Virus record (IMG/VR): IMGVR_UViG_3300049235_000002
Coordinates: 2,934-66,933 of that record
Direction: 5' to 3' (one strand)
Source of the DNA: a virus
Taxonomy: Duplodnaviria; Caudoviricetes
DNA: 64,000 bases
The notes beneath the pieces were generated by a model. It did no database searches, was not told the DNA's origin, and was given only the letters and a program-made list of their open reading frames with translations. A program made the translations under genes and the position numbers. Of this stretch, positions 1 through 64,000 are shown piece by piece (position 1 is the first letter of the stretch; each line of letters begins with the position of its first letter).

Positions 1-2
1 GC

Positions 3-626
3 GAAGACGCGTTACTCACCGGACCACTGGAGCCGACGAACGAGTACTACGCTATCGCCAAGATCGCCGGACTAAAGCTATGTCAAGCCTATCGCAAGCA
101 ATACGGCTTTAACGCGATCTCCGCGATGCCTACAAACCTCTATGGTCCAAACGATCACTTTGATTCAGTTGACGCGCATGTGATCCCCTCACTCATATCG
201 AGAATCTATCGGGCTACGCTCAACGAAGAGCCGCATGTGATGCTGTGGGGAACAGGGCGGGCGAAGCGCGAATTCCTGCACGTTGACGATCTGGCTGATG
301 CGTTGATAATGCTGATGGTTGAGTACAATGAAGCGGAACCGATTAATGTTGGCTCAGGGCAGGAAGTAACGATCCGCGATCTGGCCCACATGGTTGCTGA
401 AGTAGTCGGCTATCGTGGGGAGATTTTGTTTGATTCAACCAAGCCCGATGGTCCGCCTCGCAAGCTGGTAGACAGTTCTCGCATTATATCCCTCGGCTGG
501 CGTGCTAAAATCTCGCTCTATGACGGGCTTCGCTCCACCTTCGACTGGTATCGCGCACGAGTGGGAGAGTCTGGATCAAGGCCAAGCGAGTTGCCTGCGA
601 TGCGGAATAAGCAGCACGAATTATGA
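3..626 (+). CDS. fcl: GDP-L-fucose synthase (GDP-4-keto-6-deoxymannose epimerase/reductase), 5'-truncated by the window edge
   Basis: Frame is open from base 3: EDALLTGPLEPTNEYYAIAKIAGLKLCQAYRKQYGFNAISAMPTNLYGPNDHFD...WGTGRAKREFLHVDDLA...DSTKPDGPPRKLVD. These are characteristic Fcl/WcaG motifs, including the SDR YxxxK. Confidence 0.93.
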   Translation, partial: EDALLTGPLEPTNEYYAIAKIAGLKLCQAYRKQYGFNAISAMPTNLYGPNDHFDSVDAHVIPSLISRIYRATLNEEPHVMLWGTGRAKREFLHVDDLADALIMLMVEYNEAEPINVGSGQEVTIRDLAHMVAEVVGYRGEILFDSTKPDGPPRKLVDSSRIISLGWRAKISLYDGLRSTFDWYRARVGESGSRPSELPAMRNKQHEL

Positions 627-1384
627 TAGTGACATTTGCCAGCCTCGGATTAATGGGCCGATTTTGCAACGGCGCCTACCAGGTGGCCGGGACGATTGGC
701 GTAGCACGTCGCAACAATGCGGACTTCGCCTTCCCGTTATGGATCAATCACGACCATCGGGATCGGTTTGGCTCAAGCGAAGGCGTCAACGTCTACCAGC
801 ATTTTGTCAATCCGTTGCCACTTTATTCCGGTCCACCATTACCCGAGCGCTGGGTCGATTGGGGCTATCAAGACGTGGTGTTAACTGAGAGCGTTAGCCT
901 GAAGGGACATTTTCAATCCGAAAAGTACTTCTTGCATGCACTAGACGAAATCCGGTGGTACTTCCGCATGAAAGACGAACCGCCACGAAATGACTACGTT
1001 GCGATTCACTGGCGCGCAGGGGATTACACTGACGGGGATGGATACCACCCCCGGCTGACAATGGACTACTATCGCTCTGCAATGGCTGAGTTTCACGGTG
1101 CTAAGTTTCTTGTGTTCAGTGACGATATTGCCGGAGCGAAGCAGATGTTTGGGCCAAGTGTTGAGTACTCTGAGGGGCGAGACTACTTGGCTGACTTCAA
1201 GCGACTCAAAACCTGCTCATCATTCATCATTGCCAACTCCAGCTATTCCGCAATGGCCGCAGTGTTGAGTGACGCGCCTGATAAGCGAGTGATTGCGCCG
1301 CGGCCGTGGTTCGGGAAAGCGCACACGCGGATTACGGCGGATGATATTTACGGAGACGATTGGAAGGTGATCGATTGGCGGTAA
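623..1384 (+). CDS. GT11-family alpha-1,2-fucosyltransferase-like protein
   Basis: N-terminal GRFCNGAYQ (GT11 GxLGNQMFQ-like), HWRAGDY (GT11 HxRRGDY), FLVFSDD, and IIANSSYS...A motif. Overlaps the fcl stop (ATGA coupling). Confidence 0.85.
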   Translation: MIVTFASLGLMGRFCNGAYQVAGTIGVARRNNADFAFPLWINHDHRDRFGSSEGVNVYQHFVNPLPLYSGPPLPERWVDWGYQDVVLTESVSLKGHFQSEKYFLHALDEIRWYFRMKDEPPRNDYVAIHWRAGDYTDGDGYHPRLTMDYYRSAMAEFHGAKFLVFSDDIAGAKQMFGPSVEYSEGRDYLADFKRLKTCSSFIIANSSYSAMAAVLSDAPDKRVIAPRPWFGKAHTRITADDIYGDDWKVIDWR

Positions 1385-1530
1385 GTTTATTACTTCAGTG
1401 TCCCAGTTGCTGGCAAGATCCGTGGTGCCCTGATTGTATGGGCGTAATTATGCTGGGTATATTCTGGATTTTCGCATTTATCGGATTTGGGGTAATTCTT
1501 TCCAGTGCATTTAAGGAACCAAAGCAATGA
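1375..1530 (+). CDS. 51-aa micro-protein with two CxxC motifs and a C-terminal TM helix
   Basis: Hand translation from TTG: MAVSLLLQCPSCWQDPWCPDCMGVIMLGIFWIFAFIGFGVILSSAFKEPKQ. Stop overlaps the ATG of 1527. An alternative start is ATG 1450. Confidence 0.5.
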   Translation: MAVSLLLQCPSCWQDPWCPDCMGVIMLGIFWIFAFIGFGVILSSAFKEPKQ

Positions 1531-1805
1531 ACGCCCTTGAGCCATTACCAAAGCACGAACATGCCGCGATCCTTGAACTTGTGCGGGCCAATAACCTCTC
1601 TGAGTCGCAACTTGCTTGTCACATGACGTGCCAGACCGATAGCGGACGTGGACGACATCCTGACGACGGACGCGGATTTCTCAGTGGACGAGCATTCAAC
1701 ATCAGCTACAACCTCATGCTCTGCGAGCACTGCGGGAACCTGATGCCGCGAGCGCATTGTCCGGCAAAGATGCGGGAGTTGGCGCGGAAGTGGTTACATG
1801 AATGA
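1527..1805 (+). CDS. Hypothetical protein with Cys/His-rich C-terminus
   Basis: ORF track; CEHC..HC motif; coupled start/stop overlaps on both sides. Confidence 0.55.
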   Translation: MNALEPLPKHEHAAILELVRANNLSESQLACHMTCQTDSGRGRHPDDGRGFLSGRAFNISYNLMLCEHCGNLMPRAHCPAKMRELARKWLHE

Positions 1806-2017
1806 GAGTTGATTGCGTTGATGGTCACGAATACTGGACCGTGGAATCGTTGGACGACCTATGCGGCTGGGAGATTATTACCGCTGAGCCGATCACCGAA
1901 GCAGTCAGTCGCCTTCACTGTTGCCGAGCCGTAGATTCCGCCACCACCGAGTTTCGGATGATATACTGCCGTACCTCAATCCTGCATGAAACCATTGAAG
2001 TTGAGACTGTCCAGTAG
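1802..2017 (+). CDS. Hypothetical protein
   Basis: ORF track; ATGA overlap with the previous gene. Confidence 0.5.
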   Translation: MRVDCVDGHEYWTVESLDDLCGWEIITAEPITEAVSRLHCCRAVDSATTEFRMIYCRTSILHETIEVETVQ

Positions 2018-2065
2018 AATTCTCCTTGCAAATGTTTAACCAAACTGTGCTAAACTCCGCACGGA

Positions 2066-2236
2066 ATGAGCCGAGAGTCCCCTAAACCCGAATCAGCCTT
2101 GCTGAACACGCAGAATGTTCCTGTAGTCAAGCCGGACACGTCTCCGCAGAACACCAAGCAGGAACTACAGAAGATTGAGCGGCAATTGTACAACTTGATA
2201 GATCGGGTCAAGGGACTGAGAGAGAAGACTGCGTAA
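2066..2236 (+). CDS. 56-aa hypothetical protein with C-terminal coiled coil
   Basis: Hand translation MSRESPKPES...QELQKIERQLYNLIDRVKGLREKTA; fills the gap before the late cassette. Confidence 0.45.
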   Translation: MSRESPKPESALLNTQNVPVVKPDTSPQNTKQELQKIERQLYNLIDRVKGLREKTA

Positions 2237-2240
2237 GTTA

Positions 2241-2264
2241 TTGACAATCAACTAGCGAGTTAAG
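2241..2264 (+). promoter_or_regulatory. Putative late-promoter motif, copy 1 (TTGACAATCAACTAGCGAGTTAAG)
   Basis: Matches the motif at 13291-13314 (TTGA.AA..A.CTAGCG...TAAG). Both copies precede the same hairpin and a major structural gene. Confidence 0.55.
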
Positions 2265-2286
2265 CGTCAGCCCGTGATGACGACCT

Positions 2287-2333
2287 GCCCGCCCGTGGTT
2301 CTCGAAAGAGGATCATTGGCGGGCTTTCTGTTT
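2287..2333 (+). terminator. GC-rich hairpin plus T-rich tract upstream of the prohead protease
   Basis: GCCCGCC/GGCGGGC outer stem, GTGGTTCTC-GAAA-GAGGATCAT inner stem, then TTTCTGTTT. Confidence 0.6.
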
Positions 2334-2343
2334 GGGTTCAACC

Positions 2344-3441
2344 ATGCAAATTGAGCGCAAGTTCATCGACCTTAAAGACCTGACAGTCACAGATGAAGGT
2401 CCGGGTCATATCTCCGGCTATCGAGCTGTCTTTAATGAAATTGATGAGGGCGGGGATCTCATCGTTCCCGGTTTTTTCAAAGACTGCATAACCGAATACT
2501 TGGAGGCAGGCTTCACGGCTCACTCACATGATTGGGACTTCGATAAAGCGGTTGGTTATCCAATGGTAGCGAAGGAAGACGATCACGGCTTTTTCGTTGA
2601 TTCTGAGTTCCACTCTACGTCTGATGCGCAGGCAGTTCGTACTAAGGCGGTTGAGCGCAAGAAAGCCGGGAAGCGTGTTGGCTTCTCGTTTGGTTATTCA
2701 GTCTCAGACAAGTCTTACGTCGAGGCCAAGGACTACAAGGAGCAGTTACCTCTTTATATTAAGCCTGAGCGATTGCAAGCCAATCTTCTCAAGGCGCAGA
2801 AGTTCGACCGCATCCGCATCCTAAAAAAGGGTGAAGTGATTGAAGACTCAATCGTCACCGCGCCGATGAATAGGTTAGCAATGGCGACCGCGGTGAAGTC
2901 GAGCAATGGAGAATCCAAAGGTATGCTGGCCGAGGAGATGGCCCAAACGACTCCCTCTATCTGGGAGGTTGAGTCAGCCTTTCATCGCGTAGTCCGCAAG
3001 GTAGCCGAGACCGCCAAAGACTCCAACGTGACTGGAGCAGTGCTCGACTGGCGGGCAAAGATTACGGATTTGGTTGGTGAGTACGGTCCACAGTTACTGC
3101 CGATCGTGATCGGCCAGATTGAAGACTACCTCGACGGTAGTGACAAGGAATTTTACCTCAAAGGTGAATCGGTATCCGGCTCCTTTGAGTCCTTCGATGC
3201 TGTGGTATCCGCAGTTGAGAAGCATACCCACAACATGCAGCGCAACCACGAGAACCGGGTCAAGGAAGGCCGGATTCTCTCAGCTTCTAATCGGGCGAAG
3301 GTGGTAGCCGCAAGAGATGCGTTAGACCAGCTTCTTGCCGCTTCCGAGCCGAAGGAGCCGGTAGAAAAAGAGATCACCGTGGATACGCTAAGGACTCAAT
3401 CGCTACGCATGCAGAGCCTCGCAATCCGAGCGCTGGCGTAG
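2344..3441 (+). CDS. HK97-family prohead protease with long C-terminal extension
   Basis: ISGYRAVFNEIDEGGDLIVPG, HSHDWD..AVG, GFSFGY, EDSIVTAPMN motifs. Lies directly upstream of the capsid gene. ATG 2344 is preferred to TTG 2332. Confidence 0.88.
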   Translation: MQIERKFIDLKDLTVTDEGPGHISGYRAVFNEIDEGGDLIVPGFFKDCITEYLEAGFTAHSHDWDFDKAVGYPMVAKEDDHGFFVDSEFHSTSDAQAVRTKAVERKKAGKRVGFSFGYSVSDKSYVEAKDYKEQLPLYIKPERLQANLLKAQKFDRIRILKKGEVIEDSIVTAPMNRLAMATAVKSSNGESKGMLAEEMAQTTPSIWEVESAFHRVVRKVAETAKDSNVTGAVLDWRAKITDLVGEYGPQLLPIVIGQIEDYLDGSDKEFYLKGESVSGSFESFDAVVSAVEKHTHNMQRNHENRVKEGRILSASNRAKVVAARDALDQLLAASEPKEPVEKEITVDTLRTQSLRMQSLAIRALA

Positions 3442-3462
3442 TTTTCGCTAAAGGAGCAGCAG

Positions 3463-4773
3463 ATGGCCGAAGAGAAAAAGACAGCCGCGCAGCAGCTTAA
3501 AGAGCTAGTCACGGCAGAGAAAGCATTCTGGGAAAAGCAAGGCGACGAGAAGCCTACCGCTGAGCAGCAGACGGAACTCGACACGCGCTGGAAATCAATT
3601 GAAGATCTAAGCGCGCAGGTTGACGAGGAGAACAAATTCGCTGATCGCAAGAAGCGAGTCAAGGCGCTGGAGACCTTCCTTGCGCAGCCAGTGGATCGCC
3701 CTGACTTTGGCAACGGCAATGGCAACGCTGAGCCGGAACTGAAAACAATGGGCGAGTTGATTATCAACGCTCCTGGCTTCAAAGAGTGGCGTGAACAAGT
3801 AGCCCCCGAAGGCAAGGAGATGACTGCTTCTTACCAGTTCGGGCGCTCACCGACGATCTCGCTCAAGGACATTGGGCTAGGCGACATTTCATTCAAAGAC
3901 ACGCTGGTAATGACCGTGCCGGGATCGGCGGGTGGCTCGCTAGTGCGACGCGACTATGGTCCATGGCCGATTGAATTGCCATTGGGTACGCCGTCCATTC
4001 GCGATGTGATCACAATCCTGCAAACAGGCTCAAATCTCATTGAGTACGTGCGCGTCAACTCGCTTACCCGCGCGGCGCGGATCGTTCCCGAGGCGACTTC
4101 ACTGACTGACGATGCCGCCCTCAAGCCAAAAGCGGCCATGTCGCTTGAAGTCGTGCAAACAGGCGTGAAGACTATCGCGGTCATCATGAACGCCACGCGC
4201 ACGATCCTTGCTGACTATCCGCAACTCCAATCGATGATGACGAACTTTATGCGTACGGACATTGACCTGATGTTGGAAGAGGAGATCATTAGTGGTCCGG
4301 GCGGTGCAAATCACTTTGAGGGGCTAGAGAACACGCCAAATCTTACTACGCAGAATTTCGATACCGACATGCTTACGACCGCACGTAAGGCGCGCACTAA
4401 GGCGTCCATTGTGGGACGTGCTCGATCAACAGCGTTCCTGCTCAATTCCTACGACTGGGAGGAGCTGGATCTAACGAAGGACGCTGAGAACCGTTACTAC
4501 TTCGGCGGACCGTTGGCAATGGGCCAGAAGATGCTGTGGGGCTTGCCCGTAATTGAGTCCGAAGTCATCCCGCAAGGCACGGGCTACACAGGCGATCTAA
4601 AGCAGTTAGTAGTCTGGGACAGGCAAGATCCGAGCATCTACATCACCGACTCAAACCGCGATCACTTCGAGCGCAATATTATCGATATCCTGTATGAAGG
4701 CCGATGGGCTTTCGGTGTGTTGCGACCGCCCGCCGTCGTGAAGATTGACTTTCACGCTGGAGCGAATAGTTAG
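3463..4773 (+). CDS. Major capsid protein (HK97 fold) with N-terminal coiled-coil delta domain
   Basis: N-terminal helical scaffold; AARIVPE...KPKA, IAVIMNATRTILADYPQL, LWGLPVIESEVIP..GYTGD, FERN...EGRWAFGVLRPPA. SD AAGGAG. Confidence 0.93.
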   Translation: MAEEKKTAAQQLKELVTAEKAFWEKQGDEKPTAEQQTELDTRWKSIEDLSAQVDEENKFADRKKRVKALETFLAQPVDRPDFGNGNGNAEPELKTMGELIINAPGFKEWREQVAPEGKEMTASYQFGRSPTISLKDIGLGDISFKDTLVMTVPGSAGGSLVRRDYGPWPIELPLGTPSIRDVITILQTGSNLIEYVRVNSLTRAARIVPEATSLTDDAALKPKAAMSLEVVQTGVKTIAVIMNATRTILADYPQLQSMMTNFMRTDIDLMLEEEIISGPGGANHFEGLENTPNLTTQNFDTDMLTTARKARTKASIVGRARSTAFLLNSYDWEELDLTKDAENRYYFGGPLAMGQKMLWGLPVIESEVIPQGTGYTGDLKQLVVWDRQDPSIYITDSNRDHFERNIIDILYEGRWAFGVLRPPAVVKIDFHAGANS

Positions 4774-4858
4774 TACCGTAACGACGCCATAGCCGTTACG
4801 TAAACAGGCAGCTTCTCTTTTCTTCCCTTGAGGGGGAGCCGCCGCTACAATTTTAGAT

Positions 4859-6175
4859 ATGCGCATGCGTATTGTGGGATATTTTCACTTAGCTGTGCCG
4901 GAGCATAATGCTGGGAGCGAAGTTACCGTTCACGCCGCTCTTCGCGCAATGGTGAATCGCGGCCATACGGTCAACGTCATTTGCGATCGCAGCAAGACTG
5001 CGCCTTATGAGATTGACGGTATCAACGTCGTCCGGCCACCGCGTCGAGGCGTGCAATCATGGCTGGAGCATTACGTCAAAGACTCTGATCTTCTTGTCAC
5101 GCATCTTGACCTCACCAGCCAGGCCATGAGCCTTGCAATGGCAACGAAGATTCCCCTTGTCCACTTCGTGCACAACGACGCTCAACTCATGTATTGGCGC
5201 GTTGATGCGCGCGTGCCTTACAAGAACGCGCTGGCGATCTACAACTCACACTGGTTAGCCACGAAGCGCAGTCACTGGGCCGGACAGGAAATACCGGACG
5301 AATGGCTGGCTCCGTCCATTGTCATCCATCCGGTAGTTGAGCCGGAACGTTACCGCTGTGAAACTGGGACAAAGATCACGCTCGTCAACCCGACGCCGAC
5401 TAAAGGTGCAAACACTTTCAAGGCATTGGCGAAGCAGATGCCTGATAGGGAATTTCTCGCAGTCGAAGGCGGCTACGGCGATCAAGTGATCACTGCGCCG
5501 GGAACAGATTCGCGTTATGCAGCATCGGGCAATATCGAATGGATGGCCCATACGCCGGACATTCGCGAAGTGTTTCGCAAAACTAAAGTACTGCTTATGC
5601 CTTCTGATTACGAATCCTATGGTCGTGTCGGCATCGAGGCGGCGTGTGCGGGAATTCCAACGATCGCGCATCCGACTGAGGGATTGAAGGAAGCGTTTGG
5701 TAAGGCGGGGATCTTCATTGACCGCAACGATATAGCCGCATGGTACTTAGAAGTCGATCGCCTGCTCACTGATGAAGCCTACTATCGCGAACGCTCAGAA
5801 GCGGTACTTGCTCTGGCTGCATCTTTAGATCCCGAGGGTGAGTTTGATAGGCTTGAGGCGGCGCTAATCGAGACCGCCGCACGATACAGAAACGGAGTAC
5901 CGGAAGCGATGAAAATGTGGACCTCGGACCGCTGGATCTACAAGATGCAAGATGGCAGTTACCAAGCAGTTGATAATCCGGGACGGATTCCCACCGGCGC
6001 AGCGGTGCAGATCGCCGGGAAAGGTACGCAGATTCCTGAATCAATGGCGCGTGAGCATGGCTGGATTGACGTTGACGCCAAGGCGATCCCTGCTCCGGCT
6101 GAGAACAAGGCGATTGTAGGGCCGGAGGAGAACAAGCAGCGTGCCCGTAAAAAGATTGATGAGGTAGCAGCGTAA
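4859..6175 (+). CDS. GT4 (GT-B) glycosyltransferase fused to a C-terminal capsid-accessory-like domain
   Basis: AGSE..HAALRAMVNRGHTVNV start; LLMPSDYESYGRVGIEAACAGIP (E-x7-E). About 90 extra C-terminal residues: WTSDRWIYK...GKGTQIPESMAREHGW...KAIPAPAENKAIVGPEENK. Confidence 0.88.
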   Translation: MRMRIVGYFHLAVPEHNAGSEVTVHAALRAMVNRGHTVNVICDRSKTAPYEIDGINVVRPPRRGVQSWLEHYVKDSDLLVTHLDLTSQAMSLAMATKIPLVHFVHNDAQLMYWRVDARVPYKNALAIYNSHWLATKRSHWAGQEIPDEWLAPSIVIHPVVEPERYRCETGTKITLVNPTPTKGANTFKALAKQMPDREFLAVEGGYGDQVITAPGTDSRYAASGNIEWMAHTPDIREVFRKTKVLLMPSDYESYGRVGIEAACAGIPTIAHPTEGLKEAFGKAGIFIDRNDIAAWYLEVDRLLTDEAYYRERSEAVLALAASLDPEGEFDRLEAALIETAARYRNGVPEAMKMWTSDRWIYKMQDGSYQAVDNPGRIPTGAAVQIAGKGTQIPESMAREHGWIDVDAKAIPAPAENKAIVGPEENKQRARKKIDEVAA

Positions 6176-6189
6176 AAGGAGTGATCTAA

Positions 6190-6567
6190 ATGGGAACATT
6201 TGCTGATTCTGTGGCTAATTCATTTCTTGACGCTTTTGCTCGCAACGTTTCTTACGCGAATGCGGCTGTGTGGGTGAAGCTCCATCTTGGCGATCCAGGC
6301 TCTGCGGGAACCGCGAATGCGGCGGTAGAAACAACTCGGCAACAGGCGATTTTTGGTTCAGCAGCAGCAAGCCGCGCGATCTCCAACACCGCTGTTATTG
6401 AATGGCTCAACGTAAGCACTACGGAAACCTACACGCATATTAGCTTGTGGACTGCTTCAAGTGCCGGGACGTTTCTTGGGCGAGACGATCTTTCGTCATC
6501 GGCGGCAGTGACGGCAGGCGACACATTTCGGATTCCGATCGGCGATCTCGACCTCACCTTCACATAA
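6190..6567 (+). CDS. Small virion structural protein (head/fibre-associated family)
   Basis: VWVKLHLGDPG...ETTRQQAIF...SNTAVIEW...THISLW...GTFLG..L..S.AVTAGDTFRI pattern, common after capsid genes. Confidence 0.65.
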   Translation: MGTFADSVANSFLDAFARNVSYANAAVWVKLHLGDPGSAGTANAAVETTRQQAIFGSAAASRAISNTAVIEWLNVSTTETYTHISLWTASSAGTFLGRDDLSSSAAVTAGDTFRIPIGDLDLTFT

Positions 6568-6576
6568 GGAGTATTT

Positions 6577-7236
6577 GTGGACGCAATCAAAAACTTTGCC
6601 AAGGCTGTCGTCTCAGACGGGAACTACGACGCATCGGCCACCGAGATCGATGTAATCGCTGGACACGGTGATCGTTTACCAGTTGCTCCCTTCAATGCGG
6701 TTTGGTGGAACGTGACGGATTACCCTGATCCCTCAGACGATCCCGGCGTGGAAATAATCCGCGTCACAGCCAAGTCAACTGATACCCTCACGATTACCCG
6801 TGCACAGGAAGGCACGGCAGCGGAAGATCATAACGTAGCGGGCAAGACCTATAGTTTGATTGCGGGGATGACGGCACGCACAATCACTGAGATGGTAGGC
6901 GACGTATTTGGCAGCGGCATGGCCCTGATTTTCGTTCCCGATGAGAGTCGTTTCAGGCTTCGTTTCTCCTCCGGTAGGTTTCTGCAGCTTGATGACACCA
7001 CTATCGAAGTCCAGAGCACTGATGTCAAACTAGGTGATGTTGAAGGTGAAGATACGGGCACTTTTGCCCGTTTGGATTGTGGCAATAATAATCTAGTGCT
7101 CAACGGACTTAACCTTGCTACTTCCCAGGTTGAGAGCGCGACCGTGACGGTCGGGACGCTCGCTGGAAAGCTCGCTATCCGCGACGTTGGTGGTACGATT
7201 ATCGGATACTTGCCCCTTTACAGCTCGATTACCTGA
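6577..7236 (+). CDS. Virion fibre-like protein
   Basis: GTG start with SD AAGGAG; EIIRVTAKSTDTLTITRAQEGT motif, typical of phage fibre N-termini. Confidence 0.6.
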   Translation: MDAIKNFAKAVVSDGNYDASATEIDVIAGHGDRLPVAPFNAVWWNVTDYPDPSDDPGVEIIRVTAKSTDTLTITRAQEGTAAEDHNVAGKTYSLIAGMTARTITEMVGDVFGSGMALIFVPDESRFRLRFSSGRFLQLDDTTIEVQSTDVKLGDVEGEDTGTFARLDCGNNNLVLNGLNLATSQVESATVTVGTLAGKLAIRDVGGTIIGYLPLYSSIT

Positions 7237-7248
7237 GGGAATCTTGCG

Positions 7249-7635
7249 ATGGCCTACGGGACCTCAACTTATGGCGCGAGTGCTTATGGCGGCAGCGCTA
7301 ACGCTGTTAACGAGCAGGTGATCTACGCGCTTGGGCCAAACTACGCCGCAGACGTGCTTCACGAGCGATCAGTAAATTTCAACGGTCCCGAGGACTTCTA
7401 TGAGATCCTGATTCGCCAAGGATCGGAGAATCCTAGTGGCCCCAATGGAGCGGAGTACAAGATTTACACTTCTGACGGCCCGGGCATAACCCCACAGTTG
7501 CAGACGACCGTAGGCGGCAATGGGCAGTCCGTTATCGGCGCTGCTCCCATCATCGTAGTCACCGCTCTGGTTGATAGTGCTATCTGGGTTTCAGGGCTGA
7601 ACTTCTCGATTGTGGGCCGCCCCTACATCCAGTAA
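7249..7635 (+). CDS. Putative virion structural protein with N-terminal YG repeats
   Basis: MAYGTSTYGASAYGGS; lies within the structural operon. Confidence 0.55.
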   Translation: MAYGTSTYGASAYGGSANAVNEQVIYALGPNYAADVLHERSVNFNGPEDFYEILIRQGSENPSGPNGAEYKIYTSDGPGITPQLQTTVGGNGQSVIGAAPIIVVTALVDSAIWVSGLNFSIVGRPYIQ

Positions 7636-7641
7636 CCGAAT

Positions 7642-9792
7642 GTGGCTAATGCAACCATTCGCGACTCCACAGCGACGAACCCCGGCGGCACGGGCTCGAC
7701 GATTACCGTTACCCTGCCAACTCACGCTGCCGGCGACATTATTCTCATTGCTGTTGGGAATACAGGAAATACGCTCTGGACCGGGAATCCCGCTGGTTGG
7801 AATCGCATCCAGCAGCTTCAGGTCGGCACCGCCGCCAACGGTCTACTGGGCACCTACTTCTATCGTCGCGTGCTCTCAGGCGACTCGCTCCCGTTAACTA
7901 ATCCAGCCTTTACGCTTGGCGCCACCGTCAGCCGAATGGCAATTGCTTATGCGCTTGATGGGGCCAGCGAAGAAGGTGTAATGACGCTGCTCGCATGGGC
8001 AGCGCGCGGTCTCACCACTGGCACGGCAAACCCCGTCAGACCACCGTCAACCACTACCAGCAGCCCGGAAATGCTGGCGCTGCATATCTACTTTTCGAAG
8101 GCGGCGACAAATGCCCCTGACCCATCAGGCTATACCCAGGACGAAGAGATCATCATCAGCGGCACACTGGTTGGCAACGCGTCAAGTAAGAACGTCGCAG
8201 ATCAGGGCACTGTGTTAGCAAATCAGGACGCCAGCCCGACATCGGGAGTTAGATGGGTGGCTGGCATCATTGCGATCCCATCGGCTGATTATCCTTACTA
8301 CCGCTCGGCTTCGCAGGCTACCGCTACTGCCACCAGCGTGACTCCGGCCTTGCCGTCGGGAACGACTGATACCGACGTCTTAGGAAACAAGGATGTCCTG
8401 ATTGCCACGGTTGAGGGCGCAGGCTCAACTACGCTTTCAATGACAGATGGTGCTTGGACGGAGATCGCCACATGGGACACGACTACGAGCGGAGGCGGAT
8501 CTACTGTCAGTAAGTTTTGGGCCTATGCCTCAGGGACGCTGAATCGACAGGCGAACAGAACTGGCTCAGCGGAGATCTCTGCCCAAATCTGTACTTTCTA
8601 CAACTGCAAACAAACCAGCCCAATAGGTGCTGTCAATGTTCGACTAAATGCTTCATCAACCACGAGCACATGGGATGCGCTTACTCGCACGGCGACAAAA
8701 TGCATAGTCCAATCAACCTGTATTGCAGATGGCGTCCTGACTTTTACCTCCCCGAGCGGGTGGAACGAGCGCACCGATGGACTAGGAATCTCGACTGGAG
8801 ATCAGGTCTTTAATGCGTCAGGATCTACGGCATCCGCATCGTTCACGTTATCCGCTGGAAGCCCTACTGCCGTCGGCTTAGTTGAGATTATCGGCGCCGC
8901 CAGCGTCATTGAACACGCCCGATCATCCGCCGTAGACGCCGCCGCGGCAATCGCGGCTTCTAGCGCTTTCTTTTCAGTATTCAGCCGCTCTGGAACGGTT
9001 GACGCCAGTGCCTCAATAACAGTCTCTGGCGTTCGTCAGGTGTCCCGAAGTGCGGTGATCGAGGCCACTGGCGACATTACGAGTTCCGGCATCGCGTCAT
9101 CCCCGAGTGAAACCTTCGAGCGTTCTGCCTCAGTTGGCTGTACCTCCGTTGTTGAATCTTCGGCAACGGGGTTTTCTGTATTAAGCGGCTTCGCCTCGAT
9201 TGACTCCACCGCGACCATCGAATCCAGCGGTCAATTCTTTTCAATTCTTAGTTCTTCATTATCCATTGATGCGGCAGGGGAGATTTCCAGCACGGCACTC
9301 TTCTTCTCTGTTTTTGAACGCAGCACAGCAATAGATCTACTCGGAGCGTTGGAGTCCTCTGCTCGGTTTTTTAGTGAGCTATCCGCATCTGTAACAGTGT
9401 TAGTTACGGTGGGGATAGAGACAGCGGCGCTATTCTTTTCCGAGCTTCAGTCTTCCGCCTTGCTGGATGTCTTGGGAGAGATCGTTAGCGTTGGAGAGGT
9501 GGACTCGGGAAGTGCAAGCCATGAGCGCTCCACGTCTCTGACCGTTGCGGCTAGCGTCGAGTCAGCCGGAATTGCTCATTCAATTATTGAGCGAGCTGTC
9601 TCATGGGAAGCGCAAGGCGGAATAACAGTCACACCTCAACGTGCCTTTTCCCGATCGGTAAGTTTGGATGCGGCAGGGTTAATTTCGATTTCTGGCGTGA
9701 TTCCCTCAGTGGAGTTTTACCCAACGCGGTTGGCGAAGGTGGCGAAAGAAGTCCGTAGTCAATCAATCGGGACGGAGTATAGAACTTTCTAA
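7642..9792 (+). CDS. Ser/Thr/Ala-rich fibre protein 1 (two tandem N-terminal beta domains plus ~22-aa repeats)
   Basis: Duplicated ~200-aa domain (TVTLPTHAAGDIILIAV / TPALPSGTT..DVLIATV), then FFS-anchored repeats and a C-terminal R..E.R motif. Confidence 0.65.
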   Translation: MANATIRDSTATNPGGTGSTITVTLPTHAAGDIILIAVGNTGNTLWTGNPAGWNRIQQLQVGTAANGLLGTYFYRRVLSGDSLPLTNPAFTLGATVSRMAIAYALDGASEEGVMTLLAWAARGLTTGTANPVRPPSTTTSSPEMLALHIYFSKAATNAPDPSGYTQDEEIIISGTLVGNASSKNVADQGTVLANQDASPTSGVRWVAGIIAIPSADYPYYRSASQATATATSVTPALPSGTTDTDVLGNKDVLIATVEGAGSTTLSMTDGAWTEIATWDTTTSGGGSTVSKFWAYASGTLNRQANRTGSAEISAQICTFYNCKQTSPIGAVNVRLNASSTTSTWDALTRTATKCIVQSTCIADGVLTFTSPSGWNERTDGLGISTGDQVFNASGSTASASFTLSAGSPTAVGLVEIIGAASVIEHARSSAVDAAAAIAASSAFFSVFSRSGTVDASASITVSGVRQVSRSAVIEATGDITSSGIASSPSETFERSASVGCTSVVESSATGFSVLSGFASIDSTATIESSGQFFSILSSSLSIDAAGEISSTALFFSVFERSTAIDLLGALESSARFFSELSASVTVLVTVGIETAALFFSELQSSALLDVLGEIVSVGEVDSGSASHERSTSLTVAASVESAGIAHSIIERAVSWEAQGGITVTPQRAFSRSVSLDAAGLISISGVIPSVEFYPTRLAKVAKEVRSQSIGTEYRTF

Positions 9793-11406
9793 ATGGCGGT
9801 AACTTATCGTACATCAGTAGCAGGCGGTGCGTCTTCCGGGACGGGTAATCGTACCGCGACTATTACTCCGGCTGTCGGGGATCTGCTAATCGTTTACTGT
9901 TTTGTTGCCGCCAACACGAATGACACGCCTACTTGCTCAGATAGCAACGGTTCTGGAACCTACGATCGCATTGACGTGATGAATGCCTCCATTGCGTCTA
10001 TAAATTACCGCCTCTCGGTCTTCATTCGCACGGCGTTGATGGCAAATACGACCTCAACCGTGATTACCGTGGCGACGGGCTCAAATACGTCCGGCTGCGT
10101 TGTGTCGGTTGCGATTAGTGGTATGTCTCGAGTGGGCGCGGATGCGGTTCGCAGCAAGGGATCGCAGAATAATCAGGCGGCGGGAACCGCTGCGCCGGTC
10201 CTCAACCAAAGCGCATTGACCGGAAACCTTACTATCGTCGCGCATGGCAGCGCGGATACGACCACCACGGAGCCGACCGGCTGGACCGAACGACAAGACA
10301 CAAGCCAGTCGAATGATACAGTTGCGTTAGAAGTCGCTACACGCAATAGTGGATTTACCGGAACCACAATAACCTTTGGAGCAGCTTCGAGCACGGTCTT
10401 TTGCTCGCACGCTTTAGAGCTTGATGGGAGCGCGCTCCTTACCGGATCTGCATTAGTTGACGGCGTGGGCGCGGTGGTATCAGCCGCAACTTTCTTTTCT
10501 GTGTTCAGTCGGACGTCTCTCAATGACGCAGCGGGGCTGATAGCTACGGCGGGACAGAGAAGCTTACTGCGTTCAAGCGCGATCGACGCAGCGTCCATCA
10601 TTAACTCTTCAAGTGTTTTCTTCTCCGTTCTGTCGGGCTCCGCACTGGTAAATACAAGCTCGGATATTAGCGCGACCGGGGAATTGCTCTCTGTAGTTTC
10701 CGGGAGTTCAGCGATAGATGGAACCGTGTCGGTCACGGTCTCGGGCGAGTTCTTTTCAGCCCTTGCGGGATCAGCGTTGCTGGATGCTGGGGTTGAGATT
10801 CAGACAGCGGCAACTTTCTTCTCGATATTTCAGGGAGCGGGGATTGTTAGTGCTGACTCTGCTATTGAGAGCAGCGGAGAGATTCAGCCTCCCACTGGAG
10901 CGCATGAACGCTCAGTCTTGATTGTAGTTAGTGGGGAGATACGATCCAGTGGATTCACGACTCTTGAACGTTTCAGTCAACTCGAAGTCGCAGGCGTAGT
11001 TGCAGCCGCAGCGGAATTTTTCTCAATAGCTCAATCAGCCAGTGACCTCAATGTCACCGGAGAGATTCAGTCATCCAGTCAGCGCGAGATTTTGAGGAGT
11101 AGCGCATTAGACACACTCGGGGACATTAATACTCAGAGCAGCTTTTTCTCTGTGCTTGAGTCATCCGGACTTGTAGCGACGGTAGTCAGCGTTGAATCCA
11201 GTGGTCTAATTGGCATAGCAGGGCACGATAGATCTGTTTCCGTTAACACAACTGGTGTTATACTCACTTCAGGGATCGTAATTCATATTATCCGTTTCGT
11301 GCCGCGCCAATTGGTTGTCATTGGTTCCACGTCCAGATCGTTAGGTATAGGCACTGAAGACAGGACACGCATTACTGAGCCGGAGGCTCAAATGGAAATA
11401 ATCTAG
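9793..11406 (+). CDS. Ser/Thr/Ala-rich fibre protein 2 (paralogue of fibre 1)
   Basis: One N-terminal beta domain (TITPAVGDLLIVY), the same FFS ~22-aa repeats and a similar C-terminus (RSLGIGTEDRT). Confidence 0.65.
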   Translation: MAVTYRTSVAGGASSGTGNRTATITPAVGDLLIVYCFVAANTNDTPTCSDSNGSGTYDRIDVMNASIASINYRLSVFIRTALMANTTSTVITVATGSNTSGCVVSVAISGMSRVGADAVRSKGSQNNQAAGTAAPVLNQSALTGNLTIVAHGSADTTTTEPTGWTERQDTSQSNDTVALEVATRNSGFTGTTITFGAASSTVFCSHALELDGSALLTGSALVDGVGAVVSAATFFSVFSRTSLNDAAGLIATAGQRSLLRSSAIDAASIINSSSVFFSVLSGSALVNTSSDISATGELLSVVSGSSAIDGTVSVTVSGEFFSALAGSALLDAGVEIQTAATFFSIFQGAGIVSADSAIESSGEIQPPTGAHERSVLIVVSGEIRSSGFTTLERFSQLEVAGVVAAAAEFFSIAQSASDLNVTGEIQSSSQREILRSSALDTLGDINTQSSFFSVLESSGLVATVVSVESSGLIGIAGHDRSVSVNTTGVILTSGIVIHIIRFVPRQLVVIGSTSRSLGIGTEDRTRITEPEAQMEII

Positions 11407-11408
11407 CA

Positions 11409-12284
11409 ATGTTTACCAAGGAACCAACTGAAACTTTGGATTTTAGTATAGGCTGGGTTGACTGGCTTGGTTCCCTCACAATCGCCTCATCCGCTTGGAC
11501 TGGCCCAACTGGAATCACGATTGTTGCTGACGAGTTTAGCGCAACCGATACGACCGTTAAACTTGGCGGCGGTACATGGGCAGAGGTTTACGAACTCAGT
11601 AATACAATCATCGCGAGCGATGGTCAGACCGAGACGCGCAGTTTCTATATCCGCATCCAGCGCTCAGTTGCGTACTGCTCCTCAACCGAAGTGAGACGTC
11701 GCGCGCAGGGAGGGGCAGGCGCGGGAGGCTCAGCTACAACTGCGTCGCTGACTCCCGCTGAGTTAGACGCGTTAATTGAGCAGGCATCGCGTATGTTCGA
11801 TCTTGAGTGCGGCGTACCTGAAGGTTACTTCAATCCCGTTGAGATTCCTATTGCTACAACGAAAACAATCTACGGTGACGGGGGTAATTACCTGCAACTT
11901 CCGCCGTACCTACCCGGCACATTGTCAATCTCTGTTCCAGCCGATTACACAACCCCAACCTACGCGGAGCAAAACAGCCATCTCGTGCTGACTACTGAAA
12001 GTGGGCTACTACCACCATTTAACCGCTTTTATAACCTTTCATGGCCGGGCTGGTGGTCGGGAGTGGCTGTTACGGTATCGGCTGTGTGGGGCTGGCGTGA
12101 AACTCCGCAAGATGTTAAAGCGGCAGTGATTGAGTGGGTGCTGAATCTTTGGCGAGAAACCGACCCCGCTGCGGTCAAGTTAGTCGGACTGGAAGGGCAA
12201 CCTCTAAGAGAGCCGATTCCACCCCGTGTCAAGGCTATTGCGCGCAAGTGGCGCGGTAAGGCAGCAGGGCCAGCATTTACATGA
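11409..12284 (+). CDS. Head-tail connector/adaptor with a fused N-terminal ~85-aa Ig-like domain
   Basis: N-term FTKEPTETLDFSIGWVDWL...GG...YELSNTI..SDGQTETRS. C-term LIEQASRMFD...WGW.ETPQDVKAAVIEW..LW...IPPRVKAIARKWR (gp6/gp15-like). Confidence 0.75.
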   Translation: MFTKEPTETLDFSIGWVDWLGSLTIASSAWTGPTGITIVADEFSATDTTVKLGGGTWAEVYELSNTIIASDGQTETRSFYIRIQRSVAYCSSTEVRRRAQGGAGAGGSATTASLTPAELDALIEQASRMFDLECGVPEGYFNPVEIPIATTKTIYGDGGNYLQLPPYLPGTLSISVPADYTTPTYAEQNSHLVLTTESGLLPPFNRFYNLSWPGWWSGVAVTVSAVWGWRETPQDVKAAVIEWVLNLWRETDPAAVKLVGLEGQPLREPIPPRVKAIARKWRGKAAGPAFT

Positions 12285-12763
12285 TTCGTTTTACGGCGAC
12301 AATAGCAGGCGAAGTACAACTTGACCGCTCCTTCAACCGCGTCGAGCAGGAGATCACGGACTTCCGCAACTTCTGGCCGGGAGTGATCACAACGTTCTAT
12401 GAAATTGAGAATGAACAGTTTTTAACGGAAGGCGCAAGCGGCGCATCCGGTAAGTGGACACCGCTGAGTCCGGCTTACAAACTATTCAAGGAGCGCGAGT
12501 TCCCCGGCAAGACGATTCTCAGGCGAGAGGATGCGTTGTATGAGTCAATGACGGGGCCGGACGCGCTGGACTCGGTTCTCAGACCGGAAAAAGAGGAATT
12601 GTTGATCGGCTCAGCCGTGCCTTACGCGCTCTTTCATCAAAAGTCACGACCGATCATCTCGCTTACCGAGGAACAGAAGCGTAGGTTTATGAAAAGCATT
12701 CAGCAACGGTTAGTCGAGTTCACGCGCAGTACGGGATTTCAGGTTGACGAGAGGGCGGCATAG
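12281..12763 (+). CDS. Virion morphogenesis / neck protein (Mu gpG-like)
   Basis: QFLTEG...KWTPLSPAY...TILRRE..L..S...LLIGSAVPYALFHQ...RP pattern. Confidence 0.78.
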   Translation: MIRFTATIAGEVQLDRSFNRVEQEITDFRNFWPGVITTFYEIENEQFLTEGASGASGKWTPLSPAYKLFKEREFPGKTILRREDALYESMTGPDALDSVLRPEKEELLIGSAVPYALFHQKSRPIISLTEEQKRRFMKSIQQRLVEFTRSTGFQVDERAA

Positions 12764-13285
12764 ATGGTAGCGAACCTCAAATACTATGCAGTTCAGGAAG
12801 AGGGCGTAATTGACAACGCCCTTTTCATTATTGAACGTGACTTCAAATCGATTCTGGACGAATTCAATCCTATCGAGGCCGCACTCTCTCCTGATGATCC
12901 GCAGTACATGGAAGACTTTCAGGAGCGAGCACTAGGCCAGATTCAGAAGCTTGTATTTCCCACCTTTGCAATCGGCCCAAACCGCACAGCGGCCACAGAA
13001 GCCGATGCATCGGATCGTCTAAAGCAAGCGATACGGTTCGATATTTATATCGGGGTTACGGCGGATTCCGCGCCCAATGTGACCCGCAAGCTAATGAAAT
13101 ATATGACGGCTCTGGACGCAACACTTCGCAGCGCACCAAAAATTGACTGGAAGCGAAATATGTCTGCTATAATGTTTGGCATTGTTTTGGAAATGGAACA
13201 CGTCTACGGATCTATCCGTGAGCGTGAGTCGGTTTATTATCGAGACGCTTTGTTACAAGTCACTCTTTCGTGTAACGAAAAGTAG
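12764..13285 (+). CDS. Probable tail terminator/completion protein
   Basis: Position between the neck and tube genes; size and beta-rich composition. Confidence 0.55.
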   Translation: MVANLKYYAVQEEGVIDNALFIIERDFKSILDEFNPIEAALSPDDPQYMEDFQERALGQIQKLVFPTFAIGPNRTAATEADASDRLKQAIRFDIYIGVTADSAPNVTRKLMKYMTALDATLRSAPKIDWKRNMSAIMFGIVLEMEHVYGSIRERESVYYRDALLQVTLSCNEK

Positions 13286-13290
13286 TGTAG

Positions 13291-13314
13291 TTGAAAACTA
13301 TCTAGCGGTCTAAG
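13291..13314 (+). promoter_or_regulatory. Putative late-promoter motif, copy 2 (TTGAAAACTATCTAGCGGTCTAAG)
   Basis: Aligns with 2241-2264 and is followed by the same ACCTGCCCGCCC hairpin. Confidence 0.55.
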
Positions 13315-13334
13315 AAACGCACTGACGTTTACCT

Positions 13335-13378
13335 GCCCGCCCTTTCTCTTAACCGAGGAAGTGGCGGGCTTTTCTTTT
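13335..13378 (+). terminator. Hairpin with TTAACC loop plus T-tract upstream of the tail tube gene
   Basis: GCCCGCC-CTTTCTC-TTAACC-GAGGAAG-T-GGCGGGC then TTTTCTTTT. Confidence 0.6.
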
Positions 13379-13396
13379 CACAAAGGAGATCCTCCA

Positions 13397-14023
13397 ATGG
13401 CGGGCACGGCAGACAATTTCAGCACGGTTGACGTAGGGATCGGGCCGGGGAAGTTTTACATCGATCTCGGTGGCGGCACTGACGCATGGGACGGCGCGGC
13501 GGGCGTAAGATTAATCCTCGATGCGGATGGCTCACCTGACTCAACACAGAATCCCAACGCCCGTCACGTTGGCTGGACTGACGCAGGCTGGCAGTTCCTC
13601 GTCAAGCCAACCTTCACCCAGTTCTTTGCCGACGAGTCACCTGATCCAATTATCTCGCGCGTGACGGCGCAGGAAGCGGTGATTTCAGGTTCTCTGTTGC
13701 AAGTCATGGACATGGATCTGGCCGAGGTGCTGAATCCAACGCTCACCCGCAGCGACGTGATGGGCTCTACAGGCGTGACGATCGGCAACGCAGATCCGCA
13801 GTATACCTCCGTGGCACTCATCTGGCCGTTTGAGGACGACCCGACGCGGTTTGGCGTAGTGCATCTCTATAAGGCATTTAACGACGCCGGACTTGCAGGA
13901 AATATCACGAGCAAGGAAATCAGCAAGTCGCCGGTAGCGTTTCGCGGGCTTGCGGTATCGACTCGCGCGGCTGCTGATCGTGTCGGGCGCTTCTTTACTC
14001 AGAACGCGGGGGCGCAGTCGTAA
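13397..14023 (+). CDS. Major tail tube protein
   Basis: IGPGKFY...VGWTDAGWQF...ISGSLLQ...VVHLYKA pattern. ATG 13397 has SD AAGGAG. Confidence 0.8.
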   Translation: MAGTADNFSTVDVGIGPGKFYIDLGGGTDAWDGAAGVRLILDADGSPDSTQNPNARHVGWTDAGWQFLVKPTFTQFFADESPDPIISRVTAQEAVISGSLLQVMDMDLAEVLNPTLTRSDVMGSTGVTIGNADPQYTSVALIWPFEDDPTRFGVVHLYKAFNDAGLAGNITSKEISKSPVAFRGLAVSTRAAADRVGRFFTQNAGAQS

Positions 14024-14490
14024 TGAACAATCAATGGTCTAAGCGGCAGGTGACGACATTCACCTGTGATTCCGGCAATCAGGTTGTCCTGCGCCGTCCA
14101 GGGCCAAGTCTCTCGCTCAAGGCCGGGAGATTTGTCCGCGTGCTGAACAAGGTAGGTGCAAAGGAAAAGGTAACAGCGGACGCACAGCTTGATGCAATTC
14201 AGAAGCTTTCTGACTCAGAGCTTGAAGAGTTGACGGAATTCGCTCGGGTGGTGATCTCGGACGTGATTGTCAGCCCGGTAGTCTCACTCAATCCAAAAGA
14301 AGGCCAGTATCACCCTGACGACCTTCCGGTCCGAGACTTCTGGCAGATTTTCATGTGGTTTGCTCAAGGTAGTCCAACGATGCCCGTGAAGTTGAGGGAA
14401 GGAGAAACGACCGTGGAAGCGGTCAGTAACTTTCCTGAAGGATCGGGATCAAGTGTTGACGTTGATAACGACAGCACAGCTGTGTCTTAG
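14023..14490 (+). CDS. Tail assembly chaperone (G)
   Basis: Lies between the tube and tape-measure genes; PSGN-type VVLRRPG start; acidic tail. Confidence 0.72.
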   Translation: MNNQWSKRQVTTFTCDSGNQVVLRRPGPSLSLKAGRFVRVLNKVGAKEKVTADAQLDAIQKLSDSELEELTEFARVVISDVIVSPVVSLNPKEGQYHPDDLPVRDFWQIFMWFAQGSPTMPVKLREGETTVEAVSNFPEGSGSSVDVDNDSTAVS

Positions 14491-14689
14491 GAGTCCAGCA
14501 GAGGAGTTGGGGATTGAGGACGAGTCGATAGCACAGGCATTCAACATCGAGTGCGGGATCATATGGGACGGGTTTGAGCAGGAGCGTGAGAGTGAAAGGT
14601 TAACTGCGTATCTAGCAGCACTGACGACAGGCTCAATGCCCAAACGAATCAAGATCGAAACCGAGAAGTTTAATGAGCAGAGTTTCTAA
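14432..14689 (+). CDS. Tail chaperone frameshift extension (T part), reached by a putative +1 shift
   Basis: The +1 frame is open from 14396 to TAA 14689 and reads FLKDRDQVLTL...RSPAEELGIEDESIAQAFNIEC, with no good own start/SD. AAC TTT CCT at 14428-14436. Confidence 0.6.
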   Translation, partial: FLKDRDQVLTLITTAQLCLRSPAEELGIEDESIAQAFNIECGIIWDGFEQERESERLTAYLAALTTGSMPKRIKIETEKFNEQSF

Positions 14690-14910
14690 TGGCCCATCGG
14701 CTAATCATTGAGCACCGTGAGTCAGGCTCAGTGCTGATTTGCAACCGCTGTCAGAAACCCTTTCTTGAAATCTCAGACGGCAAAGTCAGGTTTCAAAACA
14801 AGCATGGCAGTCAAATTCACAAGAACGAACTAACGACCGATCACCTGCGAGTGATTGCATTTGAGATGTACCGGCAATCCCGCCCTCCGACTGAGGGCTG
14901 GACATTTTAG
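14689..14910 (+). CDS. Small zinc-ribbon protein (Com-like, CxxC...HxxxxH)
   Basis: LICNRCQKPFLEISDGKVRFQNKHGSQIH. Confidence 0.55.
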   Translation: MAHRLIIEHRESGSVLICNRCQKPFLEISDGKVRFQNKHGSQIHKNELTTDHLRVIAFEMYRQSRPPTEGWTF

Positions 14911-14925
14911 TTAGCGGCTTCCAGC

Positions 14926-14961
14926 AGGCCCGATTCTTAACCGAGTTGGGCCTTTTACTTT
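14926..14961 (+). terminator. Hairpin with TTAACC loop plus T-tract abutting the tape-measure ATG
   Basis: AGGCCCGATTC-TTAACC-GAGTTGGGCCT then TTTACTTT-ATG. Confidence 0.6.
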
Positions 14962-17900
14962 ATGTCAGCTAACGAGACATCGCTGTTACTAAGAATTCGC
15001 GGAGACGCTGCTGGCGGTAAAGCTGCGGTAGCTGAGACTCGCGCCGCGGTGGCCCAACTGCGGCAATCCTTCGGTCCCGAACTCACACAAACCGTTTCAG
15101 GCACGAACAAAGTATTCAGTGAGCTAGGCGACAATCTCAACGTCTTTGTCAGTCAGCGACTTCCTCTAGTTGGCGGGGCCTTCTTGCGTGTCACTGAGAA
15201 TATCGGCGGGTTAGGCAAAGAGACCGCCAAGCAGGAAGCAGCGCTCAAGAAAGTAGCCGATTCAATCACGGGACTTTCCTCTGCTACCAGTAAATCTGTC
15301 CCGCAACTAACCACCTTCCTAACTACCTTCGCGAAGATCGAGGGACAGGCTAACCGTGACGCTGCCGCGGTGAAGTTCTTCGGCGCAGAACTACTGGCAA
15401 ACAACGCGAAGATTATTCCATCTGCCGAGCAGGCCGCATCGGGATTAGCCGCAATGGCAACGTCAGCGGAAGGCGCAGCGGTGGCAGCGGGAGGACTGGC
15501 CCTTCCTATTGGAATTGCGGTGGTGGCGATTACGGCCCTTGCAACCGGGGCAGCACTTGCGGCTCGTGAGATCTTCCAGCTGACAAAAAACGCTGCCGAG
15601 TTTCAGGGCCGCATGTTCGATCTGGCCCAACAGACAGGGCTGGCAGTTGAGACGCTTTCTGCGTTGGAGGTAGCAGCAAAGACGACCGGCGGAAACATCG
15701 ACAACATTGCGCAGTCTGTATTCAATTTCCAACGCAAACTTGACGATGCGCAAGACCCACTCAGCAAGACCGGAGAACTGTTTCGTAAATTCAACGTTGA
15801 CACTTCGGATACGGAGACCGCACTACGGTCAGCCTTCACTGCATTAGCCGCGATGCCGGAAGGCTTTGCGCAAACCAACGCCGCGGCTGAATTGTTCGGC
15901 GCGCGAGGCGGTAAGCAGATTCTTGCCATTCTGAAGGAAACTAACGGCGATCTCGACGGGGCAATCAAACGCTTCCGTGAAATGGGCATACTCATTGAGA
16001 CGGATGCTGCCCGTGCTGCCGACAAGTTCAATGACGAATTAGCGCTGTTGGACTTTCAATTCCGTGCCGCGTCTGCTGTAGCCGCGCAGGAGCTAATCCC
16101 CGCTTTCATCGACGTGATCCGCGTGACTGGTGATCTGGTCCGCGATCTTGGCCCACTGCTCAGGCTTTTCAGTAATCTGGCCGGTCCGGTCGTACGCACT
16201 GTGGGCCAGAGCATGAAGGGACTGGGCCTCATCGTGGCCGCGCTTACCAAGGACTACAAGGCGCTTGCAGGCGCCATCAAGGAATCGAACGATCAGGCAA
16301 CGATATTCAAAGACATCAACCCGCAGGCGATTCCATCGCAAGGCGCTCCGGGGCCAAAGCCGGTAGCGCTTTCCACTACAACACTCTTAGGGACAGCCCA
16401 AGAGGCGGCGCAGACTGCGGACGCGGTAGTCGCAATCGTGAAGCGCTCAGCAGCGGAGCAGAAGCAAATCCTGAACGAACTATTTGAGCAAGGACGCATC
16501 AATCGTCAGCAAGAAGCAGAAAGGGTTATTGCTCAAAACAAGAAAGTGTTGGACGCGGATAAAGCACGCATTCAGGCGCAGTTAGATTTACAGGAACAGC
16601 AGATCAAGATCACTCAAGGCCGTACCGACATTTCCGAGTCAGAGAAGCTGGAGATCGTCCGCAAGTCCGGTGAGGACGTTCAAAAGCTCCAGCAACAACA
16701 ACTCGACGCGGAGTCCTTGTTCACAACTACCTCACGCGAGATCCGAGCGAAAGCGGCCAAAGAGCGCGCCGACTCTCAGCGGAACGAGGAGCGCAGTAAT
16801 CTTGACAACCTACTTCGCGACTTTGATCGACACATCAAGGCTATTGAGACACAACTTGACCGCGAGGAGATAACTGAGAGTCAGGGGCTAACCGTAATTG
16901 AGGAAATTGAGCGGGCCAAGCTTTTAGTCCGGCGTCAATCCCTTGAGGCGCAACAGCGTATTGGGTTTCTCACGATTGAAAACCGAAAGGAATTTGATCG
17001 TCAGATTCAGGCTTTAGATAAAGAGGCGGAAACATTACAGGACGAGCAACTACTGCGACGGTTCAGAAAGGAGCAGGATGCGGTTAATCGCGTCCGTGAT
17101 ATTAAGTCTGCCGAGATTGATACCACACTCGAATTGCTACGTATATCTGGTGAGCGGACCATAGCCGCTATAGAGTCTCAGGTAAGGTTAAGAGTTAAAA
17201 CTGAGGAAGATGCGGCGCGAGAGATCCTGCGCATCAAGCTAGACCTTATTGATCAGGAGATCGGAGCGACGGAGGCGAAGTTAAGAGCGACGACATCAAT
17301 TATCGGTATAGGAGAACGGACCAAAGCCGAAGCGGAGTTAAATAACCAACTTAAGATTCTGCGCGCGCAGCGAAGGTTAATTGAAGACGAAGGTGAACGA
17401 GCAACCGAAGACGGGCGTGATCAGGATATTGAGAACGCTCGCGATTACGCTGAACAGTTAGAACAGATTGAAAATCGAATCGCACGGATTCAGCGCGATA
17501 CGGCCCAAGAGGTTATTGACCTCATGCGGCTCCACTTCGCATCGCGTAAGGCGATCATCAACGCTCAGCTACAAATTGATTTAGCAGACGCGGCGACACG
17601 CCACCAAACGTCACTGGAATTAATTAGAGAGGATCAACGCGCAAACGATACTCAGATCCGAATTCTTACCAGTCGCTTAACAACGTTAAGAGCAGTGGGT
17701 AAAGAAACCAGCGCGGAATATCAGAAGGCCGTAGACGATCTTGCGGCAGCGAATGTTACGAAGGAGCTACTGCACGCGGAAGAAGAAACGGAGCTATTAC
17801 GATCTGAAAAGGAAAAGGAGCGAATCTTAAGAGAAGCGCGACTAGCGGCGAAGGAAGCTGATCCAATTGGCCGAGTCCAATTAAACCTTGATGATTTGAA

Positions 17901-18471
17901 GGAGTTCGCAAGTGTCCTTGAGAGCACGATTGTGCCTCTCGGTGAAATTCTCACCAATACATTTCAGCAATTTGCCAACGCTTTAGGTCAGGTAGTTGCC
18001 AATTGGGTACTACTCGGTGAGACTGGCCCTGCCGTAATGCGCAAGATCCTCGCGCAGGCGCTCGCGTCTATCGCGGCAGAGGCGGCTATCAACGCCGTAA
18101 AGCAACTAGCAGTCGGGTTTGCAATGCTCGCCATTGGCAACTTCAAGGGAGCCAGCGACGCGTTTATCTCAGCCGCGCTGTGGGGATCGATTGCTGGAGT
18201 TGCCGCAATTGCAGGCCGGGCAGTCGCCGGAGACGCTTTCAAGCAGAAAGGTTCAGGTGGTGGAACGGGCAGCAGCAGCGGAGATCGCGATCGTGGTCAG
18301 TTAAATCCCCTCGCCTTCAATCGCAATCAACCTGAGCCACAGCGAATTATCGTTGAGTTTCGCGCAGCGGGAGATCAGATGTCTCGTGCCTTCACCGCGG
18401 TAGTGCTCAATGACGTTAAGTCTGGAGGCCCTATCCGGCAGGCATTTGCAGATGACGAGGTATTGGTGTAA
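14962..18471 (+). CDS. Tape measure protein
   Basis: 1169 aa, Ala/Leu/Glu/Gln-rich helical; DLAQQTGLAVETLSALEVAAKTTG and LFGARGG..ILAIL TMP motifs; hydrophobic segments. Confidence 0.92.
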   Translation: MSANETSLLLRIRGDAAGGKAAVAETRAAVAQLRQSFGPELTQTVSGTNKVFSELGDNLNVFVSQRLPLVGGAFLRVTENIGGLGKETAKQEAALKKVADSITGLSSATSKSVPQLTTFLTTFAKIEGQANRDAAAVKFFGAELLANNAKIIPSAEQAASGLAAMATSAEGAAVAAGGLALPIGIAVVAITALATGAALAAREIFQLTKNAAEFQGRMFDLAQQTGLAVETLSALEVAAKTTGGNIDNIAQSVFNFQRKLDDAQDPLSKTGELFRKFNVDTSDTETALRSAFTALAAMPEGFAQTNAAAELFGARGGKQILAILKETNGDLDGAIKRFREMGILIETDAARAADKFNDELALLDFQFRAASAVAAQELIPAFIDVIRVTGDLVRDLGPLLRLFSNLAGPVVRTVGQSMKGLGLIVAALTKDYKALAGAIKESNDQATIFKDINPQAIPSQGAPGPKPVALSTTTLLGTAQEAAQTADAVVAIVKRSAAEQKQILNELFEQGRINRQQEAERVIAQNKKVLDADKARIQAQLDLQEQQIKITQGRTDISESEKLEIVRKSGEDVQKLQQQQLDAESLFTTTSREIRAKAAKERADSQRNEERSNLDNLLRDFDRHIKAIETQLDREEITESQGLTVIEEIERAKLLVRRQSLEAQQRIGFLTIENRKEFDRQIQALDKEAETLQDEQLLRRFRKEQDAVNRVRDIKSAEIDTTLELLRISGERTIAAIESQVRLRVKTEEDAAREILRIKLDLIDQEIGATEAKLRATTSIIGIGERTKAEAELNNQLKILRAQRRLIEDEGERATEDGRDQDIENARDYAEQLEQIENRIARIQRDTAQEVIDLMRLHFASRKAIINAQLQIDLADAATRHQTSLELIREDQRANDTQIRILTSRLTTLRAVGKETSAEYQKAVDDLAAANVTKELLHAEEETELLRSEKEKERILREARLAAKEADPIGRVQLNLDDLKEFASVLESTIVPLGEILTNTFQQFANALGQVVANWVLLGETGPAVMRKILAQALASIAAEAAINAVKQLAVGFAMLAIGNFKGASDAFISAALWGSIAGVAAIAGRAVAGDAFKQKGSGGGTGSSSGDRDRGQLNPLAFNRNQPEPQRIIVEFRAAGDQMSRAFTAVVLNDVKSGGPIRQAFADDEVLV

Positions 18472-18884
18472 TGGCGGAAGCTACATTTCCAACTCCTCTA
18501 CACTCGACTTCATATGACACAGGGCCGATTTATGTCAAGTACCTACGCCATCGTAAGGACTATAGTGAAATCACCATTGAAAGTGTCTACGAGGATCAAG
18601 GCCGCGACTTTACCACGACTGCTGAGGACGCTCCGCAACGATGGGAAATTATTTACGACGGTCTAACCGATGAAGACGCCAACATTCTCGATCAGTTTTG
18701 GGATACACATAAGAAGCACATCACGTTCACCTTCATCGAACCTCGCGATCATCCGTGGACTTTTCAGGAAGGCTCGACATTTACCGGATGTCGGTTTGAG
18801 TCGTTTGATCGGGACCACGGCGATGTAAACGGAGTCAAGTTCATCCAGAAGCGCCGCGTCGTTATCGTGCGCTACCCCTCGTAA
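18471..18884 (+). CDS. Distal tail / minor tail protein (Dit- or lambda gpM-like)
   Basis: Directly after TMP; WEIIYDGLT.EDA.ILDQFW..H...FTF..P pattern. Confidence 0.7.
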   Translation: MAEATFPTPLHSTSYDTGPIYVKYLRHRKDYSEITIESVYEDQGRDFTTTAEDAPQRWEIIYDGLTDEDANILDQFWDTHKKHITFTFIEPRDHPWTFQEGSTFTGCRFESFDRDHGDVNGVKFIQKRRVVIVRYPS

Positions 18885-18887
18885 TCT

Positions 18888-21800
18888 ATGTATGACGTTA
18901 GTGACGATCTACTGGCAGTCCTGCGCTCGCGCTCGCGGGACCTGTCCTGCGTGTACGAGCTTTACGAATGGAATTACGAGTTGTTCCCTGAACCACTGGA
19001 CGGTAATCTTAGTTACGATCCACGCCATGCCCTCGCCCGCTGGGCCGGGTCATCGATTTCCTTCACCTGGGGCGCAGAGACTATCGACTACATCCGCATC
19101 GTCACTGATGGGCCAAGCATCAAGAAGTCTAAGGGCAAGCAATTTGATTCCGTCTCGCTCACTTGTTCAAACATCAAACAGGATGAGGACGGCAGGCGAT
19201 ACTTAGCGAGGTTCGTGCTCACCAATCGCTTGCCGGGAATGCGTCTCGTGGTGCGCATCGTCCCGCGTTCCGCGAGCAGTCTCAGCATCATTGAAGCCTC
19301 TGCCTCTCCCTTCTCCCACTCGATTATCTGGTTTGTAGGCAGATGTGAAAAACCGAATGACTTTGATAGAGCAAGTGGAACAATCACGGCCAAGCAGGAT
19401 ATCGGCACAATAGCGGCGCAGATTCCCGAGCGTGATTTACAACCAAGCTGTCCGTTGAAGTTCAAGAAAGGCGACTGCTTAGGCGATCAAACACTCTCGC
19501 AGAAGACTGCAACTTACCAGGCCGCGAAGGTCTGCAACAAGACTGAGGCGCAGTGCATTGAGTACGGAAACGAGAAGTACTTTCAAGGCACGCAAGTAGT
19601 TCAAATCGAGTCGAGTTTCCTACACAAGCACAATGAATCATTCTTCAAAAAGGTGCTGAACATTCTTCCTGGTATTAGTCGGAAGAAGACGACAGTTGAT
19701 AACTCGACCTACAACACCACGCCTTACGGTCAGCCTGTTCCGGTAGTGTTGGGCCGGTGGCTGCATAGACTGTTCACGATTCAATACAAGGATGCAGGAG
19801 AGACGATCTGGTTTAAGAAGGGCGCGTGCCGGGGACCGATCAAGGACTTCGTGACGCTTAAGAATGAATCGCCAAACTTTAGCCAGCCGTTAGAAGTTGT
19901 CAAGCACCTAGGCGAGTACGGAGATGTCGGCACGCAGACGCAGGATCTTGTATTCCCTGGCGGTGAGTATCACTCAAAACTCGCCTACGTCACGGGACGA
20001 TGCATTGGTTCAGATATTGTCATCTCAGATCCCGCGCCGGATATCACCTCGCTAATCGCCGGACAGGTTGTGCGCAAGGCATTCGGAGTCGATGGTAATG
20101 GCACGGGAAGGATATCCAATGCCTTTGCTGGCTATGGTAATGGAGTGATCGCGTGGTCTGACAATCCGGTTGATCTAGCGCGATTTATCATCAACGATCC
20201 TGCTTATCTCGGACTGCCTGACAATCACATTGGGGAACTAGCAACCGCAATCACCGCTGCTTACACAACGGGAGGGATTAAGGACGTTTCCAACGCGGAG
20301 AGGTGCCTGTTACCGGACACTGAGACTACGAGAGCGGGAGTTGATTACAAGAGATTCAACTCCACAGGAATGATTGGCGCGCTTAGCTTCTTTGGGCTAG
20401 GACTGGACTTTCTGTTTCAGGACCAACGACCGGGTGGCTACTGGGCAAGGGAGGCAGTGTATGAATTCTTTGATCCTGACTCACCGCCCACTTCACTGGA
20501 TGTCATCACTCGTTATCGTAAGCGCTACACAGCCGGGATCGTCATCACTGATAAGAAGAAAGCGATAGACTTCCTTTACGATACGCTGTATACGACTTTT
20601 CGCGGTTTTACCCGTTGGGACCATCACGGGAGATTGGTAATTGATTGTGAGCGGCCTGTAGATCATACCTACCTGAGAGACAATGCCCCAGCAGGCGCGA
20701 CTTCGATTAAGGTACTGGACGTAACTCCGTGGCGTCCTTTGGATCTGATCGTCAACCTCTATCCTCCGTTGAGAGGGAAGATTCTTCTAGGCGCGCATAA
20801 GCTCACTTCCGAAGTGCGCCCGGTCCTCGATACCGTTGAATACTCTGCTGATGGTAACGCGATCACCCTCTCGGCTAACTCTACCAGTGGGACGATGACT
20901 GCAGCGGCATCGGGTAGTACGTTCTCCGCTGGCTCAACTTCCACTCCTGCTACCGGCACGGTGACAATTGGTGGGAGCTGTGCTGTGGGAGACGTGATCT
21001 CAATCACAATTGACTCCTACACTGTTAGTATTACAGCAACACAGGAAGACGTGGATGCAGCGATTGATAATCTCACAATGGCATGCCAGCTGGCTTGTAC
21101 AATCAATGCCGAGCCGGGGTTGAGAGATTATGTTGAGGCGCAGCGGTTTGGCTCTAATCCTACCGAGGTAGTAATCTTCGCCAAGTACGGCGTACTCAAA
21201 TTCACCACGCCGTTAGAGGAGAATCACTTTGCTGAATTAGACGATCCCGTAACCGCGCCTACGCTTGCGTCATCCGCTGGTACTCTTGCAGCCGGAGCTT
21301 ATTTAGTCGCTTACGCGTATCGCAACGCAAACGGCAATACGAACATTTCCAATATCGGCGCAATTACGATCCTTGCAAACAAGCAGATTGATGTCACTGG
21401 AGTCTCGCTGCCTGCTGGGGCAGATTCGATTGACTGGTTTGTCTCAGTCGAGGCGAATTCCGATCTTATGCTGCTGGTACATAACAACAATGGGACAGGA
21501 TTCTCAATCAACTCTCTCCCCCTCGTCACAGCGGAACACGCGCCAAAGCTGAATACGACCGGGGAAGAGATCCTTCGCGTCATGTACTCCGATGCGCAGC
21601 GAGCCTTAGCCTATGCGGATACTACCCGAGCCACACATCTCGACGGCTCGTTCGGATGGCCGGAAGGTGGTAGACAATCGCTCATCAACCAAGTCAAGGG
21701 AACGTACCGGGAAGCGATTCAGGATTTCGCTGAGCAACCTATTACGATCAACGATGAGCGCCATCAGGACGAGACGGGGGAGATTAACAGCACGACTATT

Positions 21801-22547
21801 GATCTCTCCGCTGTGGATAACTTCAACCAGGCCTCACGGTTGCTAAATGGTTATCTCGCCAAGTTCAGAGACCTTGACTTTTTCTTCAAGTGGAGCGCAG
21901 CCGGTGAGCCGCTACTACTGGAGATGGGTGATCTGGTTTGTCTCTCTGACGACTCAGGCGAGTGGCGGAACGTACCCGTGACGATTGAAGAGATTAGTTA
22001 CAATCAGAAGTTCGAAGCATCATTTACATGCAGGCTGTATTCGACTTCGGCGTTTGACGATGCGGTATTGCAGACTCAGGTGCCGTTGCCGAGTGGGTTG
22101 GTTAATTACCTTGGCGCACCGCCTGACATAGCTTTCAATACAGTGGACTTCCCGCCTGATGGATTGGTTCAATCAACCGATGGCGCGGCGGGCATTACGT
22201 CGATCCGCGGCGGAGCCATTGCGGGAGACTCAATCTATGGTCAATTCGTTAATGTCAGAGTGATTAAACGAGCAGGAGCCACGGTCAATGAAACAGTGTT
22301 ATCTCATGCGATCCCTGATAGCAACGGAGAATTAGTTTTTGAGTTTCCCGCAAGTGCTGATGGTTTGTACACCGTAGAGTTAGAAGTTTGTTCATTACTG
22401 AATGTATGCAATATAACTAAACCAACAGCATCAATCGCGATTGGCTTAGGAGCAGCACAGGGCCGATGGACCAAGCCGACAATTCAATTTGCAGGAGCGG
22501 GATCTGTAGAAACACCGGGTACTGGTGGTTTCACAATTCCAATGTAG
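18888..22547 (+). CDS. Tail tip / hub protein with gpL-like Cys cluster and gpJ/GTA-like C-terminal region
   Basis: CPLKFKKGDC...CNKTEAQC four-Cys motif; YGQPVPVVLG; NQVKGTYRE...DLSAVDNFNQASR...LEMGDLV. Confidence 0.75.
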   Translation: MYDVSDDLLAVLRSRSRDLSCVYELYEWNYELFPEPLDGNLSYDPRHALARWAGSSISFTWGAETIDYIRIVTDGPSIKKSKGKQFDSVSLTCSNIKQDEDGRRYLARFVLTNRLPGMRLVVRIVPRSASSLSIIEASASPFSHSIIWFVGRCEKPNDFDRASGTITAKQDIGTIAAQIPERDLQPSCPLKFKKGDCLGDQTLSQKTATYQAAKVCNKTEAQCIEYGNEKYFQGTQVVQIESSFLHKHNESFFKKVLNILPGISRKKTTVDNSTYNTTPYGQPVPVVLGRWLHRLFTIQYKDAGETIWFKKGACRGPIKDFVTLKNESPNFSQPLEVVKHLGEYGDVGTQTQDLVFPGGEYHSKLAYVTGRCIGSDIVISDPAPDITSLIAGQVVRKAFGVDGNGTGRISNAFAGYGNGVIAWSDNPVDLARFIINDPAYLGLPDNHIGELATAITAAYTTGGIKDVSNAERCLLPDTETTRAGVDYKRFNSTGMIGALSFFGLGLDFLFQDQRPGGYWAREAVYEFFDPDSPPTSLDVITRYRKRYTAGIVITDKKKAIDFLYDTLYTTFRGFTRWDHHGRLVIDCERPVDHTYLRDNAPAGATSIKVLDVTPWRPLDLIVNLYPPLRGKILLGAHKLTSEVRPVLDTVEYSADGNAITLSANSTSGTMTAAASGSTFSAGSTSTPATGTVTIGGSCAVGDVISITIDSYTVSITATQEDVDAAIDNLTMACQLACTINAEPGLRDYVEAQRFGSNPTEVVIFAKYGVLKFTTPLEENHFAELDDPVTAPTLASSAGTLAAGAYLVAYAYRNANGNTNISNIGAITILANKQIDVTGVSLPAGADSIDWFVSVEANSDLMLLVHNNNGTGFSINSLPLVTAEHAPKLNTTGEEILRVMYSDAQRALAYADTTRATHLDGSFGWPEGGRQSLINQVKGTYREAIQDFAEQPITINDERHQDETGEINSTTIDLSAVDNFNQASRLLNGYLAKFRDLDFFFKWSAAGEPLLLEMGDLVCLSDDSGEWRNVPVTIEEISYNQKFEASFTCRLYSTSAFDDAVLQTQVPLPSGLVNYLGAPPDIAFNTVDFPPDGLVQSTDGAAGITSIRGGAIAGDSIYGQFVNVRVIKRAGATVNETVLSHAIPDSNGELVFEFPASADGLYTVELEVCSLLNVCNITKPTASIAIGLGAAQGRWTKPTIQFAGAGSVETPGTGGFTIPM

Positions 22548-22556
22548 GAGAATTCA

Positions 22557-22760
22557 ATGGTTAAAGCAGTTCAACTAAGTGGCCGGGGAGAAGTGGTGGA
22601 TCAAGCGGAAATCAACAGAAATCTCGCCTTGTTTGACGAGGTGTTGCTTCGGCTCGTGGCGTTAATACCACCGGAACAGATTGTGCTACGGGTGCAAAAG
22701 ATCCTGCAAGTCGAACAGGAGCACGATGACCTGATCTCCGGTAAGGGAGTGAATTTCTAA
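22557..22760 (+). CDS. Hypothetical protein
   Basis: ORF track; SD GGAG; coupled to the next gene. Confidence 0.5.
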   Translation: MVKAVQLSGRGEVVDQAEINRNLALFDEVLLRLVALIPPEQIVLRVQKILQVEQEHDDLISGKGVNF

Positions 22761-23155
22761 TGTCTGAACGTCTCAATGATAATGCTCGCAATAGATCCGC
22801 TGATTCGGTGGGTGACGACTTCAATAGCGCGACGCTGAAGATGTACACGGGCTCGCAGCCTGCGGCGGGCGGGGCTGCCAGCGGAACGCTATTAGTAACT
22901 ATTAACTTGCCTGCTGATGCAATGAGTGCAGCGTCCGGTGGAATTGCCGCCAAGCTTGGGACGTGGTCGGGAACGGCGGGGGATACGGGGACGGCAGGAT
23001 GGTTTCGCGTGGAATCATCATCAGGAACACGGTGGTACGATGGCTCAATCACTGCCACGGGTGGCGGCGGGGAAATAGAGTTAACATCTGTCAGCATAAC
23101 CACTAGTCAAGTAGTCGCGATTACCAGTTTCACAGTTACGCAACCTGCGGAGTAA
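22760..23155 (+). CDS. Small virion structural protein (fibre-associated family)
   Basis: RNRSAD...LKMYTGSQPA...GTLL.TI.L...GTAGWFR...DGSI...SI.T.Q.V.ITSFTVT.P pattern. Confidence 0.65.
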   Translation: MSERLNDNARNRSADSVGDDFNSATLKMYTGSQPAAGGAASGTLLVTINLPADAMSAASGGIAAKLGTWSGTAGDTGTAGWFRVESSSGTRWYDGSITATGGGGEIELTSVSITTSQVVAITSFTVTQPAE

Positions 23156-23161
23156 AGACTA

Positions 23162-24205
23162 ATGACTCTCAAGTTAATTGATTCGGGCGACGGACAGCGC
23201 ACCTATGATGCGACAAAGTGGAGCGGTAATACAGGTTCTCCTACGTGGAACTCGGCTCCCTCTGGACAATCGGGCACTTGGTTCACCTTAAGTAATAGCG
23301 GTCAACGAAGATGGCAGGACGTTTCGTTGAGCGGTGATACTCTCATTTTAGGGTTTCGCGTTGAACTCCCTTCTTCACTATCAGGCGAAACACCCCTTGC
23401 GATCTTCGGCGAGTGGGACGGATCTGCCAATACACAACATCTATATATCGGAATCTTGAGTACAGGATTTCAGTTGCGACAGGGGGCTAGTAACGCCGGA
23501 ACAATAGGAGGGGTGCAGGGAACGCCGCTCGCCTTTGGTTCCGGTTGTCGTTATATCGAAGTTAAGGTAAAGGTTCACGACTCTGCGGGCACCGTAGAGA
23601 TCAGGCAGGACGAGGTAGTTCTACTCAGTGTTTCAGGAATTGATACACGGCAGGGGGATACAGGAATTTGCAACTCAATATCGATCTTAAGTGCTACCGC
23701 CTCCAATACCAGTACCAATTGGAAATTCCGCGATGTCTATATCTGTGATACCGCAGGGTCAGTTAATAACAACTTTCTTGGCGTTTTTAAAACGGGAGTT
23801 AAGACGGTCAGCGGTGCCGGAAACTCAGCACAGTTCACGCCGAGCGCGGGCTCTAACTTTCAGAACGTTGATGATGGCGCAACAGTTGATAACGATACTA
23901 CTTATAACTTCTCAAGCAACGTCGGGGACACCGATACGTTTGCATTAACATCTTCGGGTCTTGCCTCATCAGCAGTAATCCGAGGCACTCAAACTTCCGT
24001 GATTATGCGGAAGGATGACATTGATCCCCGCAGCGGCGCGACCGTAATCAGAAGCGGCGGAACAAGCTACCCGCAGACCTCACTTTCTCTCGGTACATCT
24101 TATGTACAAAATCAATTGATTCAGGAGTTAGATCCTGATACTTCAGTCACTTGGATTCAGTCTGGACTGGACGCGATTGAGTTAGGTTATAAGGTTGCTG
24201 CGTAA
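23162..24205 (+). CDS. Putative receptor-binding/tail fibre protein (lectin-like beta sandwich)
   Basis: YIEVKVKVHDSAGTVEIR.D..V.L..SG.DT...DVYICD..G..NN.FLG pattern; S/T/G rich. Confidence 0.6.
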   Translation: MTLKLIDSGDGQRTYDATKWSGNTGSPTWNSAPSGQSGTWFTLSNSGQRRWQDVSLSGDTLILGFRVELPSSLSGETPLAIFGEWDGSANTQHLYIGILSTGFQLRQGASNAGTIGGVQGTPLAFGSGCRYIEVKVKVHDSAGTVEIRQDEVVLLSVSGIDTRQGDTGICNSISILSATASNTSTNWKFRDVYICDTAGSVNNNFLGVFKTGVKTVSGAGNSAQFTPSAGSNFQNVDDGATVDNDTTYNFSSNVGDTDTFALTSSGLASSAVIRGTQTSVIMRKDDIDPRSGATVIRSGGTSYPQTSLSLGTSYVQNQLIQELDPDTSVTWIQSGLDAIELGYKVAA

Positions 24206-24417
24206 TGGCTACTAATGTCAGGGTTACACATGTTGAGGCGGAATTCGGCGCAACTGACACCTCGACTCCTAACATGCGGTCATCTCACGTGGAACTCGAA
24301 TTCGGCGCAACTGACACATCGACTCCGCAGATGCGTGTGTCGCATATTGAAATCGAATGGGGTGTCTCGGAAAATGCCCCTCCAGTGCTGATTGGCGCTG
24401 GCAACTATGTTATCTAG
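24205..24417 (+). CDS. 70-aa protein with three 19-aa repeats
   Basis: RVTHVEAEFGATDTSTPNM / RSSHVELEFGATDTSTPQM / RVSHIEIEWG. Confidence 0.6.
   Translation: MATNVRVTHVEAEFGATDTSTPNMRSSHVELEFGATDTSTPQMRVSHIEIEWGVSENAPPVLIGAGNYVI
24241..24354 (+). repeat. 57-bp tandem coding repeat
   Basis: GAATTCGGCGCAACTGACAC occurs at 24241 and 24298. Confidence 0.85.
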
Positions 24418-24480
24418 GAAAGGAATCTCTTAAATGGTTATTAAAACCGACACTGGCATCTATCCCGAAAGGGGCACTCA

Positions 24481-26505
24481 ATGAACCTCCAAGAACGAAT
24501 CAACCTAGCCAACCCCGGCGATACGATCACGATCCCGGACGGTGATGTCTCAACTGGAAATTTCACCATCAATAAACCTTTGAACATCATCGGAGGACCA
24601 GGCACCAAGATTGTCTCACCTACGTTCGATCCAACAATAAAGATTGCTCTCGGCACAGGCCCAGTGGTTCTACAGGGTTTAGAAGTTACCTGCGCCGAGA
24701 CGATGGCAAAAATGAGCGTTCTAATCGAGTTCGGAAGCGGTGGATCGGACCAGAACTCTCTTGATAAAGTGCCTAAAGGATTAACTATTGATAAGTGTGA
24801 CATCCACGCACACCCGCATACCGACATCCAACGCGGTATTGCAGCGAACGGAGCTAACTTCAAGATCACGAATTCAAAAGTGCGGGAGATTCACGGAATT
24901 GGCTATGACACACAGGCCATTTGCTCGTGGAATGGTCCGGGGCCATTCACGATCTTGGATTGCTATTTGGAGGGAGCAGGCGAGAACGTGATGTTTGGAG
25001 GTGCAACGCCTTCCATCCCCGGACTTATCCACTCAGACATAGAAGTGCGTCGATGCTATTTCTTTAAGCCCCGCTCTTGGTATACCAATGATCCTTCGTA
25101 CGCGGGGATTCAATGGACAGTTAAGAATCTCTTTGAGCTAAAGAATGCTCGTCGCGTTATCGTAGAAGGCAACGTCTTCGAGAACAACTGGACGCAAGCT
25201 CAAGCAGGAAGAGCTATCGTATTTACGCCGAGGCCGAGTGACTCAGGAACAGCGGCACTGATCGAAGATGTTCTATTTCAGCACAATATAATTAAGAACG
25301 TCGGATCAGGAATTCTTTTACTAGGGATAGACGATCCCCCTCAACCTCAAGACGTTCGGCTAAAGCGTGTCAAAGTTCTAAACAACCTTTGGATTGTGGA
25401 CGGTCCTGTTAACGGAAGCAATGGTGTTTTCGCAACGGTAGTTAACGGAACAGAAGACGTGACTTTTGAGAGTAATACGGCCTTCCAGACTGGAAGTCTT
25501 ATCCTTACCGACTATCTGCCTAACCAGAGGTTCGTCTTCATAAACAACATAGGAAGACACAACGATTACGGTATTTTTGGCAGTGGATCAGGAGTAGGAA
25601 ACCCATCGATTGCGAAGTACTTTCCATCTTCACTCATTGGCGGGAACATCATCGCAAAGGAAGTTTTAGGACCAGACAGCCCAAGTGAGTTCCAGTCGAG
25701 ATATCCGGCCGGAAACTATTTTCCGAACACTTTAGCCGAAGTTGTAGGGGCGGATTACAAGTTGACGAGTGCGTGGAAAGGAAAAGGTGTAGACGGGAAA
25801 GATCCCGGAGTTGATATCGAGGCACTTGTAGCAGCGCAAGGGGGATCGGTTGTTACTCCTCTGCCAACACCGATGCCCGTACCCCTGCCTACACCTACAC
25901 CTACACCAACGCCGACTGTTCCACCCATCGCCACAATCACGTCTCCCGCTGACGGCGCAATTCTCTCGGGGAAGGTGTCTGTAACCGCGGCTGTTACAAA
26001 CGCGGAAGGGATTGGAGACGTGTTTCTCGTCGCGGATGAAACTGTGGTCGAAATGGACATAACTGCGCCCTACGAGTTCCAGTTGGATACGACACAGATG
26101 CCAGATGGGCCGCATTTGCTCTGGATACGCGCGTGGCAGTCGGGGAAGGCGGTGGACTCCGCGCGGGTGAGAGTCACCGTGAAGAATGTCGCAGCGCCGC
26201 CTGTGGAGCCACCACCGCTGCCTCCTCCACCACCGACGATCCCCTGCTCGATCTCTGCGTCTGCCTCAGTGACCATACCGCGCAATGGCAGCGGCGTCAT
26301 CGCGGTGACGCTACAGAATGTTAGCGGGCCTACTGAGGTCAAAGTCATCGGCAGTGATGGTCAAGTGACGGTGTTGCCTCTGACGTGGAACGCGGGACCA
26401 ACTTCAACGGTAAAACAGTTTCAGGTGCGCGTGAAGAAGCAGAGTCGCACAATTACGTTTCAGTCAGGTTGTGGCGTGGCGGTTGTGAAGGTGAATGTGA
26501 CTTGA
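24481..26505 (+). CDS. Right-handed beta-helix (pectate-lyase-like) protein with PT linker, bacterial Ig-like domain, Pro linker and C-terminal domain; putative depolymerase
   Basis: ANPGDTITIPDG, DNYLEGAGENVMFGG-type, WTVKNLFELKNARRVIVEGNVFENNW; PTPTPTPTP; ITSPADGA.LSGKV...APYEF.LDTT.MPDGPH.L. Confidence 0.8.
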   Translation: MNLQERINLANPGDTITIPDGDVSTGNFTINKPLNIIGGPGTKIVSPTFDPTIKIALGTGPVVLQGLEVTCAETMAKMSVLIEFGSGGSDQNSLDKVPKGLTIDKCDIHAHPHTDIQRGIAANGANFKITNSKVREIHGIGYDTQAICSWNGPGPFTILDCYLEGAGENVMFGGATPSIPGLIHSDIEVRRCYFFKPRSWYTNDPSYAGIQWTVKNLFELKNARRVIVEGNVFENNWTQAQAGRAIVFTPRPSDSGTAALIEDVLFQHNIIKNVGSGILLLGIDDPPQPQDVRLKRVKVLNNLWIVDGPVNGSNGVFATVVNGTEDVTFESNTAFQTGSLILTDYLPNQRFVFINNIGRHNDYGIFGSGSGVGNPSIAKYFPSSLIGGNIIAKEVLGPDSPSEFQSRYPAGNYFPNTLAEVVGADYKLTSAWKGKGVDGKDPGVDIEALVAAQGGSVVTPLPTPMPVPLPTPTPTPTPTVPPIATITSPADGAILSGKVSVTAAVTNAEGIGDVFLVADETVVEMDITAPYEFQLDTTQMPDGPHLLWIRAWQSGKAVDSARVRVTVKNVAAPPVEPPPLPPPPPTIPCSISASASVTIPRNGSGVIAVTLQNVSGPTEVKVIGSDGQVTVLPLTWNAGPTSTVKQFQVRVKKQSRTITFQSGCGVAVVKVNVT

Positions 26506-26658
26506 GCAGCGCGATTTTCTCCGCGACAATCTTCATGCTATTGGCTAGTAAGCTAAACGATTGCGCGGCCTTGCCTGCTCTCGCTGCGAACCTTTTGAGG
26601 CCGAACATCATCCGGCGTCTATGCTGTCGTCTTTGATAAGAGTTCACTTCTCTCCCGA

Positions 26659-26802
26659 TTACAGTGATGGCTTAAACGTAGAGGTCTTTGGCGTCATGCT
26701 GTCTGAGATTGTCTGAGCAATCTTCGGCGTCAGATAGACCAGCAACCCGAGTAGGACCAGCAAGGCAATCAAGTGTATAAAGTACTCGCGTAAAATAAGC
26801 AT
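26659..26802 (-). CDS. 47-aa membrane micro-protein
   Basis: Hand translation MLILREYFIHLIALLVLLGLLVYLTPKIAQ... Confidence 0.5.
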   Translation of the reverse strand: MLILREYFIHLIALLVLLGLLVYLTPKIAQTISDSMTPKTSTFKPSL

Positions 26803-26935
26803 CTCTGCCTTTCACTTCGCGCTCGTCAGTGCAGTCCGGGAAACCCGGTTAAGGCCCATATTAGCAACGCGAGCGCAAGCGCAACGCCAATGGCCGCCGC
26901 TGCGCAACCTAAACCCTCAGCTAGATTTTCGTTCA

Positions 26936-27847
26936 CTACTTCTCTCCTTCCCCTTCCGTGCGGGTGGCGGCGCGGACTTGGGCCATGCAGTCAGCGAGTG
27001 TAGCGCCTTCAAATCGCTCACCGTGAATTTCGTAATCCGTGGAAATAACGCCGATCTCAAAGTGCCGCTTGAATGGTTTGTAAAAACCCGCGTTGTTTTC
27101 TTCGCGGATTTGAAATGAACAGTTGGGCCACAGCTCGCGAATCTCGTGTGCCGCCGCTTCAACTGTCAGTTCCTCTGTATCGACCAACGACGGCAATCTG
27201 CGCCAGCGTGTAGGTAGGACGTGCGCGCCAGAGCCGACTACGGCCCAACTGGCCGACAGCCATTGCCGTGTACTGCCGGGAATTAAGCAGTCGAATAAGG
27301 TTGCAATATGTATCTCTTCGCCGTCTATAGATGGGTAAGTAACCAGTATTCGTTCATTGACAGGTGCGGTCTCAATCGGCTGCCACGCTTCAACTGTTGT
27401 TTCTCCGGTAGCGCGGGGAGTGGACGCGACTAGGGCGGTTACTCGCTCGAACACGTCAACGTATTGATCGTCTGTGGCGCATCCCCGAATAGGCCGTAAT
27501 GCCTGCCTGATCGCCGCATCGTCAACTACTACGGCGCGGACATCTGGCAATCGCTTAACCACCGCAAGTAATTCCTTGCTGCACCATGAGAGCATTTCGG
27601 CCCGCGCTTCGTTTACGCAAGCGTCCGCAGCCTTGCCCACAGCCCGCATTCGGTCGGATGCCTTGTGATAATCAAGCTGCATAGCAACCCATGTAGAAAG
27701 CAGATCACGCCAAATCTCAGGCATCGGTAACAGTTCCCCTCCCTGTGGTTGCGCTTCTGCCGTGCGTATCGCATGGTCAAAACAGTTCGCATCTCCACAT
27801 GCCGGGCATTTTGGTTGCGCTTCTGGTGAATTAGTAGTAGTGGTCAC
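26936..27847 (-). CDS. Mosaic early protein containing a DUF551-like segment
   Basis: CPACGD..C; AWQPIETAP...PTRWRRLP. Confidence 0.65.
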   Translation of the reverse strand: MTTTTNSPEAQPKCPACGDANCFDHAIRTAEAQPQGGELLPMPEIWRDLLSTWVAMQLDYHKASDRMRAVGKAADACVNEARAEMLSWCSKELLAVVKRLPDVRAVVVDDAAIRQALRPIRGCATDDQYVDVFERVTALVASTPRATGETTVEAWQPIETAPVNERILVTYPSIDGEEIHIATLFDCLIPGSTRQWLSASWAVVGSGAHVLPTRWRRLPSLVDTEELTVEAAAHEIRELWPNCSFQIREENNAGFYKPFKRHFEIGVISTDYEIHGERFEGATLADCMAQVRAATRTEGEGEK

Positions 27848-28068
27848 GTGAGCAGTTCCTCCTCAATGTCGTCCGCCAATGACTGGAAACCATCGGCTCG
27901 CGCTGATTCCGCGTAAGCACGAAGCGCGGGCTGCGCATGTGGATCGTGCGTCACGTCAAGCACGAAGTATCGGCACCCGTTGTGTTTCTGGAGTGGGCCA
28001 TCCGTCCCATCCAAACGCTCAACGTGAAATTTGCCCTCAGGTAAAAGGCCGAGTGACTTATCTCCCAT
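27844..28068 (-). CDS. Conserved-type small phage protein
   Basis: KFHVERLDG...YFVLDVTHDPHAQPALRAYA...LADDI. Confidence 0.6.
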   Translation of the reverse strand: MGDKSLGLLPEGKFHVERLDGTDGPLQKHNGCRYFVLDVTHDPHAQPALRAYAESARADGFQSLADDIEEELLT

Positions 28069-28249
28069 TGCTATCGTTCTCCTTTTGCAGCCGCTCCACT
28101 TCCTCCAGTAACTCTAAACACGTAGCGGGACGAAACGCAGACTTAAAGTTTTCCATTGCAGCGGTAACTTCCCACGACGTTATTGCCGCGCCAACGTTAA
28201 GCGCTTTCTCCGCTACTTCCTTCAGCGCGGCGAGTTGTTCAGTAGTCAT
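28058..28249 (-). CDS. Ead/Ea22-like protein
   Basis: LAALKEVAEKA...FKSAFRPATCLELLEEVERL. Confidence 0.65.
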   Translation of the reverse strand: MTTEQLAALKEVAEKALNVGAAITSWEVTAAMENFKSAFRPATCLELLEEVERLQKENDSNGR

Positions 28250-28628
28250 GGTTAATTATCGTCCTCGACTGGTAAGCAGGGGCAATCCAGCGGATGAAGA
28301 TCGCAGCCTGAACAGGTACGCTCGTCTCCCACCCAGCGCCCACAATGACAATCGGGAAACGGTGGCTCGGCAGGATCACCACCATCAAACGAAAGCGTAA
28401 ACTCCGGCGCTAGCTGTTCACGGGTGAGAGTCATGCGTGATGATCCTCGCATAAGTCGCACTTGTCGCATTCCTGTATTTCCTTGAGCTGCCTAACCGCG
28501 TGTCGCTGCTCAAGTGAATCTTGATACTTTGCGGCCTGCTTGTTACCAGTGACACACAGAATCTTATGGCCCTTGGTGATTCCGCACTCTGGACAAGCTT
28601 GTTGTTCCTTCTCACCCATTCCTATGTC

Positions 28629-28868
28629 TCACTTTCGTTGTTGGGCGAAGTGACTCAAAGTAATCAATTCTTCAATGCGTTCACTGTCCGCCTTATCTGC
28701 TAAGCGACGTGAGAACCAGGCGTCAATGGTGCGCTCAATTGCGGCGGCTAATTCTTCTGCCTCTTTGTCGCATTCAGCGTTTTGGAGGATATCCCACAAC
28801 TCGCTTGATTTGATGTGGGCGTAAGCTAGCTCATGCACCAGTTCTTTTCGTTGATTGGGTGTGGTCAT
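28629..28868 (-). CDS. Hypothetical early protein
   Basis: ORF track; coupled chain of minus-strand genes. Confidence 0.55.
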   Translation of the reverse strand: MTTPNQRKELVHELAYAHIKSSELWDILQNAECDKEAEELAAAIERTIDAWFSRRLADKADSERIEELITLSHFAQQRK

Positions 28869-29278
28869 TGTGATTGACTCCTATTAAGACTGATCGCGAT
28901 ACTGATTAGCGCGGAAACCTGCGCACGAGCCACGTCGTCATATGTCATACTCAGGGCCTGATCGATATGGTATCCAGCGCTATCGCCACTTTGCGTGCTA
29001 TCAATGAGATTCTTTAACGGTGCACAGAAATTCAAAGCTTCTCGCGCGGCATATGACGCATCCGGCGCACCGGTCTTTGGTATGCATTTTAATGCCTCTC
29101 TTTGGCTCTGAATCTCTTGAAGTGAAAGCAGCAACTGATGACGAAGTGGAAGAGGCTCAGGCTCTAATCGAAGCCCACATTGCGTACACGCTCCCATTTC
29201 TAAATCGGCGGATGTGAGCTCATTCCCGCAGCCTTGATATCTGTCTCCGCAATAGATTCGTCGAATGTTCGTCTTCAT
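28865..29278 (-). CDS. Hypothetical protein with N-terminal zinc ribbon
   Basis: YCGD..QGCG...CTQCG. Confidence 0.55.
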   Translation of the reverse strand: MKTNIRRIYCGDRYQGCGNELTSADLEMGACTQCGLRLEPEPLPLRHQLLLSLQEIQSQREALKCIPKTGAPDASYAAREALNFCAPLKNLIDSTQSGDSAGYHIDQALSMTYDDVARAQVSALISIAISLNRSQSQ

Positions 29279-29589
29279 AATTTGGTTTCCCCAATATCCG
29301 CCACTGCTTGATGTTGACCGTAATCGGTATCACAGTGCCAGCAAGTATCAGTGCCATGCATTGACTGAAACTCATGCTTTCGCACGGCGGCCATGACGTG
29401 AATCTCATTGACCTGTAGTTGAATGTCCTTAATCGCGGCTGTGTAAACGATGTCGGGGTAATCGGAGATCGTAAGCTCCACATGGTTGCTGTCGATCTGG
29501 CGAATCACAGCCCCACGGCGCATAACATCGAATGACTGGATGTAGATTTCAGTGCCGGGTGGGATAGTTAATGGATTTGTCATGGTCAT
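29275..29589 (-). CDS. Hypothetical early protein
   Basis: ORF track; C-terminal HEF...CWHC..H motif. Confidence 0.55.
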   Translation of the reverse strand: MTMTNPLTIPPGTEIYIQSFDVMRRGAVIRQIDSNHVELTISDYPDIVYTAAIKDIQLQVNEIHVMAAVRKHEFQSMHGTDTCWHCDTDYGQHQAVADIGETKL

Positions 29590-29776
29590 TTACCTTAAAG
29601 CCTTTTCGTAGGCTGTGATTAGCTTAGTTTCTTCTTTGGTCTGCCTTGCTTTGCTCCACGAGGCTTATCCCAATATGGTGAGTTGCACTTTGCGCATCGA
29701 TCTGGCTTTTGTGGAGATTTGGGCCACCATTTATGACCACAGCGGAGGCAGAGAAGTTGTTTAAGGGTTGCAGCCA

Positions 29777-30010
29777 TCATTTGTTTGCCAGTTTGCGTGG
29801 TTTGTCTTCCGTCTCAACGCTGCCGAATTTTGAAACCGTGAAGCTATAACCATCCGCGCAAGTAATCTCAAAAACCGCGTTCCATCCAGATGGCGGCCCG
29901 TAAGCGCGAATGCCAACACATTGCCGCCACTTCTCAGAGCGGTCGCGCCTGACTTTACGGCCAAGCCACCTTAAACTTGCCTTTACTTCTTTTTGTGATA
30001 AGTTGTTCAT
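29777..30010 (-). CDS. Hypothetical early protein
   Basis: ORF track; SD GAGG upstream. Confidence 0.5.
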   Translation of the reverse strand: MNNLSQKEVKASLRWLGRKVRRDRSEKWRQCVGIRAYGPPSGWNAVFEITCADGYSFTVSKFGSVETEDKPRKLANK

Positions 30011-30024
30011 TACTGCCTCTGCTC

Positions 30025-30426
30025 TTAGCTAAATAGTTTTTCGCTAGTTTCGTTACCGTTTGTTACCCACAGACGAACCACAGGAGTTTCGATTAGACCA
30101 TTAATAACTGACGGATAAGAACTAAAATGTTTACGGAAATGATCGATCGTTTCCTGTGATTTATGAAGACGGTTGGCGGCGAATGACTCGACGCCCGCAA
30201 GTGCTGCTATAAACCGTAGTCCGCCGCTACGCAGATCGGCATCAGACGTATAAAGTCTCTGCCGGATATGTCGAGAGCCGTCGTGGTATTCAGCCGTACC
30301 CTGCGTTTTACCCCAACTGGTAATAGTTACGTATTGAGCACAAACAAGCCACCGACCGCTGTTATTGCTGTCAGGTGATTCAGTGACGATGTACAACTTG
30401 TCGCCTTTGGTCGGTGTGTTTGTCAT
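30025..30426 (-). CDS. Hypothetical early protein (probably leaderless)
   Basis: ATG lies 9 nt downstream of a -10 box (TAGACT). Confidence 0.6.
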   Translation of the reverse strand: MTNTPTKGDKLYIVTESPDSNNSGRWLVCAQYVTITSWGKTQGTAEYHDGSRHIRQRLYTSDADLRSGGLRFIAALAGVESFAANRLHKSQETIDHFRKHFSSYPSVINGLIETPVVRLWVTNGNETSEKLFS

Positions 30427-30435
30427 AGTGAAGAC

Positions 30436-30464
30436 AGTCTACAGTAAGCCGCTTACTGAGTCAA
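30436..30464 (-). promoter_or_regulatory. Sigma70-type promoter with palindromic spacer
   Basis: Minus strand TTGACT-CAGTAAGCGGCTTACTG(17)-TAGACT. Confidence 0.75.
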
Positions 30465-30494
30465 TACATTTGGCGAATTATTTTCTATCTTTCT

Positions 30495-30641
30495 TCATTT
30501 GGTCGCTTTCTTCTTAGGCCACCGTGCTGCTCGGGCTTTCTCAAGACTCTTTTTAGTTGCCGCCCGCTTCTTTTTAGAAGTGGCTTTCCCGCCCCGGCGT
30601 CCTAGTTCCCGCATTACTTTCTTGATTGTTTCGTCTTCCAT
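30495..30641 (-). CDS. 48-aa highly basic protein (RRGGKATS motif)
   Basis: Hand translation MEDETIKKVMRELGRRGGKATSKKKRAATKKSLEKARAARWPKKKATK. Confidence 0.6.
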   Translation of the reverse strand: MEDETIKKVMRELGRRGGKATSKKKRAATKKSLEKARAARWPKKKATK

Positions 30642-30661
30642 TGTTGCGCTTAGCCACTTAT

Positions 30662-30967
30662 TTAATTTGCACGTACGGCCTCTGCCCTGGCGCGTGCGGC
30701 AGTGTAGAGCGGGTGATTCTGAAAAAGCACTACGCGGCCCTTTTCGAAGTAGTCCTGCTGACTGTCAGTGCTGTTGACGTACGCCGTGGGAATGATTCGC
30801 GCTAGTGTGTCGCCCGCATCGTAGTCCTTAGCGTAAATCGTCACGCAAGGCTGACCGTCTATGCGGTTATCAAGGGAGTAGTGAACGCGAGCCTTAGCGA
30901 TTCCGTTGGTGACGTTGAATTTATTGAACTTGACGGTAGCGGTTGCTGGTGTGCTTGTGTTTTCCAT
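30662..30967 (-). CDS. Early protein of unknown function (probably leaderless)
   Basis: VTIYAKDY...NSTDSQQDYFEKGRV....HPLY; ATG lies 7 nt after -10 TATATT. Confidence 0.65.
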   Translation of the reverse strand: MENTSTPATATVKFNKFNVTNGIAKARVHYSLDNRIDGQPCVTIYAKDYDAGDTLARIIPTAYVNSTDSQQDYFEKGRVVLFQNHPLYTAARARAEAVRAN

Positions 30968-30974
30968 GCCCCTG

Positions 30975-31003
30975 AATATACACTAAGCCGCTTACTGAGT
31001 CAA
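30975..31003 (-). promoter_or_regulatory. Sigma70-type promoter, near-identical copy of 30436-30464
   Basis: Minus strand TTGACT-CAGTAAGCGGCTTAGTG(17)-TATATT. Confidence 0.78.
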
Positions 31004-31103
31004 TAGCCCGCGCGATTATTTCTCTATACTATTTCGTGCGTGCTCGCGTGCCTCGTAACTTTTCCGCCACAAATAAGGGCTGAAAGTGATACACTGCTCG
31101 ACT

Positions 31104-31409
31104 ATGGACGCTCAAGCAATCATTACAGTATCTGCCGCCGTCGTAGCCCTAACTCAACTTTTCAAATGGGGTTTCATTCCTGATAGATATGGTCCGATAT
31201 CCGTGGTGGTTCTATCCGCCGTTGGTGTCGCCTTTTGGGCATGGTCGTCAGGTGATTTCAGTCGCGCCAACTCGTTTGGTTACTTTGCTGGCTGGATTGC
31301 CATTGCCACGTCAGCGGCTGGCGTGTTTGGATTCACGCGCGCGGGCTCAGAGGCGATCACAAAGACTTCCGGCCCGCCTGCGGGTGCGGGTGGAAGCGCC
31401 ACATCCTAA
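31104..31409 (+). CDS. Holin-like membrane protein (about 3 TM)
   Basis: VSAAVVALTQLFKW...YGPISVVVLSAVGVAFWAW...GWIAIATSAAGVFGF. Confidence 0.65.
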   Translation: MDAQAIITVSAAVVALTQLFKWGFIPDRYGPISVVVLSAVGVAFWAWSSGDFSRANSFGYFAGWIAIATSAAGVFGFTRAGSEAITKTSGPPAGAGGSATS

Positions 31410-31426
31410 TAAATGAAGGAGACTGT

Positions 31427-31945
31427 ATGAACCGTCGCGACATGATCGCAACCAGTGGACTTGGCATTGCAGGCTTCGCGGTAGGCACCGGATTCGCTGC
31501 TCCAGCTTGTGGCGTTTCCAAAGAGAAGGCGGTTAGAGTTACAGGATTCGTTATCGAGATCGCTAAAGAAGCCGTGCCGTTGCTCGACTTGCTAAACGCT
31601 CACGACCTTGCGATTACGGTAGATGCAAAAGTAATCCCCGCGCTGGAGAAGCTGAAGAGCGCATTAGCCAGTGCCGACATTCCCGCATCACAATCCACCC
31701 TCGCAACGGTGCGTAGTGCTCTCAGTGCAGTCGGCAATGCACTACTCAACCTTCCCGAGACTCCACGTCGCACCACGATTGTTGGAATTCTCGCCTCGAT
31801 TAACGTGCTGCTGCTGACAGTGGAAGCGTTTGTGGAGTCGGAAACCCCACAAGCTGCGCCTGCTACGGTAGGGCTAGAATCAACGGTTTCGGGTGCGACT
31901 AAATCCGCGCAGATGCTAAAAGTGTTTCAAGCGACGCGCCAATAG
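31427..31945 (+). CDS. Predicted Tat-exported lipoprotein, helical
   Basis: MNRRDMIATSGLGIAGFAVGTGFAAPA|C: twin Arg, hydrophobic h-region, Cys after small residues; SD AAGGAG. Confidence 0.6.
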   Translation: MNRRDMIATSGLGIAGFAVGTGFAAPACGVSKEKAVRVTGFVIEIAKEAVPLLDLLNAHDLAITVDAKVIPALEKLKSALASADIPASQSTLATVRSALSAVGNALLNLPETPRRTTIVGILASINVLLLTVEAFVESETPQAAPATVGLESTVSGATKSAQMLKVFQATRQ

Positions 31946-31954
31946 GAGATGTGC

Positions 31955-32194
31955 ATGGCCCTGATTTTCAAGTTCGACACGGAGCAGTTCCAGACGCTTG
32001 TCACCGCTATCGACAATCTCTCTGACAACCTTGCCAAGTGGCAGGGGAAGGAGACTGAGGCCATCGAGCAGGGATTCAGCAATCTTGCTATCGCTCTCGG
32101 CGGTGAAGACGTACAGGCTAGAATCGATGCGCTAACCAGCGAAGTAAAAACCGAAGCAGACGCACTCGAAGGCTCTGCTCAATCTGAAACTTAA
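31955..32194 (+). CDS. Small acidic coiled-coil protein
   Basis: SD AGGAG; heptad pattern. Confidence 0.6.
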   Translation: MALIFKFDTEQFQTLVTAIDNLSDNLAKWQGKETEAIEQGFSNLAIALGGEDVQARIDALTSEVKTEADALEGSAQSET

Positions 32195-32218
32195 TCATTC
32201 AAATCAGAAGGAGACATT

Positions 32219-32491
32219 ATGGCAGCAGACTTTTCTCAACTGACAGCAGAAGTAGAGCGCATCAAACAAGTGCGCCCGTCAATTGTGGCAATCATTGAAG
32301 GCATCGCAGACCGCGTACAGGCGGCAGTGGATGCGGATAATGCGGGCGATAACAGTCAACTGGCAACCTTGTCAGCGGATCTGCGCGCGGAAGCCGACGA
32401 GTTCGCTCGTGTGGCAGTTGCGGGTACTCCAACTGAGGGCGGCAGCGGCGAAACAGGCGGCGGCACGACGGAGGGTGGTACTCCGGCGTAA
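32219..32491 (+). CDS. Small acidic helical-hairpin protein
   Basis: QLTAEVERIKQV..SIVAIIEGIADRVQAAV...LATLSADLRAEADEFARVAVAGTP; SD AAGGAG. Confidence 0.65.
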   Translation: MAADFSQLTAEVERIKQVRPSIVAIIEGIADRVQAAVDADNAGDNSQLATLSADLRAEADEFARVAVAGTPTEGGSGETGGGTTEGGTPA

Positions 32492-32597
32492 CTGAAACAA
32501 ATTCGCAGCGCTCGCCAGGAAGCTTGCTTACCATCCTTTGCAAATCGGGGCATTTTGCAAATTGGCACTGACGAGCGTTGCGATACTTAAACAAACG

Positions 32598-32690
32598 ATG
32601 ATATTCGGCTGTCTCATTTTTCTTCTCTGTCTCTTCATGGGATTCGTGCTCGTGCTGGGTCTCAGTCGCGCTGGGAGACGCGGAAGATGA
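32598..32690 (+). CDS. 30-aa single-TM peptide
   Basis: MIFGCLIFLLCLFMGFVLVLGLSRAGRRGR; stop overlaps the next ATG. Confidence 0.5.
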   Translation: MIFGCLIFLLCLFMGFVLVLGLSRAGRRGR

Positions 32691-32788
32691 GAACTGCAAT
32701 CATTACAGTGCTTAGTTTCGCCGCTGGCTTCGTAGCTGGCGTCTTCAGCCTTTGGTACTACTTCATGCGCAAGGGAGTGCTAGGATAA
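32687..32788 (+). CDS. 33-aa single-TM peptide
   Basis: MRTAIITVLSFAAGFVAGVFSLWYYFMRKGVLG. Confidence 0.5.
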   Translation: MRTAIITVLSFAAGFVAGVFSLWYYFMRKGVLG

Positions 32789-32809
32789 CTGGACACTTAA
32801 TTCCCCTAA

Positions 32810-33367
32810 ATGTTTGACACTTCAACTTTCAACGTAATCGCCAACTCCGTGATGATTCTCGGCGGCGGAGTGATCATCTATGGCATTTTCCAGATTCGCA
32901 AACTAATCATGCAGAACCGGACAATGTCAGAGCGGCTGGAACAATTCCTTGCGCCGAAAGTCGGCATTGAAGGATTCCTGAATATGTGTGCGCAAGTGGT
33001 CGAGTGCGATCCCGATGGCACCTGCGTCGTGGCAGATAAAGACGGTGAGATCGTTATGGTTAATCGTAGATTTGAGGAAATGTCTGGTTATCATCGCAGC
33101 GAGTTAGTCGGACAGGCTGTGGAGATCATGGTTCCTGACAGGTACAAAGGGATTCATCCGAGCCATAGAGAAAGCTACTTAGTTAGTTCATCCAATCGCC
33201 CGATGCGCGGATTATCATTTCGACACAAACGGGGACGGGAGATTGCGGCAGGAATCTGGCTAGGCCATTTCAGCGATCCCAACGATGGCTATACAATTGT
33301 CAAGATGCGATCTGTCGATGGGGAGATGTTAAAATCCAGTGACACGCTGAAGTGTATCGCGGAATGA
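32810..33367 (+). CDS. Membrane-anchored stand-alone PAS-domain protein (FixL-like)
   Basis: N-terminal TM; DGTCVVADKDGEIVMVNRRFEEMSGYHRSELVGQAVEIMVPDRYKGIHPSHRESY...RHKRG. Confidence 0.85.
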   Translation: MFDTSTFNVIANSVMILGGGVIIYGIFQIRKLIMQNRTMSERLEQFLAPKVGIEGFLNMCAQVVECDPDGTCVVADKDGEIVMVNRRFEEMSGYHRSELVGQAVEIMVPDRYKGIHPSHRESYLVSSSNRPMRGLSFRHKRGREIAAGIWLGHFSDPNDGYTIVKMRSVDGEMLKSSDTLKCIAE

Positions 33368-33753
33368 ATTGGCCGCAGCTGCTCCAAAGTGTCGTCACGG
33401 CGCTGGTAATTGCCGGAATATTCGCAGTCTTCAAACTGTTTCGTGATATTGATCGGTTAAACACCAAAACCGAGCCGCTGCTGGAATGGTGGAAGAAAAC
33501 GTCACTGGATGCATTAAAGCTTGCAACTAACCCGACGAGCGAACGGCTGACCGAATTGGCCGACAAGTACATTGCGAGTGTAATGGGGAGTGGACGAATT
33601 ACTACGGCGGAGAAACAGGAACTAATTGACGGATTACGCGCAGTGATGGAAGATAAAAACCAAGTTCCCGGCAAGCGTCAGTCAGCGTCAGTCTCACTAA
33701 GATTTATTGAATCAAGAGAGCATTTGCCACTGAGACGGGGAGCATCACATTGA
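33364..33753 (+). CDS. Single-TM protein coupled to the PAS gene
   Basis: ATGA overlap with the PAS stop; N-terminal LLQSVVTALVIAGIFAVF. Confidence 0.65.
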   Translation: MNWPQLLQSVVTALVIAGIFAVFKLFRDIDRLNTKTEPLLEWWKKTSLDALKLATNPTSERLTELADKYIASVMGSGRITTAEKQELIDGLRAVMEDKNQVPGKRQSASVSLRFIESREHLPLRRGASH

Positions 33754-33781
33754 GGTCAGCATTAATTTAGGAGACGAAAAA

Positions 33782-34054
33782 ATGAACTCACAAACTGGAG
33801 ATATCTTTCGGACATTTGACGAGAAAACAATGGAGGCGAACTTCGGCAAGCCTCTTTCGCTACAAGAGGCGTGGGAATTACAAGCACTTCCTGACACTCA
33901 AGAACGCCTCCGTCGATACAAGCAGGCGCATGCTGATGACCGCTGTGGGAAATGTGCGCTGATACTCAGACATCACACTTTGAAAGAGTTTCAGCACTGT
34001 GAGGCAGTTCTAAGTCACGATCGACTGGTAGCGCAGATGACACCAACTACGTAA
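33782..34054 (+). CDS. Hypothetical protein
   Basis: SD AGGAG; CGKC..H..C. Confidence 0.55.
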   Translation: MNSQTGDIFRTFDEKTMEANFGKPLSLQEAWELQALPDTQERLRRYKQAHADDRCGKCALILRHHTLKEFQHCEAVLSHDRLVAQMTPTT

Positions 34055-34095
34055 ACAAAATAGACGCACAAAACCAGAAAGGAACAACCTCCCAA

Positions 34096-34260
34096 ATGAC
34101 AGCTAATGAAAACAAGCCGGATAGACCTGATTCGAAGCCGGATGCACCTGAGCCAAAGCAGCCCGAGCCTGGCAGGCCTGCACCTAAGCCGCAGCCACAG
34201 GATGAGCCGCAGAATCCACCACCGCAACCGCCCGGCCATGTCGATGTTCCTGGCGAATAA
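34096..34260 (+). CDS. 54-aa Pro/acidic-rich disordered peptide
   Basis: Hand translation MTANENKPDRPDSKPDAPEPKQPEPGRPAPKPQPQDEPQNPPPQPPGHVDVPGE; its stop forms part of the next SD. Confidence 0.5.
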   Translation: MTANENKPDRPDSKPDAPEPKQPEPGRPAPKPQPQDEPQNPPPQPPGHVDVPGE

Positions 34261-34267
34261 GGAGACT

Positions 34268-34756
34268 ATGCAACCCGAACCGAAACCCGAGTCACGAGAT
34301 GTCTGGAAGGTTTCGCAGTGGAAGTGGAACCTTGACGACGGTGCGCCGTGGTGGCAGAGATGGTATTTTAGACTAGCCTACCTACCTTTTCTTTTATTCT
34401 CTTACAGCATATTCAAAGTTCCTGCCGTGAAGGAGGTTCTTGTCGAATCCGATGCGCAGGGGAACGTCCGGCGCACGTTTCGCTGGAGTGAAGACGAAGG
34501 AATCTTTGAATATGAAGATCAAGCTGACGCGGGATGTTTGGGCGAGCATTGGGGATACTGCAAATTACCTTTCGGACGACTGATGCCGCCCGATTCGGCC
34601 CAGTACTCAGGCACGATCTTTCCGCGCAAGAAGAATCCCAAGCGATGGGCCAACCCTAAATTAAGGCTCGTTATTAAAGACCGTGTAGCCGATGAGCGAC
34701 GAGATAAGCAGTGGGCTGAATTCCTTTCTAGAATGAATCAGGTATTGGACCGATGA
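34268..34756 (+). CDS. Trp-rich hypothetical protein
   Basis: True start is probably ATG 34268 (SD AAGGAG); the ORF-track N-terminal extension overlaps the Pro-rich gene. Confidence 0.6.
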   Translation: MQPEPKPESRDVWKVSQWKWNLDDGAPWWQRWYFRLAYLPFLLFSYSIFKVPAVKEVLVESDAQGNVRRTFRWSEDEGIFEYEDQADAGCLGEHWGYCKLPFGRLMPPDSAQYSGTIFPRKKNPKRWANPKLRLVIKDRVADERRDKQWAEFLSRMNQVLDR

Positions 34757-34757
34757 G

Positions 34758-35255
34758 ATGCAGCAAGAAACCCCCGTTTCGCCTCACCTTTGGCTACTGC
34801 TGCTCTCAAACGCAGTAACAGCAATCCTTGCAGTCGTCACAACTATAACCACCCTGCGATTTAGGCGAAAGCGCGAACCGATCGAGCTTGATAGAGTCCG
34901 CGCCGAAACTAAAAGTATTCACGTCACCGCTGAGACGGCTGAAATAAACCTCGGGCGCGAACTGATGCGGGACATGCAGGCTGTTATTGACAAAGCCGAG
35001 ACGCGCCGTGACGAATGGCACCTAAAGGAAGAACAGATGCGCACTCAGGTTGTTTTCTGGCGCAATAAATCAGAAGAGTTAGACGGGAAGCTGGCTGACG
35101 CGCAAGAGGTGGTGTGGAAGATGCAATCTGAAATGGAGAGCTACGAGAATCAAATCCGAACGATGCAAGCGACATTAACATTGGAACAAAAGAACTACGA
35201 CAACACGCAGGATACTAAACCTGAGAACTACACGCTGCCAGCTAAGCCCGAATAG
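34758..35255 (+). CDS. N-terminal TM plus long coiled-coil protein (lysis accessory / spanin-like topology)
   Basis: LWLLLLSNAVTAILAVVTTI then basic residues and heptads. Confidence 0.6.
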   Translation: MQQETPVSPHLWLLLLSNAVTAILAVVTTITTLRFRRKREPIELDRVRAETKSIHVTAETAEINLGRELMRDMQAVIDKAETRRDEWHLKEEQMRTQVVFWRNKSEELDGKLADAQEVVWKMQSEMESYENQIRTMQATLTLEQKNYDNTQDTKPENYTLPAKPE

Positions 35256-35507
35256 GCTATCCAATCACCCACACCCGTCTCATCTCTTTCTTCTCCCCTA
35301 CTACCACGCGCATGCAGATTTGGTAAAACTCCCCTACTGGCTCAGGCTTGCAGCGGCGACATAGCCCGTCGTCATTGAGTCGGTCGAGATCGCCACATGA
35401 CCAGCAGAGCCAGCGTGTGTCGTTGATAGGTTCAGTGTAGTTCATAAGTGACTTCGATAGCAGGAAGAAACACCCCGCCGCATGTCACCGCTTCGAAGCG
35501 TCTCTCC

Positions 35508-36161
35508 TCAGCCTGCAACTTCTACCTCGTCATCAACTACCACCTGAAACCAGCGGATGTGCATTTTTGAATTACTACTGCCGTCCTCGTTAAGATAACG
35601 GGTTCCGCATTTTGAGCAGGCCATGTCCTCGTGAGGTCGTTTATGAACACTTTCATGGAATCGTGGTAACTTTCCTGTATTACCGCAGTTGTGACAGGCG
35701 TAGTGTGGTTCCGTTTCAATGTGAGTACCGTTCGGCCGTGTTGTAGCGCCTGGCTGAGTAGGTTGCCCTTCACTTTTTACTCTGTAGTAAGCGAATGGAT
35801 GGGCTGGTGTATGTTCCGTTCCCAGTGTTGCCTCTCCGAGTAAAATAGCAGAGCAGTACCATGCTCCATGCATCGCGCTAATACCATCCGGGTATGCCAT
35901 GCCCGCCCCGCATTTACACCTGAACGTAGCAGCGAATAAAAGCTCGTAAACGGTGAAATCCCCTAATCCCAACTCAGCCCGCTTAAGTCGCTGCTCAGTT
36001 GTTTCCGCTTCCTTTCGTGCCGCTTCATGGAAGCGATCTAGCGCGGCTCTTTGCCCGGAATCATTCGCCTCTGCCTGATCCAGTTCAATTAAAAATTCGT
36101 CCAGTTTTCCCATTCCGATATTCCCTTTCCCGAAGATTTGCAGGAAAAGACGCCCTCCCAA
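35508..36161 (-). CDS. Multi-zinc-finger hypothetical protein
   Basis: CKCG...WYC...H, CHNC, CSKC motifs. The real start may be an internal ATG (MGKLDEF). Confidence 0.6.
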   Translation of the reverse strand: MGGRLFLQIFGKGNIGMGKLDEFLIELDQAEANDSGQRAALDRFHEAARKEAETTEQRLKRAELGLGDFTVYELLFAATFRCKCGAGMAYPDGISAMHGAWYCSAILLGEATLGTEHTPAHPFAYYRVKSEGQPTQPGATTRPNGTHIETEPHYACHNCGNTGKLPRFHESVHKRPHEDMACSKCGTRYLNEDGSSNSKMHIRWFQVVVDDEVEVAG

Positions 36162-36398
36162 GCAATCAAGTGAACGTCTCTCCTGCTTCTAACTCCGCGT
36201 CAGAGTCCTAATCAACGCGGAGTATTCTCAGTTCTAAATCAACCTTTACAACCAGATCGCTCTTTCCTTTCGTCTAGATTTTAACTACTTCCCGCCTTGT
36301 TCACACTATCAAGATGTGCGGGTTAGCTTTCCCCCTGCTTCCCGCGCCCGGACCAATCAAGGCATGCCGCTGCCAGTCCGTCACGACCACCGCCACTG

Positions 36399-36749
36399 TC
36401 AAGATCCGTCTTCGTAAATATGCCCGATCACCTCAATATCGGGACTGATATCATCCGGCAATCCGAACCCTTCATCGCTACTGAATTTCACTTCCCATGA
36501 GTAGGGATACTTGCTCAGTGGATAGCGCTGCACGATGTCGCCGACGTAGACTACCCTACCCGTTCGATCTTTGATCTCCGTGCAGAGCTGGTCCGATCCG
36601 ATTGGCGCGAACCCTTCGCCGAAGTTATGCGACGGACAATTACAAGTCGCCTCGCCCCACTGCTGCATGACAATAGTTGCGGCCATCACTTCCCAGTACA
36701 ACCAGCGAAAGTGACCGTTATGACATCGGTTTGGAGTACGGAATCTCAT
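36399..36749 (-). CDS. YopX-family protein
   Basis: MRFR...Q.CTEIKDRTGRVVYVGDIV...EVIGHIYED. Confidence 0.75.
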   Translation of the reverse strand: MRFRTPNRCHNGHFRWLYWEVMAATIVMQQWGEATCNCPSHNFGEGFAPIGSDQLCTEIKDRTGRVVYVGDIVQRYPLSKYPYSWEVKFSSDEGFGLPDDISPDIEVIGHIYEDGS

Positions 36750-36922
36750 CTCGTCATCGCCTCCCGATCCTGCACCTTGGGCATGATCTCACACAACTTT
36801 CGCTGTAACACCGAGATCGTCAGCATCACTTCCTGTCGCTCAGTCGGAGTGAGAAACTTGAACGTGCTGGTGAACGGATCGAATACTGCAAGTAGAAGCC
36901 GAGCAGGAAGTCGTATTCAGTT

Positions 36923-37213
36923 TTAGCGCTGTTGATGTCCATTGCGGCCTCCGAATTGAGCTTTGATTGCACGTAACTGACTGATTACCGATTCAAATTC
37001 CTGCGCATCAACCCGCATGGTCAGCATCTTCTCGTACTCCTCTGCGAGTACTTCGTAGGTCGTGAAATGGAACTTGCACGACTTACACTCGTTGCGCCGC
37101 CGTCGCGCCGCCCTGCCATCGCGCATGTTCGTGTCGATGACGTGCGCTCGCGCATGGCCGCAGTTAGGGCACGAGAGGCCGACGTAGCCGCGGTTGTCGG
37201 GGAAGATGGTCAT
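36923..37213 (-). CDS. NrdR-like zinc-ribbon regulator lacking the ATP cone
   Basis: CPNCGH..AHVIDT...RRRRNECKSCKFHFTTYE. Confidence 0.75.
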   Translation of the reverse strand: MTIFPDNRGYVGLSCPNCGHARAHVIDTNMRDGRAARRRRNECKSCKFHFTTYEVLAEEYEKMLTMRVDAQEFESVISQLRAIKAQFGGRNGHQQR

Positions 37214-37479
37214 TCGCCTTTCGTCTGGGCCATATGATCGCGCATCTTGATTAGTTTGCCGATCAGATCATCAACCGCGGGAAGGTTCCAACGCTGTTTG
37301 AGAATAACATTGCCCTCACCGTCCTGCGTGGTCATCTCCAGCACTGGGCCGTTAGGCGTTTCAGGGACAATAGCCATCTCCGGCACAGCGTCGATCTTGA
37401 CCAGCGTACGTATTGCTGTCGGTATGGACCACTGTGGCTCGCGCATGAGATCTATCAGCCTGTCAATTCCTCGTGACAT
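37210..37479 (-). CDS. Hypothetical protein
   Basis: ORF track; coupled. Confidence 0.5.
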   Translation of the reverse strand: MSRGIDRLIDLMREPQWSIPTAIRTLVKIDAVPEMAIVPETPNGPVLEMTTQDGEGNVILKQRWNLPAVDDLIGKLIKMRDHMAQTKGE

Positions 37480-38096
37480 CTTTCTCCCTCTCAGCTAATG
37501 TCGTCATTGCCGCCGCTACATTTCCATTCAATAATCTTCACTTCGCCGTTATCGTCCACCGCCACGGTCTTAGTTCCGGCGCGTATCCCATCTTCCGGTC
37601 GATGAAAACCACCACACGAGCAAAAACCCTCGGAGACATCGTGACCCACTCGGCCCGAGTAAATGTCAGGTGTTGGATTCATTCCTCATTCCCGCCTCTC
37701 TTTTCAGGTTGGACGCCAGCCGTCGAACTCAACGACAAAGTTCCCATTGCTGCGCTGACGAACTTCCTTAACCACAGCTTTATGGCCCATGCGGCTCGGA
37801 TAACCCTCGACCATGAACACGTCTTGATTCAAGTAGTAGGCTATAGCGGCCCGCATCTCATCTGCTTCGATTTCCATGATGACGTGTCCGATCATTGCGG
37901 AACCCCTCGGGCGACGATAACTTTAGCGATACCTGTAAAGAAATCCATGATCCGCTGTGGCGACCATTCTTTTATTTCATCCGCAGTGAGGCTTACGCCA
38001 ATGTAGAATTTCACAAATCCATGTAGGTTATTCAGTCCTGAGACCATCGGCATCGGTGGTGGCGGTCTCTGATTGGTTAATGGAATTCCGGTAATG

Positions 38097-38357
38097 TTAA
38101 TCATTTACACCTCCCGCTACAGCGTGCGCAGCGTCCTTATCAGGCTCCCAGAAGTCCATGTGATAAATTCGTGGACTGCGTTCACCGTCGCGTACGACTG
38201 ATACCAGCAGTGACGGATCTTGAGCGAAAGCGCTGGACGGGAAGCCCGTTACCCGCGCGTACCGGCGCTTAGGTTTGAAGTTGTCCAAAAACTTATCTTG
38301 GCCTTCTCTGGTCATTCTGACACGCTGGCCGATTTTAAACTTCTCCATTGCTGTCAT
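38097..38357 (-). CDS. Small SH3/KOW-like protein
   Basis: FKIGQRVRM...ARVTGF...VSVVRDG...YHMDFWE. Confidence 0.5.
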   Translation of the reverse strand: MTAMEKFKIGQRVRMTREGQDKFLDNFKPKRRYARVTGFPSSAFAQDPSLLVSVVRDGERSPRIYHMDFWEPDKDAAHAVAGGVND

Positions 38358-38358
38358 C

Positions 38359-39027
38359 TCAATCTCCTCTGCTTGCTTCGAGGGCTACACTGGAAACGCC
38401 TTCCGGCAGCGTCCCTGAATTCGCTGTAGAACTAGTTCCCACGCCATTCGCTGACAATGGCGGCTGAGCACCGCGAGCAGCGGACGACGGTTGAAAAGGG
38501 TGATAACCACCATAGCCCATTGATTTATCGTGAATCGGGTCAGCTTGAACAGAGCGGCACTCTGCGCCATTGCCACGTCCGTCGTCGGATATATAAGCGC
38601 ACATTTCGTCTGGCGCGGGTCGTCGATCCATTAAATCGCTAGATGAAGTTGGCAGTCCTGCCCGCTTCTTCGGGCTCAGCTTCTTCGTTAACCTCGCTAG
38701 CGAAACGAATGCGTGATAACCCTCAGCGTCCTTGTTGCTGTGAATAAAATGGTTCTTAGTCGCCCCCTGGCAGCGTCCGCATAGCTCGCCCTTGACGGTC
38801 ATGGTCGCAGGCTTCGTCTTCGTAGGCTGACGTGATTGCGGGGCGAGAGATTCTGCGGTCTGCCTACGCAACTTCTCCAGCGCGTGCTCAACTGCGTATA
38901 GTGAACTAAGGTTACTACGATAGACCGCCATCTCAGCCTCGGCTGTAGCAATGTCGGTTTTGACACTGGCAATCTCCTTGTCGATCCCTTCGAGAATTAC
39001 GTCGCGTTTTGTTGTTTGCTTTGCCAT
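38359..39027 (-). CDS. Coiled-coil plus Cys/His repeat protein
   Basis: N-terminal heptads; two C...IH...GYH.F units. Confidence 0.55.
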   Translation of the reverse strand: MAKQTTKRDVILEGIDKEIASVKTDIATAEAEMAVYRSNLSSLYAVEHALEKLRRQTAESLAPQSRQPTKTKPATMTVKGELCGRCQGATKNHFIHSNKDAEGYHAFVSLARLTKKLSPKKRAGLPTSSSDLMDRRPAPDEMCAYISDDGRGNGAECRSVQADPIHDKSMGYGGYHPFQPSSAARGAQPPLSANGVGTSSTANSGTLPEGVSSVALEASRGD

Positions 39028-39417
39028 TGTTAATCTCCTGTAGGGCAATCTCATTTAGAACTGTTTGTAATACGTCGATCAGTGCTTGCGCCTCCGATTC
39101 GTGTAGCGGTAATAATGTTCCGCCGTGCGGCTCAATTCCTTGCAGGTATTTACGCCCGTTACTGCCGACGCTGAAAACAACATCAAGCCTATGTCCCGTT
39201 TGTACGTGAATCGACATTCCCGCTCCCTTCTCAATTTTGAATATCAGTACGTTGCTCACTGGCCCTTGACGATTCTTTAGCCACTGGAGGAACGTTTCAA
39301 AGCGCCATTCGTACTCCGTCACCGATGAACTATCCGGCGCGCGCTCGTCGATGAACTCTCGCATGTAGCCGCGTAGCTGGCCCAGGTCGATTGCCATTCC
39401 AGCTTTCGTTGCGGTGG

Positions 39418-39954
39418 TCATTGCGACTCCTTTTCCACATTCACTGATTCAATCTCAATCGAAGTTAAGCTGAGCTTCCAGTCAGGCGGCTCTATAGTTA
39501 GCAGTGTGTGCGTTTGTTCGTTGCTGAGATAAGGAGGATCATAATCGGGTTCACTGTCGTAACCACCTGAATAACCACCGCTGCAATATGTTCCAGTCTT
39601 AACGTGACGCTTGCTACACACGGTCCAGCCTGACGTGTTACGGAAACGCTCGTCTATCTCGGTGTAGATCTTTCGCTCCTTACCGCCGAAGCCCTTGGAG
39701 CGAATCCAGTGCGAGGCAAGCGCATCTAAAAGGTCGGCGCATAGTCGAGGATCGGTGGTAGTAATATCGACTGGATTCCCTGTCACGCTGACGATAAAAT
39801 CACTAACCTTTTGCGCGTGCTCTTTCTCAACGGCTTTCAGCGCGTCTTCCTTCGTCAATGGATAGCCTACGCGGATAACAACCAGCGGCTCGACTACTTG
39901 CACTCGATCGCCAACGTGGTAAACAGTTCGCTTGGTTTGCGTCGCGCTCATCAT
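39418..39954 (-). CDS. Hypothetical protein
   Basis: ORF track; YHVGDRVQV start; coupled. Confidence 0.6.
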   Translation of the reverse strand: MMSATQTKRTVYHVGDRVQVVEPLVVIRVGYPLTKEDALKAVEKEHAQKVSDFIVSVTGNPVDITTTDPRLCADLLDALASHWIRSKGFGGKERKIYTEIDERFRNTSGWTVCSKRHVKTGTYCSGGYSGGYDSEPDYDPPYLSNEQTHTLLTIEPPDWKLSLTSIEIESVNVEKESQ

Positions 39955-41042
39955 CCCACCCCGCTAAACAGCGTCGTCTGCTCCATTGCCGCCTCAGCGT
40001 TGCGCAGGTTGGCGCAAGCCTGCTTGAAGTATGATTCTTTCAACTCATGGCCTAGGAACCTTCGTCTCATTTGCACCGCGCGATAACCTTCGCTTCCGAT
40101 TCCGGCAAACGGGGAGTAGATCAGATTGCCGGGGTTGGTCCATAGTTGGATGCCGCGCTCGATCACTTGCAGTTGAAGTGGCGCAATGTGGCGCTCGTCA
40201 GCTTGCTCTCTTGCTGATTCACGTTGCAGCGTGTCGCTCGGATTAATGTCCATCCAGACAGGAGAGGCATAGCGTTGCCAGATATCGATGCTGGTTCGCG
40301 TAGCGCCTGATCCGGCTACCGCTTGATCCGAGTATGCGTCCAGCGGCGACTTGACCGTATCGTCGCGGCGGACAATGAAGCCATCTCCGGCATAGCGGTT
40401 TAATGGTCCAGCAACGCGCTCCGGGTTCTCACCCGGCTTGCGCACGGTGACGAGGTAGTCTGGTATCCCCTGGCGGCTCATACACGAATCTTTAACCAAC
40501 TGTTTATGCAGCAACCCTAACGCTTTGGTGCGTTGCATTGCAGTTACGGGATCTTTCCAAATCACAGCCTCGCTGTGGTAGATGAACCCACCTGAGCGTA
40601 GCGAGGCGTCAACCAGCGCGGCGTCAATCTCAGATGTGTCACGTTCTAGTCGTTGCAGTATCCGCTTAGCTTCATGGAGTGTCGCGGCTTCACTCCCACA
40701 AAACATTCGAATCAAGTTGCCGCGAAAGTCAGTCTGCCCAATTACTCCGTCACGCTCCTTGCTCGTAGGGAGGTTCATGCAGTGAAACGAAAGCAGTCGC
40801 CCCGGCATCAGCACGCGATACAGTTGTTCAACGAGGAATGAGAAGTGGTCGTAGAATTCAGTGTGCGTGCGAGCGTTTCCCATATCACGTTCCGAGGCCG
40901 AATATACGTAAAGTGAAGCGAAAGGAGGAGAAAAAATACTGTAGTGGACAGAGCCTGATGGGATACCTTTTACTAACTCACAACAATCGCCCTGATACAT
41001 AGCCCACTGCCCGCCTAGTTGCTGGTTAATGACCTTTACCAA
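39951..41042 (-). CDS. DNA amino-methyltransferase (N4-C/N6-A, beta class)
   Basis: FSPPF catalytic motif before SPFAGIGS SAM-binding motif; GHELKESYF. Confidence 0.88.
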   Translation of the reverse strand: MVKVINQQLGGQWAMYQGDCCELVKGIPSGSVHYSIFSPPFASLYVYSASERDMGNARTHTEFYDHFSFLVEQLYRVLMPGRLLSFHCMNLPTSKERDGVIGQTDFRGNLIRMFCGSEAATLHEAKRILQRLERDTSEIDAALVDASLRSGGFIYHSEAVIWKDPVTAMQRTKALGLLHKQLVKDSCMSRQGIPDYLVTVRKPGENPERVAGPLNRYAGDGFIVRRDDTVKSPLDAYSDQAVAGSGATRTSIDIWQRYASPVWMDINPSDTLQRESAREQADERHIAPLQLQVIERGIQLWTNPGNLIYSPFAGIGSEGYRAVQMRRRFLGHELKESYFKQACANLRNAEAAMEQTTLFSGVG

Positions 41043-41748
41043 GATATTCTCCCCTCGTATTCTTTTTACTATGAACCCAATAGTGGCATGGTCTGCATAA
41101 TAGAATTAAGTTTTCAACTACCGCACGGCGCTCTCGGATCTTAAAGCTATCAATATGGTGGATCGTAAATTGTGGCTTGCCCCGCTCAATTGTTCGATGG
41201 TCTAACTTACATCTTTGACAGATTGCGTCGTCACGCTTCCAAACCGCCTTAACCGCGTCGCTCCACTCAGGGGTGGAATAAAAGGCTTGCCGCTCAGGGG
41301 TAATGCCACCTTTCCAGCTTCCGGGCCGTCGCCCTGTTGCCTTAAGCCAGTGAATACCATTCTTGAGATAAGGAACGTGACCATCCTGTAATCGCCTTTG
41401 TCGTACTGCTTCCTTGTATTTATCGGTATGCTTCTTGCCTTTGAATGCCGACTCTTCGCCCTTTTTAAATCGGCGATTAAGATCTCCGTAACCGCGTGGC
41501 CGGGTTGGAATCCCAAAGTCTTTTAGCCAGTTCCAAACTGATTTAGGATCACGCTTAACTATGTGAGCAATCTGAGTGCAATTAAGACCCTTAGTTAAAT
41601 AGGCGTCTCGTAGCCATTCTTCATTAACTGGCTTACGTAATTTTTGCCATTGTGACTTACATTGAATGTCGCAGAAATACATCGACATAACCGACACTCG
41701 CACCAACGGACTACCGCAAAATTCACAAGTTGTTTCAAAAGTAGGCAC
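41026..41748 (-). CDS. Free-standing HNH homing endonuclease with zinc finger, HTH and NUMOD3-like segment
   Basis: CEFC...CDIQC; FKGKKHTDKYKE; CQRC...HHI...NLILLCRPCHYWVH. Confidence 0.85.
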   Translation of the reverse strand: MPTFETTCEFCGSPLVRVSVMSMYFCDIQCKSQWQKLRKPVNEEWLRDAYLTKGLNCTQIAHIVKRDPKSVWNWLKDFGIPTRPRGYGDLNRRFKKGEESAFKGKKHTDKYKEAVRQRRLQDGHVPYLKNGIHWLKATGRRPGSWKGGITPERQAFYSTPEWSDAVKAVWKRDDAICQRCKLDHRTIERGKPQFTIHHIDSFKIRERRAVVENLILLCRPCHYWVHSKKNTRGEYLGKGH

Positions 41749-41757
41749 GCCACCATT

Positions 41758-43140
41758 TTACGCTACCCTTAACCATTCAGGCAAGATCATTTCTTGAGTT
41801 GGGCCATATCCCGCATCTACTACCGGACGACCACGCACCGCCTCGGTGTTATAAACGCTCATGTGCCTCACCATCTCCTTTGCCATGCGTGCAGCATCGG
41901 CTTCCTTGCGTTGAATGTTTCTCACCACCGCGCCCTCGGCTTCTGACGTGATAACGTGGCAGTTAACTTCGCGGGTTTGACCAAAGCGCCAGCAGCGCCG
42001 TACGCCTTGATAGAGAGCCTCAAAGCTGTCAGAAATCCCGAGGAACGCGACGTTATGACATTGTTGTAGATTAAGCCCCCACCCAAAAATCGACACTTTG
42101 CTGATTAGAACGCGCTTGTCTTTATTCAGCCATTGAGTCAGCCGTGACTCTTTCTCGGTGTCCGACAGCGAACCGTAAATTGACACGCATTCATTGCCAC
42201 AGAGCTTAGCAAGCGTGTCCTGCTCGACATTCAATCCACACCACACAACCCACTGAGAGTCGTCAGCTTTGATTAACTCGCCCAGCAGTTGCACTCGTTC
42301 TGCGATACTATCGCGCCGTGCGCCACGTCGCTCGATTAGTGTCTGTGCCTCAACCGGAAACAGGAATCCGTCAAGATTCTTCTCCGCTTTAACAACGTGA
42401 TGGTGGTAGTTGAGTGTTGGCAAAATAAAACCATCGTCATCGTATCTGAGATCGGAAGGCCGCCGCATCATCACGGCCCATTGACACATCCATTTCCAGT
42501 ACTCCTCTTGCGCGTGGCCCTTTAATCTCCACTTGCTGGTATCCCCACCGTCATGCACGAAGAAGGTGCTAAGCATTTCAGTTCGTGTTAGCACTCCTAA
42601 GAATTCGCTATGGTTTCCTAACTCCATCCGATCATTCGGCGCCGGAGTTGCGGAGCAGCACAGCTTCATTGGCGTGTGCGCGAATGCCTCAATTAACAGG
42701 TTGCGTGTAACGGCAGTAAATGATTTCAGACAACTCGATTCATCCAATACCACGCCGGGGAACACGGATGGATCGAAGTGATGCAGCTTCTCATAATTCG
42801 TGATGTAGATGCCGGGACCGTCAACTTCGGCCTGTGAGGCGACCACGCGGCAAGGGATACCAAACTTCTCACCCTCACGAGCCGTTTGATGTGAGACTGA
42901 TAGCGGGGCAAGAATTAGCACAGGGGCGTTGAGGTGTTGGACCACATGCTCGGCCCACGATAACTCCATGATCGACTTCCCCAAACCACAATCGGCCCAA
43001 ATTGCCGCCTTGCCGATACGTAAGGACCATCGGACCAGATCACGTTGAAACGGGAACAGGTGCGGGTTAGTAGGCTCAACTTCAAACCCACTCGGCGCAA
43101 CCGTAATGCGCTTACTGTCCAGGAATTCAGCGTAGTCCAC
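41758..43140 (-). CDS. SNF2-like (SF2) helicase
   Basis: LFPFQ, ADCGLGKS (motif I), LDESS (II), SATPAPN (III), GWGLNLQ, YQGVRRCWRFGQ. Confidence 0.88.
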   Translation of the reverse strand: MDYAEFLDSKRITVAPSGFEVEPTNPHLFPFQRDLVRWSLRIGKAAIWADCGLGKSIMELSWAEHVVQHLNAPVLILAPLSVSHQTAREGEKFGIPCRVVASQAEVDGPGIYITNYEKLHHFDPSVFPGVVLDESSCLKSFTAVTRNLLIEAFAHTPMKLCCSATPAPNDRMELGNHSEFLGVLTRTEMLSTFFVHDGGDTSKWRLKGHAQEEYWKWMCQWAVMMRRPSDLRYDDDGFILPTLNYHHHVVKAEKNLDGFLFPVEAQTLIERRGARRDSIAERVQLLGELIKADDSQWVVWCGLNVEQDTLAKLCGNECVSIYGSLSDTEKESRLTQWLNKDKRVLISKVSIFGWGLNLQQCHNVAFLGISDSFEALYQGVRRCWRFGQTREVNCHVITSEAEGAVVRNIQRKEADAARMAKEMVRHMSVYNTEAVRGRPVVDAGYGPTQEMILPEWLRVA

Positions 43141-43296
43141 ACGTTCTCCTGATAATTTGTAGCGCCACCCATGCCCCGCTAAGCGACCATGAATAAGCTA
43201 AAAATGTCCAGCCTTGATAGATCGCAAAGCTCAAGGGCCGTTGACCATCATGCGTGGGGTAACGCTGGGCCACAATGTAGATTCGTTTCTGTCGCA

Positions 43297-44382
43297 TCAT
43301 GCCCTCAACGTCATCGTGATGTAGCGATAGTTCACGTCATCACCCGCGCTCAATTGAAATAGATTCAGATCATCATTGAACGCGACCATTGGACTCGTCT
43401 CCGTGTCGATGAATGTAATGAAGTGTGCGCCGTTAACACCGATGGTTAACTTGTCACCGTTCAGCGTTGGACAGTCAATTGGTAATATCTCAGTCGATTG
43501 CCCGATCTCACTCTCCTTCGTCTCAATCGTCATCTCTTTCTGTGACAAGCTGACACGCAGCGGGATCGGGATAAGCGCATATTCCTTAGCTGTTACAGCA
43601 GCGAGTCGAAACGCTTGGCTTGCAGTATCGGCATTCAACGCAAACGAGTGCTTGAACGACGCCGGAACTAGGGGACGCCAGTCGGGGAACCGTGCGTCAA
43701 GCAGTCGCGTGATGAACACGCGGGAGCCTTGCTGAAATACCGCTTGATTTGCATTTGCCCCGACTTGGACCTCGCCGTCGAGGAACTTGACCAGCGCGGT
43801 TGCGGCACGGGTAGGCAGGATTAGATCCACGGTTAGACTGCTCGCAATGCCCGTTGTTGCCAAATGCCTACTGTTAGTTCCAGTCACCATCACCACTCCC
43901 TCACGCGAACACAACGATACACCCGCCATCCACGCATCTTTGGCGTCAGGCGTGACGCAGCGCAGAGCGCGAGTGATTGCCGTGGCGAGAGCTGTGCCAT
44001 CCATTGCGACCATCTCGACCTGTGGGCGCTCAGTCTCAGGGAATTGGATGACGGACTGAACCGGCAACTTGTGCCGCGACTTGCCCCAGCGCACACTGAC
44101 ACGCTCATTCGCCTCTGGCTTAAATTCAACCGTCTCGTCACCACACAACCTCACAATTTCCAGCAACTGTTTTGTCGGCACGCATCCGGCCCATGCATCC
44201 CCGCTAGCTTCAATCTCCGTGATGATGGTTGTGTCGATGTCTGTGGCGGTGAGCATGAGTGTCGTGCCAGTGAAGTCGAACTTCGTAGTGGATAACACGG
44301 GCATAGTTGACCTCTTCTCAGCCGTGGTGGCGAGTAGGGCCAGCTCAGTTGCGAGTAGCTTGCGGTTAACGGCGAAGGTCAT
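43297..44382 (-). CDS. dnaN: DNA polymerase III beta sliding clamp homologue
   Basis: STMPVLS, LMLTATDIDT, SRHKLPVQ...QFP, VTGTNSRHLA, TRLLDARFPDWRPLVP, IGVNGAHF, YITMTLR. Confidence 0.85.
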   Translation of the reverse strand: MTFAVNRKLLATELALLATTAEKRSTMPVLSTTKFDFTGTTLMLTATDIDTTIITEIEASGDAWAGCVPTKQLLEIVRLCGDETVEFKPEANERVSVRWGKSRHKLPVQSVIQFPETERPQVEMVAMDGTALATAITRALRCVTPDAKDAWMAGVSLCSREGVVMVTGTNSRHLATTGIASSLTVDLILPTRAATALVKFLDGEVQVGANANQAVFQQGSRVFITRLLDARFPDWRPLVPASFKHSFALNADTASQAFRLAAVTAKEYALIPIPLRVSLSQKEMTIETKESEIGQSTEILPIDCPTLNGDKLTIGVNGAHFITFIDTETSPMVAFNDDLNLFQLSAGDDVNYRYITMTLRA

Positions 44383-44678
44383 TTGTTGGACTCAGCTTTC
44401 AACTCGGCAATCTGCTCGTTCAGTTCATCGATCTCGGCTTCCAGTTTTTCGATCTGATCGTCGCGGCTGTCAAGCTTGTCTTCCAGATCAACGGCTTCTT
44501 CTTCCAGCGTCTCAATCTGGTTTTCCAGTGCCTCTATCTGCCCGTTCTTAACCTCAACTTCACTGAGAGCGTTGACGAGATACGCAACCTTCTCCGCCTC
44601 AGTCTGCACGCCTAGATGCGGCGGCCAGTGGTCAAGCAGCGCGTTAGTTGCGAGTTCGTTTAGTTGATTTGCGTCCAT
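44379..44678 (-). CDS. Acidic coiled-coil protein
   Basis: IEALENQIETLEEE..LEDKLD...IEKLEAEIDELNEQIAEL heptads. Confidence 0.6.
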   Translation of the reverse strand: MDANQLNELATNALLDHWPPHLGVQTEAEKVAYLVNALSEVEVKNGQIEALENQIETLEEEAVDLEDKLDSRDDQIEKLEAEIDELNEQIAELKAESNK

Positions 44679-44704
44679 TGTGTGCTTATCCTTTCCCGAT
44701 TTAC

Positions 44705-44800
44705 CTCGAACGATCCTTTGGACGATATTTAAACCCGCGCATTCGCGTCGTGACTTAAATCAGCGGCGCTAGCAGCCGACTTTGATCCAGATCGTTCAAG
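44705..44800 (-). ncRNA. Candidate structured RNA (multibranch, ~96 nt)
   Basis: 11-bp closing stem CTTGAACGATC/GATCGTTCGAG enclosing two hairpins; intergenic. The strand is assumed from the flanking genes. Confidence 0.4.
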
Positions 44801-46068
44801 CTCTATTTACCTGTCAGCGCCTTAAGCAAGTCATAGCAATCCCTGCCATGCGCCGGATCGTCAGGGTGATGCGCGCAGTAGCAACCGTCGCCGCTAGGAG
44901 TTTGTAGCAGCAACCCTACCTCCCGCATTGCAGCGTCCCAGCCGTGCATGAACGCCGTGCGGCAAGTCTCTACGTAGCCGGACTTATCAGCAGATTGCTC
45001 TCGTGCTAGATGATCGTCACCTGTTATTACGCCCATCGCCCTCATTCCTTTCGCTTGTCGTAACAACTCTTACACTGTCCATCTGGTCCAATCCACTCAA
45101 CGCGTATCCATTGTTGCGTGTTGATGCGTGCTCTGATCGGTCCACGGCAAGAGACGCAGAGCAACTCAATATCAACCAAGCGCGGATCGGGCTGCAACGC
45201 GGCCACGAGATCGTTGGTTAATGTCGTGTCGTAGATTCGGTTAAGCTCGTTGGCAATCTGTAGCGCGTCCATTGCTAATCATTCCTACGTCGAATATTTA
45301 CTTACGAGGTCGCGCAGCCATTGAAGTTGCGGTTCACTACAGCCCCAGCGCTCAATCTTATCCGGCATCTCCTCGACGAAGCTCAACTCCTTCGCATTCA
45401 TCTTCTCGGTGCAATCTTCCAACAGAGCAAGACACTTGCGAGCGCTGGCGTTGCGTTCATTATCGCTTAGTACGTTATCGCGTTGATGGTAGGTCATAAG
45501 GTATCCTTCCCTAACCGCGTATCGGTATCTTCTACCAGTAGCTTTTCTAATCGCTCACGGGCTGAAATCAGTTCTGATGTAAGTGGCGAGAACCTAACCT
45601 CTTTTGCGAGATGTAAGGAGCCGTTCATGCGGTCACGGTAAGCATGGTGCTCGGCAGCATGCACTACAGCGTCTAGGACCTTTTCTACGTCACTGCGATG
45701 GATGTTCATCTTCAAACTCCTTGTTGGTAATATAGTGAACCTGTGCACCGCAAGCAGAACAGTAAATACCTATCTCACCTTTGCTTGGCGGCGGGCAGCC
45801 ACAGTTAAAACAGACTAACTCATCATCGTCCATCCTCTTCATCCTTCCTTTGCCAGTTGGGCCATTGCGTCGTCGTAGTTCGCCAAGGCGACACGAAGCG
45901 CATTGCGCGTAGCCGCCTTGTCGTTGGCCTCCCATCGGCGGACAGCAACCACAACTGCATACAGTCTGTCCACCTGCGCCGCGAGCGTCGCGTTCAACGC
46001 TTCAAGTTGCTGAATCCGGCTGATTGCGTCGTGATATAAACTGGTCCCGTCTATCGTTCTCGCTGCCA

Positions 46069-46728
46069 TCACCTATCCTCCCCAACGTCAATCGTCTCAT
46101 CCAGCTCCGGCATAGATTGGTCCGACTCACTCACCGCCCACGCCCAAACCCAGCTGCGCTCACCAATGCCGTCGTCATAGCGCCGTCGCATGTGCAGGTC
46201 TGTCACCCGCGCGTCGTTGGTCCACCAGCGAGCTATCTGGCCGGCGTCCAGTATCGCGCGTGCCACCTTGTCAATGTCGCGGCCTGCGGCTGGCAACTTT
46301 GGCGCGTTAGGCTTGAGTGTTCCATCTGTCCGGTAATGCGCGCGTGGTCGCGGGACATAGAGCTTGATGTTTACCGCGACTGGCCCATCAAGCGGGTTCA
46401 CAGGCTTGTGTCGCACCATCGCGTCAACTAGCTCCTGCCGCCAGCTTTTCAGGGCCTTGTCGTTATCATCGACGATAACTACGCGCTTCAGGTGCGGATG
46501 CACAAACCCGCGCTTGCTGCCTTGGGTTTGCGCCGGTCCCCATACGCAAGCGCTGCCAAGCCATGCGGCGGGCTGGGCAGGCGGAGCTATCCTATTCGGC
46601 TCGCTGTCCCAGTTGTCGTCAAACAAGCTACTCATCACGACCGCCGCTGTCCTGTTCGCGCCTGAATTCAACGTGAATATCCATCGTCGTTGACGGCTGC
46701 AATGATCGGTATCGATCCGTGCCCTCAA
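46069..46728 (-). CDS. rusA: RusA-like Holliday junction resolvase
   Basis: QTQGSK, WRQEL, LYVPRP, RDIDKVARAILDA...W.NDARV.DL. Confidence 0.8.
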   Translation of the reverse strand: MRARIDTDHCSRQRRWIFTLNSGANRTAAVVMSSLFDDNWDSEPNRIAPPAQPAAWLGSACVWGPAQTQGSKRGFVHPHLKRVVIVDDNDKALKSWRQELVDAMVRHKPVNPLDGPVAVNIKLYVPRPRAHYRTDGTLKPNAPKLPAAGRDIDKVARAILDAGQIARWWTNDARVTDLHMRRRYDDGIGERSWVWAWAVSESDQSMPELDETIDVGEDR

Positions 46729-46839
46729 CCCGCTTGGTATGTGGTACCCAAAACTTGAAGATACCTACATCACTCATGTGTTCGTATACCCAAAACCTAC
46801 TCGTCCCGTGAGCGTAAGTCGCAACAATGCTTAGCGTGG

Positions 46840-47337
46840 TCATCCAACCTCCAGCAGCTGCGCTTCTACTCGCGCGCGCTCCATTGTTACACAAGCCCCA
46901 TCCGCGCAGTGTTTGTAGTAAGCTGCCAAGACACGAAGCGTCACGCGCTCAGCCCACTGGCGATTCTCGGCCCAGTAAACAGGTATCCGGTACTTGGTAG
47001 ACCAGCTGATATACGAACCCATTGCCGTGGCTGCGTTGACCCGCTTGACTTGCGGCGGTGGAACAACAAACTCAGCCATGCTGCATTCGATGACTATCGC
47101 GGCTCTGTCCAATAGCGCCATGCGTTCCAGGCAGCGCTCAAACCGCTTGCGTTCTGTAGTTAACATGGCCCACGCATCACCGTGACTTTTTCTCTCGACT
47201 GCCAGTACGTCGGTCAGCCCCTCAAGGCTATAGTCGCCTGTTTGCAGCGTCGTCCTATAGCTCTCGTAACCATCAAACATAAATCTCGCTTGCTCTCTGG
47301 TGTCTATCGCGATTCTTGGCAGGACTAGCTCTTTCAT
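46840..47337 (-). CDS. ERCC4/XPF-family nuclease
   Basis: IAIDTREQ, LQTGDYS, VERKS, RFERCLERM. Confidence 0.85.
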   Translation of the reverse strand: MKELVLPRIAIDTREQARFMFDGYESYRTTLQTGDYSLEGLTDVLAVERKSHGDAWAMLTTERKRFERCLERMALLDRAAIVIECSMAEFVVPPPQVKRVNAATAMGSYISWSTKYRIPVYWAENRQWAERVTLRVLAAYYKHCADGACVTMERARVEAQLLEVG

Positions 47338-47340
47338 GGC

Positions 47341-48159
47341 TTAGAACGGCGCACCTTTCGCGGCTGTAAAACACGCCTCACGCACCTGGCAGTAGTCGCA
47401 ATAGCCCTTGCCGCCAAACCTCATCGACTCCCCGGCCAGCGGTAAATCAAACGCGTCAACTGACCCGTCAGCTTGGTAATATCCAGCCGCTTGGTGGTAA
47501 AGCTCCCTGACCGAATAGTCACCGTCATACGGACAATGGTCCAGACAGCTAGCCAGGTCCATTAGCCCATAAACCTTTGGCATCAACGGCGGCTTGTTTC
47601 TATCGCCGTTTGCACCGCTAAAGCTGTACCAGATTGCGCCTTTAGTTGGCCGTTCGCCGAATGTCTGGCTATACAGCTCGGCATAAATCGACGTTTGAAT
47701 TACATATTCGACACGCGGACCGGCTTCACCAACAAGATACTTGTACCGAAAATTGTTCGTGTGCTTGTGTTCCTCGATGAACAGGTCATTGCCAACCCAT
47801 CGCACGCGATCTATTTCTCCTTCAACCTTGATACCGTCAATCAATCCGCTTACCCTAACTTTCACCCTGTCGGCAGGCGCGTGAGCCTGCATTGTGGCAT
47901 CCCACGCGCTGCCAACTAACAATGCGTTGTAATCAAGCGGGTTTACTGCCACAGGCTTATCAGCCTCTATAGCACGAGACCGGACACAGCCCAGCCCCCC
48001 AGTGACTGTTACCAGCCCCGTGCCATAGTAGTCGGTGTCGGAATTCAACACCGCGGCCGCGTAATCGGGATGGACCACTAGCCCGCAAGCCGTTGCGGCA
48101 AAGTGATCCAGCGGCACGTTGGCCCTGCATTTTTGGCAGTAGAACGCGACGATGGGCAT
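47341..48159 (-). CDS. Cas4/RecB-like PD-(D/E)xK exonuclease with Cys ligands
   Basis: GEID...IEEHK, Q...YAELY, C-terminal CDYCQVREAC, N-terminal CQKC. Confidence 0.75.
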   Translation of the reverse strand: MPIVAFYCQKCRANVPLDHFAATACGLVVHPDYAAAVLNSDTDYYGTGLVTVTGGLGCVRSRAIEADKPVAVNPLDYNALLVGSAWDATMQAHAPADRVKVRVSGLIDGIKVEGEIDRVRWVGNDLFIEEHKHTNNFRYKYLVGEAGPRVEYVIQTSIYAELYSQTFGERPTKGAIWYSFSGANGDRNKPPLMPKVYGLMDLASCLDHCPYDGDYSVRELYHQAAGYYQADGSVDAFDLPLAGESMRFGGKGYCDYCQVREACFTAAKGAPF

Positions 48160-48163
48160 GGTT

Positions 48164-48604
48164 TTAGAAAGGCACGTCAGATGAGTTGCCGTTGCTTGAC
48201 AGTGCCGCGTCTTTTGGCAGAAAGTTAATCAATCTGATGTACTTTTTACCGTCTTTGGTTTGGTAATCGGTCTTAACCCGGAAAGTAGAGCCCGGCGTGA
48301 TTTCCGCCAGTGTGGTCCCGTAGTGCTCCCTAAGCACCGTATCGTTGTTGTGGGCCAACAACGCACCACGTTTACGTGACTGGTCCCACGATGCCTTGTT
48401 AGCCGCTACTTCCTCTTCGGTCGGCGGCGGGCTCATTCGCTGTTTGAGATTGAAATTGTTGGCCGTGGTCAAGCGCCCTTCAATTTCGTAGTACTCTTGC
48501 CCATCAGGCCAATAGCCCTCGGTAACACTGTCAACCAGAAAATCATGGTTGCCGATGCGGTTATCCACACTGGCCTCTTTGTCTAAATCGTCCCAAATGC
48601 TCAT
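48164..48604 (-). CDS. Putative phage ssDNA-binding protein
   Basis: OB-like size, acidic C-terminal DVPF tail, position in the recombination cluster. Confidence 0.6.
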   Translation of the reverse strand: MSIWDDLDKEASVDNRIGNHDFLVDSVTEGYWPDGQEYYEIEGRLTTANNFNLKQRMSPPPTEEEVAANKASWDQSRKRGALLAHNNDTVLREHYGTTLAEITPGSTFRVKTDYQTKDGKKYIRLINFLPKDAALSSNGNSSDVPF

Positions 48605-49491
48605 TGCTTTATCGCTCCTTTGGTTGTTTTGGTTATTAGTTTTGCAAACTCTGCTAGATTGAAGTCATCAATCCGATCAGGCACCTTCACTCCACCATCC
48701 CAATCGTCCCGTACCTTGGCGTAGTTCTCGTTATTACCCGGCGGGTTGCGAAAGGTTGCCGCCACGCTGTCCCGCGGCTCTCCGGTTGCCTCGTCCTTGA
48801 TCCGGCAGGGTGTCAGTCGAAAGATGAAATCAAAGGCTCCTTTGACCGCTGTCAGCGCGCCCTTGCCGGGTGTTTCCGGTATCCACGGCATGCCTTTGAC
48901 GTACTGGCTGATTGACGTTTGGTCCTCCCAAAAGGTCCAGTACATGTTGCTGCCGAGCTTGATAAAGGCATCAAGCAACTGTTCGCATTCGTAGCCCGTC
49001 CGCCACCACATCTGCTGGCTATTTAGATCCTGCTCTTTAGTGACATACGACGAGTACTTGCGAAAGCTCGCATCAAGTGCCTGCTTGGATTTACCCTCGA
49101 TCACTCCCTCAAGCGCCTTCTGCGCGCCCATGAAGATGTCGTGGTTAATCCAGTTGAGAGCGCGTGATCCGCCGTCCACGCACACCCATTTGTCGCGGGT
49201 TGTAAAACCTTTATCGCCAGCCCATCTGTACCCGTCACGCAAGCCCTGTCTGTCACCCGCACGAAATACAAATCGCTCATCAACCCGGCTGGAGATTGTT
49301 CCCAAGCCATGCTCGCAGCTGATAATCGCCACGTTTTCAACGCCGAATGCCTCGATTAGATGACCGATTTGTAGCGTCTTGCGTCCGCCCTGGGCTGCAT
49401 AAGCGGCGCACTTTAGCGTCTCGGCAAACGGCTTGAGTTGCGACTGCAAGTCATTTGAGTCCACGCCTGCTTCCTGTATTGTTGCTGCCAT
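48601..49491 (-). CDS. AAA_24/Sak4-like recombination ATPase
   Basis: YAAQGGRKT (deviant Walker A), CEHGL, VCVDGGS, GAFDFIFRL, YAKVR. Confidence 0.72.
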   Translation of the reverse strand: MAATIQEAGVDSNDLQSQLKPFAETLKCAAYAAQGGRKTLQIGHLIEAFGVENVAIISCEHGLGTISSRVDERFVFRAGDRQGLRDGYRWAGDKGFTTRDKWVCVDGGSRALNWINHDIFMGAQKALEGVIEGKSKQALDASFRKYSSYVTKEQDLNSQQMWWRTGYECEQLLDAFIKLGSNMYWTFWEDQTSISQYVKGMPWIPETPGKGALTAVKGAFDFIFRLTPCRIKDEATGEPRDSVAATFRNPPGNNENYAKVRDDWDGGVKVPDRIDDFNLAEFAKLITKTTKGAIKQ

Positions 49492-49530
49492 GTTTACCTT
49501 TTGTCCTACCAGTGAATTGAAACGACAGGC

Positions 49531-49612
49531 AGTATACAGAGCGTCTACAAAATTGCAAGGATTATTTTCAACTCGATTAACGTCAATTTGACCGTATACA
49601 TGGCGTAGACAA
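49531..49612. promoter_or_regulatory. Divergent control region with 19-bp imperfect direct repeats
   Basis: GTATACAGAGCGTCTACAA (49532) and GTATACATGGCGTAGACAA (49594); minus-strand TTGCAA-16-TATACT. Confidence 0.55.
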
Positions 49613-49632
49613 CTGTGGTAATCTGCGCTGCA

Positions 49633-49827
49633 ATGTTTTTCAACCTGACTGAATCTGCTGCTCGTATTGGCATCAGCCGGGCCTGGCTGTATCGGAAGTA
49701 CCTACCTCGATACCGTCCTACGATGATTGCCAGGCGTCCGGTATTATCGAGAGAGCAAATCGCGCAGATTAAAGCGGAAATCAGGACGGAAGAACGGCAA
49801 AAGCCCAACGGCAACGGTCACAAGTAG
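49633..49827 (+). CDS. Small HTH (Xis/AlpA-like) DNA-binding protein
   Basis: FNLTESAARIGISRAWLYR. Confidence 0.7.
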   Translation: MFFNLTESAARIGISRAWLYRKYLPRYRPTMIARRPVLSREQIAQIKAEIRTEERQKPNGNGHK

Positions 49828-49846
49828 GCAGCAACTCTCAACCAAC

Positions 49847-50899
49847 GTGGCAGGAAAATCCCCTAGAAGCAGGCCGCATGTCTTCGTGCGCGATACTCTG
49901 ATTCGTCAACACCGACAAACCGCTTTTACTTCCGGACAATGGTTCAGGTTTAATGGGCGGTTATGGGAAAACATACCTGAATACCTGATCAAACAGGAAG
50001 CGCAGGCAATTATTGATAGTGATAGCAAGCTGGCAATCACCGCCACAGCTGGAACACTAGAGAGCATCACAAATCTAGTAAGAGTTGCGTGCTCAAGGCC
50101 GGACGGAATCATGGATCGGAAGACGGATTTGATTACCTTCCGTGACTGTACACTGGAAATCAGCACACGACAGCGCCGCGAACACAACTGCAAGGACTAC
50201 CTTACATCAGCGTTTCCTTTCGATTACAACCCTAAAACCCGTTCAGACGTATGGGAAATGTACCTTGCTGAAGTGATCCCATCTGACTGTCTCTCATTCT
50301 TGCAGGAATTTGCCGGGTATGCACTGACTACGGACATGATGAAAGAAACTGCAGTATGGCTTTACGGGCCATCCGGCTGCGGTAAGTCCACGTTCCTTGA
50401 CGGGCTGCGGGCTGCGTTTGGAAACCGTGTTACAACCTTCAGTATTGCAAACCTAGACTCTCGTTTCGGGTTAAGTCACCTCAACGGAAAGACTCTTGCC
50501 ATTGCCTCCGAGCAGCCAGCGTCGATGAAACAGGTTCAGATTCTCAATCAGCTTATCTCCGGTGAAGGGATCATGGTTGACCATAAGTATCACGATCCCT
50601 TCGAGATGTTCTGCCGCGCTAAGTTCCTATGGGCGATGAATGAGCTGCCGGATATTCCCAAAAGCGGCATTGGCCTAGCTCGTCGAGTGGTAGTAGTTAA
50701 ATTTCCGCCAATGGATGAAAGTAAGCGCAATGAGAACATTAAACGCCAGATCAAGCTCTCCGGTCAGGCAATCTTTAACTGGGCGCTAGACGGGCTGGAA
50801 CGATTGCAGGCACGCGGTCACTTTCTCAAGCCTACTGAATCCGCCCATGTTCTCAGGCTTGCAGTTGCCCAAGATCCCAAAATAGACCTTTCCCAGTAA
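49847..50899 (+). CDS. D5/P4-alpha-type SF3 helicase (no primase domain seen)
   Basis: WFRFNGRLWE, LITFRDCTL, LQEFAGYAL, GPSGCGKST, ASEQ, MNELP, RRVVVVKF. Start uncertain (GTG 49847 vs 49727). Confidence 0.85.
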   Translation: MAGKSPRSRPHVFVRDTLIRQHRQTAFTSGQWFRFNGRLWENIPEYLIKQEAQAIIDSDSKLAITATAGTLESITNLVRVACSRPDGIMDRKTDLITFRDCTLEISTRQRREHNCKDYLTSAFPFDYNPKTRSDVWEMYLAEVIPSDCLSFLQEFAGYALTTDMMKETAVWLYGPSGCGKSTFLDGLRAAFGNRVTTFSIANLDSRFGLSHLNGKTLAIASEQPASMKQVQILNQLISGEGIMVDHKYHDPFEMFCRAKFLWAMNELPDIPKSGIGLARRVVVVKFPPMDESKRNENIKRQIKLSGQAIFNWALDGLERLQARGHFLKPTESAHVLRLAVAQDPKIDLSQ

Positions 50900-51171
50900 G
50901 CCGTTCGCCATACTGGGGCGGAATTTTGCCAAGTGTCCTATTGCCCGACATTTAAGGTGTTCGCCTCTACTCCCTACCCTCGTAGACTTGAAATAAAAAA
51001 CTTTCCTATACCATCGCGTATGAAAAAGTTTATAAAGAAAGGTTTAGACAATACCCCTGTTTTATTAGGCTTTTTACACTTCGCTCCCTGTTCAACAGTT
51101 TAACAATTAACTATCGGTCACGATTTCACGCTACATTTGATTACGTTGACCTAACATGTTAATATACAAAC
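50900..51171. other. AT-rich intergenic region: candidate replication origin plus leaderless promoter
   Basis: Long A/T runs; inverted repeat AAACTTT..ATAC/GTAT..AAAGTTT; TTGATT-17-TAATAT (51137-51165) overlapping palindrome TAACATGTTA. Confidence 0.45.
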
Positions 51172-51381
51172 ATGATACAAGGTGATAACAAAAAACGACT
51201 ATTACCTGTAAGATTAAGTATCAAAGCGTTTGCGCTTCTTCAGGCAATGGCTGACGAACAAGGGATTTCCAAGGGCTCAGTACTGGAGATAATGATTCGC
51301 AAGCAAGCGGAAGAAGTCGAGGAGTCAATGCCATTGGTATATGCGGTAATGCGTGGAAAAGGGGATGAGGACAATGACTAA
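51172..51381 (+). CDS. Ribbon-helix-helix (CopG/Arc-like) regulator
   Basis: RLLPVRLSIKAFALLQAMADEQGISKGSVLEIMIRK. Confidence 0.78.
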   Translation: MIQGDNKKRLLPVRLSIKAFALLQAMADEQGISKGSVLEIMIRKQAEEVEESMPLVYAVMRGKGDEDND

Positions 51382-51802
51382 CTACCGATATAACCTGATC
51401 GAAGGGTGGTCAAAACTGGACAGTTCTCCACTATCTGAACCAGTAGAAAGCCAGCACTGGGATGATTACCTGCAAGCTAATGGCTACTATACCTCCGGTG
51501 ATCGCATTGGTCACGACTGCGGCTGGGAGGTGATAGTGCGAGGCGTTGACAAGAGAATGAAGATCCAGCCGCAGTTTCCATACGTTGTCGAAATCGGTAA
51601 TTCCAGCGAGAGCGAACTAGTGTTTTGTGATGACTTTCTCAGCGCGGCAGACCTGGTTTCTAAGTTTGCGCCACTGGCAACGGCTCAAGTGATAACCAGC
51701 GTGTTCGATTGCTGCTTGTCACTTGTCATTGAGTTTGCCTTTCATTCCGCCTCTGTCTTTCGCGCCCTGAGTCATAGACCTGAGCCAATCAAGGTTTTGT
51801 AG
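51374..51802 (+). CDS. Hypothetical protein
   Basis: ATG 51374 with SD GAGG, overlapping the RHH end. Confidence 0.5.
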   Translation: MTNYRYNLIEGWSKLDSSPLSEPVESQHWDDYLQANGYYTSGDRIGHDCGWEVIVRGVDKRMKIQPQFPYVVEIGNSSESELVFCDDFLSAADLVSKFAPLATAQVITSVFDCCLSLVIEFAFHSASVFRALSHRPEPIKVL

Positions 51803-53094
51803 TTCGACCACAGCATTTGAGAGCACTATTAGTTGCTCAAAATCACCAGCGTTACACAGAAACGATACATCTTTAATCGGCGTCTTCATGTGCAAGCAAT
51901 GAGTTTCCTTCGGCCATTGAGAAACAGGCTCCAGTAGTTCACCGATCCACCAATCGCGGTCCATGTCCATAACGGCGGAGGCGATACGTTTGCATTTGTG
52001 TGGTGGCTGGAGCATGCCGGCAAGCGCCCCGTCAATAATTTCTTCGCTCGTCTGAGGACCACCTTGAGCAATCTCGTTACAGATTGCTTCACATGCCCGT
52101 CTAGCCTGCTCGCTCATCGCTTCAGCTACCGTCCTTTCACTACCACCACCTCAACCGCAATTAACCAATCCGCACAATCACTGTAATCATCGTGGCACTC
52201 CAACACATCTGAAACAGCCTCCGCAGACGCTTAGAGTCGATCTGCACCTCCCACAGACTGCGTGTGGACAATCGACTACCAAGATCCCGTCAATGGGACA
52301 GGTTGTGGTTTGCTGCTTGAGGCTGTCCGTCATCGTCTACCACCTTTCACTTCGCGCTCGTCCAGCGTGCCGCACTCTTTTGAGTGTATTCAGGACAAAC
52401 GCTCCAGCGATTCAAACGCTGCGTTGAAGTCGGTTGTCACTTTTGTAGTTACCACGTCTTCTCGGGGTCTTTCCGCAGATGCATCATGTCTCGACTACGC
52501 ACGAATGACTTCACTGGACAGCCCGCCTGGATATAACATTCACTGCAGATGAAATGCCCGTTCTCGCGGTTTAGTGTTCCTTCTTCCTGCCAGACGTAGT
52601 CGTCTGCTGTCATGTCCGTCACGCCGCTGTGCGCTTCACTGGCCGCGCTGACGTATTCAGCAAGTTCATTTGGCCTCTTGTTGCAGCCAACGCAAATCAG
52701 TTCCGGTCGATTGCCGTCATGCATTTCAGCGGTCATTGCTGCGCCTCACTTTCTTCAAACGTTATTAGATCCGGCCATTCGCGATGGTCGTCCCCGGCCA
52801 GTTCCTCCAACCGCATATCGATTAACTCCTGAATTTCATCTCGGCTGCGACACCTAACGTACAAATGCCACGTCCACCAGAAGCGATGTCTTAAGTTACT
52901 GGCTAGATCCGAATAAGCCTGATGCAGCACGTAACGCAGAATGCTGCTATAGCCACCCAGCGCTCGAAACATCATCGAGAAGCACATATGGGTCACCAGG
53001 AACGGCGGCATGATATCGGCGTGCTTAAAACACTCACGGGCAGCCTTGCAGCGTTCCTCGTATAGCGTTTGATTTGGTGGCGTAATCGTTACTC

Positions 53095-53343
53095 TCATCC
53101 TTCGTGCTCCTTGGTGGTGGTCGTTAGCGGCAGCGCTGGCAGCGGCATCCAGTGTGTCGGCGGCTCACCGTCATCGGTAAAAGCATCATTGCTATGGGTG
53201 ATCCAAAAATCTCGATACCCCTCAACCCAACAGCCGACCGCCACTCGATACGGCGTAGTTGTGTAACCGCTGTCGCCAAGTAGCAGAATGTAAGTTCCGT
53301 CTTTCGGTGCCGTTTCAATCGGTTGCCACTCGTTACCCATCAC
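53095..53343 (-). CDS. DUF551-family protein
   Basis: WQPIETAPKDGTYILL...PTHWMPLP. Confidence 0.85.
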   Translation of the reverse strand: MMGNEWQPIETAPKDGTYILLLGDSGYTTTPYRVAVGCWVEGYRDFWITHSNDAFTDDGEPPTHWMPLPALPLTTTTKEHEG

Positions 53344-54008
53344 CTCACCCGCTCCTTTTCAACTGACCCATTTCGTCGTGATAGCTCCACCAAATAGTTT
53401 CCAGATCGTCTAGTGACGACTTGGGCCAGCCAATATCAAGGCAGAACTTTAGCCACTCTACGCAGTTTCGAATTGCCTTCGTTGTTGGGCGTGACGGCAT
53501 GCTTTCACAGTCGCTGAAATGCGATGACGCTGAACACCGAATGTCACGTGTGCAAGCCATCACTCAAATCTCCTCTCTCAACTTGGTTCCTGACGCGGGG
53601 GAAGTGCGACTAGCTTATCTTGCAAGCCTTGTTCGCTGACTTAATGGCGTCTCGAAGGTCGTACAGAGCAGTTACGTCAACGCTTCCATTTACCACGCGC
53701 CCCTCTGCTTTTACGGTAATTGCCAGCGCCTCGCATAATTTTGTTATCGCCTCTCCCACCAATTCGTTAACCTGACATTGCTCCCGTGAGCTTAGTAGCC
53801 TCATCATTAACCTCTTTCCAGTTCATATTGTCGCGCAATACCTTCGAAAATTTCAGACCATCGCAGAGTAGATATCTCTGACCCAAGAAACCTAAGTGTT
53901 GCCATGTTTTCTTACCGCACGTCAGGCATTCAAACTGTGACTTGTAGCCCCTACCAACGTATTGCGTCATAGCCACGTTGCGTCGGCAGATTGTCGGAAC
54001 GTGCTCGC

Positions 54009-54191
54009 TCATTTCTTCGCTCCGTTCCTTTTAGGCTTGCCCAGCGGCTCAACCGAGATGACGCGACTCGAACCCGCGCGTCTGAATATAACCTCGTCGC
54101 CCGCCTTGAGTGCCATATCGCGGACGATTTGCTGCGGCAGTACCACCATCAGCGAGCCGCCCACATTGCGAATTCTGTATGTTTCATTCAT
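54009..54191 (-). CDS. AbrB/MazE/SpoVT-family DNA-binding protein
   Basis: RIRNVGGSLMVVLPQQIVRDMALKAGDEVIF. Confidence 0.85.
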   Translation of the reverse strand: MNETYRIRNVGGSLMVVLPQQIVRDMALKAGDEVIFRRAGSSRVISVEPLGKPKRNGAKK

Positions 54192-54199
54192 GGAGCCGC

Positions 54200-54228
54200 A
54201 TCCTATCGTATTGATATCGTATTGTCAA
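54200..54228 (-). promoter_or_regulatory. Sigma70 promoter for the AbrB-like gene, with tandem CAATACGATA repeats
   Basis: TTGACA-ATACGATATCAATACGA(17)-TAGGAT, then 8 nt to ATG. Confidence 0.75.
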
Positions 54229-54569
54229 GCGATAAAAATAAATCTCACCGCGTTCGCCGCAACCAGCGCAGTAACCTTCTATACCACGGCAACGGAGCAC
54301 TCGTATCCAGCGTGATCACCCGCTTCAACTTCGCCGTTGTCTCCTCGTCCACGGGAAACCTCATTGATTGTTTAGCCTGATAGATGCGAGTCTCAATCTG
54401 ATCGTTAATTGTCAGCCTGAGTGGTTTGGGGGATTGAGGGATCATTAGCGATAGCTCCTCTCGTCTGATACTTACCTGGTTCGTAAACGTGGCGGCATTG
54501 CAGCGCCGAAATTTTTCGTTGAGTGCAATGGTCTTCGTTGACCTATATTGCGGACAGGTGCGGCAGTCG

Positions 54570-55235
54570 TTAAGCATCGCGCTTTCTCCTCTCTCGGCCC
54601 ACGGCGACGAGAGCAACACGAGCGCGTACAAACGCAGGCGGCATCAGTCCCTTGTCGTAAGCGTCCTCTACGGTGCCGACAAATCCTCGCGATTGCTGCC
54701 AGAGCACAGTTGAGACTTCGGCTTCAACGAGGGCTTCTTTGAGCGCCGCCACGAGCGACGGCACGGCGTTGTGGTCTGAGACAATTTGACGTGCGTCTTC
54801 CTCGCGGTAGACATCTGCGACTATCTCTTGTTCTGTCGCATCAACAACCCGCCAGCCGTGCGTCGGCATCGCCTGAACGCGCCACTCCCCGCTTGTATCC
54901 GGCGCAGGTTGAGCCTCTGACTCTCGCGCGTACCACGGCTGAAACCGCTGCTCGGTCTTCTTACAGTGTCGCTTCATTCCATCCGGCAATGATTGCGCAT
55001 TGAATCCTACGCCGCCGTTTGTGCCTGACGGGAAGATCGTATGCTCGCAGTCGTCGCAAAGGTTTTCATCGCAGACGAACTGCCCCGTCTCGGGACAGTT
55101 TCTTGTAGCTGCGGCCCTACAGGATGCGCAGATTTTGTTAGAGTGCTTTTTACAACGCGGGTTTCCTACTTGCTTGCATGGACCGATCCACGCTTCGTCA
55201 AAACCGCAAATTGTCGTTATTGTTTCAGTTGCCAT
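54570..55235 (-). CDS. Cys-rich zinc-binding hypothetical protein
   Basis: CGF..AWIGPC...C..H..KICASC...C......C...LCDDCEH. Confidence 0.6.
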   Translation of the reverse strand: MATETITTICGFDEAWIGPCKQVGNPRCKKHSNKICASCRAAATRNCPETGQFVCDENLCDDCEHTIFPSGTNGGVGFNAQSLPDGMKRHCKKTEQRFQPWYARESEAQPAPDTSGEWRVQAMPTHGWRVVDATEQEIVADVYREEDARQIVSDHNAVPSLVAALKEALVEAEVSTVLWQQSRGFVGTVEDAYDKGLMPPAFVRARVALVAVGRERRKRDA

Positions 55236-55545
55236 CTCTTCCCTTTCAAAGTGATGCGCGTAGTCACAGTCACTTACATCAATCGTTACTATCCTTAGTT
55301 TCGAACATCATCGCCGCCTCAATGTCGGCCAGTTCGGTCAATCTGTTCTTCAATTGGTGACTGTACGGTCACGCTCGCGGCTGTAAACGCAGGCGCATGT
55401 TCTCTCAGCGTTTCGTTTACCATATCCTTAACAAACTCAACTGCGTCTTCCGGCGCGTGAGCCGCTACGTCCTGTACCTCAATCGTGATAGTTACCCTGT
55501 ATGTATTCATCGTCTCATCTCCTCGCGTTGTGTCGTTCGCTGTTA

Positions 55546-55815
55546 TTAGAGAGCTTCTAAGATAATCTCATCCATCTTTACCAGATCGCGATAAAACGGT
55601 GTACCGTAGTTTCTGATCTCTCCGTTAATCCGGTAGACCGGTCGGAAGTAGCAAGTGCCTTTGGCGATTCGTGTTACGACAAATTCTTGTGCCGTGTCTC
55701 GAACCGGAAGTTCCCTGTACTGCGCGAAAGAGAACGCCGGACTCTTCCATGTTTTATGAAGGAAGCGAAAACCTTTAGCGATTGGTGTGCTAGTTGCCGT
55801 GTTCGTCTTTGTCAT
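55546..55815 (-). CDS. Hypothetical early protein
   Basis: ORF track. Confidence 0.5.
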   Translation of the reverse strand: MTKTNTATSTPIAKGFRFLHKTWKSPAFSFAQYRELPVRDTAQEFVVTRIAKGTCYFRPVYRINGEIRNYGTPFYRDLVKMDEIILEAL

Positions 55816-55826
55816 CGTGAGAGGGA

Positions 55827-56345
55827 CTATCCTTTCAGAACCTTTTCAATACTGCCGCCGTCGATCCCTTGTTTCCAATAGCCATAAGTACCGTCATCGC
55901 GGAACGTCTCGACGTACCAGCCATCAGTTTTGCCATAGTGATATGCGGTCTTGACGTTAAACTCGCGTCCGTTGATTAGAACCCTGTCACCGTTCTTAAG
56001 ATCGAAGTGCTTGACGAAGTTAAGTCCGGCTTTGCGTTTAGCCGCGCACTTGCCGCACTCGCCATATCCGTTCAGGAAGTTAAGTTTCCGGCAAACCTTA
56101 CAATCTTCCATGCCTTGCTCGCGTTGGCTTGCTGCGTCGAACTCGTTGACTGTGTCGAAAGCAGATTGCGCGTCTTCTAGAGCTTCGCGGACGTTCGCTT
56201 TGCCGATTTGTGAGTAAGGCGCACCGTACATTGCGCTCGCTAGTTGAAGCAGCTTTTCACTGCGCGACATCAGGCGATTAATTAAATCGTCGCGGCTGCT
56301 TGCGTCTACCATCGAAAGGATTTGCTTTGAGGTTTTTCGTTCCAT
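55827..56345 (-). CDS. First gene of the leftward early operon, unknown function
   Basis: SD GAGGAG; CKVC..CGKC; lies downstream of a strong promoter. Confidence 0.6.
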   Translation of the reverse strand: MERKTSKQILSMVDASSRDDLINRLMSRSEKLLQLASAMYGAPYSQIGKANVREALEDAQSAFDTVNEFDAASQREQGMEDCKVCRKLNFLNGYGECGKCAAKRKAGLNFVKHFDLKNGDRVLINGREFNVKTAYHYGKTDGWYVETFRDDGTYGYWKQGIDGGSIEKVLKG

Positions 56346-56384
56346 TTGTTTCGTCTCCTCTTTCGTGTCAATCGAACAATCCGC

Positions 56385-56456
56385 ACTATACTCTCGTTAA
56401 TTTACCCTGTCAAGCAAATAATTAGTGTTGACAAATTATTTTCCAGGTGCTAAATT
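56385..56456. promoter_or_regulatory. Back-to-back divergent sigma70 promoters
   Basis: Minus: TTGACA(56413-08)-17-TATAGT(56390-85). Plus: TTGACA(56428-33)-17-TAAATT(56451-56) with extended TG. Confidence 0.8.
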
Positions 56457-56465
56457 CCCTCCACG

Positions 56466-56669
56466 ATGAACGGATTGCTAACACTGACAGAAGCGGCTGA
56501 GATTAAAGGCGTCTCGCGCCAGGCCATTTACAAGGCCATCGAGAAAGGGAATCTCAAGGGCATCAAGGTGCGCGTGAGCGAGTATCGAGTACGCCGCACG
56601 GATCTTGATAAGTACCGACCAAATCCAAACATGAAACGAGCGGGCAGGCCACGAAGAGAGGCGAAATGA
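56466..56669 (+). CDS. Excisionase/Cro-like HTH protein
   Basis: LLTLTEAAEIKGVSRQAIYKAIEKGNLKG...YRVRRTDLDKY. Confidence 0.85.
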   Translation: MNGLLTLTEAAEIKGVSRQAIYKAIEKGNLKGIKVRVSEYRVRRTDLDKYRPNPNMKRAGRPRREAK

Positions 56670-56865
56670 GCACGGTCGAAATTAGAGTCACGCGTTACAT
56701 TGGCGCAGCGTTATCCGATACTGATATCGGTGGCTGGATGGTAAGTTACGTCAAGCGTCAATTTCAAACTAAGCACGCGCTACCCGCGCCATGGGCACAG
56801 AGCAGAACACGGCTCAATCACAGGAGCAGAAACGATGAGTGAGTGTATGGTATCCTGACTCCGCA

Positions 56866-57423
56866 ATGGAAGGATTCACCGGAAAACAACAAGCTTTCAT
56901 TAACGCTTACCTTTCAAACGGTTTCAACGCTACTGAGGCAGCGCGTGAGGCGGGATATGAGGGTAATGATAACGTACTAGGTGTGACAGGCCATGAAAAC
57001 CTAAGGAATCCTAAGATAGCATCTATCGTACAGGAACGGTTAAACGAAGCCGCAATGTCAGCCAATGAAGTGCTAGCAAGGCTGTCTAAGATCGCTCGTG
57101 GTGAAGTAACAGACTTCCTTGACGAAGATGGTAAGTTTGATTTGAAGACTGCGAGAAAGCTGCAAAGGGCAGGGCTGCTCAAGAAGATCAAAAGCAAGCG
57201 AACTTCGAAACAGGTTGACACGGTAACCGAAGGCGACGAAAAAGATTGTGAGACGCTGGAAACTTCCCTTGTGTATGAGGAGGTAGAGTTTGAGTTGTAC
57301 AGTGCCCACGAAGCTCTACGAGATCTCGGGAAATACCATAAACTCTTGAGTGATCGCCAGGAAATCAGCGGCGTCAACGGTGGCCCAATTCAAGTCAGCG
57401 TGGTGTATGAAACCCCAAAATGA
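56866..57423 (+). CDS. terS: Terminase small subunit
   Basis: FTGKQQAFINAYL..GFNATEAAREAGY...G.ENLRNPKI...ANEVLARLSKIAR...ALRDLGKYHKL. Confidence 0.92.
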   Translation: MEGFTGKQQAFINAYLSNGFNATEAAREAGYEGNDNVLGVTGHENLRNPKIASIVQERLNEAAMSANEVLARLSKIARGEVTDFLDEDGKFDLKTARKLQRAGLLKKIKSKRTSKQVDTVTEGDEKDCETLETSLVYEEVEFELYSAHEALRDLGKYHKLLSDRQEISGVNGGPIQVSVVYETPK

Positions 57424-58658
57424 TTGCTCGTTCTGTTACCGTCAAACTTCCTTTACCTCATCCTAAACAAGCCCAGTTCGTAGACAGTACCGCTAAACGT
57501 ATCGTGGTCCGTGCCGGGAGACGTGGTGGAAAGACCGTAGGTGTGGCTGTTCGTGCGGTAAAACGATTCCTTGCTGGTAGGCGACAACTCTACGCAGCTC
57601 CAACGGCAGAGCAGATCGGACGATTTTGGGTAACGGTATGTCGTGCGCTTCATGAGCCAATTGAGGCAGGAGTCTTTCGCAAGAATGAGAGCGAGCATAC
57701 GATTGAGCTGGTTGGCACGGAGCAGCGCATCAAGGCTAAAACAGCTTGGAACGCTGACACCTTACGCGGGGATTATGCTGACGACCTTTACCTTGACGAG
57801 TGGCAGTTGATGAACGAGGAAGCATGGGAAGTTGTGGGCGCTCCGATGCTGCTCGATAATAACGGGGATGCAGTATTCATCTACACGCCGCCAAGTCTCC
57901 GGTCACGCAGTGTTAGCAAGGCAAACGATCCGCAGCACGCAGCTAAACTCTACAAGAAGGCCGAAGTGAGATCTAAGCAGGGTGACAGATGGGCAACGTT
58001 TCACTTCACCTCGCACGACAACCCGCACATCAGCCAAGAGGCGCTAAGTGAAATTACTTCCGATATGACCGCGCTATCCTACCGCATGGAAATCAAAGCG
58101 GAGGATATTGATGAAGCGCCCGGAGCATTGTGGAAACGAGATTTAGTGGAGCAGTTACGGGTTGATGCGGGACCGGACTTAGATAGAATCGTGGTAGCCG
58201 TTGATCCTTCGGCATCATCAACTGGAGACGAGGCGGGTATTGTTACGGCTGGAAAGCTGATAAATGTCGGTTATGTTCTTGCTGATAACTCCGTACAGGG
58301 CTCGCCTAAAACGTGGGCTACGGCAGCAGTCAATGCTTATAGACGCCATAAAGCTGACTGTATTGTAGCTGAGGCTAATAACGGCGGGGAGATGGTCTCG
58401 CTAACAATTTCCACTGTAGATCCAAACATCCGTGTTAAATTAGTGCACGCCTCGCGGGGAAAGCAGACGCGAGCAGAGCCGATTGCCAGCGTATATGAAC
58501 ATGGCAGGGCACATCACGTTGGTTCATTCCCGCAGTTAGAGGATGAAATGTGTCTGTGGACGCCGGGAGATCCAAGTCCAAACAGAATGGATGCGTTAGT
58601 TTGGGCCATGACGGAGTTAGGTTTAGCGCAGGCCTCAAGGGAACTAGAGATGTTCTAA
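57420..58658 (+). CDS. terL: Terminase large subunit
   Basis: AGRRGGKT Walker A, LRG...LYLDE Walker B, VVAVDP, AEANNGG, DRMDA-type nuclease motif. Confidence 0.95.
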   Translation: MIARSVTVKLPLPHPKQAQFVDSTAKRIVVRAGRRGGKTVGVAVRAVKRFLAGRRQLYAAPTAEQIGRFWVTVCRALHEPIEAGVFRKNESEHTIELVGTEQRIKAKTAWNADTLRGDYADDLYLDEWQLMNEEAWEVVGAPMLLDNNGDAVFIYTPPSLRSRSVSKANDPQHAAKLYKKAEVRSKQGDRWATFHFTSHDNPHISQEALSEITSDMTALSYRMEIKAEDIDEAPGALWKRDLVEQLRVDAGPDLDRIVVAVDPSASSTGDEAGIVTAGKLINVGYVLADNSVQGSPKTWATAAVNAYRRHKADCIVAEANNGGEMVSLTISTVDPNIRVKLVHASRGKQTRAEPIASVYEHGRAHHVGSFPQLEDEMCLWTPGDPSPNRMDALVWAMTELGLAQASRELEMF

Positions 58659-58814
58659 ATGACTAACCTGTTTGAAGTAGCAGTATTGAATTGGGTTGAG
58701 CGGTCAAAGTCTGAATTACGTCGAAAGACCAAGCGATTCCGCAGTTCCACTATTCTCGAAGCAATCTTCTGGAAATCAGTCGCGGAAATGTACGGTAAAC
58801 GATTCTCGTTCTAG
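58659..58814 (+). CDS. 51-aa basic hypothetical protein
   Basis: Hand translation MTNLFEVAVLNWVERSKSELRRKTKRF...; exactly fills the terL-portal gap. Confidence 0.5.
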   Translation: MTNLFEVAVLNWVERSKSELRRKTKRFRSSTILEAIFWKSVAEMYGKRFSF

Positions 58815-58817
58815 CTT

Positions 58818-60287
58818 ATGGCCGAATTCCTACAGCGTATCCAGAATGCCATGCAAGTCCTGCGTGGAGCTAAAGCTGCTTCGCCCGCTCCCGACTTCGC
58901 CCAAGCTAACACGTACGACAACTTTCCCGATTACCGCTTCCGTTGGAATCGTTGGAATCCCCCTGTAACCGTTGATTACAAGCGCGAAATAGGCAATCTC
59001 GACGGCCACTCACTTGTCGCCTGCGTGTTCAACTACACCGGCACGCGGCTTCCCGAGGCTAAACCCGTCATCAAGCGCACGAATCAAGACGGCGATACCG
59101 AGACCGACCCTAACCATCCCCTCGCCCAACTGATCCGGCGTCCCAACAAGCACCACATCTGGGCCAACTACTCGCAAGCGGCCTCAATCGACTGGTGGAT
59201 CGACGGTGGGGTTAGGTTCAAGAAGGTTCGCGACGTAGGCGGGCAGCTAATCGAACTGTGGCACATCCCCCACTACCTAATCCGCCCGCGCTGGCCGGGG
59301 GATGGAGGCTCACCCAAGGTTTCACGTGAAACGTCTCTAGATCCCTTCCTTAGTCACTATCAGTTCGACGTGCCCGGTAAAGCGCCAGTGCTCTGGCCGG
59401 CGGCTGACGTACTGCACCTCAAACGCGGTCCTTTAGGCGAAGATCGGCGCACTCGACAACCCTTCGCGCCGCTTGTCGAGGAACTCTACGGCGACAATAA
59501 AATGGCGCGGTTTACGGCAGCGATTATGAACAACATGGGCATTCAAGTGCCCGTGATCTCGCCCAAGGACAAGGAGGTGCGGGTAGACGCGACGAAAGCC
59601 GCGGCGATGAAGGAAGGCTGGATGCGAAAGACGACAGGGGACCGGGCTGGTGAGCCAATCGTGCTGAGCGAGCCGATAGATTTTGAGAAGGTTGGATTTA
59701 GCCCGCAAGAGCTTGATTTATCGGCACTTAGGCTGATTCCCGAATCACGAGTAGCTGCCGTCACGGGTATCCCTGCTGCTACCCTGCAACTGATGGTCGG
59801 GCTACAGAATGGTACTAGCTACGCTTCGTCTGAGCAGGCAAGGCAGCAGGGTTACGAGGAAGTCGTAATCCCGATACAGCAAGTTTGGGCAGAGGAGATT
59901 AATTGGCAACTGAAGCCTGAGTTCAAAGGTCTTGAAGACGCAGAGTTTTGGTTTGATACGTCAAACGTTCGCGTACTGGAAGAAGACAAGGACGCCTTGG
60001 TTAAGCGCGAATCGGAAGTCTTTCGATCAGGCGCAAGCACGATTGACCAATTCTACACCGCAATCGGTAAGAAAACTCTCGGCGCACCTCTCGGAGACAT
60101 CCGCATGGTGCCGGGTATAGCGTCCCCTATGTCACCTGAGCGGTTGATTGAAATGGCAACCAAGCCGCCTGAGGAGACGCCGCTGACTGCGCCGGTGGAT
60201 CAGGAAGCATTGGCTAAGCTTATGGACCTAGAGCAAGTGCTGGCCTCAGTTGAGCGACAGATGAAGAATTTTTCACTGCCCCGTTGA
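58818..60287 (+). CDS. Portal protein (HK97-family)
   Basis: LAQLIRRPN, DVLHLK, FEKVGFSPQELDL..LR...ESRVAAVTGIP..L, VIPIQQ.WAEEINWQL. Confidence 0.92.
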   Translation: MAEFLQRIQNAMQVLRGAKAASPAPDFAQANTYDNFPDYRFRWNRWNPPVTVDYKREIGNLDGHSLVACVFNYTGTRLPEAKPVIKRTNQDGDTETDPNHPLAQLIRRPNKHHIWANYSQAASIDWWIDGGVRFKKVRDVGGQLIELWHIPHYLIRPRWPGDGGSPKVSRETSLDPFLSHYQFDVPGKAPVLWPAADVLHLKRGPLGEDRRTRQPFAPLVEELYGDNKMARFTAAIMNNMGIQVPVISPKDKEVRVDATKAAAMKEGWMRKTTGDRAGEPIVLSEPIDFEKVGFSPQELDLSALRLIPESRVAAVTGIPAATLQLMVGLQNGTSYASSEQARQQGYEEVVIPIQQVWAEEINWQLKPEFKGLEDAEFWFDTSNVRVLEEDKDALVKRESEVFRSGASTIDQFYTAIGKKTLGAPLGDIRMVPGIASPMSPERLIEMATKPPEETPLTAPVDQEALAKLMDLEQVLASVERQMKNFSLPR

Positions 60288-60661
60288 CGGGGATACCGTA
60301 TTCAGCGTACCGTGTACGGTATATGGAATACCTAACTAAGTCAATGCGTTTGGACTCGGAGGTAATAGCGTGGTTGGACGATCTCAGGAAAGCATGTGGG
60401 AGTTATAATAAGGGATTGAGGGTGTTGGCTTTTGCCGTATGGGCAGGCACTGACAAGATCCCGCCTCCGGTTTTAGATGGTCTGATAAATCAGGGTCAAG
60501 GCAATCAAGATCCAGAAGTGCCACTGTCGAGACAGATTGAAGTTCAACTCGCTCCTTTGACCAGTGACATTGAGCACCTTGACTACGGCAAGGCGATCAA
60601 AGATTACGGGCCGGATTGGCGGGCTAGTCGCAAGCCACTACTGAAACCAAAAGACAGATGA
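60284..60661 (+). CDS. Hypothetical protein
   Basis: ORF track; start uncertain. Confidence 0.45.
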   Translation: MTGIPYSAYRVRYMEYLTKSMRLDSEVIAWLDDLRKACGSYNKGLRVLAFAVWAGTDKIPPPVLDGLINQGQGNQDPEVPLSRQIEVQLAPLTSDIEHLDYGKAIKDYGPDWRASRKPLLKPKDR

Positions 60662-60765
60662 TGCGAGACTTTCTATTTTTCAAGGTAATTCCAGTACTGT
60701 TGACTATTGCGACGCTGTTGTTTCTACTGAGTCTTGTATCGCAGATATACGTAATGGTTCGATGA
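60658..60765 (+). CDS. 35-aa single-TM peptide
   Basis: MMRDFLFFKVIPVLLTIATLLFLLSLVSQIYVMVR; ATGA overlaps on both sides. Confidence 0.55.
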   Translation: MMRDFLFFKVIPVLLTIATLLFLLSLVSQIYVMVR

Positions 60766-61721
60766 CCCTGCAACGTAAAATCCTCGATCTTAGACTCCAA
60801 GCCGCGATGGCTGCACGTCACGCTTCTTTCTGGCAGAAGTGCATCATAGAACACGGTGAAGAAAAAGCTACAGCGTTCTATAAGCATTTAGGGCTGAATC
60901 ATCTTAGGGATCATAGTGGACCATTAACTACAGGCCGTAACCAACCGTCGCAAACAGTAACAATAGAACTCAACGCGGCGGTTAAGTCTTTCGAATGGGA
61001 GGGCTTGAAACTCTCACGCGAACCTAAAGAGCACGAGAAGATCGCAGTCAAGGGAATTCACGGCGCACAGGAGTCAGCCAAAGAATCTATCGGGACTGTG
61101 TTGCTACGACTGCGCGCAGATCTCATCACTGATGGATTGAGCCGAATTAAAAAGCTGAGACCTGCGCATTATCACGAACTAGTATTGCAAGCGCCGAGTG
61201 AGCTAAAGATCGATTTGAGTGATAGGCTCGTCAATGTCCACCATCAGGGCCGGATGCTGGTTGCTGCTGAATTGAGCACGAAGGCTGCGGTTACTGACGA
61301 TGGTGATTTTGACGAACTTAACGACTTAGTTGACCTCACTGCCAGCCGTGTCACGAACGACGTACAGTCTCGTCTTATCGACGCCGCCGCAAGGCACGCG
61401 CTGCTAGGCCAATCGGGAATCAACCTCATTACCACTGTTGCGAACGAACTTAGCACTGGCTCAGTGACCTACATCGACCGCGCCGCACGAGGGTTAGCGA
61501 ACAAGGTCATCAACATCGGGCGCAGTGATGAAGCAGAAGCGAGATCTGATGAATGGGAGCGAGTGGAGTACAGTGCTTTGTTAGACCAGAACGTTTGCGA
61601 GCCCTGCGCCGCAGAAGACGGTCAAACTGCTAATAATGAAGACGATCTACAACCGGCACCGAATCCTGAATGCGCGGGTGGCGATTGGTGCAGGTGTTTT
61701 CACGTCTGGATTAATCAATGA
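60762..61721 (+). CDS. Minor head protein (Mu gpF / SPP1 gp7-like)
   Basis: NIGR...YSALLDQNVCEPC...DG...P.P.C.G...CRC C-terminus. Confidence 0.8.
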   Translation: MTLQRKILDLRLQAAMAARHASFWQKCIIEHGEEKATAFYKHLGLNHLRDHSGPLTTGRNQPSQTVTIELNAAVKSFEWEGLKLSREPKEHEKIAVKGIHGAQESAKESIGTVLLRLRADLITDGLSRIKKLRPAHYHELVLQAPSELKIDLSDRLVNVHHQGRMLVAAELSTKAAVTDDGDFDELNDLVDLTASRVTNDVQSRLIDAAARHALLGQSGINLITTVANELSTGSVTYIDRAARGLANKVINIGRSDEAEARSDEWERVEYSALLDQNVCEPCAAEDGQTANNEDDLQPAPNPECAGGDWCRCFHVWINQ

Positions 61722-62039
61722 TGTCTTTGACGAGAGTTTGCGGTGGTCGCATTGCTCGGTCTTTTTCGGACTGGTAATGAGAGTAGATTAGCTGATAGCG
61801 CCAGATGGTTCCGCCTCGACTGCGGCAGTAGAAAGCGTAGAGGCGATCAATCAACGTGGGACGCTGGTCCGCAATAAACCCCAAAGGCTCGGCGCTACTG
61901 CCAAACGATCCGATAGACCTTACCGCTGTGCGGATCGAGGTAAATATCACCAACCTTAGGCGCAAAGCTCATCCCACAATCCAATCGAGCAATCGTCTCA
62001 CCCAGCCCTTGCGTAGTTGGTAGTACAATTCAGCGTTGG

Positions 62040-62231
62040 TCATTTGCCTGTCTCCGTTTCCAGTGTTTCCAAATATGCTCTCACAGCACGCGCCGCATTA
62101 CGTAACGTTTCGTATCCGTCGATTTCCGGCAGCGAGTCTTCCCCGTTGAAGACGTAATCAATTTCCAGATTAATTTCGTCTGTAATAATCTCATCTACTC
62201 GCTTTAGCTGTTCATCTGTTAAGAGTCGCAT
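62040..62231 (-). CDS. 63-aa acidic protein (leaderless)
   Basis: ATG 62231 lies 7 nt from -10 TAGAAT; MRLLTDEQLKRVDEII... Confidence 0.55.
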   Translation of the reverse strand: MRLLTDEQLKRVDEIITDEINLEIDYVFNGEDSLPEIDGYETLRNAARAVRAYLETLETETGK

Positions 62232-62238
62232 TGTGCAG

Positions 62239-62274
62239 ATTCTATTTGACACTGTTTCATAAGTCAACTACTAT
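62239..62274. promoter_or_regulatory. Overlapping divergent sigma70 promoter pair
   Basis: Plus: TTGACA(62246-51)-17-TACTAT(62269-74). Minus: TTGACT(62267-62)-17-TAGAAT(62244-39). Confidence 0.8.
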
Positions 62275-62281
62275 ATCCGCC

Positions 62282-62476
62282 ATGAAACTCGGGAAGGTAA
62301 TCCGAAAGTACCGCGTGACCTCTGAGCTAAGTCTCCGTGATGTCGGCAAGGAGATCGGGATTGGCGCGGCGACGTTGATGCGACTGGAGCAAGGGCGAGA
62401 TCCTGATGGTACAACTTTAACAAAAGTGCTGATATGGCTGTTAAGGGCCGAACCAAACGGGAAGTCTAAGGCGTAA
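62282..62476 (+). CDS. XRE-family HTH regulator
   Basis: LGKVIRKYR...LSLRDVGKEIGIGAATLMRLEQG..PD..TL.KV..WL. Confidence 0.85.
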   Translation: MKLGKVIRKYRVTSELSLRDVGKEIGIGAATLMRLEQGRDPDGTTLTKVLIWLLRAEPNGKSKA

Positions 62477-62478
62477 CG

Positions 62479-63090
62479 ATGTGGTCCTTCTTCCAGCGCC
62501 GCGTTTGCCTGACAACTCTCGACAGCGAGTGGCAACTGGCGCAACGTGAATTCCAGCGTGTTAATCTGACCGTCGAGAAGTTCCAATCGCTTCCCGACAT
62601 CGGCCCGCATCAATCGTTCAATAAGTCAGAGCGAGAGATCCTGTGTCAGTTCTACCTCTCAGACGCACAAACACTGCTGCACCTCGAAGACGATTGCGTG
62701 TTTCGTGACCTGAGTCATCTGGAGCAAGCGTTAGGCGAGCTACCTGACGACTGGGATATTGTTTATCTAGGCGCGAATTTAGTTTGCCGGAACAATGGCG
62801 AGCCACGGCCAGAGCGCTACAGCGAGCATCTATGGCGCGTGAAAGCCGCCTGGACCACGCATGCAATCGGTTATAATCGCAAGTGTGTCTACGAGCTTTT
62901 AGCCAAACAGCCTGCGTTCTCTGAAATCATGTTTGATACGTGGCTGTCAACGAGACTGCCAGAGTTAAATGCGTATTGTGTCGCGCCGATGGTGGCGTGG
63001 CAGAGGCCGCGTGTGAGCAGCATCTGGCAACGTGGCTATGTTGATGACTACACGGAAATCTTTCAGGCAAGTGAGGCGAGGTTGAGATGA
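62479..63090 (+). CDS. GT25-like (GT-A) glycosyltransferase
   Basis: LHLEDDCVF...LPDDWDIVYLG...WTTHAIGY...D.W...PMVAWQ. Confidence 0.8.
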   Translation: MWSFFQRRVCLTTLDSEWQLAQREFQRVNLTVEKFQSLPDIGPHQSFNKSEREILCQFYLSDAQTLLHLEDDCVFRDLSHLEQALGELPDDWDIVYLGANLVCRNNGEPRPERYSEHLWRVKAAWTTHAIGYNRKCVYELLAKQPAFSEIMFDTWLSTRLPELNAYCVAPMVAWQRPRVSSIWQRGYVDDYTEIFQASEARLR

Positions 63091-63341
63091 GAAAGTGTCG
63101 AGATTGTAAGTTTTGGGGATGGGATGGCGACATGGACACCGATACGCGCGACTGCATTCTGTTCTCTGACAATCCAAACCTCATTAACGATCCGTTTCCG
63201 TTCACTAATGCACCCCATCCGTTGGGTGACGCACGGTTTGAGATCCGTAAGGCGTCTGCGTTTCCATTTGCGGGCGCAGACGGCGCAACGCTTAACACGG
63301 ATGCGGAATTTGGATGCGTTCAATGGGAGGCGCGAACTTGA
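63087..63341 (+). CDS. Small Cys-containing protein
   Basis: CRDCKFW...C...FGCVQWE; ATGA/TTGA coupling. Confidence 0.6.
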   Translation: MRKCRDCKFWGWDGDMDTDTRDCILFSDNPNLINDPFPFTNAPHPLGDARFEIRKASAFPFAGADGATLNTDAEFGCVQWEART

Positions 63342-64000
63342 TTCATCTTGTTACATTCTCAGATGAAAGCATGAGCCGTGCCGCGGATCTGTGCATCAAG
63401 AGCGCAGAGGCCCATGGTGTAGAGGCGGAATGGGGCGAGTGGACACCGCGGGCCGTTAGTTCACGAGATAGTGGAACGCTCAGACAGTTAATTGAATCTG
63501 GCGCACGTGGCTGCGGGTACTGGAGTTGGAAGCCCTTCATAATTACCGACGCCATGATGCTTGCCTACGAAAACGACGTGATCGTATACGCAGACGCCGG
63601 AGTCGAGTTCATCAACAGCGTCAACTACATCATTGACCGCATGGATCAGGACATCTTTTTATTCGGAAACAACTGGGAACACGCGCACTGGTGTAAGAGA
63701 GATATTGTTGACCAAGTGTGGCCGATGGCTCCAAGCATATTCAAACCACCACACACAGATCCGTGGGGCTGGTTCAGCAAGCAATGCCAAGCCTCAGTAA
63801 TCTTCTTTCGTGTCTCTGACTACTCAAAACAGTTTGTTGCTGAATGGTTGAAGTGGTGCCTGTTTGAGGGCGGAAGATTGATTGATGACTCACCAAGTAG
63901 AGCACCGAACCACGAACAATTCCAGGAAAACAGGCACGATCAAGCAATCTTAACGACGATGGCGTACAGGGAAGGGTTACGCCTTCACTACTGGCCTGCG
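63338..64000 (+). CDS. GT-A-type glycosyltransferase-like protein, 3'-truncated (not in ORF track)
   Basis: Hand translation from TTG: IHLVTFSD...RGCGYWSWKP...IVYADAG...W.K.CL....IDDSPS...F.ENRHDQAILT; open to the window end. Confidence 0.72.
   Translation, partial: MIHLVTFSDESMSRAADLCIKSAEAHGVEAEWGEWTPRAVSSRDSGTLRQLIESGARGCGYWSWKPFIITDAMMLAYENDVIVYADAGVEFINSVNYIIDRMDQDIFLFGNNWEHAHWCKRDIVDQVWPMAPSIFKPPHTDPWGWFSKQCQASVIFFRVSDYSKQFVAEWLKWCLFEGGRLIDDSPSRAPNHEQFQENRHDQAILTTMAYREGLRLHYWPA

Follow-up and report, generated by a model that had tools for sequence, protein, structure and literature searches.

Gene organization of the structural module

The window considered here, the whole stretch of 64,000 nucleotides of DNA from an uncultured soil phage that was analysed, corresponds to bases 2934–66933 of an IMG/VR record of 66,933 bp with direct terminal repeats. 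It opens with the 3' part of a gene for a GDP-fucose-synthase-like epimerase/reductase (1–626, + strand; the complete gene is L002 2594–3559), followed by a GT11 fucosyltransferase-like gene (623–1384, +) that is recognized by Pfam and PHROG. The GT11 gene is part of a conserved cassette. An FkbM-like methyltransferase gene, the GDP-fucose-synthase-like (fcl-like) gene and the GT11 gene are kept together with the protease, capsid and GT4 genes throughout the phage lineage. Downstream of the GT11 gene are a prohead protease of the S78 type with a long C-terminal extension (2332–3441, +; Pfam and PHROG) and an HK97-type major capsid protein (3463–4773, +; PF05065, 7e-31). The initial annotation placed a glycosyltransferase gene with a second domain fused to it directly after the major capsid gene, and this is where it lies. 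The gap between the end of the capsid gene at 4773 and the fused gene is 85 nt long, and no significant terminator, promoter or RNA structure was found in it. A putative major tail (tube) protein is encoded further downstream (13361–14023, +). The Pfam names Gp80 and Gp77 suggested a GP4-like podophage, a reading that was dropped given the tube gene, a chaperone gene and a gene for a 1169-aa tape-measure-like protein. Judging from the 53% G+C content and the soil metagenomes in which the lineage is found, the host is probably not an actinobacterium.

The fused gene, ORF 4859–6175 (+), is open for 438 codons plus the stop codon, and the peptide strings quoted in the initial annotation are present in its translation. 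Relatives of this ORF use the second ATG, at 4865, as the start codon. Pfam, PHROG and the alignment of homologues divide the 438-aa product into a GT4 glycosyltransferase and a module that corresponds to a small post-capsid protein. The GT-B (GT4) catalytic part takes up residues 1–344 (4859–5890, +) and is identified by Pfam, PHROG, AF2 and Foldseek. It is followed by a small beta domain at residues 351–404 (5909–6070, +), which is defined by the AF2 model, a profile search and hhalign (99.4%). Two tandem repeats of 27 nt, or 9 aa, with the pattern KAIxxPxEN come next (6079–6132, +). They are visible both as a sequence duplication and in the alignment, and they account for the 'P.ENK' repeats that had been noticed in the tail. 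The basic C-terminal end (6134–6172, +) is disordered according to the alignment and AF2, and its ..AA terminus is common to nearly all fused relatives. A GGAG sequence (5894–5897) and an in-frame ATG (5909) are located at the exact domain boundary (5894–5911, +).

The glycosyltransferase domain

It had been claimed that a complete GT-B domain extends to about residue 345 and is followed by about 90 aa, and the Pfam, PHROG and structural results all place the boundary there. Three Pfam models match residues 1 to ~345: PF00534 (6e-14, 52.3 bits, cut-off 26.4), PF13692 (4e-13, 50.2 bits, cut-off 27) and PF13579 (4e-8, 34.3 bits, cut-off 29.7). The match of phrog_26352 to the 438-aa protein (9e-78) covers residues 2–347 only. 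An AF2 model of the fused protein, for which 20 homologues were the input, has a mean pLDDT of 81.7 and shows a GT-B fold with two Rossmann-like domains, the final helix of which is formed by residues 325–344. Residues 353–399 are modelled as five short strands and a helix with pLDDT values of 70–82, and residues 406–438 are disordered. The nearest structures found for the catalytic part by Foldseek are the retaining GT4 enzymes MshA, BshA, PimA and PglA, with E values of 1e-11 to 4e-16; TM scores for MshA, BshA and PimA are 0.55–0.62. These enzymes share the GT-B fold and the E-x7-E motif with the window protein, in which the motif consists of E252 and E260, eight residues apart and invariant across 20 homologues. 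However, they are only 14–19% identical to it, they act on small-molecule or lipid acceptors and they have no such tail. By sequence, the catalytic part belongs to GT4 and, among phage families, to the clade phrog_26352.

Relatives in the phrog_26352 clade are 31–45% identical to the window protein over residues 3–343. The distant members either end at ~340–350 aa or are tandem GT duplications, as is the case for gp20 of Streptomyces phage TurkishDelight, which is 32% identical, has two GT copies and lacks the tail. Two high-G+C actinophage-like contigs, L020 and L021, encode GT4s that are 45% and 38% identical, respectively, and these also lack the tail. Like the window gene, the genes of TurkishDelight, L020 and L021 belong to the structural module and are found directly or nearly directly after a capsid gene whose product ends in Ser, but their products do not have the 90-aa tail. 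A search of one genome per prokaryote species gave only GT4s from Acidobacteriota MAGs (26–33% identity), and the matches end at or before residue 349. None of the cellular GT4s in these species-representative genomes was found to have the tail. The tail does not appear to be a normal feature of cellular GT4s, given that the Pfam GT4 models, phrog_26352 and the prokaryote matches all end before it and that the actinophage-like relatives do without it.

Conservation of the fusion

More than 100 full-length homologues of 420–467 aa were found in independent metagenomes, many of them encoded on contigs of 64–69 kb. They are 54–94% identical to the window protein over its whole length and all of them keep the tail, in which W354, D357, G366, G389, A397, G401, P413, E415, K417, E424 and K426 are invariant. 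The tail is therefore not an assembly artefact. In the IMG/VR relatives the fused gene is located directly 3' of the capsid gene, except where HNH homing-endonuclease ORFs or, once, two small ORFs without assignment have been inserted between the two.

The fusion is retained by every known member of the phage lineage, and an un-fused arrangement of the GT4 and the module was not found among the more than 100 relatives, whose identities span 52–94%. The linker between the GT4 and the module varies in sequence and length among relatives. That no split version was found despite the variable linker suggests that selection keeps the reading frame continuous. Two short matches (P0046 and P0113) look like truncations at contig ends. 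The module is present in the genome in a single copy, the fused one. A search for longer proteins, which is weak evidence, returned no other fusions of the module; the match to a 2078-aa protein (P0147) was a spurious plectin-repeat match.

A family of small post-capsid proteins

The tail was said in the initial annotation to resemble small stand-alone proteins with 'P.ENK' repeats that follow capsid genes. The tail alone found nothing at E ≤1 when it was compared by tblastn with 50,697 GenBank phages. A profile made from eleven tails (A2) was then used in an exhaustive search of 1.84 billion representatives and gave 50 matches at E ≤1e-3. About 35 of the 50 are proteins of 60–140 aa with the same architecture and E values down to 1e-20, and the others are GT4 fusions and fragments of such fusions. 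In the free proteins, the N-terminal domain follows the pattern W.SDRR.(Y/W)...DG....GG.IP...A...GL; after it come a linker that varies, KAxxxPxENK-type units (from one to three) and a basic end. When the fused tails were aligned with the free proteins by hhalign, the match (99.4%, E 7e-22) extended over 84 columns and spanned both the domain and the repeats. The resemblance is thus confirmed by the profile search, by hhalign and by the gene positions described below, and the recovery of stand-alone post-capsid genes with the tail supports the idea of a fusion.

The family is large. In a second search it comprised at least 511 clusters (90% identity); every one of them is annotated as 'hypothetical', and none has a Pfam domain. 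No model for the tail or the free family was found in Pfam, PHROGs or NCBIfam, and a sequence search of the PDB with the tail gave no match. Structural comparisons of the tail model were similarly uninformative. Against the PDB, Foldseek gave E values of 0.6 or worse, with MbtH-like proteins at noise level. The best Z score from VIA-align against 48,161 chains was 2.2. In BFVD only unnamed viral proteins of 63–78 aa were matched (E 0.02–0.5), and the ESM Atlas yielded only weak leads to small viral hypotheticals. One free variant of 150 aa, from locus L043, has a possible HeH/Rho_N-like motif that was seen by eye only.

The free genes occupy a defined position. In the phage record MW202444.1 the gene order is terminase, portal, protease, capsid, a 120-aa ORF, a 76-aa member of the family (UOF76938.1) and a tail connector. 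Identities between MW202444.1 and the window are 29% for the portal, 31% for the protease, 28% for the capsid, 33% for the connector, 43% for the next gene, 32% for the tube and 32% for the chaperone. Judged by these identities, MW202444.1 and the window phage are distantly related throughout the structural module, and the synteny places the free gene in the slot that the fused module takes up in the window. The capsid gene of Sinorhizobium phage StopSmel is followed by an 87-aa ORF, a 64-aa member (gp34) and a head-to-tail adaptor. In Microcystis phage Mwe-Yong1112-1 the domain lies inside a 257-aa protein encoded two genes past the capsid. Members were also found as ORFs of 70–150 aa in 25 IMG/VR loci. 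In 13 of these loci, which are those tested with informative upstream sequence, a PF05065 or phrog_10 capsid gene is located 0–3 ORFs upstream of the member. A gp6-like connector was found downstream of the member in at least one locus (L042, 28.8 bits); a match in L033 is below the Pfam threshold.

By sequence and position, the tail is a member of this unnamed post-capsid family that is fused here rather than free. It shares with StopSmel gp34 and UOF76938.1 the beta domain, the KAxxxPxENK-type repeats, the basic end and the slot between the capsid and connector genes. In contrast to the window protein, the stand-alone members are free proteins of 60–140 aa that have no adjacent glycosyltransferase and go with capsids that have no tag. 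In the simplest history, the fusion would have arisen when a GT4 gene with the capsid gene on one side and the small post-capsid gene on the other lost its stop codon.

The best functional analogy for the stand-alone family may be gpFI, a DNA-packaging chaperone of phage lambda (PDB 2LSM). It combines a small folded domain with a flexible region and links the procapsid to the complex of terminase and DNA (PMC13595911). Like members of the stand-alone family, gpFI is encoded between the capsid (E) and head-tail joining (FII) genes. The analogy is one of position and architecture, as no match related to gpFI was found in the Pfam scan, the PDB sequence search, Foldseek or VIA-align.

Serine tags on the capsid and tube proteins

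The capsid protein of the window phage has a C-terminal extension of eight residues, 429–436 (4747–4770), that ends in ..HAGANS. Alignments to the capsids of other phages end at residue 427/428. The putative tube protein ends in NAGAQS (14003–14020). Among the 255 ORFs of at least 60 aa in the six frames of the window, these are the only two with an AG..S end, and capsid and tube are the two virion proteins of highest abundance. All relatives of the lineage keep the capsid tag. Four complete relatives keep the tube tag, and the most divergent relative has ..VGS instead. The tag extension is absent from the tube homologue of MW202444.1 and from 13 capsids from loci of the free family, where there is no adjacent GT4. 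Capsids encoded beside tail-less GT4 relatives end in ..GANS, ..SAAS and ..GSTS, and the major tail protein of TurkishDelight ends in ..VAS.

Virion O-glycosylation is likely because the shared Ser tags accompany the GT4 clade and are absent in homologues without the enzyme, and because the sugar cassette is conserved. O-glycosylation of the terminal serine tags on the capsid and tube is accordingly the likeliest function suggested by these patterns, and we regard it as probable. In the cytoplasm, the GT4 would attach the first sugar to the terminal serine tag; the products of the conserved GT11, fcl-like and FkbM-like genes would extend the glycan. This division of labor has a good chance of being right. 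Glycosylation of the capsid or the fibre had been proposed for the locus; the capsid part is strengthened by the shared C-terminal tags, and no support was found for the fibre.

Freeman et al. (2023, Cell Host Microbe 31:1216) reportedly described virion O-glycosylation in Che8 and other cluster F1 mycobacteriophages. The capsid and tube proteins of Che8 end in ..TGS and ..DGS, respectively. The Che8 capsid is reported to be glycosylated (PMC11256854, citing Freeman et al. 2023). Che8 and the window phage have in common that they encode soluble glycosyltransferases and that their capsid and tube have a short C-terminal end finishing in Ser. However, the Che8 enzymes are encoded at the far end of the genome, whereas the window enzyme is encoded directly after the capsid gene. 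The putative window system also differs from that of Che8 in its fucose-pathway genes and its fused C-terminal module. When the fused protein was compared by tblastn with 50,697 phage records at E 1e-5, only TurkishDelight was matched; the Che8 enzymes were not matched in this tblastn comparison. The window system may work like mycobacteriophage virion glycosylation by analogy, with no homology detected by tblastn at the level of the enzymes.

Phage glycosyltransferases are often seroconversion or DNA-modification enzymes. Accordingly, the target of the GT4 could be host envelope glycans (with a role in seroconversion or superinfection exclusion) or phage DNA rather than the virion, and its position after the capsid gene would then be incidental. 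PF20706 ('GT4 in conflict systems') matches weakly and locally at 32.8 bits, which points in this direction. However, capsid and GT4 genes are neighbors even in phages that are very distant from one another, tags and enzyme occur together, and no membrane segments, Gtr/flippase partners or hydroxymethyl-base pathway were found among the ORFs scanned. We consider a target outside the virion to be highly improbable, and glycosylation of the virion remains the preferred reading.

Role of the fused module

We lean towards the view that the window gene encodes a capsid-adjacent enzyme of a phage virion O-glycosylation system and that it arose by fusion of a GT4 gene and a small post-capsid gene, as the sequence comparisons suggest. 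What the fused module contributes to this enzyme is a separate question. The tail does not appear to be needed for acceptor recognition because tail-less GT4s adjoin Ser-tagged capsid genes and because the tube is tagged as well; the presence of free members in phages without tags also speaks against such a role.

One proposal is that the module brings the enzyme to its substrate. The free relatives of the module probably attach to the assembling head in a manner similar to lambda gpFI. The fused module would then dock the GT4 on procapsids, where hundreds of acceptor tags would be nearby. The fixed capsid-adjacent position of the free family, its gpFI-like architecture and the unbroken fusion despite a variable linker all favor docking. 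By analogy, docking of the enzyme on procapsids is plausible, although it falls somewhat short of being probable.

The main rival to docking is a fusion of neighboring genes that involves no targeting. In this case the module would still serve head assembly or DNA packaging, an ancestral task that does not depend on glycosylation. It would do so mainly as a free protein of ~88 aa made from the ATG at 5909, with the long form tolerated as a by-product. An ATG or GTG occurs 1–4 codons before W354 in 15 of the 15 relatives examined, and the proteins of the free family begin exactly at this position. In all 15 the pairing of the internal start with the anti-SD sequence is within the best 17% of in-frame internal starts, and in 8 of them no other in-frame internal start pairs as well. 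This internal start may be a relic of the start of the ancestral small gene or may still be in use and, on the evidence of these sequences, may yield the free product. In addition, tail-less GT4s go with tagged capsids elsewhere, and the module has no second copy in the genome, so that its ancestral function would have to come from the fused gene. On the other hand, the lack of a split version among the many relatives despite the variable linker speaks against this reading, and the purine-rich Gly, Glu and Lys codons of the linker could simply produce an SD-like stretch. We consider this explanation to be rather unlikely, though it deserves to be weighed alongside the docking proposal.

A further suggestion is that the tail is an encapsidation signal and that the enzyme is carried in the procapsid or virion to the next host, as is the case for cargo with capsid-targeting or encapsulin cargo peptides. 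The conserved short repeat and basic end on a disordered C-terminus do resemble cargo-loading peptides, and the gene is located in the head module. However, a nucleotide-sugar-dependent GT4 that modifies C-terminal tags has no obvious use inside a capsid, and the packaging of ~500 small stand-alone proteins would be left unexplained. This reading is very unlikely, and packaging of the enzyme in the virion and a target outside the virion are both less likely than docking and than the fusion of neighboring genes. Docking on the procapsid is the role that we prefer for the fused module.

Concluding remarks

To our knowledge, experimental evidence of virion glycosylation is confined to mycobacteriophages, in which the modification influences recognition by antibodies. 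The locus described here represents a compact, conserved system, in which a tag is combined with an adjacent enzyme and genes of a sugar pathway, in an unrelated lineage of soil phages. It offers a precise candidate acceptor, the terminal serine of the AGAxS tag on the capsid and tube. What is new, as far as can be told from sequences, is the confinement of AG..S tags to the capsid and putative tube in the window and the occurrence of Ser-ending tags wherever the GT4 clade adjoins a capsid gene.

The fusion also provides a Rosetta-stone link for a very common and entirely unannotated post-capsid family and suggests that this family acts at the capsid. The tail itself is a natural module and a candidate capsid-docking handle. 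It is conceivable, although doubtful, that the 'ENK' family generally serves HK97-type phages as an adaptor for docking on the head and that it was captured here to place a glycosyltransferase on the assembling capsid, with the free form from the internal start sharing the same sites. If this docking-adaptor reading is true, this would be the first case in which a phage enzyme is brought to the capsid, its substrate, through fusion with an assembly accessory protein, and more than 500 unannotated clusters would gain a function.

In the window phage, one type of C-terminal end is common to the capsid protein, which ends in HAGANS (4747-4770), and the putative tail-tube protein, which ends in NAGAQS (14003-14020); an AGAxS-type C-terminus is found in only these 2 of 255 ORFs. 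This end is absent from the capsid and tube homologues of phages that lack the glycosyltransferase GT4. In mycobacteriophage Che8, whose capsid is reported to be glycosylated, both proteins likewise terminate in serine, with ..GS as their C-termini.

Upstream of the protease gene, an FkbM-like methyltransferase (locus L002, 854-1546; weak Pfam match), a GDP-fucose-synthase-like epimerase/reductase (L002, 2594-3559) and a GT11 (window 623-1384) form one cassette. The cassette is kept across the lineage, including relatives in which GT4 is only 52% identical. A GDP-mannose dehydratase was not among the genes seen. The ORFs at 62479-63090 and 63314-64000 of the window had no Pfam match at E <= 0.01.

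The head module is mosaic. In three relatives (L008, L011 and L014) the protease (window 2332-3441) is only 44-70% identical to that of the window, whereas the capsid protein is 80-97% and GT4 70-94% identical. In three other relatives, HNH-type homing-endonuclease-like ORFs separate the capsid gene from the GT4 gene (L007, 5208-5945, plus strand; L009, 5315-5914, and L015, 5448-6002, both minus strand). HNH_3 ORFs also adjoin the gene of the free family, the stand-alone small proteins homologous to the GT4 tail, at two loci (L035 and L041).

The Pfam families Gp80 "fiber I" and Gp77 "fiber-tail adaptor", named after podophage GP4, match 6190-6567 and 11409-12284 of the window, in a phage with genes for a tube protein, a chaperone and a tape-measure-like protein. 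About 360 siphoviral mycobacteriophage records contain homologues of Gp80, therefore the GP4-derived names are misleading with regard to morphology. The gp77-like protein aligns over its residues 117-286 with the connector of the distantly related phage MW202444.1. The phage also carries the gene of a beta sliding clamp of DNA polymerase III, in which all three domains are present (43297-44382, minus strand); an SNF2-like helicase, a D5-type primase-helicase, a PD-(D/E)XK nuclease and an N6/N4 DNA methylase are encoded nearby.

Nearly all relatives with the fused GT4 tail terminate in ..AA after a Lys/Arg-rich stretch (window 6134-6172; alignment A2 of eleven fused tails), but free family members mostly end in Lys or Arg. 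By analogy, the ..AA ends recall ssrA-type C-terminal degrons. One free family member of 150 aa (L043, 4980-5432) has an additional C-terminal segment that, judged by eye, looks like a candidate HeH/Rho_N DNA-binding motif; a PDB sequence search was negative. In Microcystis phage Mwe-Yong1112-1 (L024, 5800-6573) the family domain lies inside a 257-aa protein whose N-terminal segment is hydrophobic and which also has a long Pro-rich stretch, thus the module is found in further architectures.
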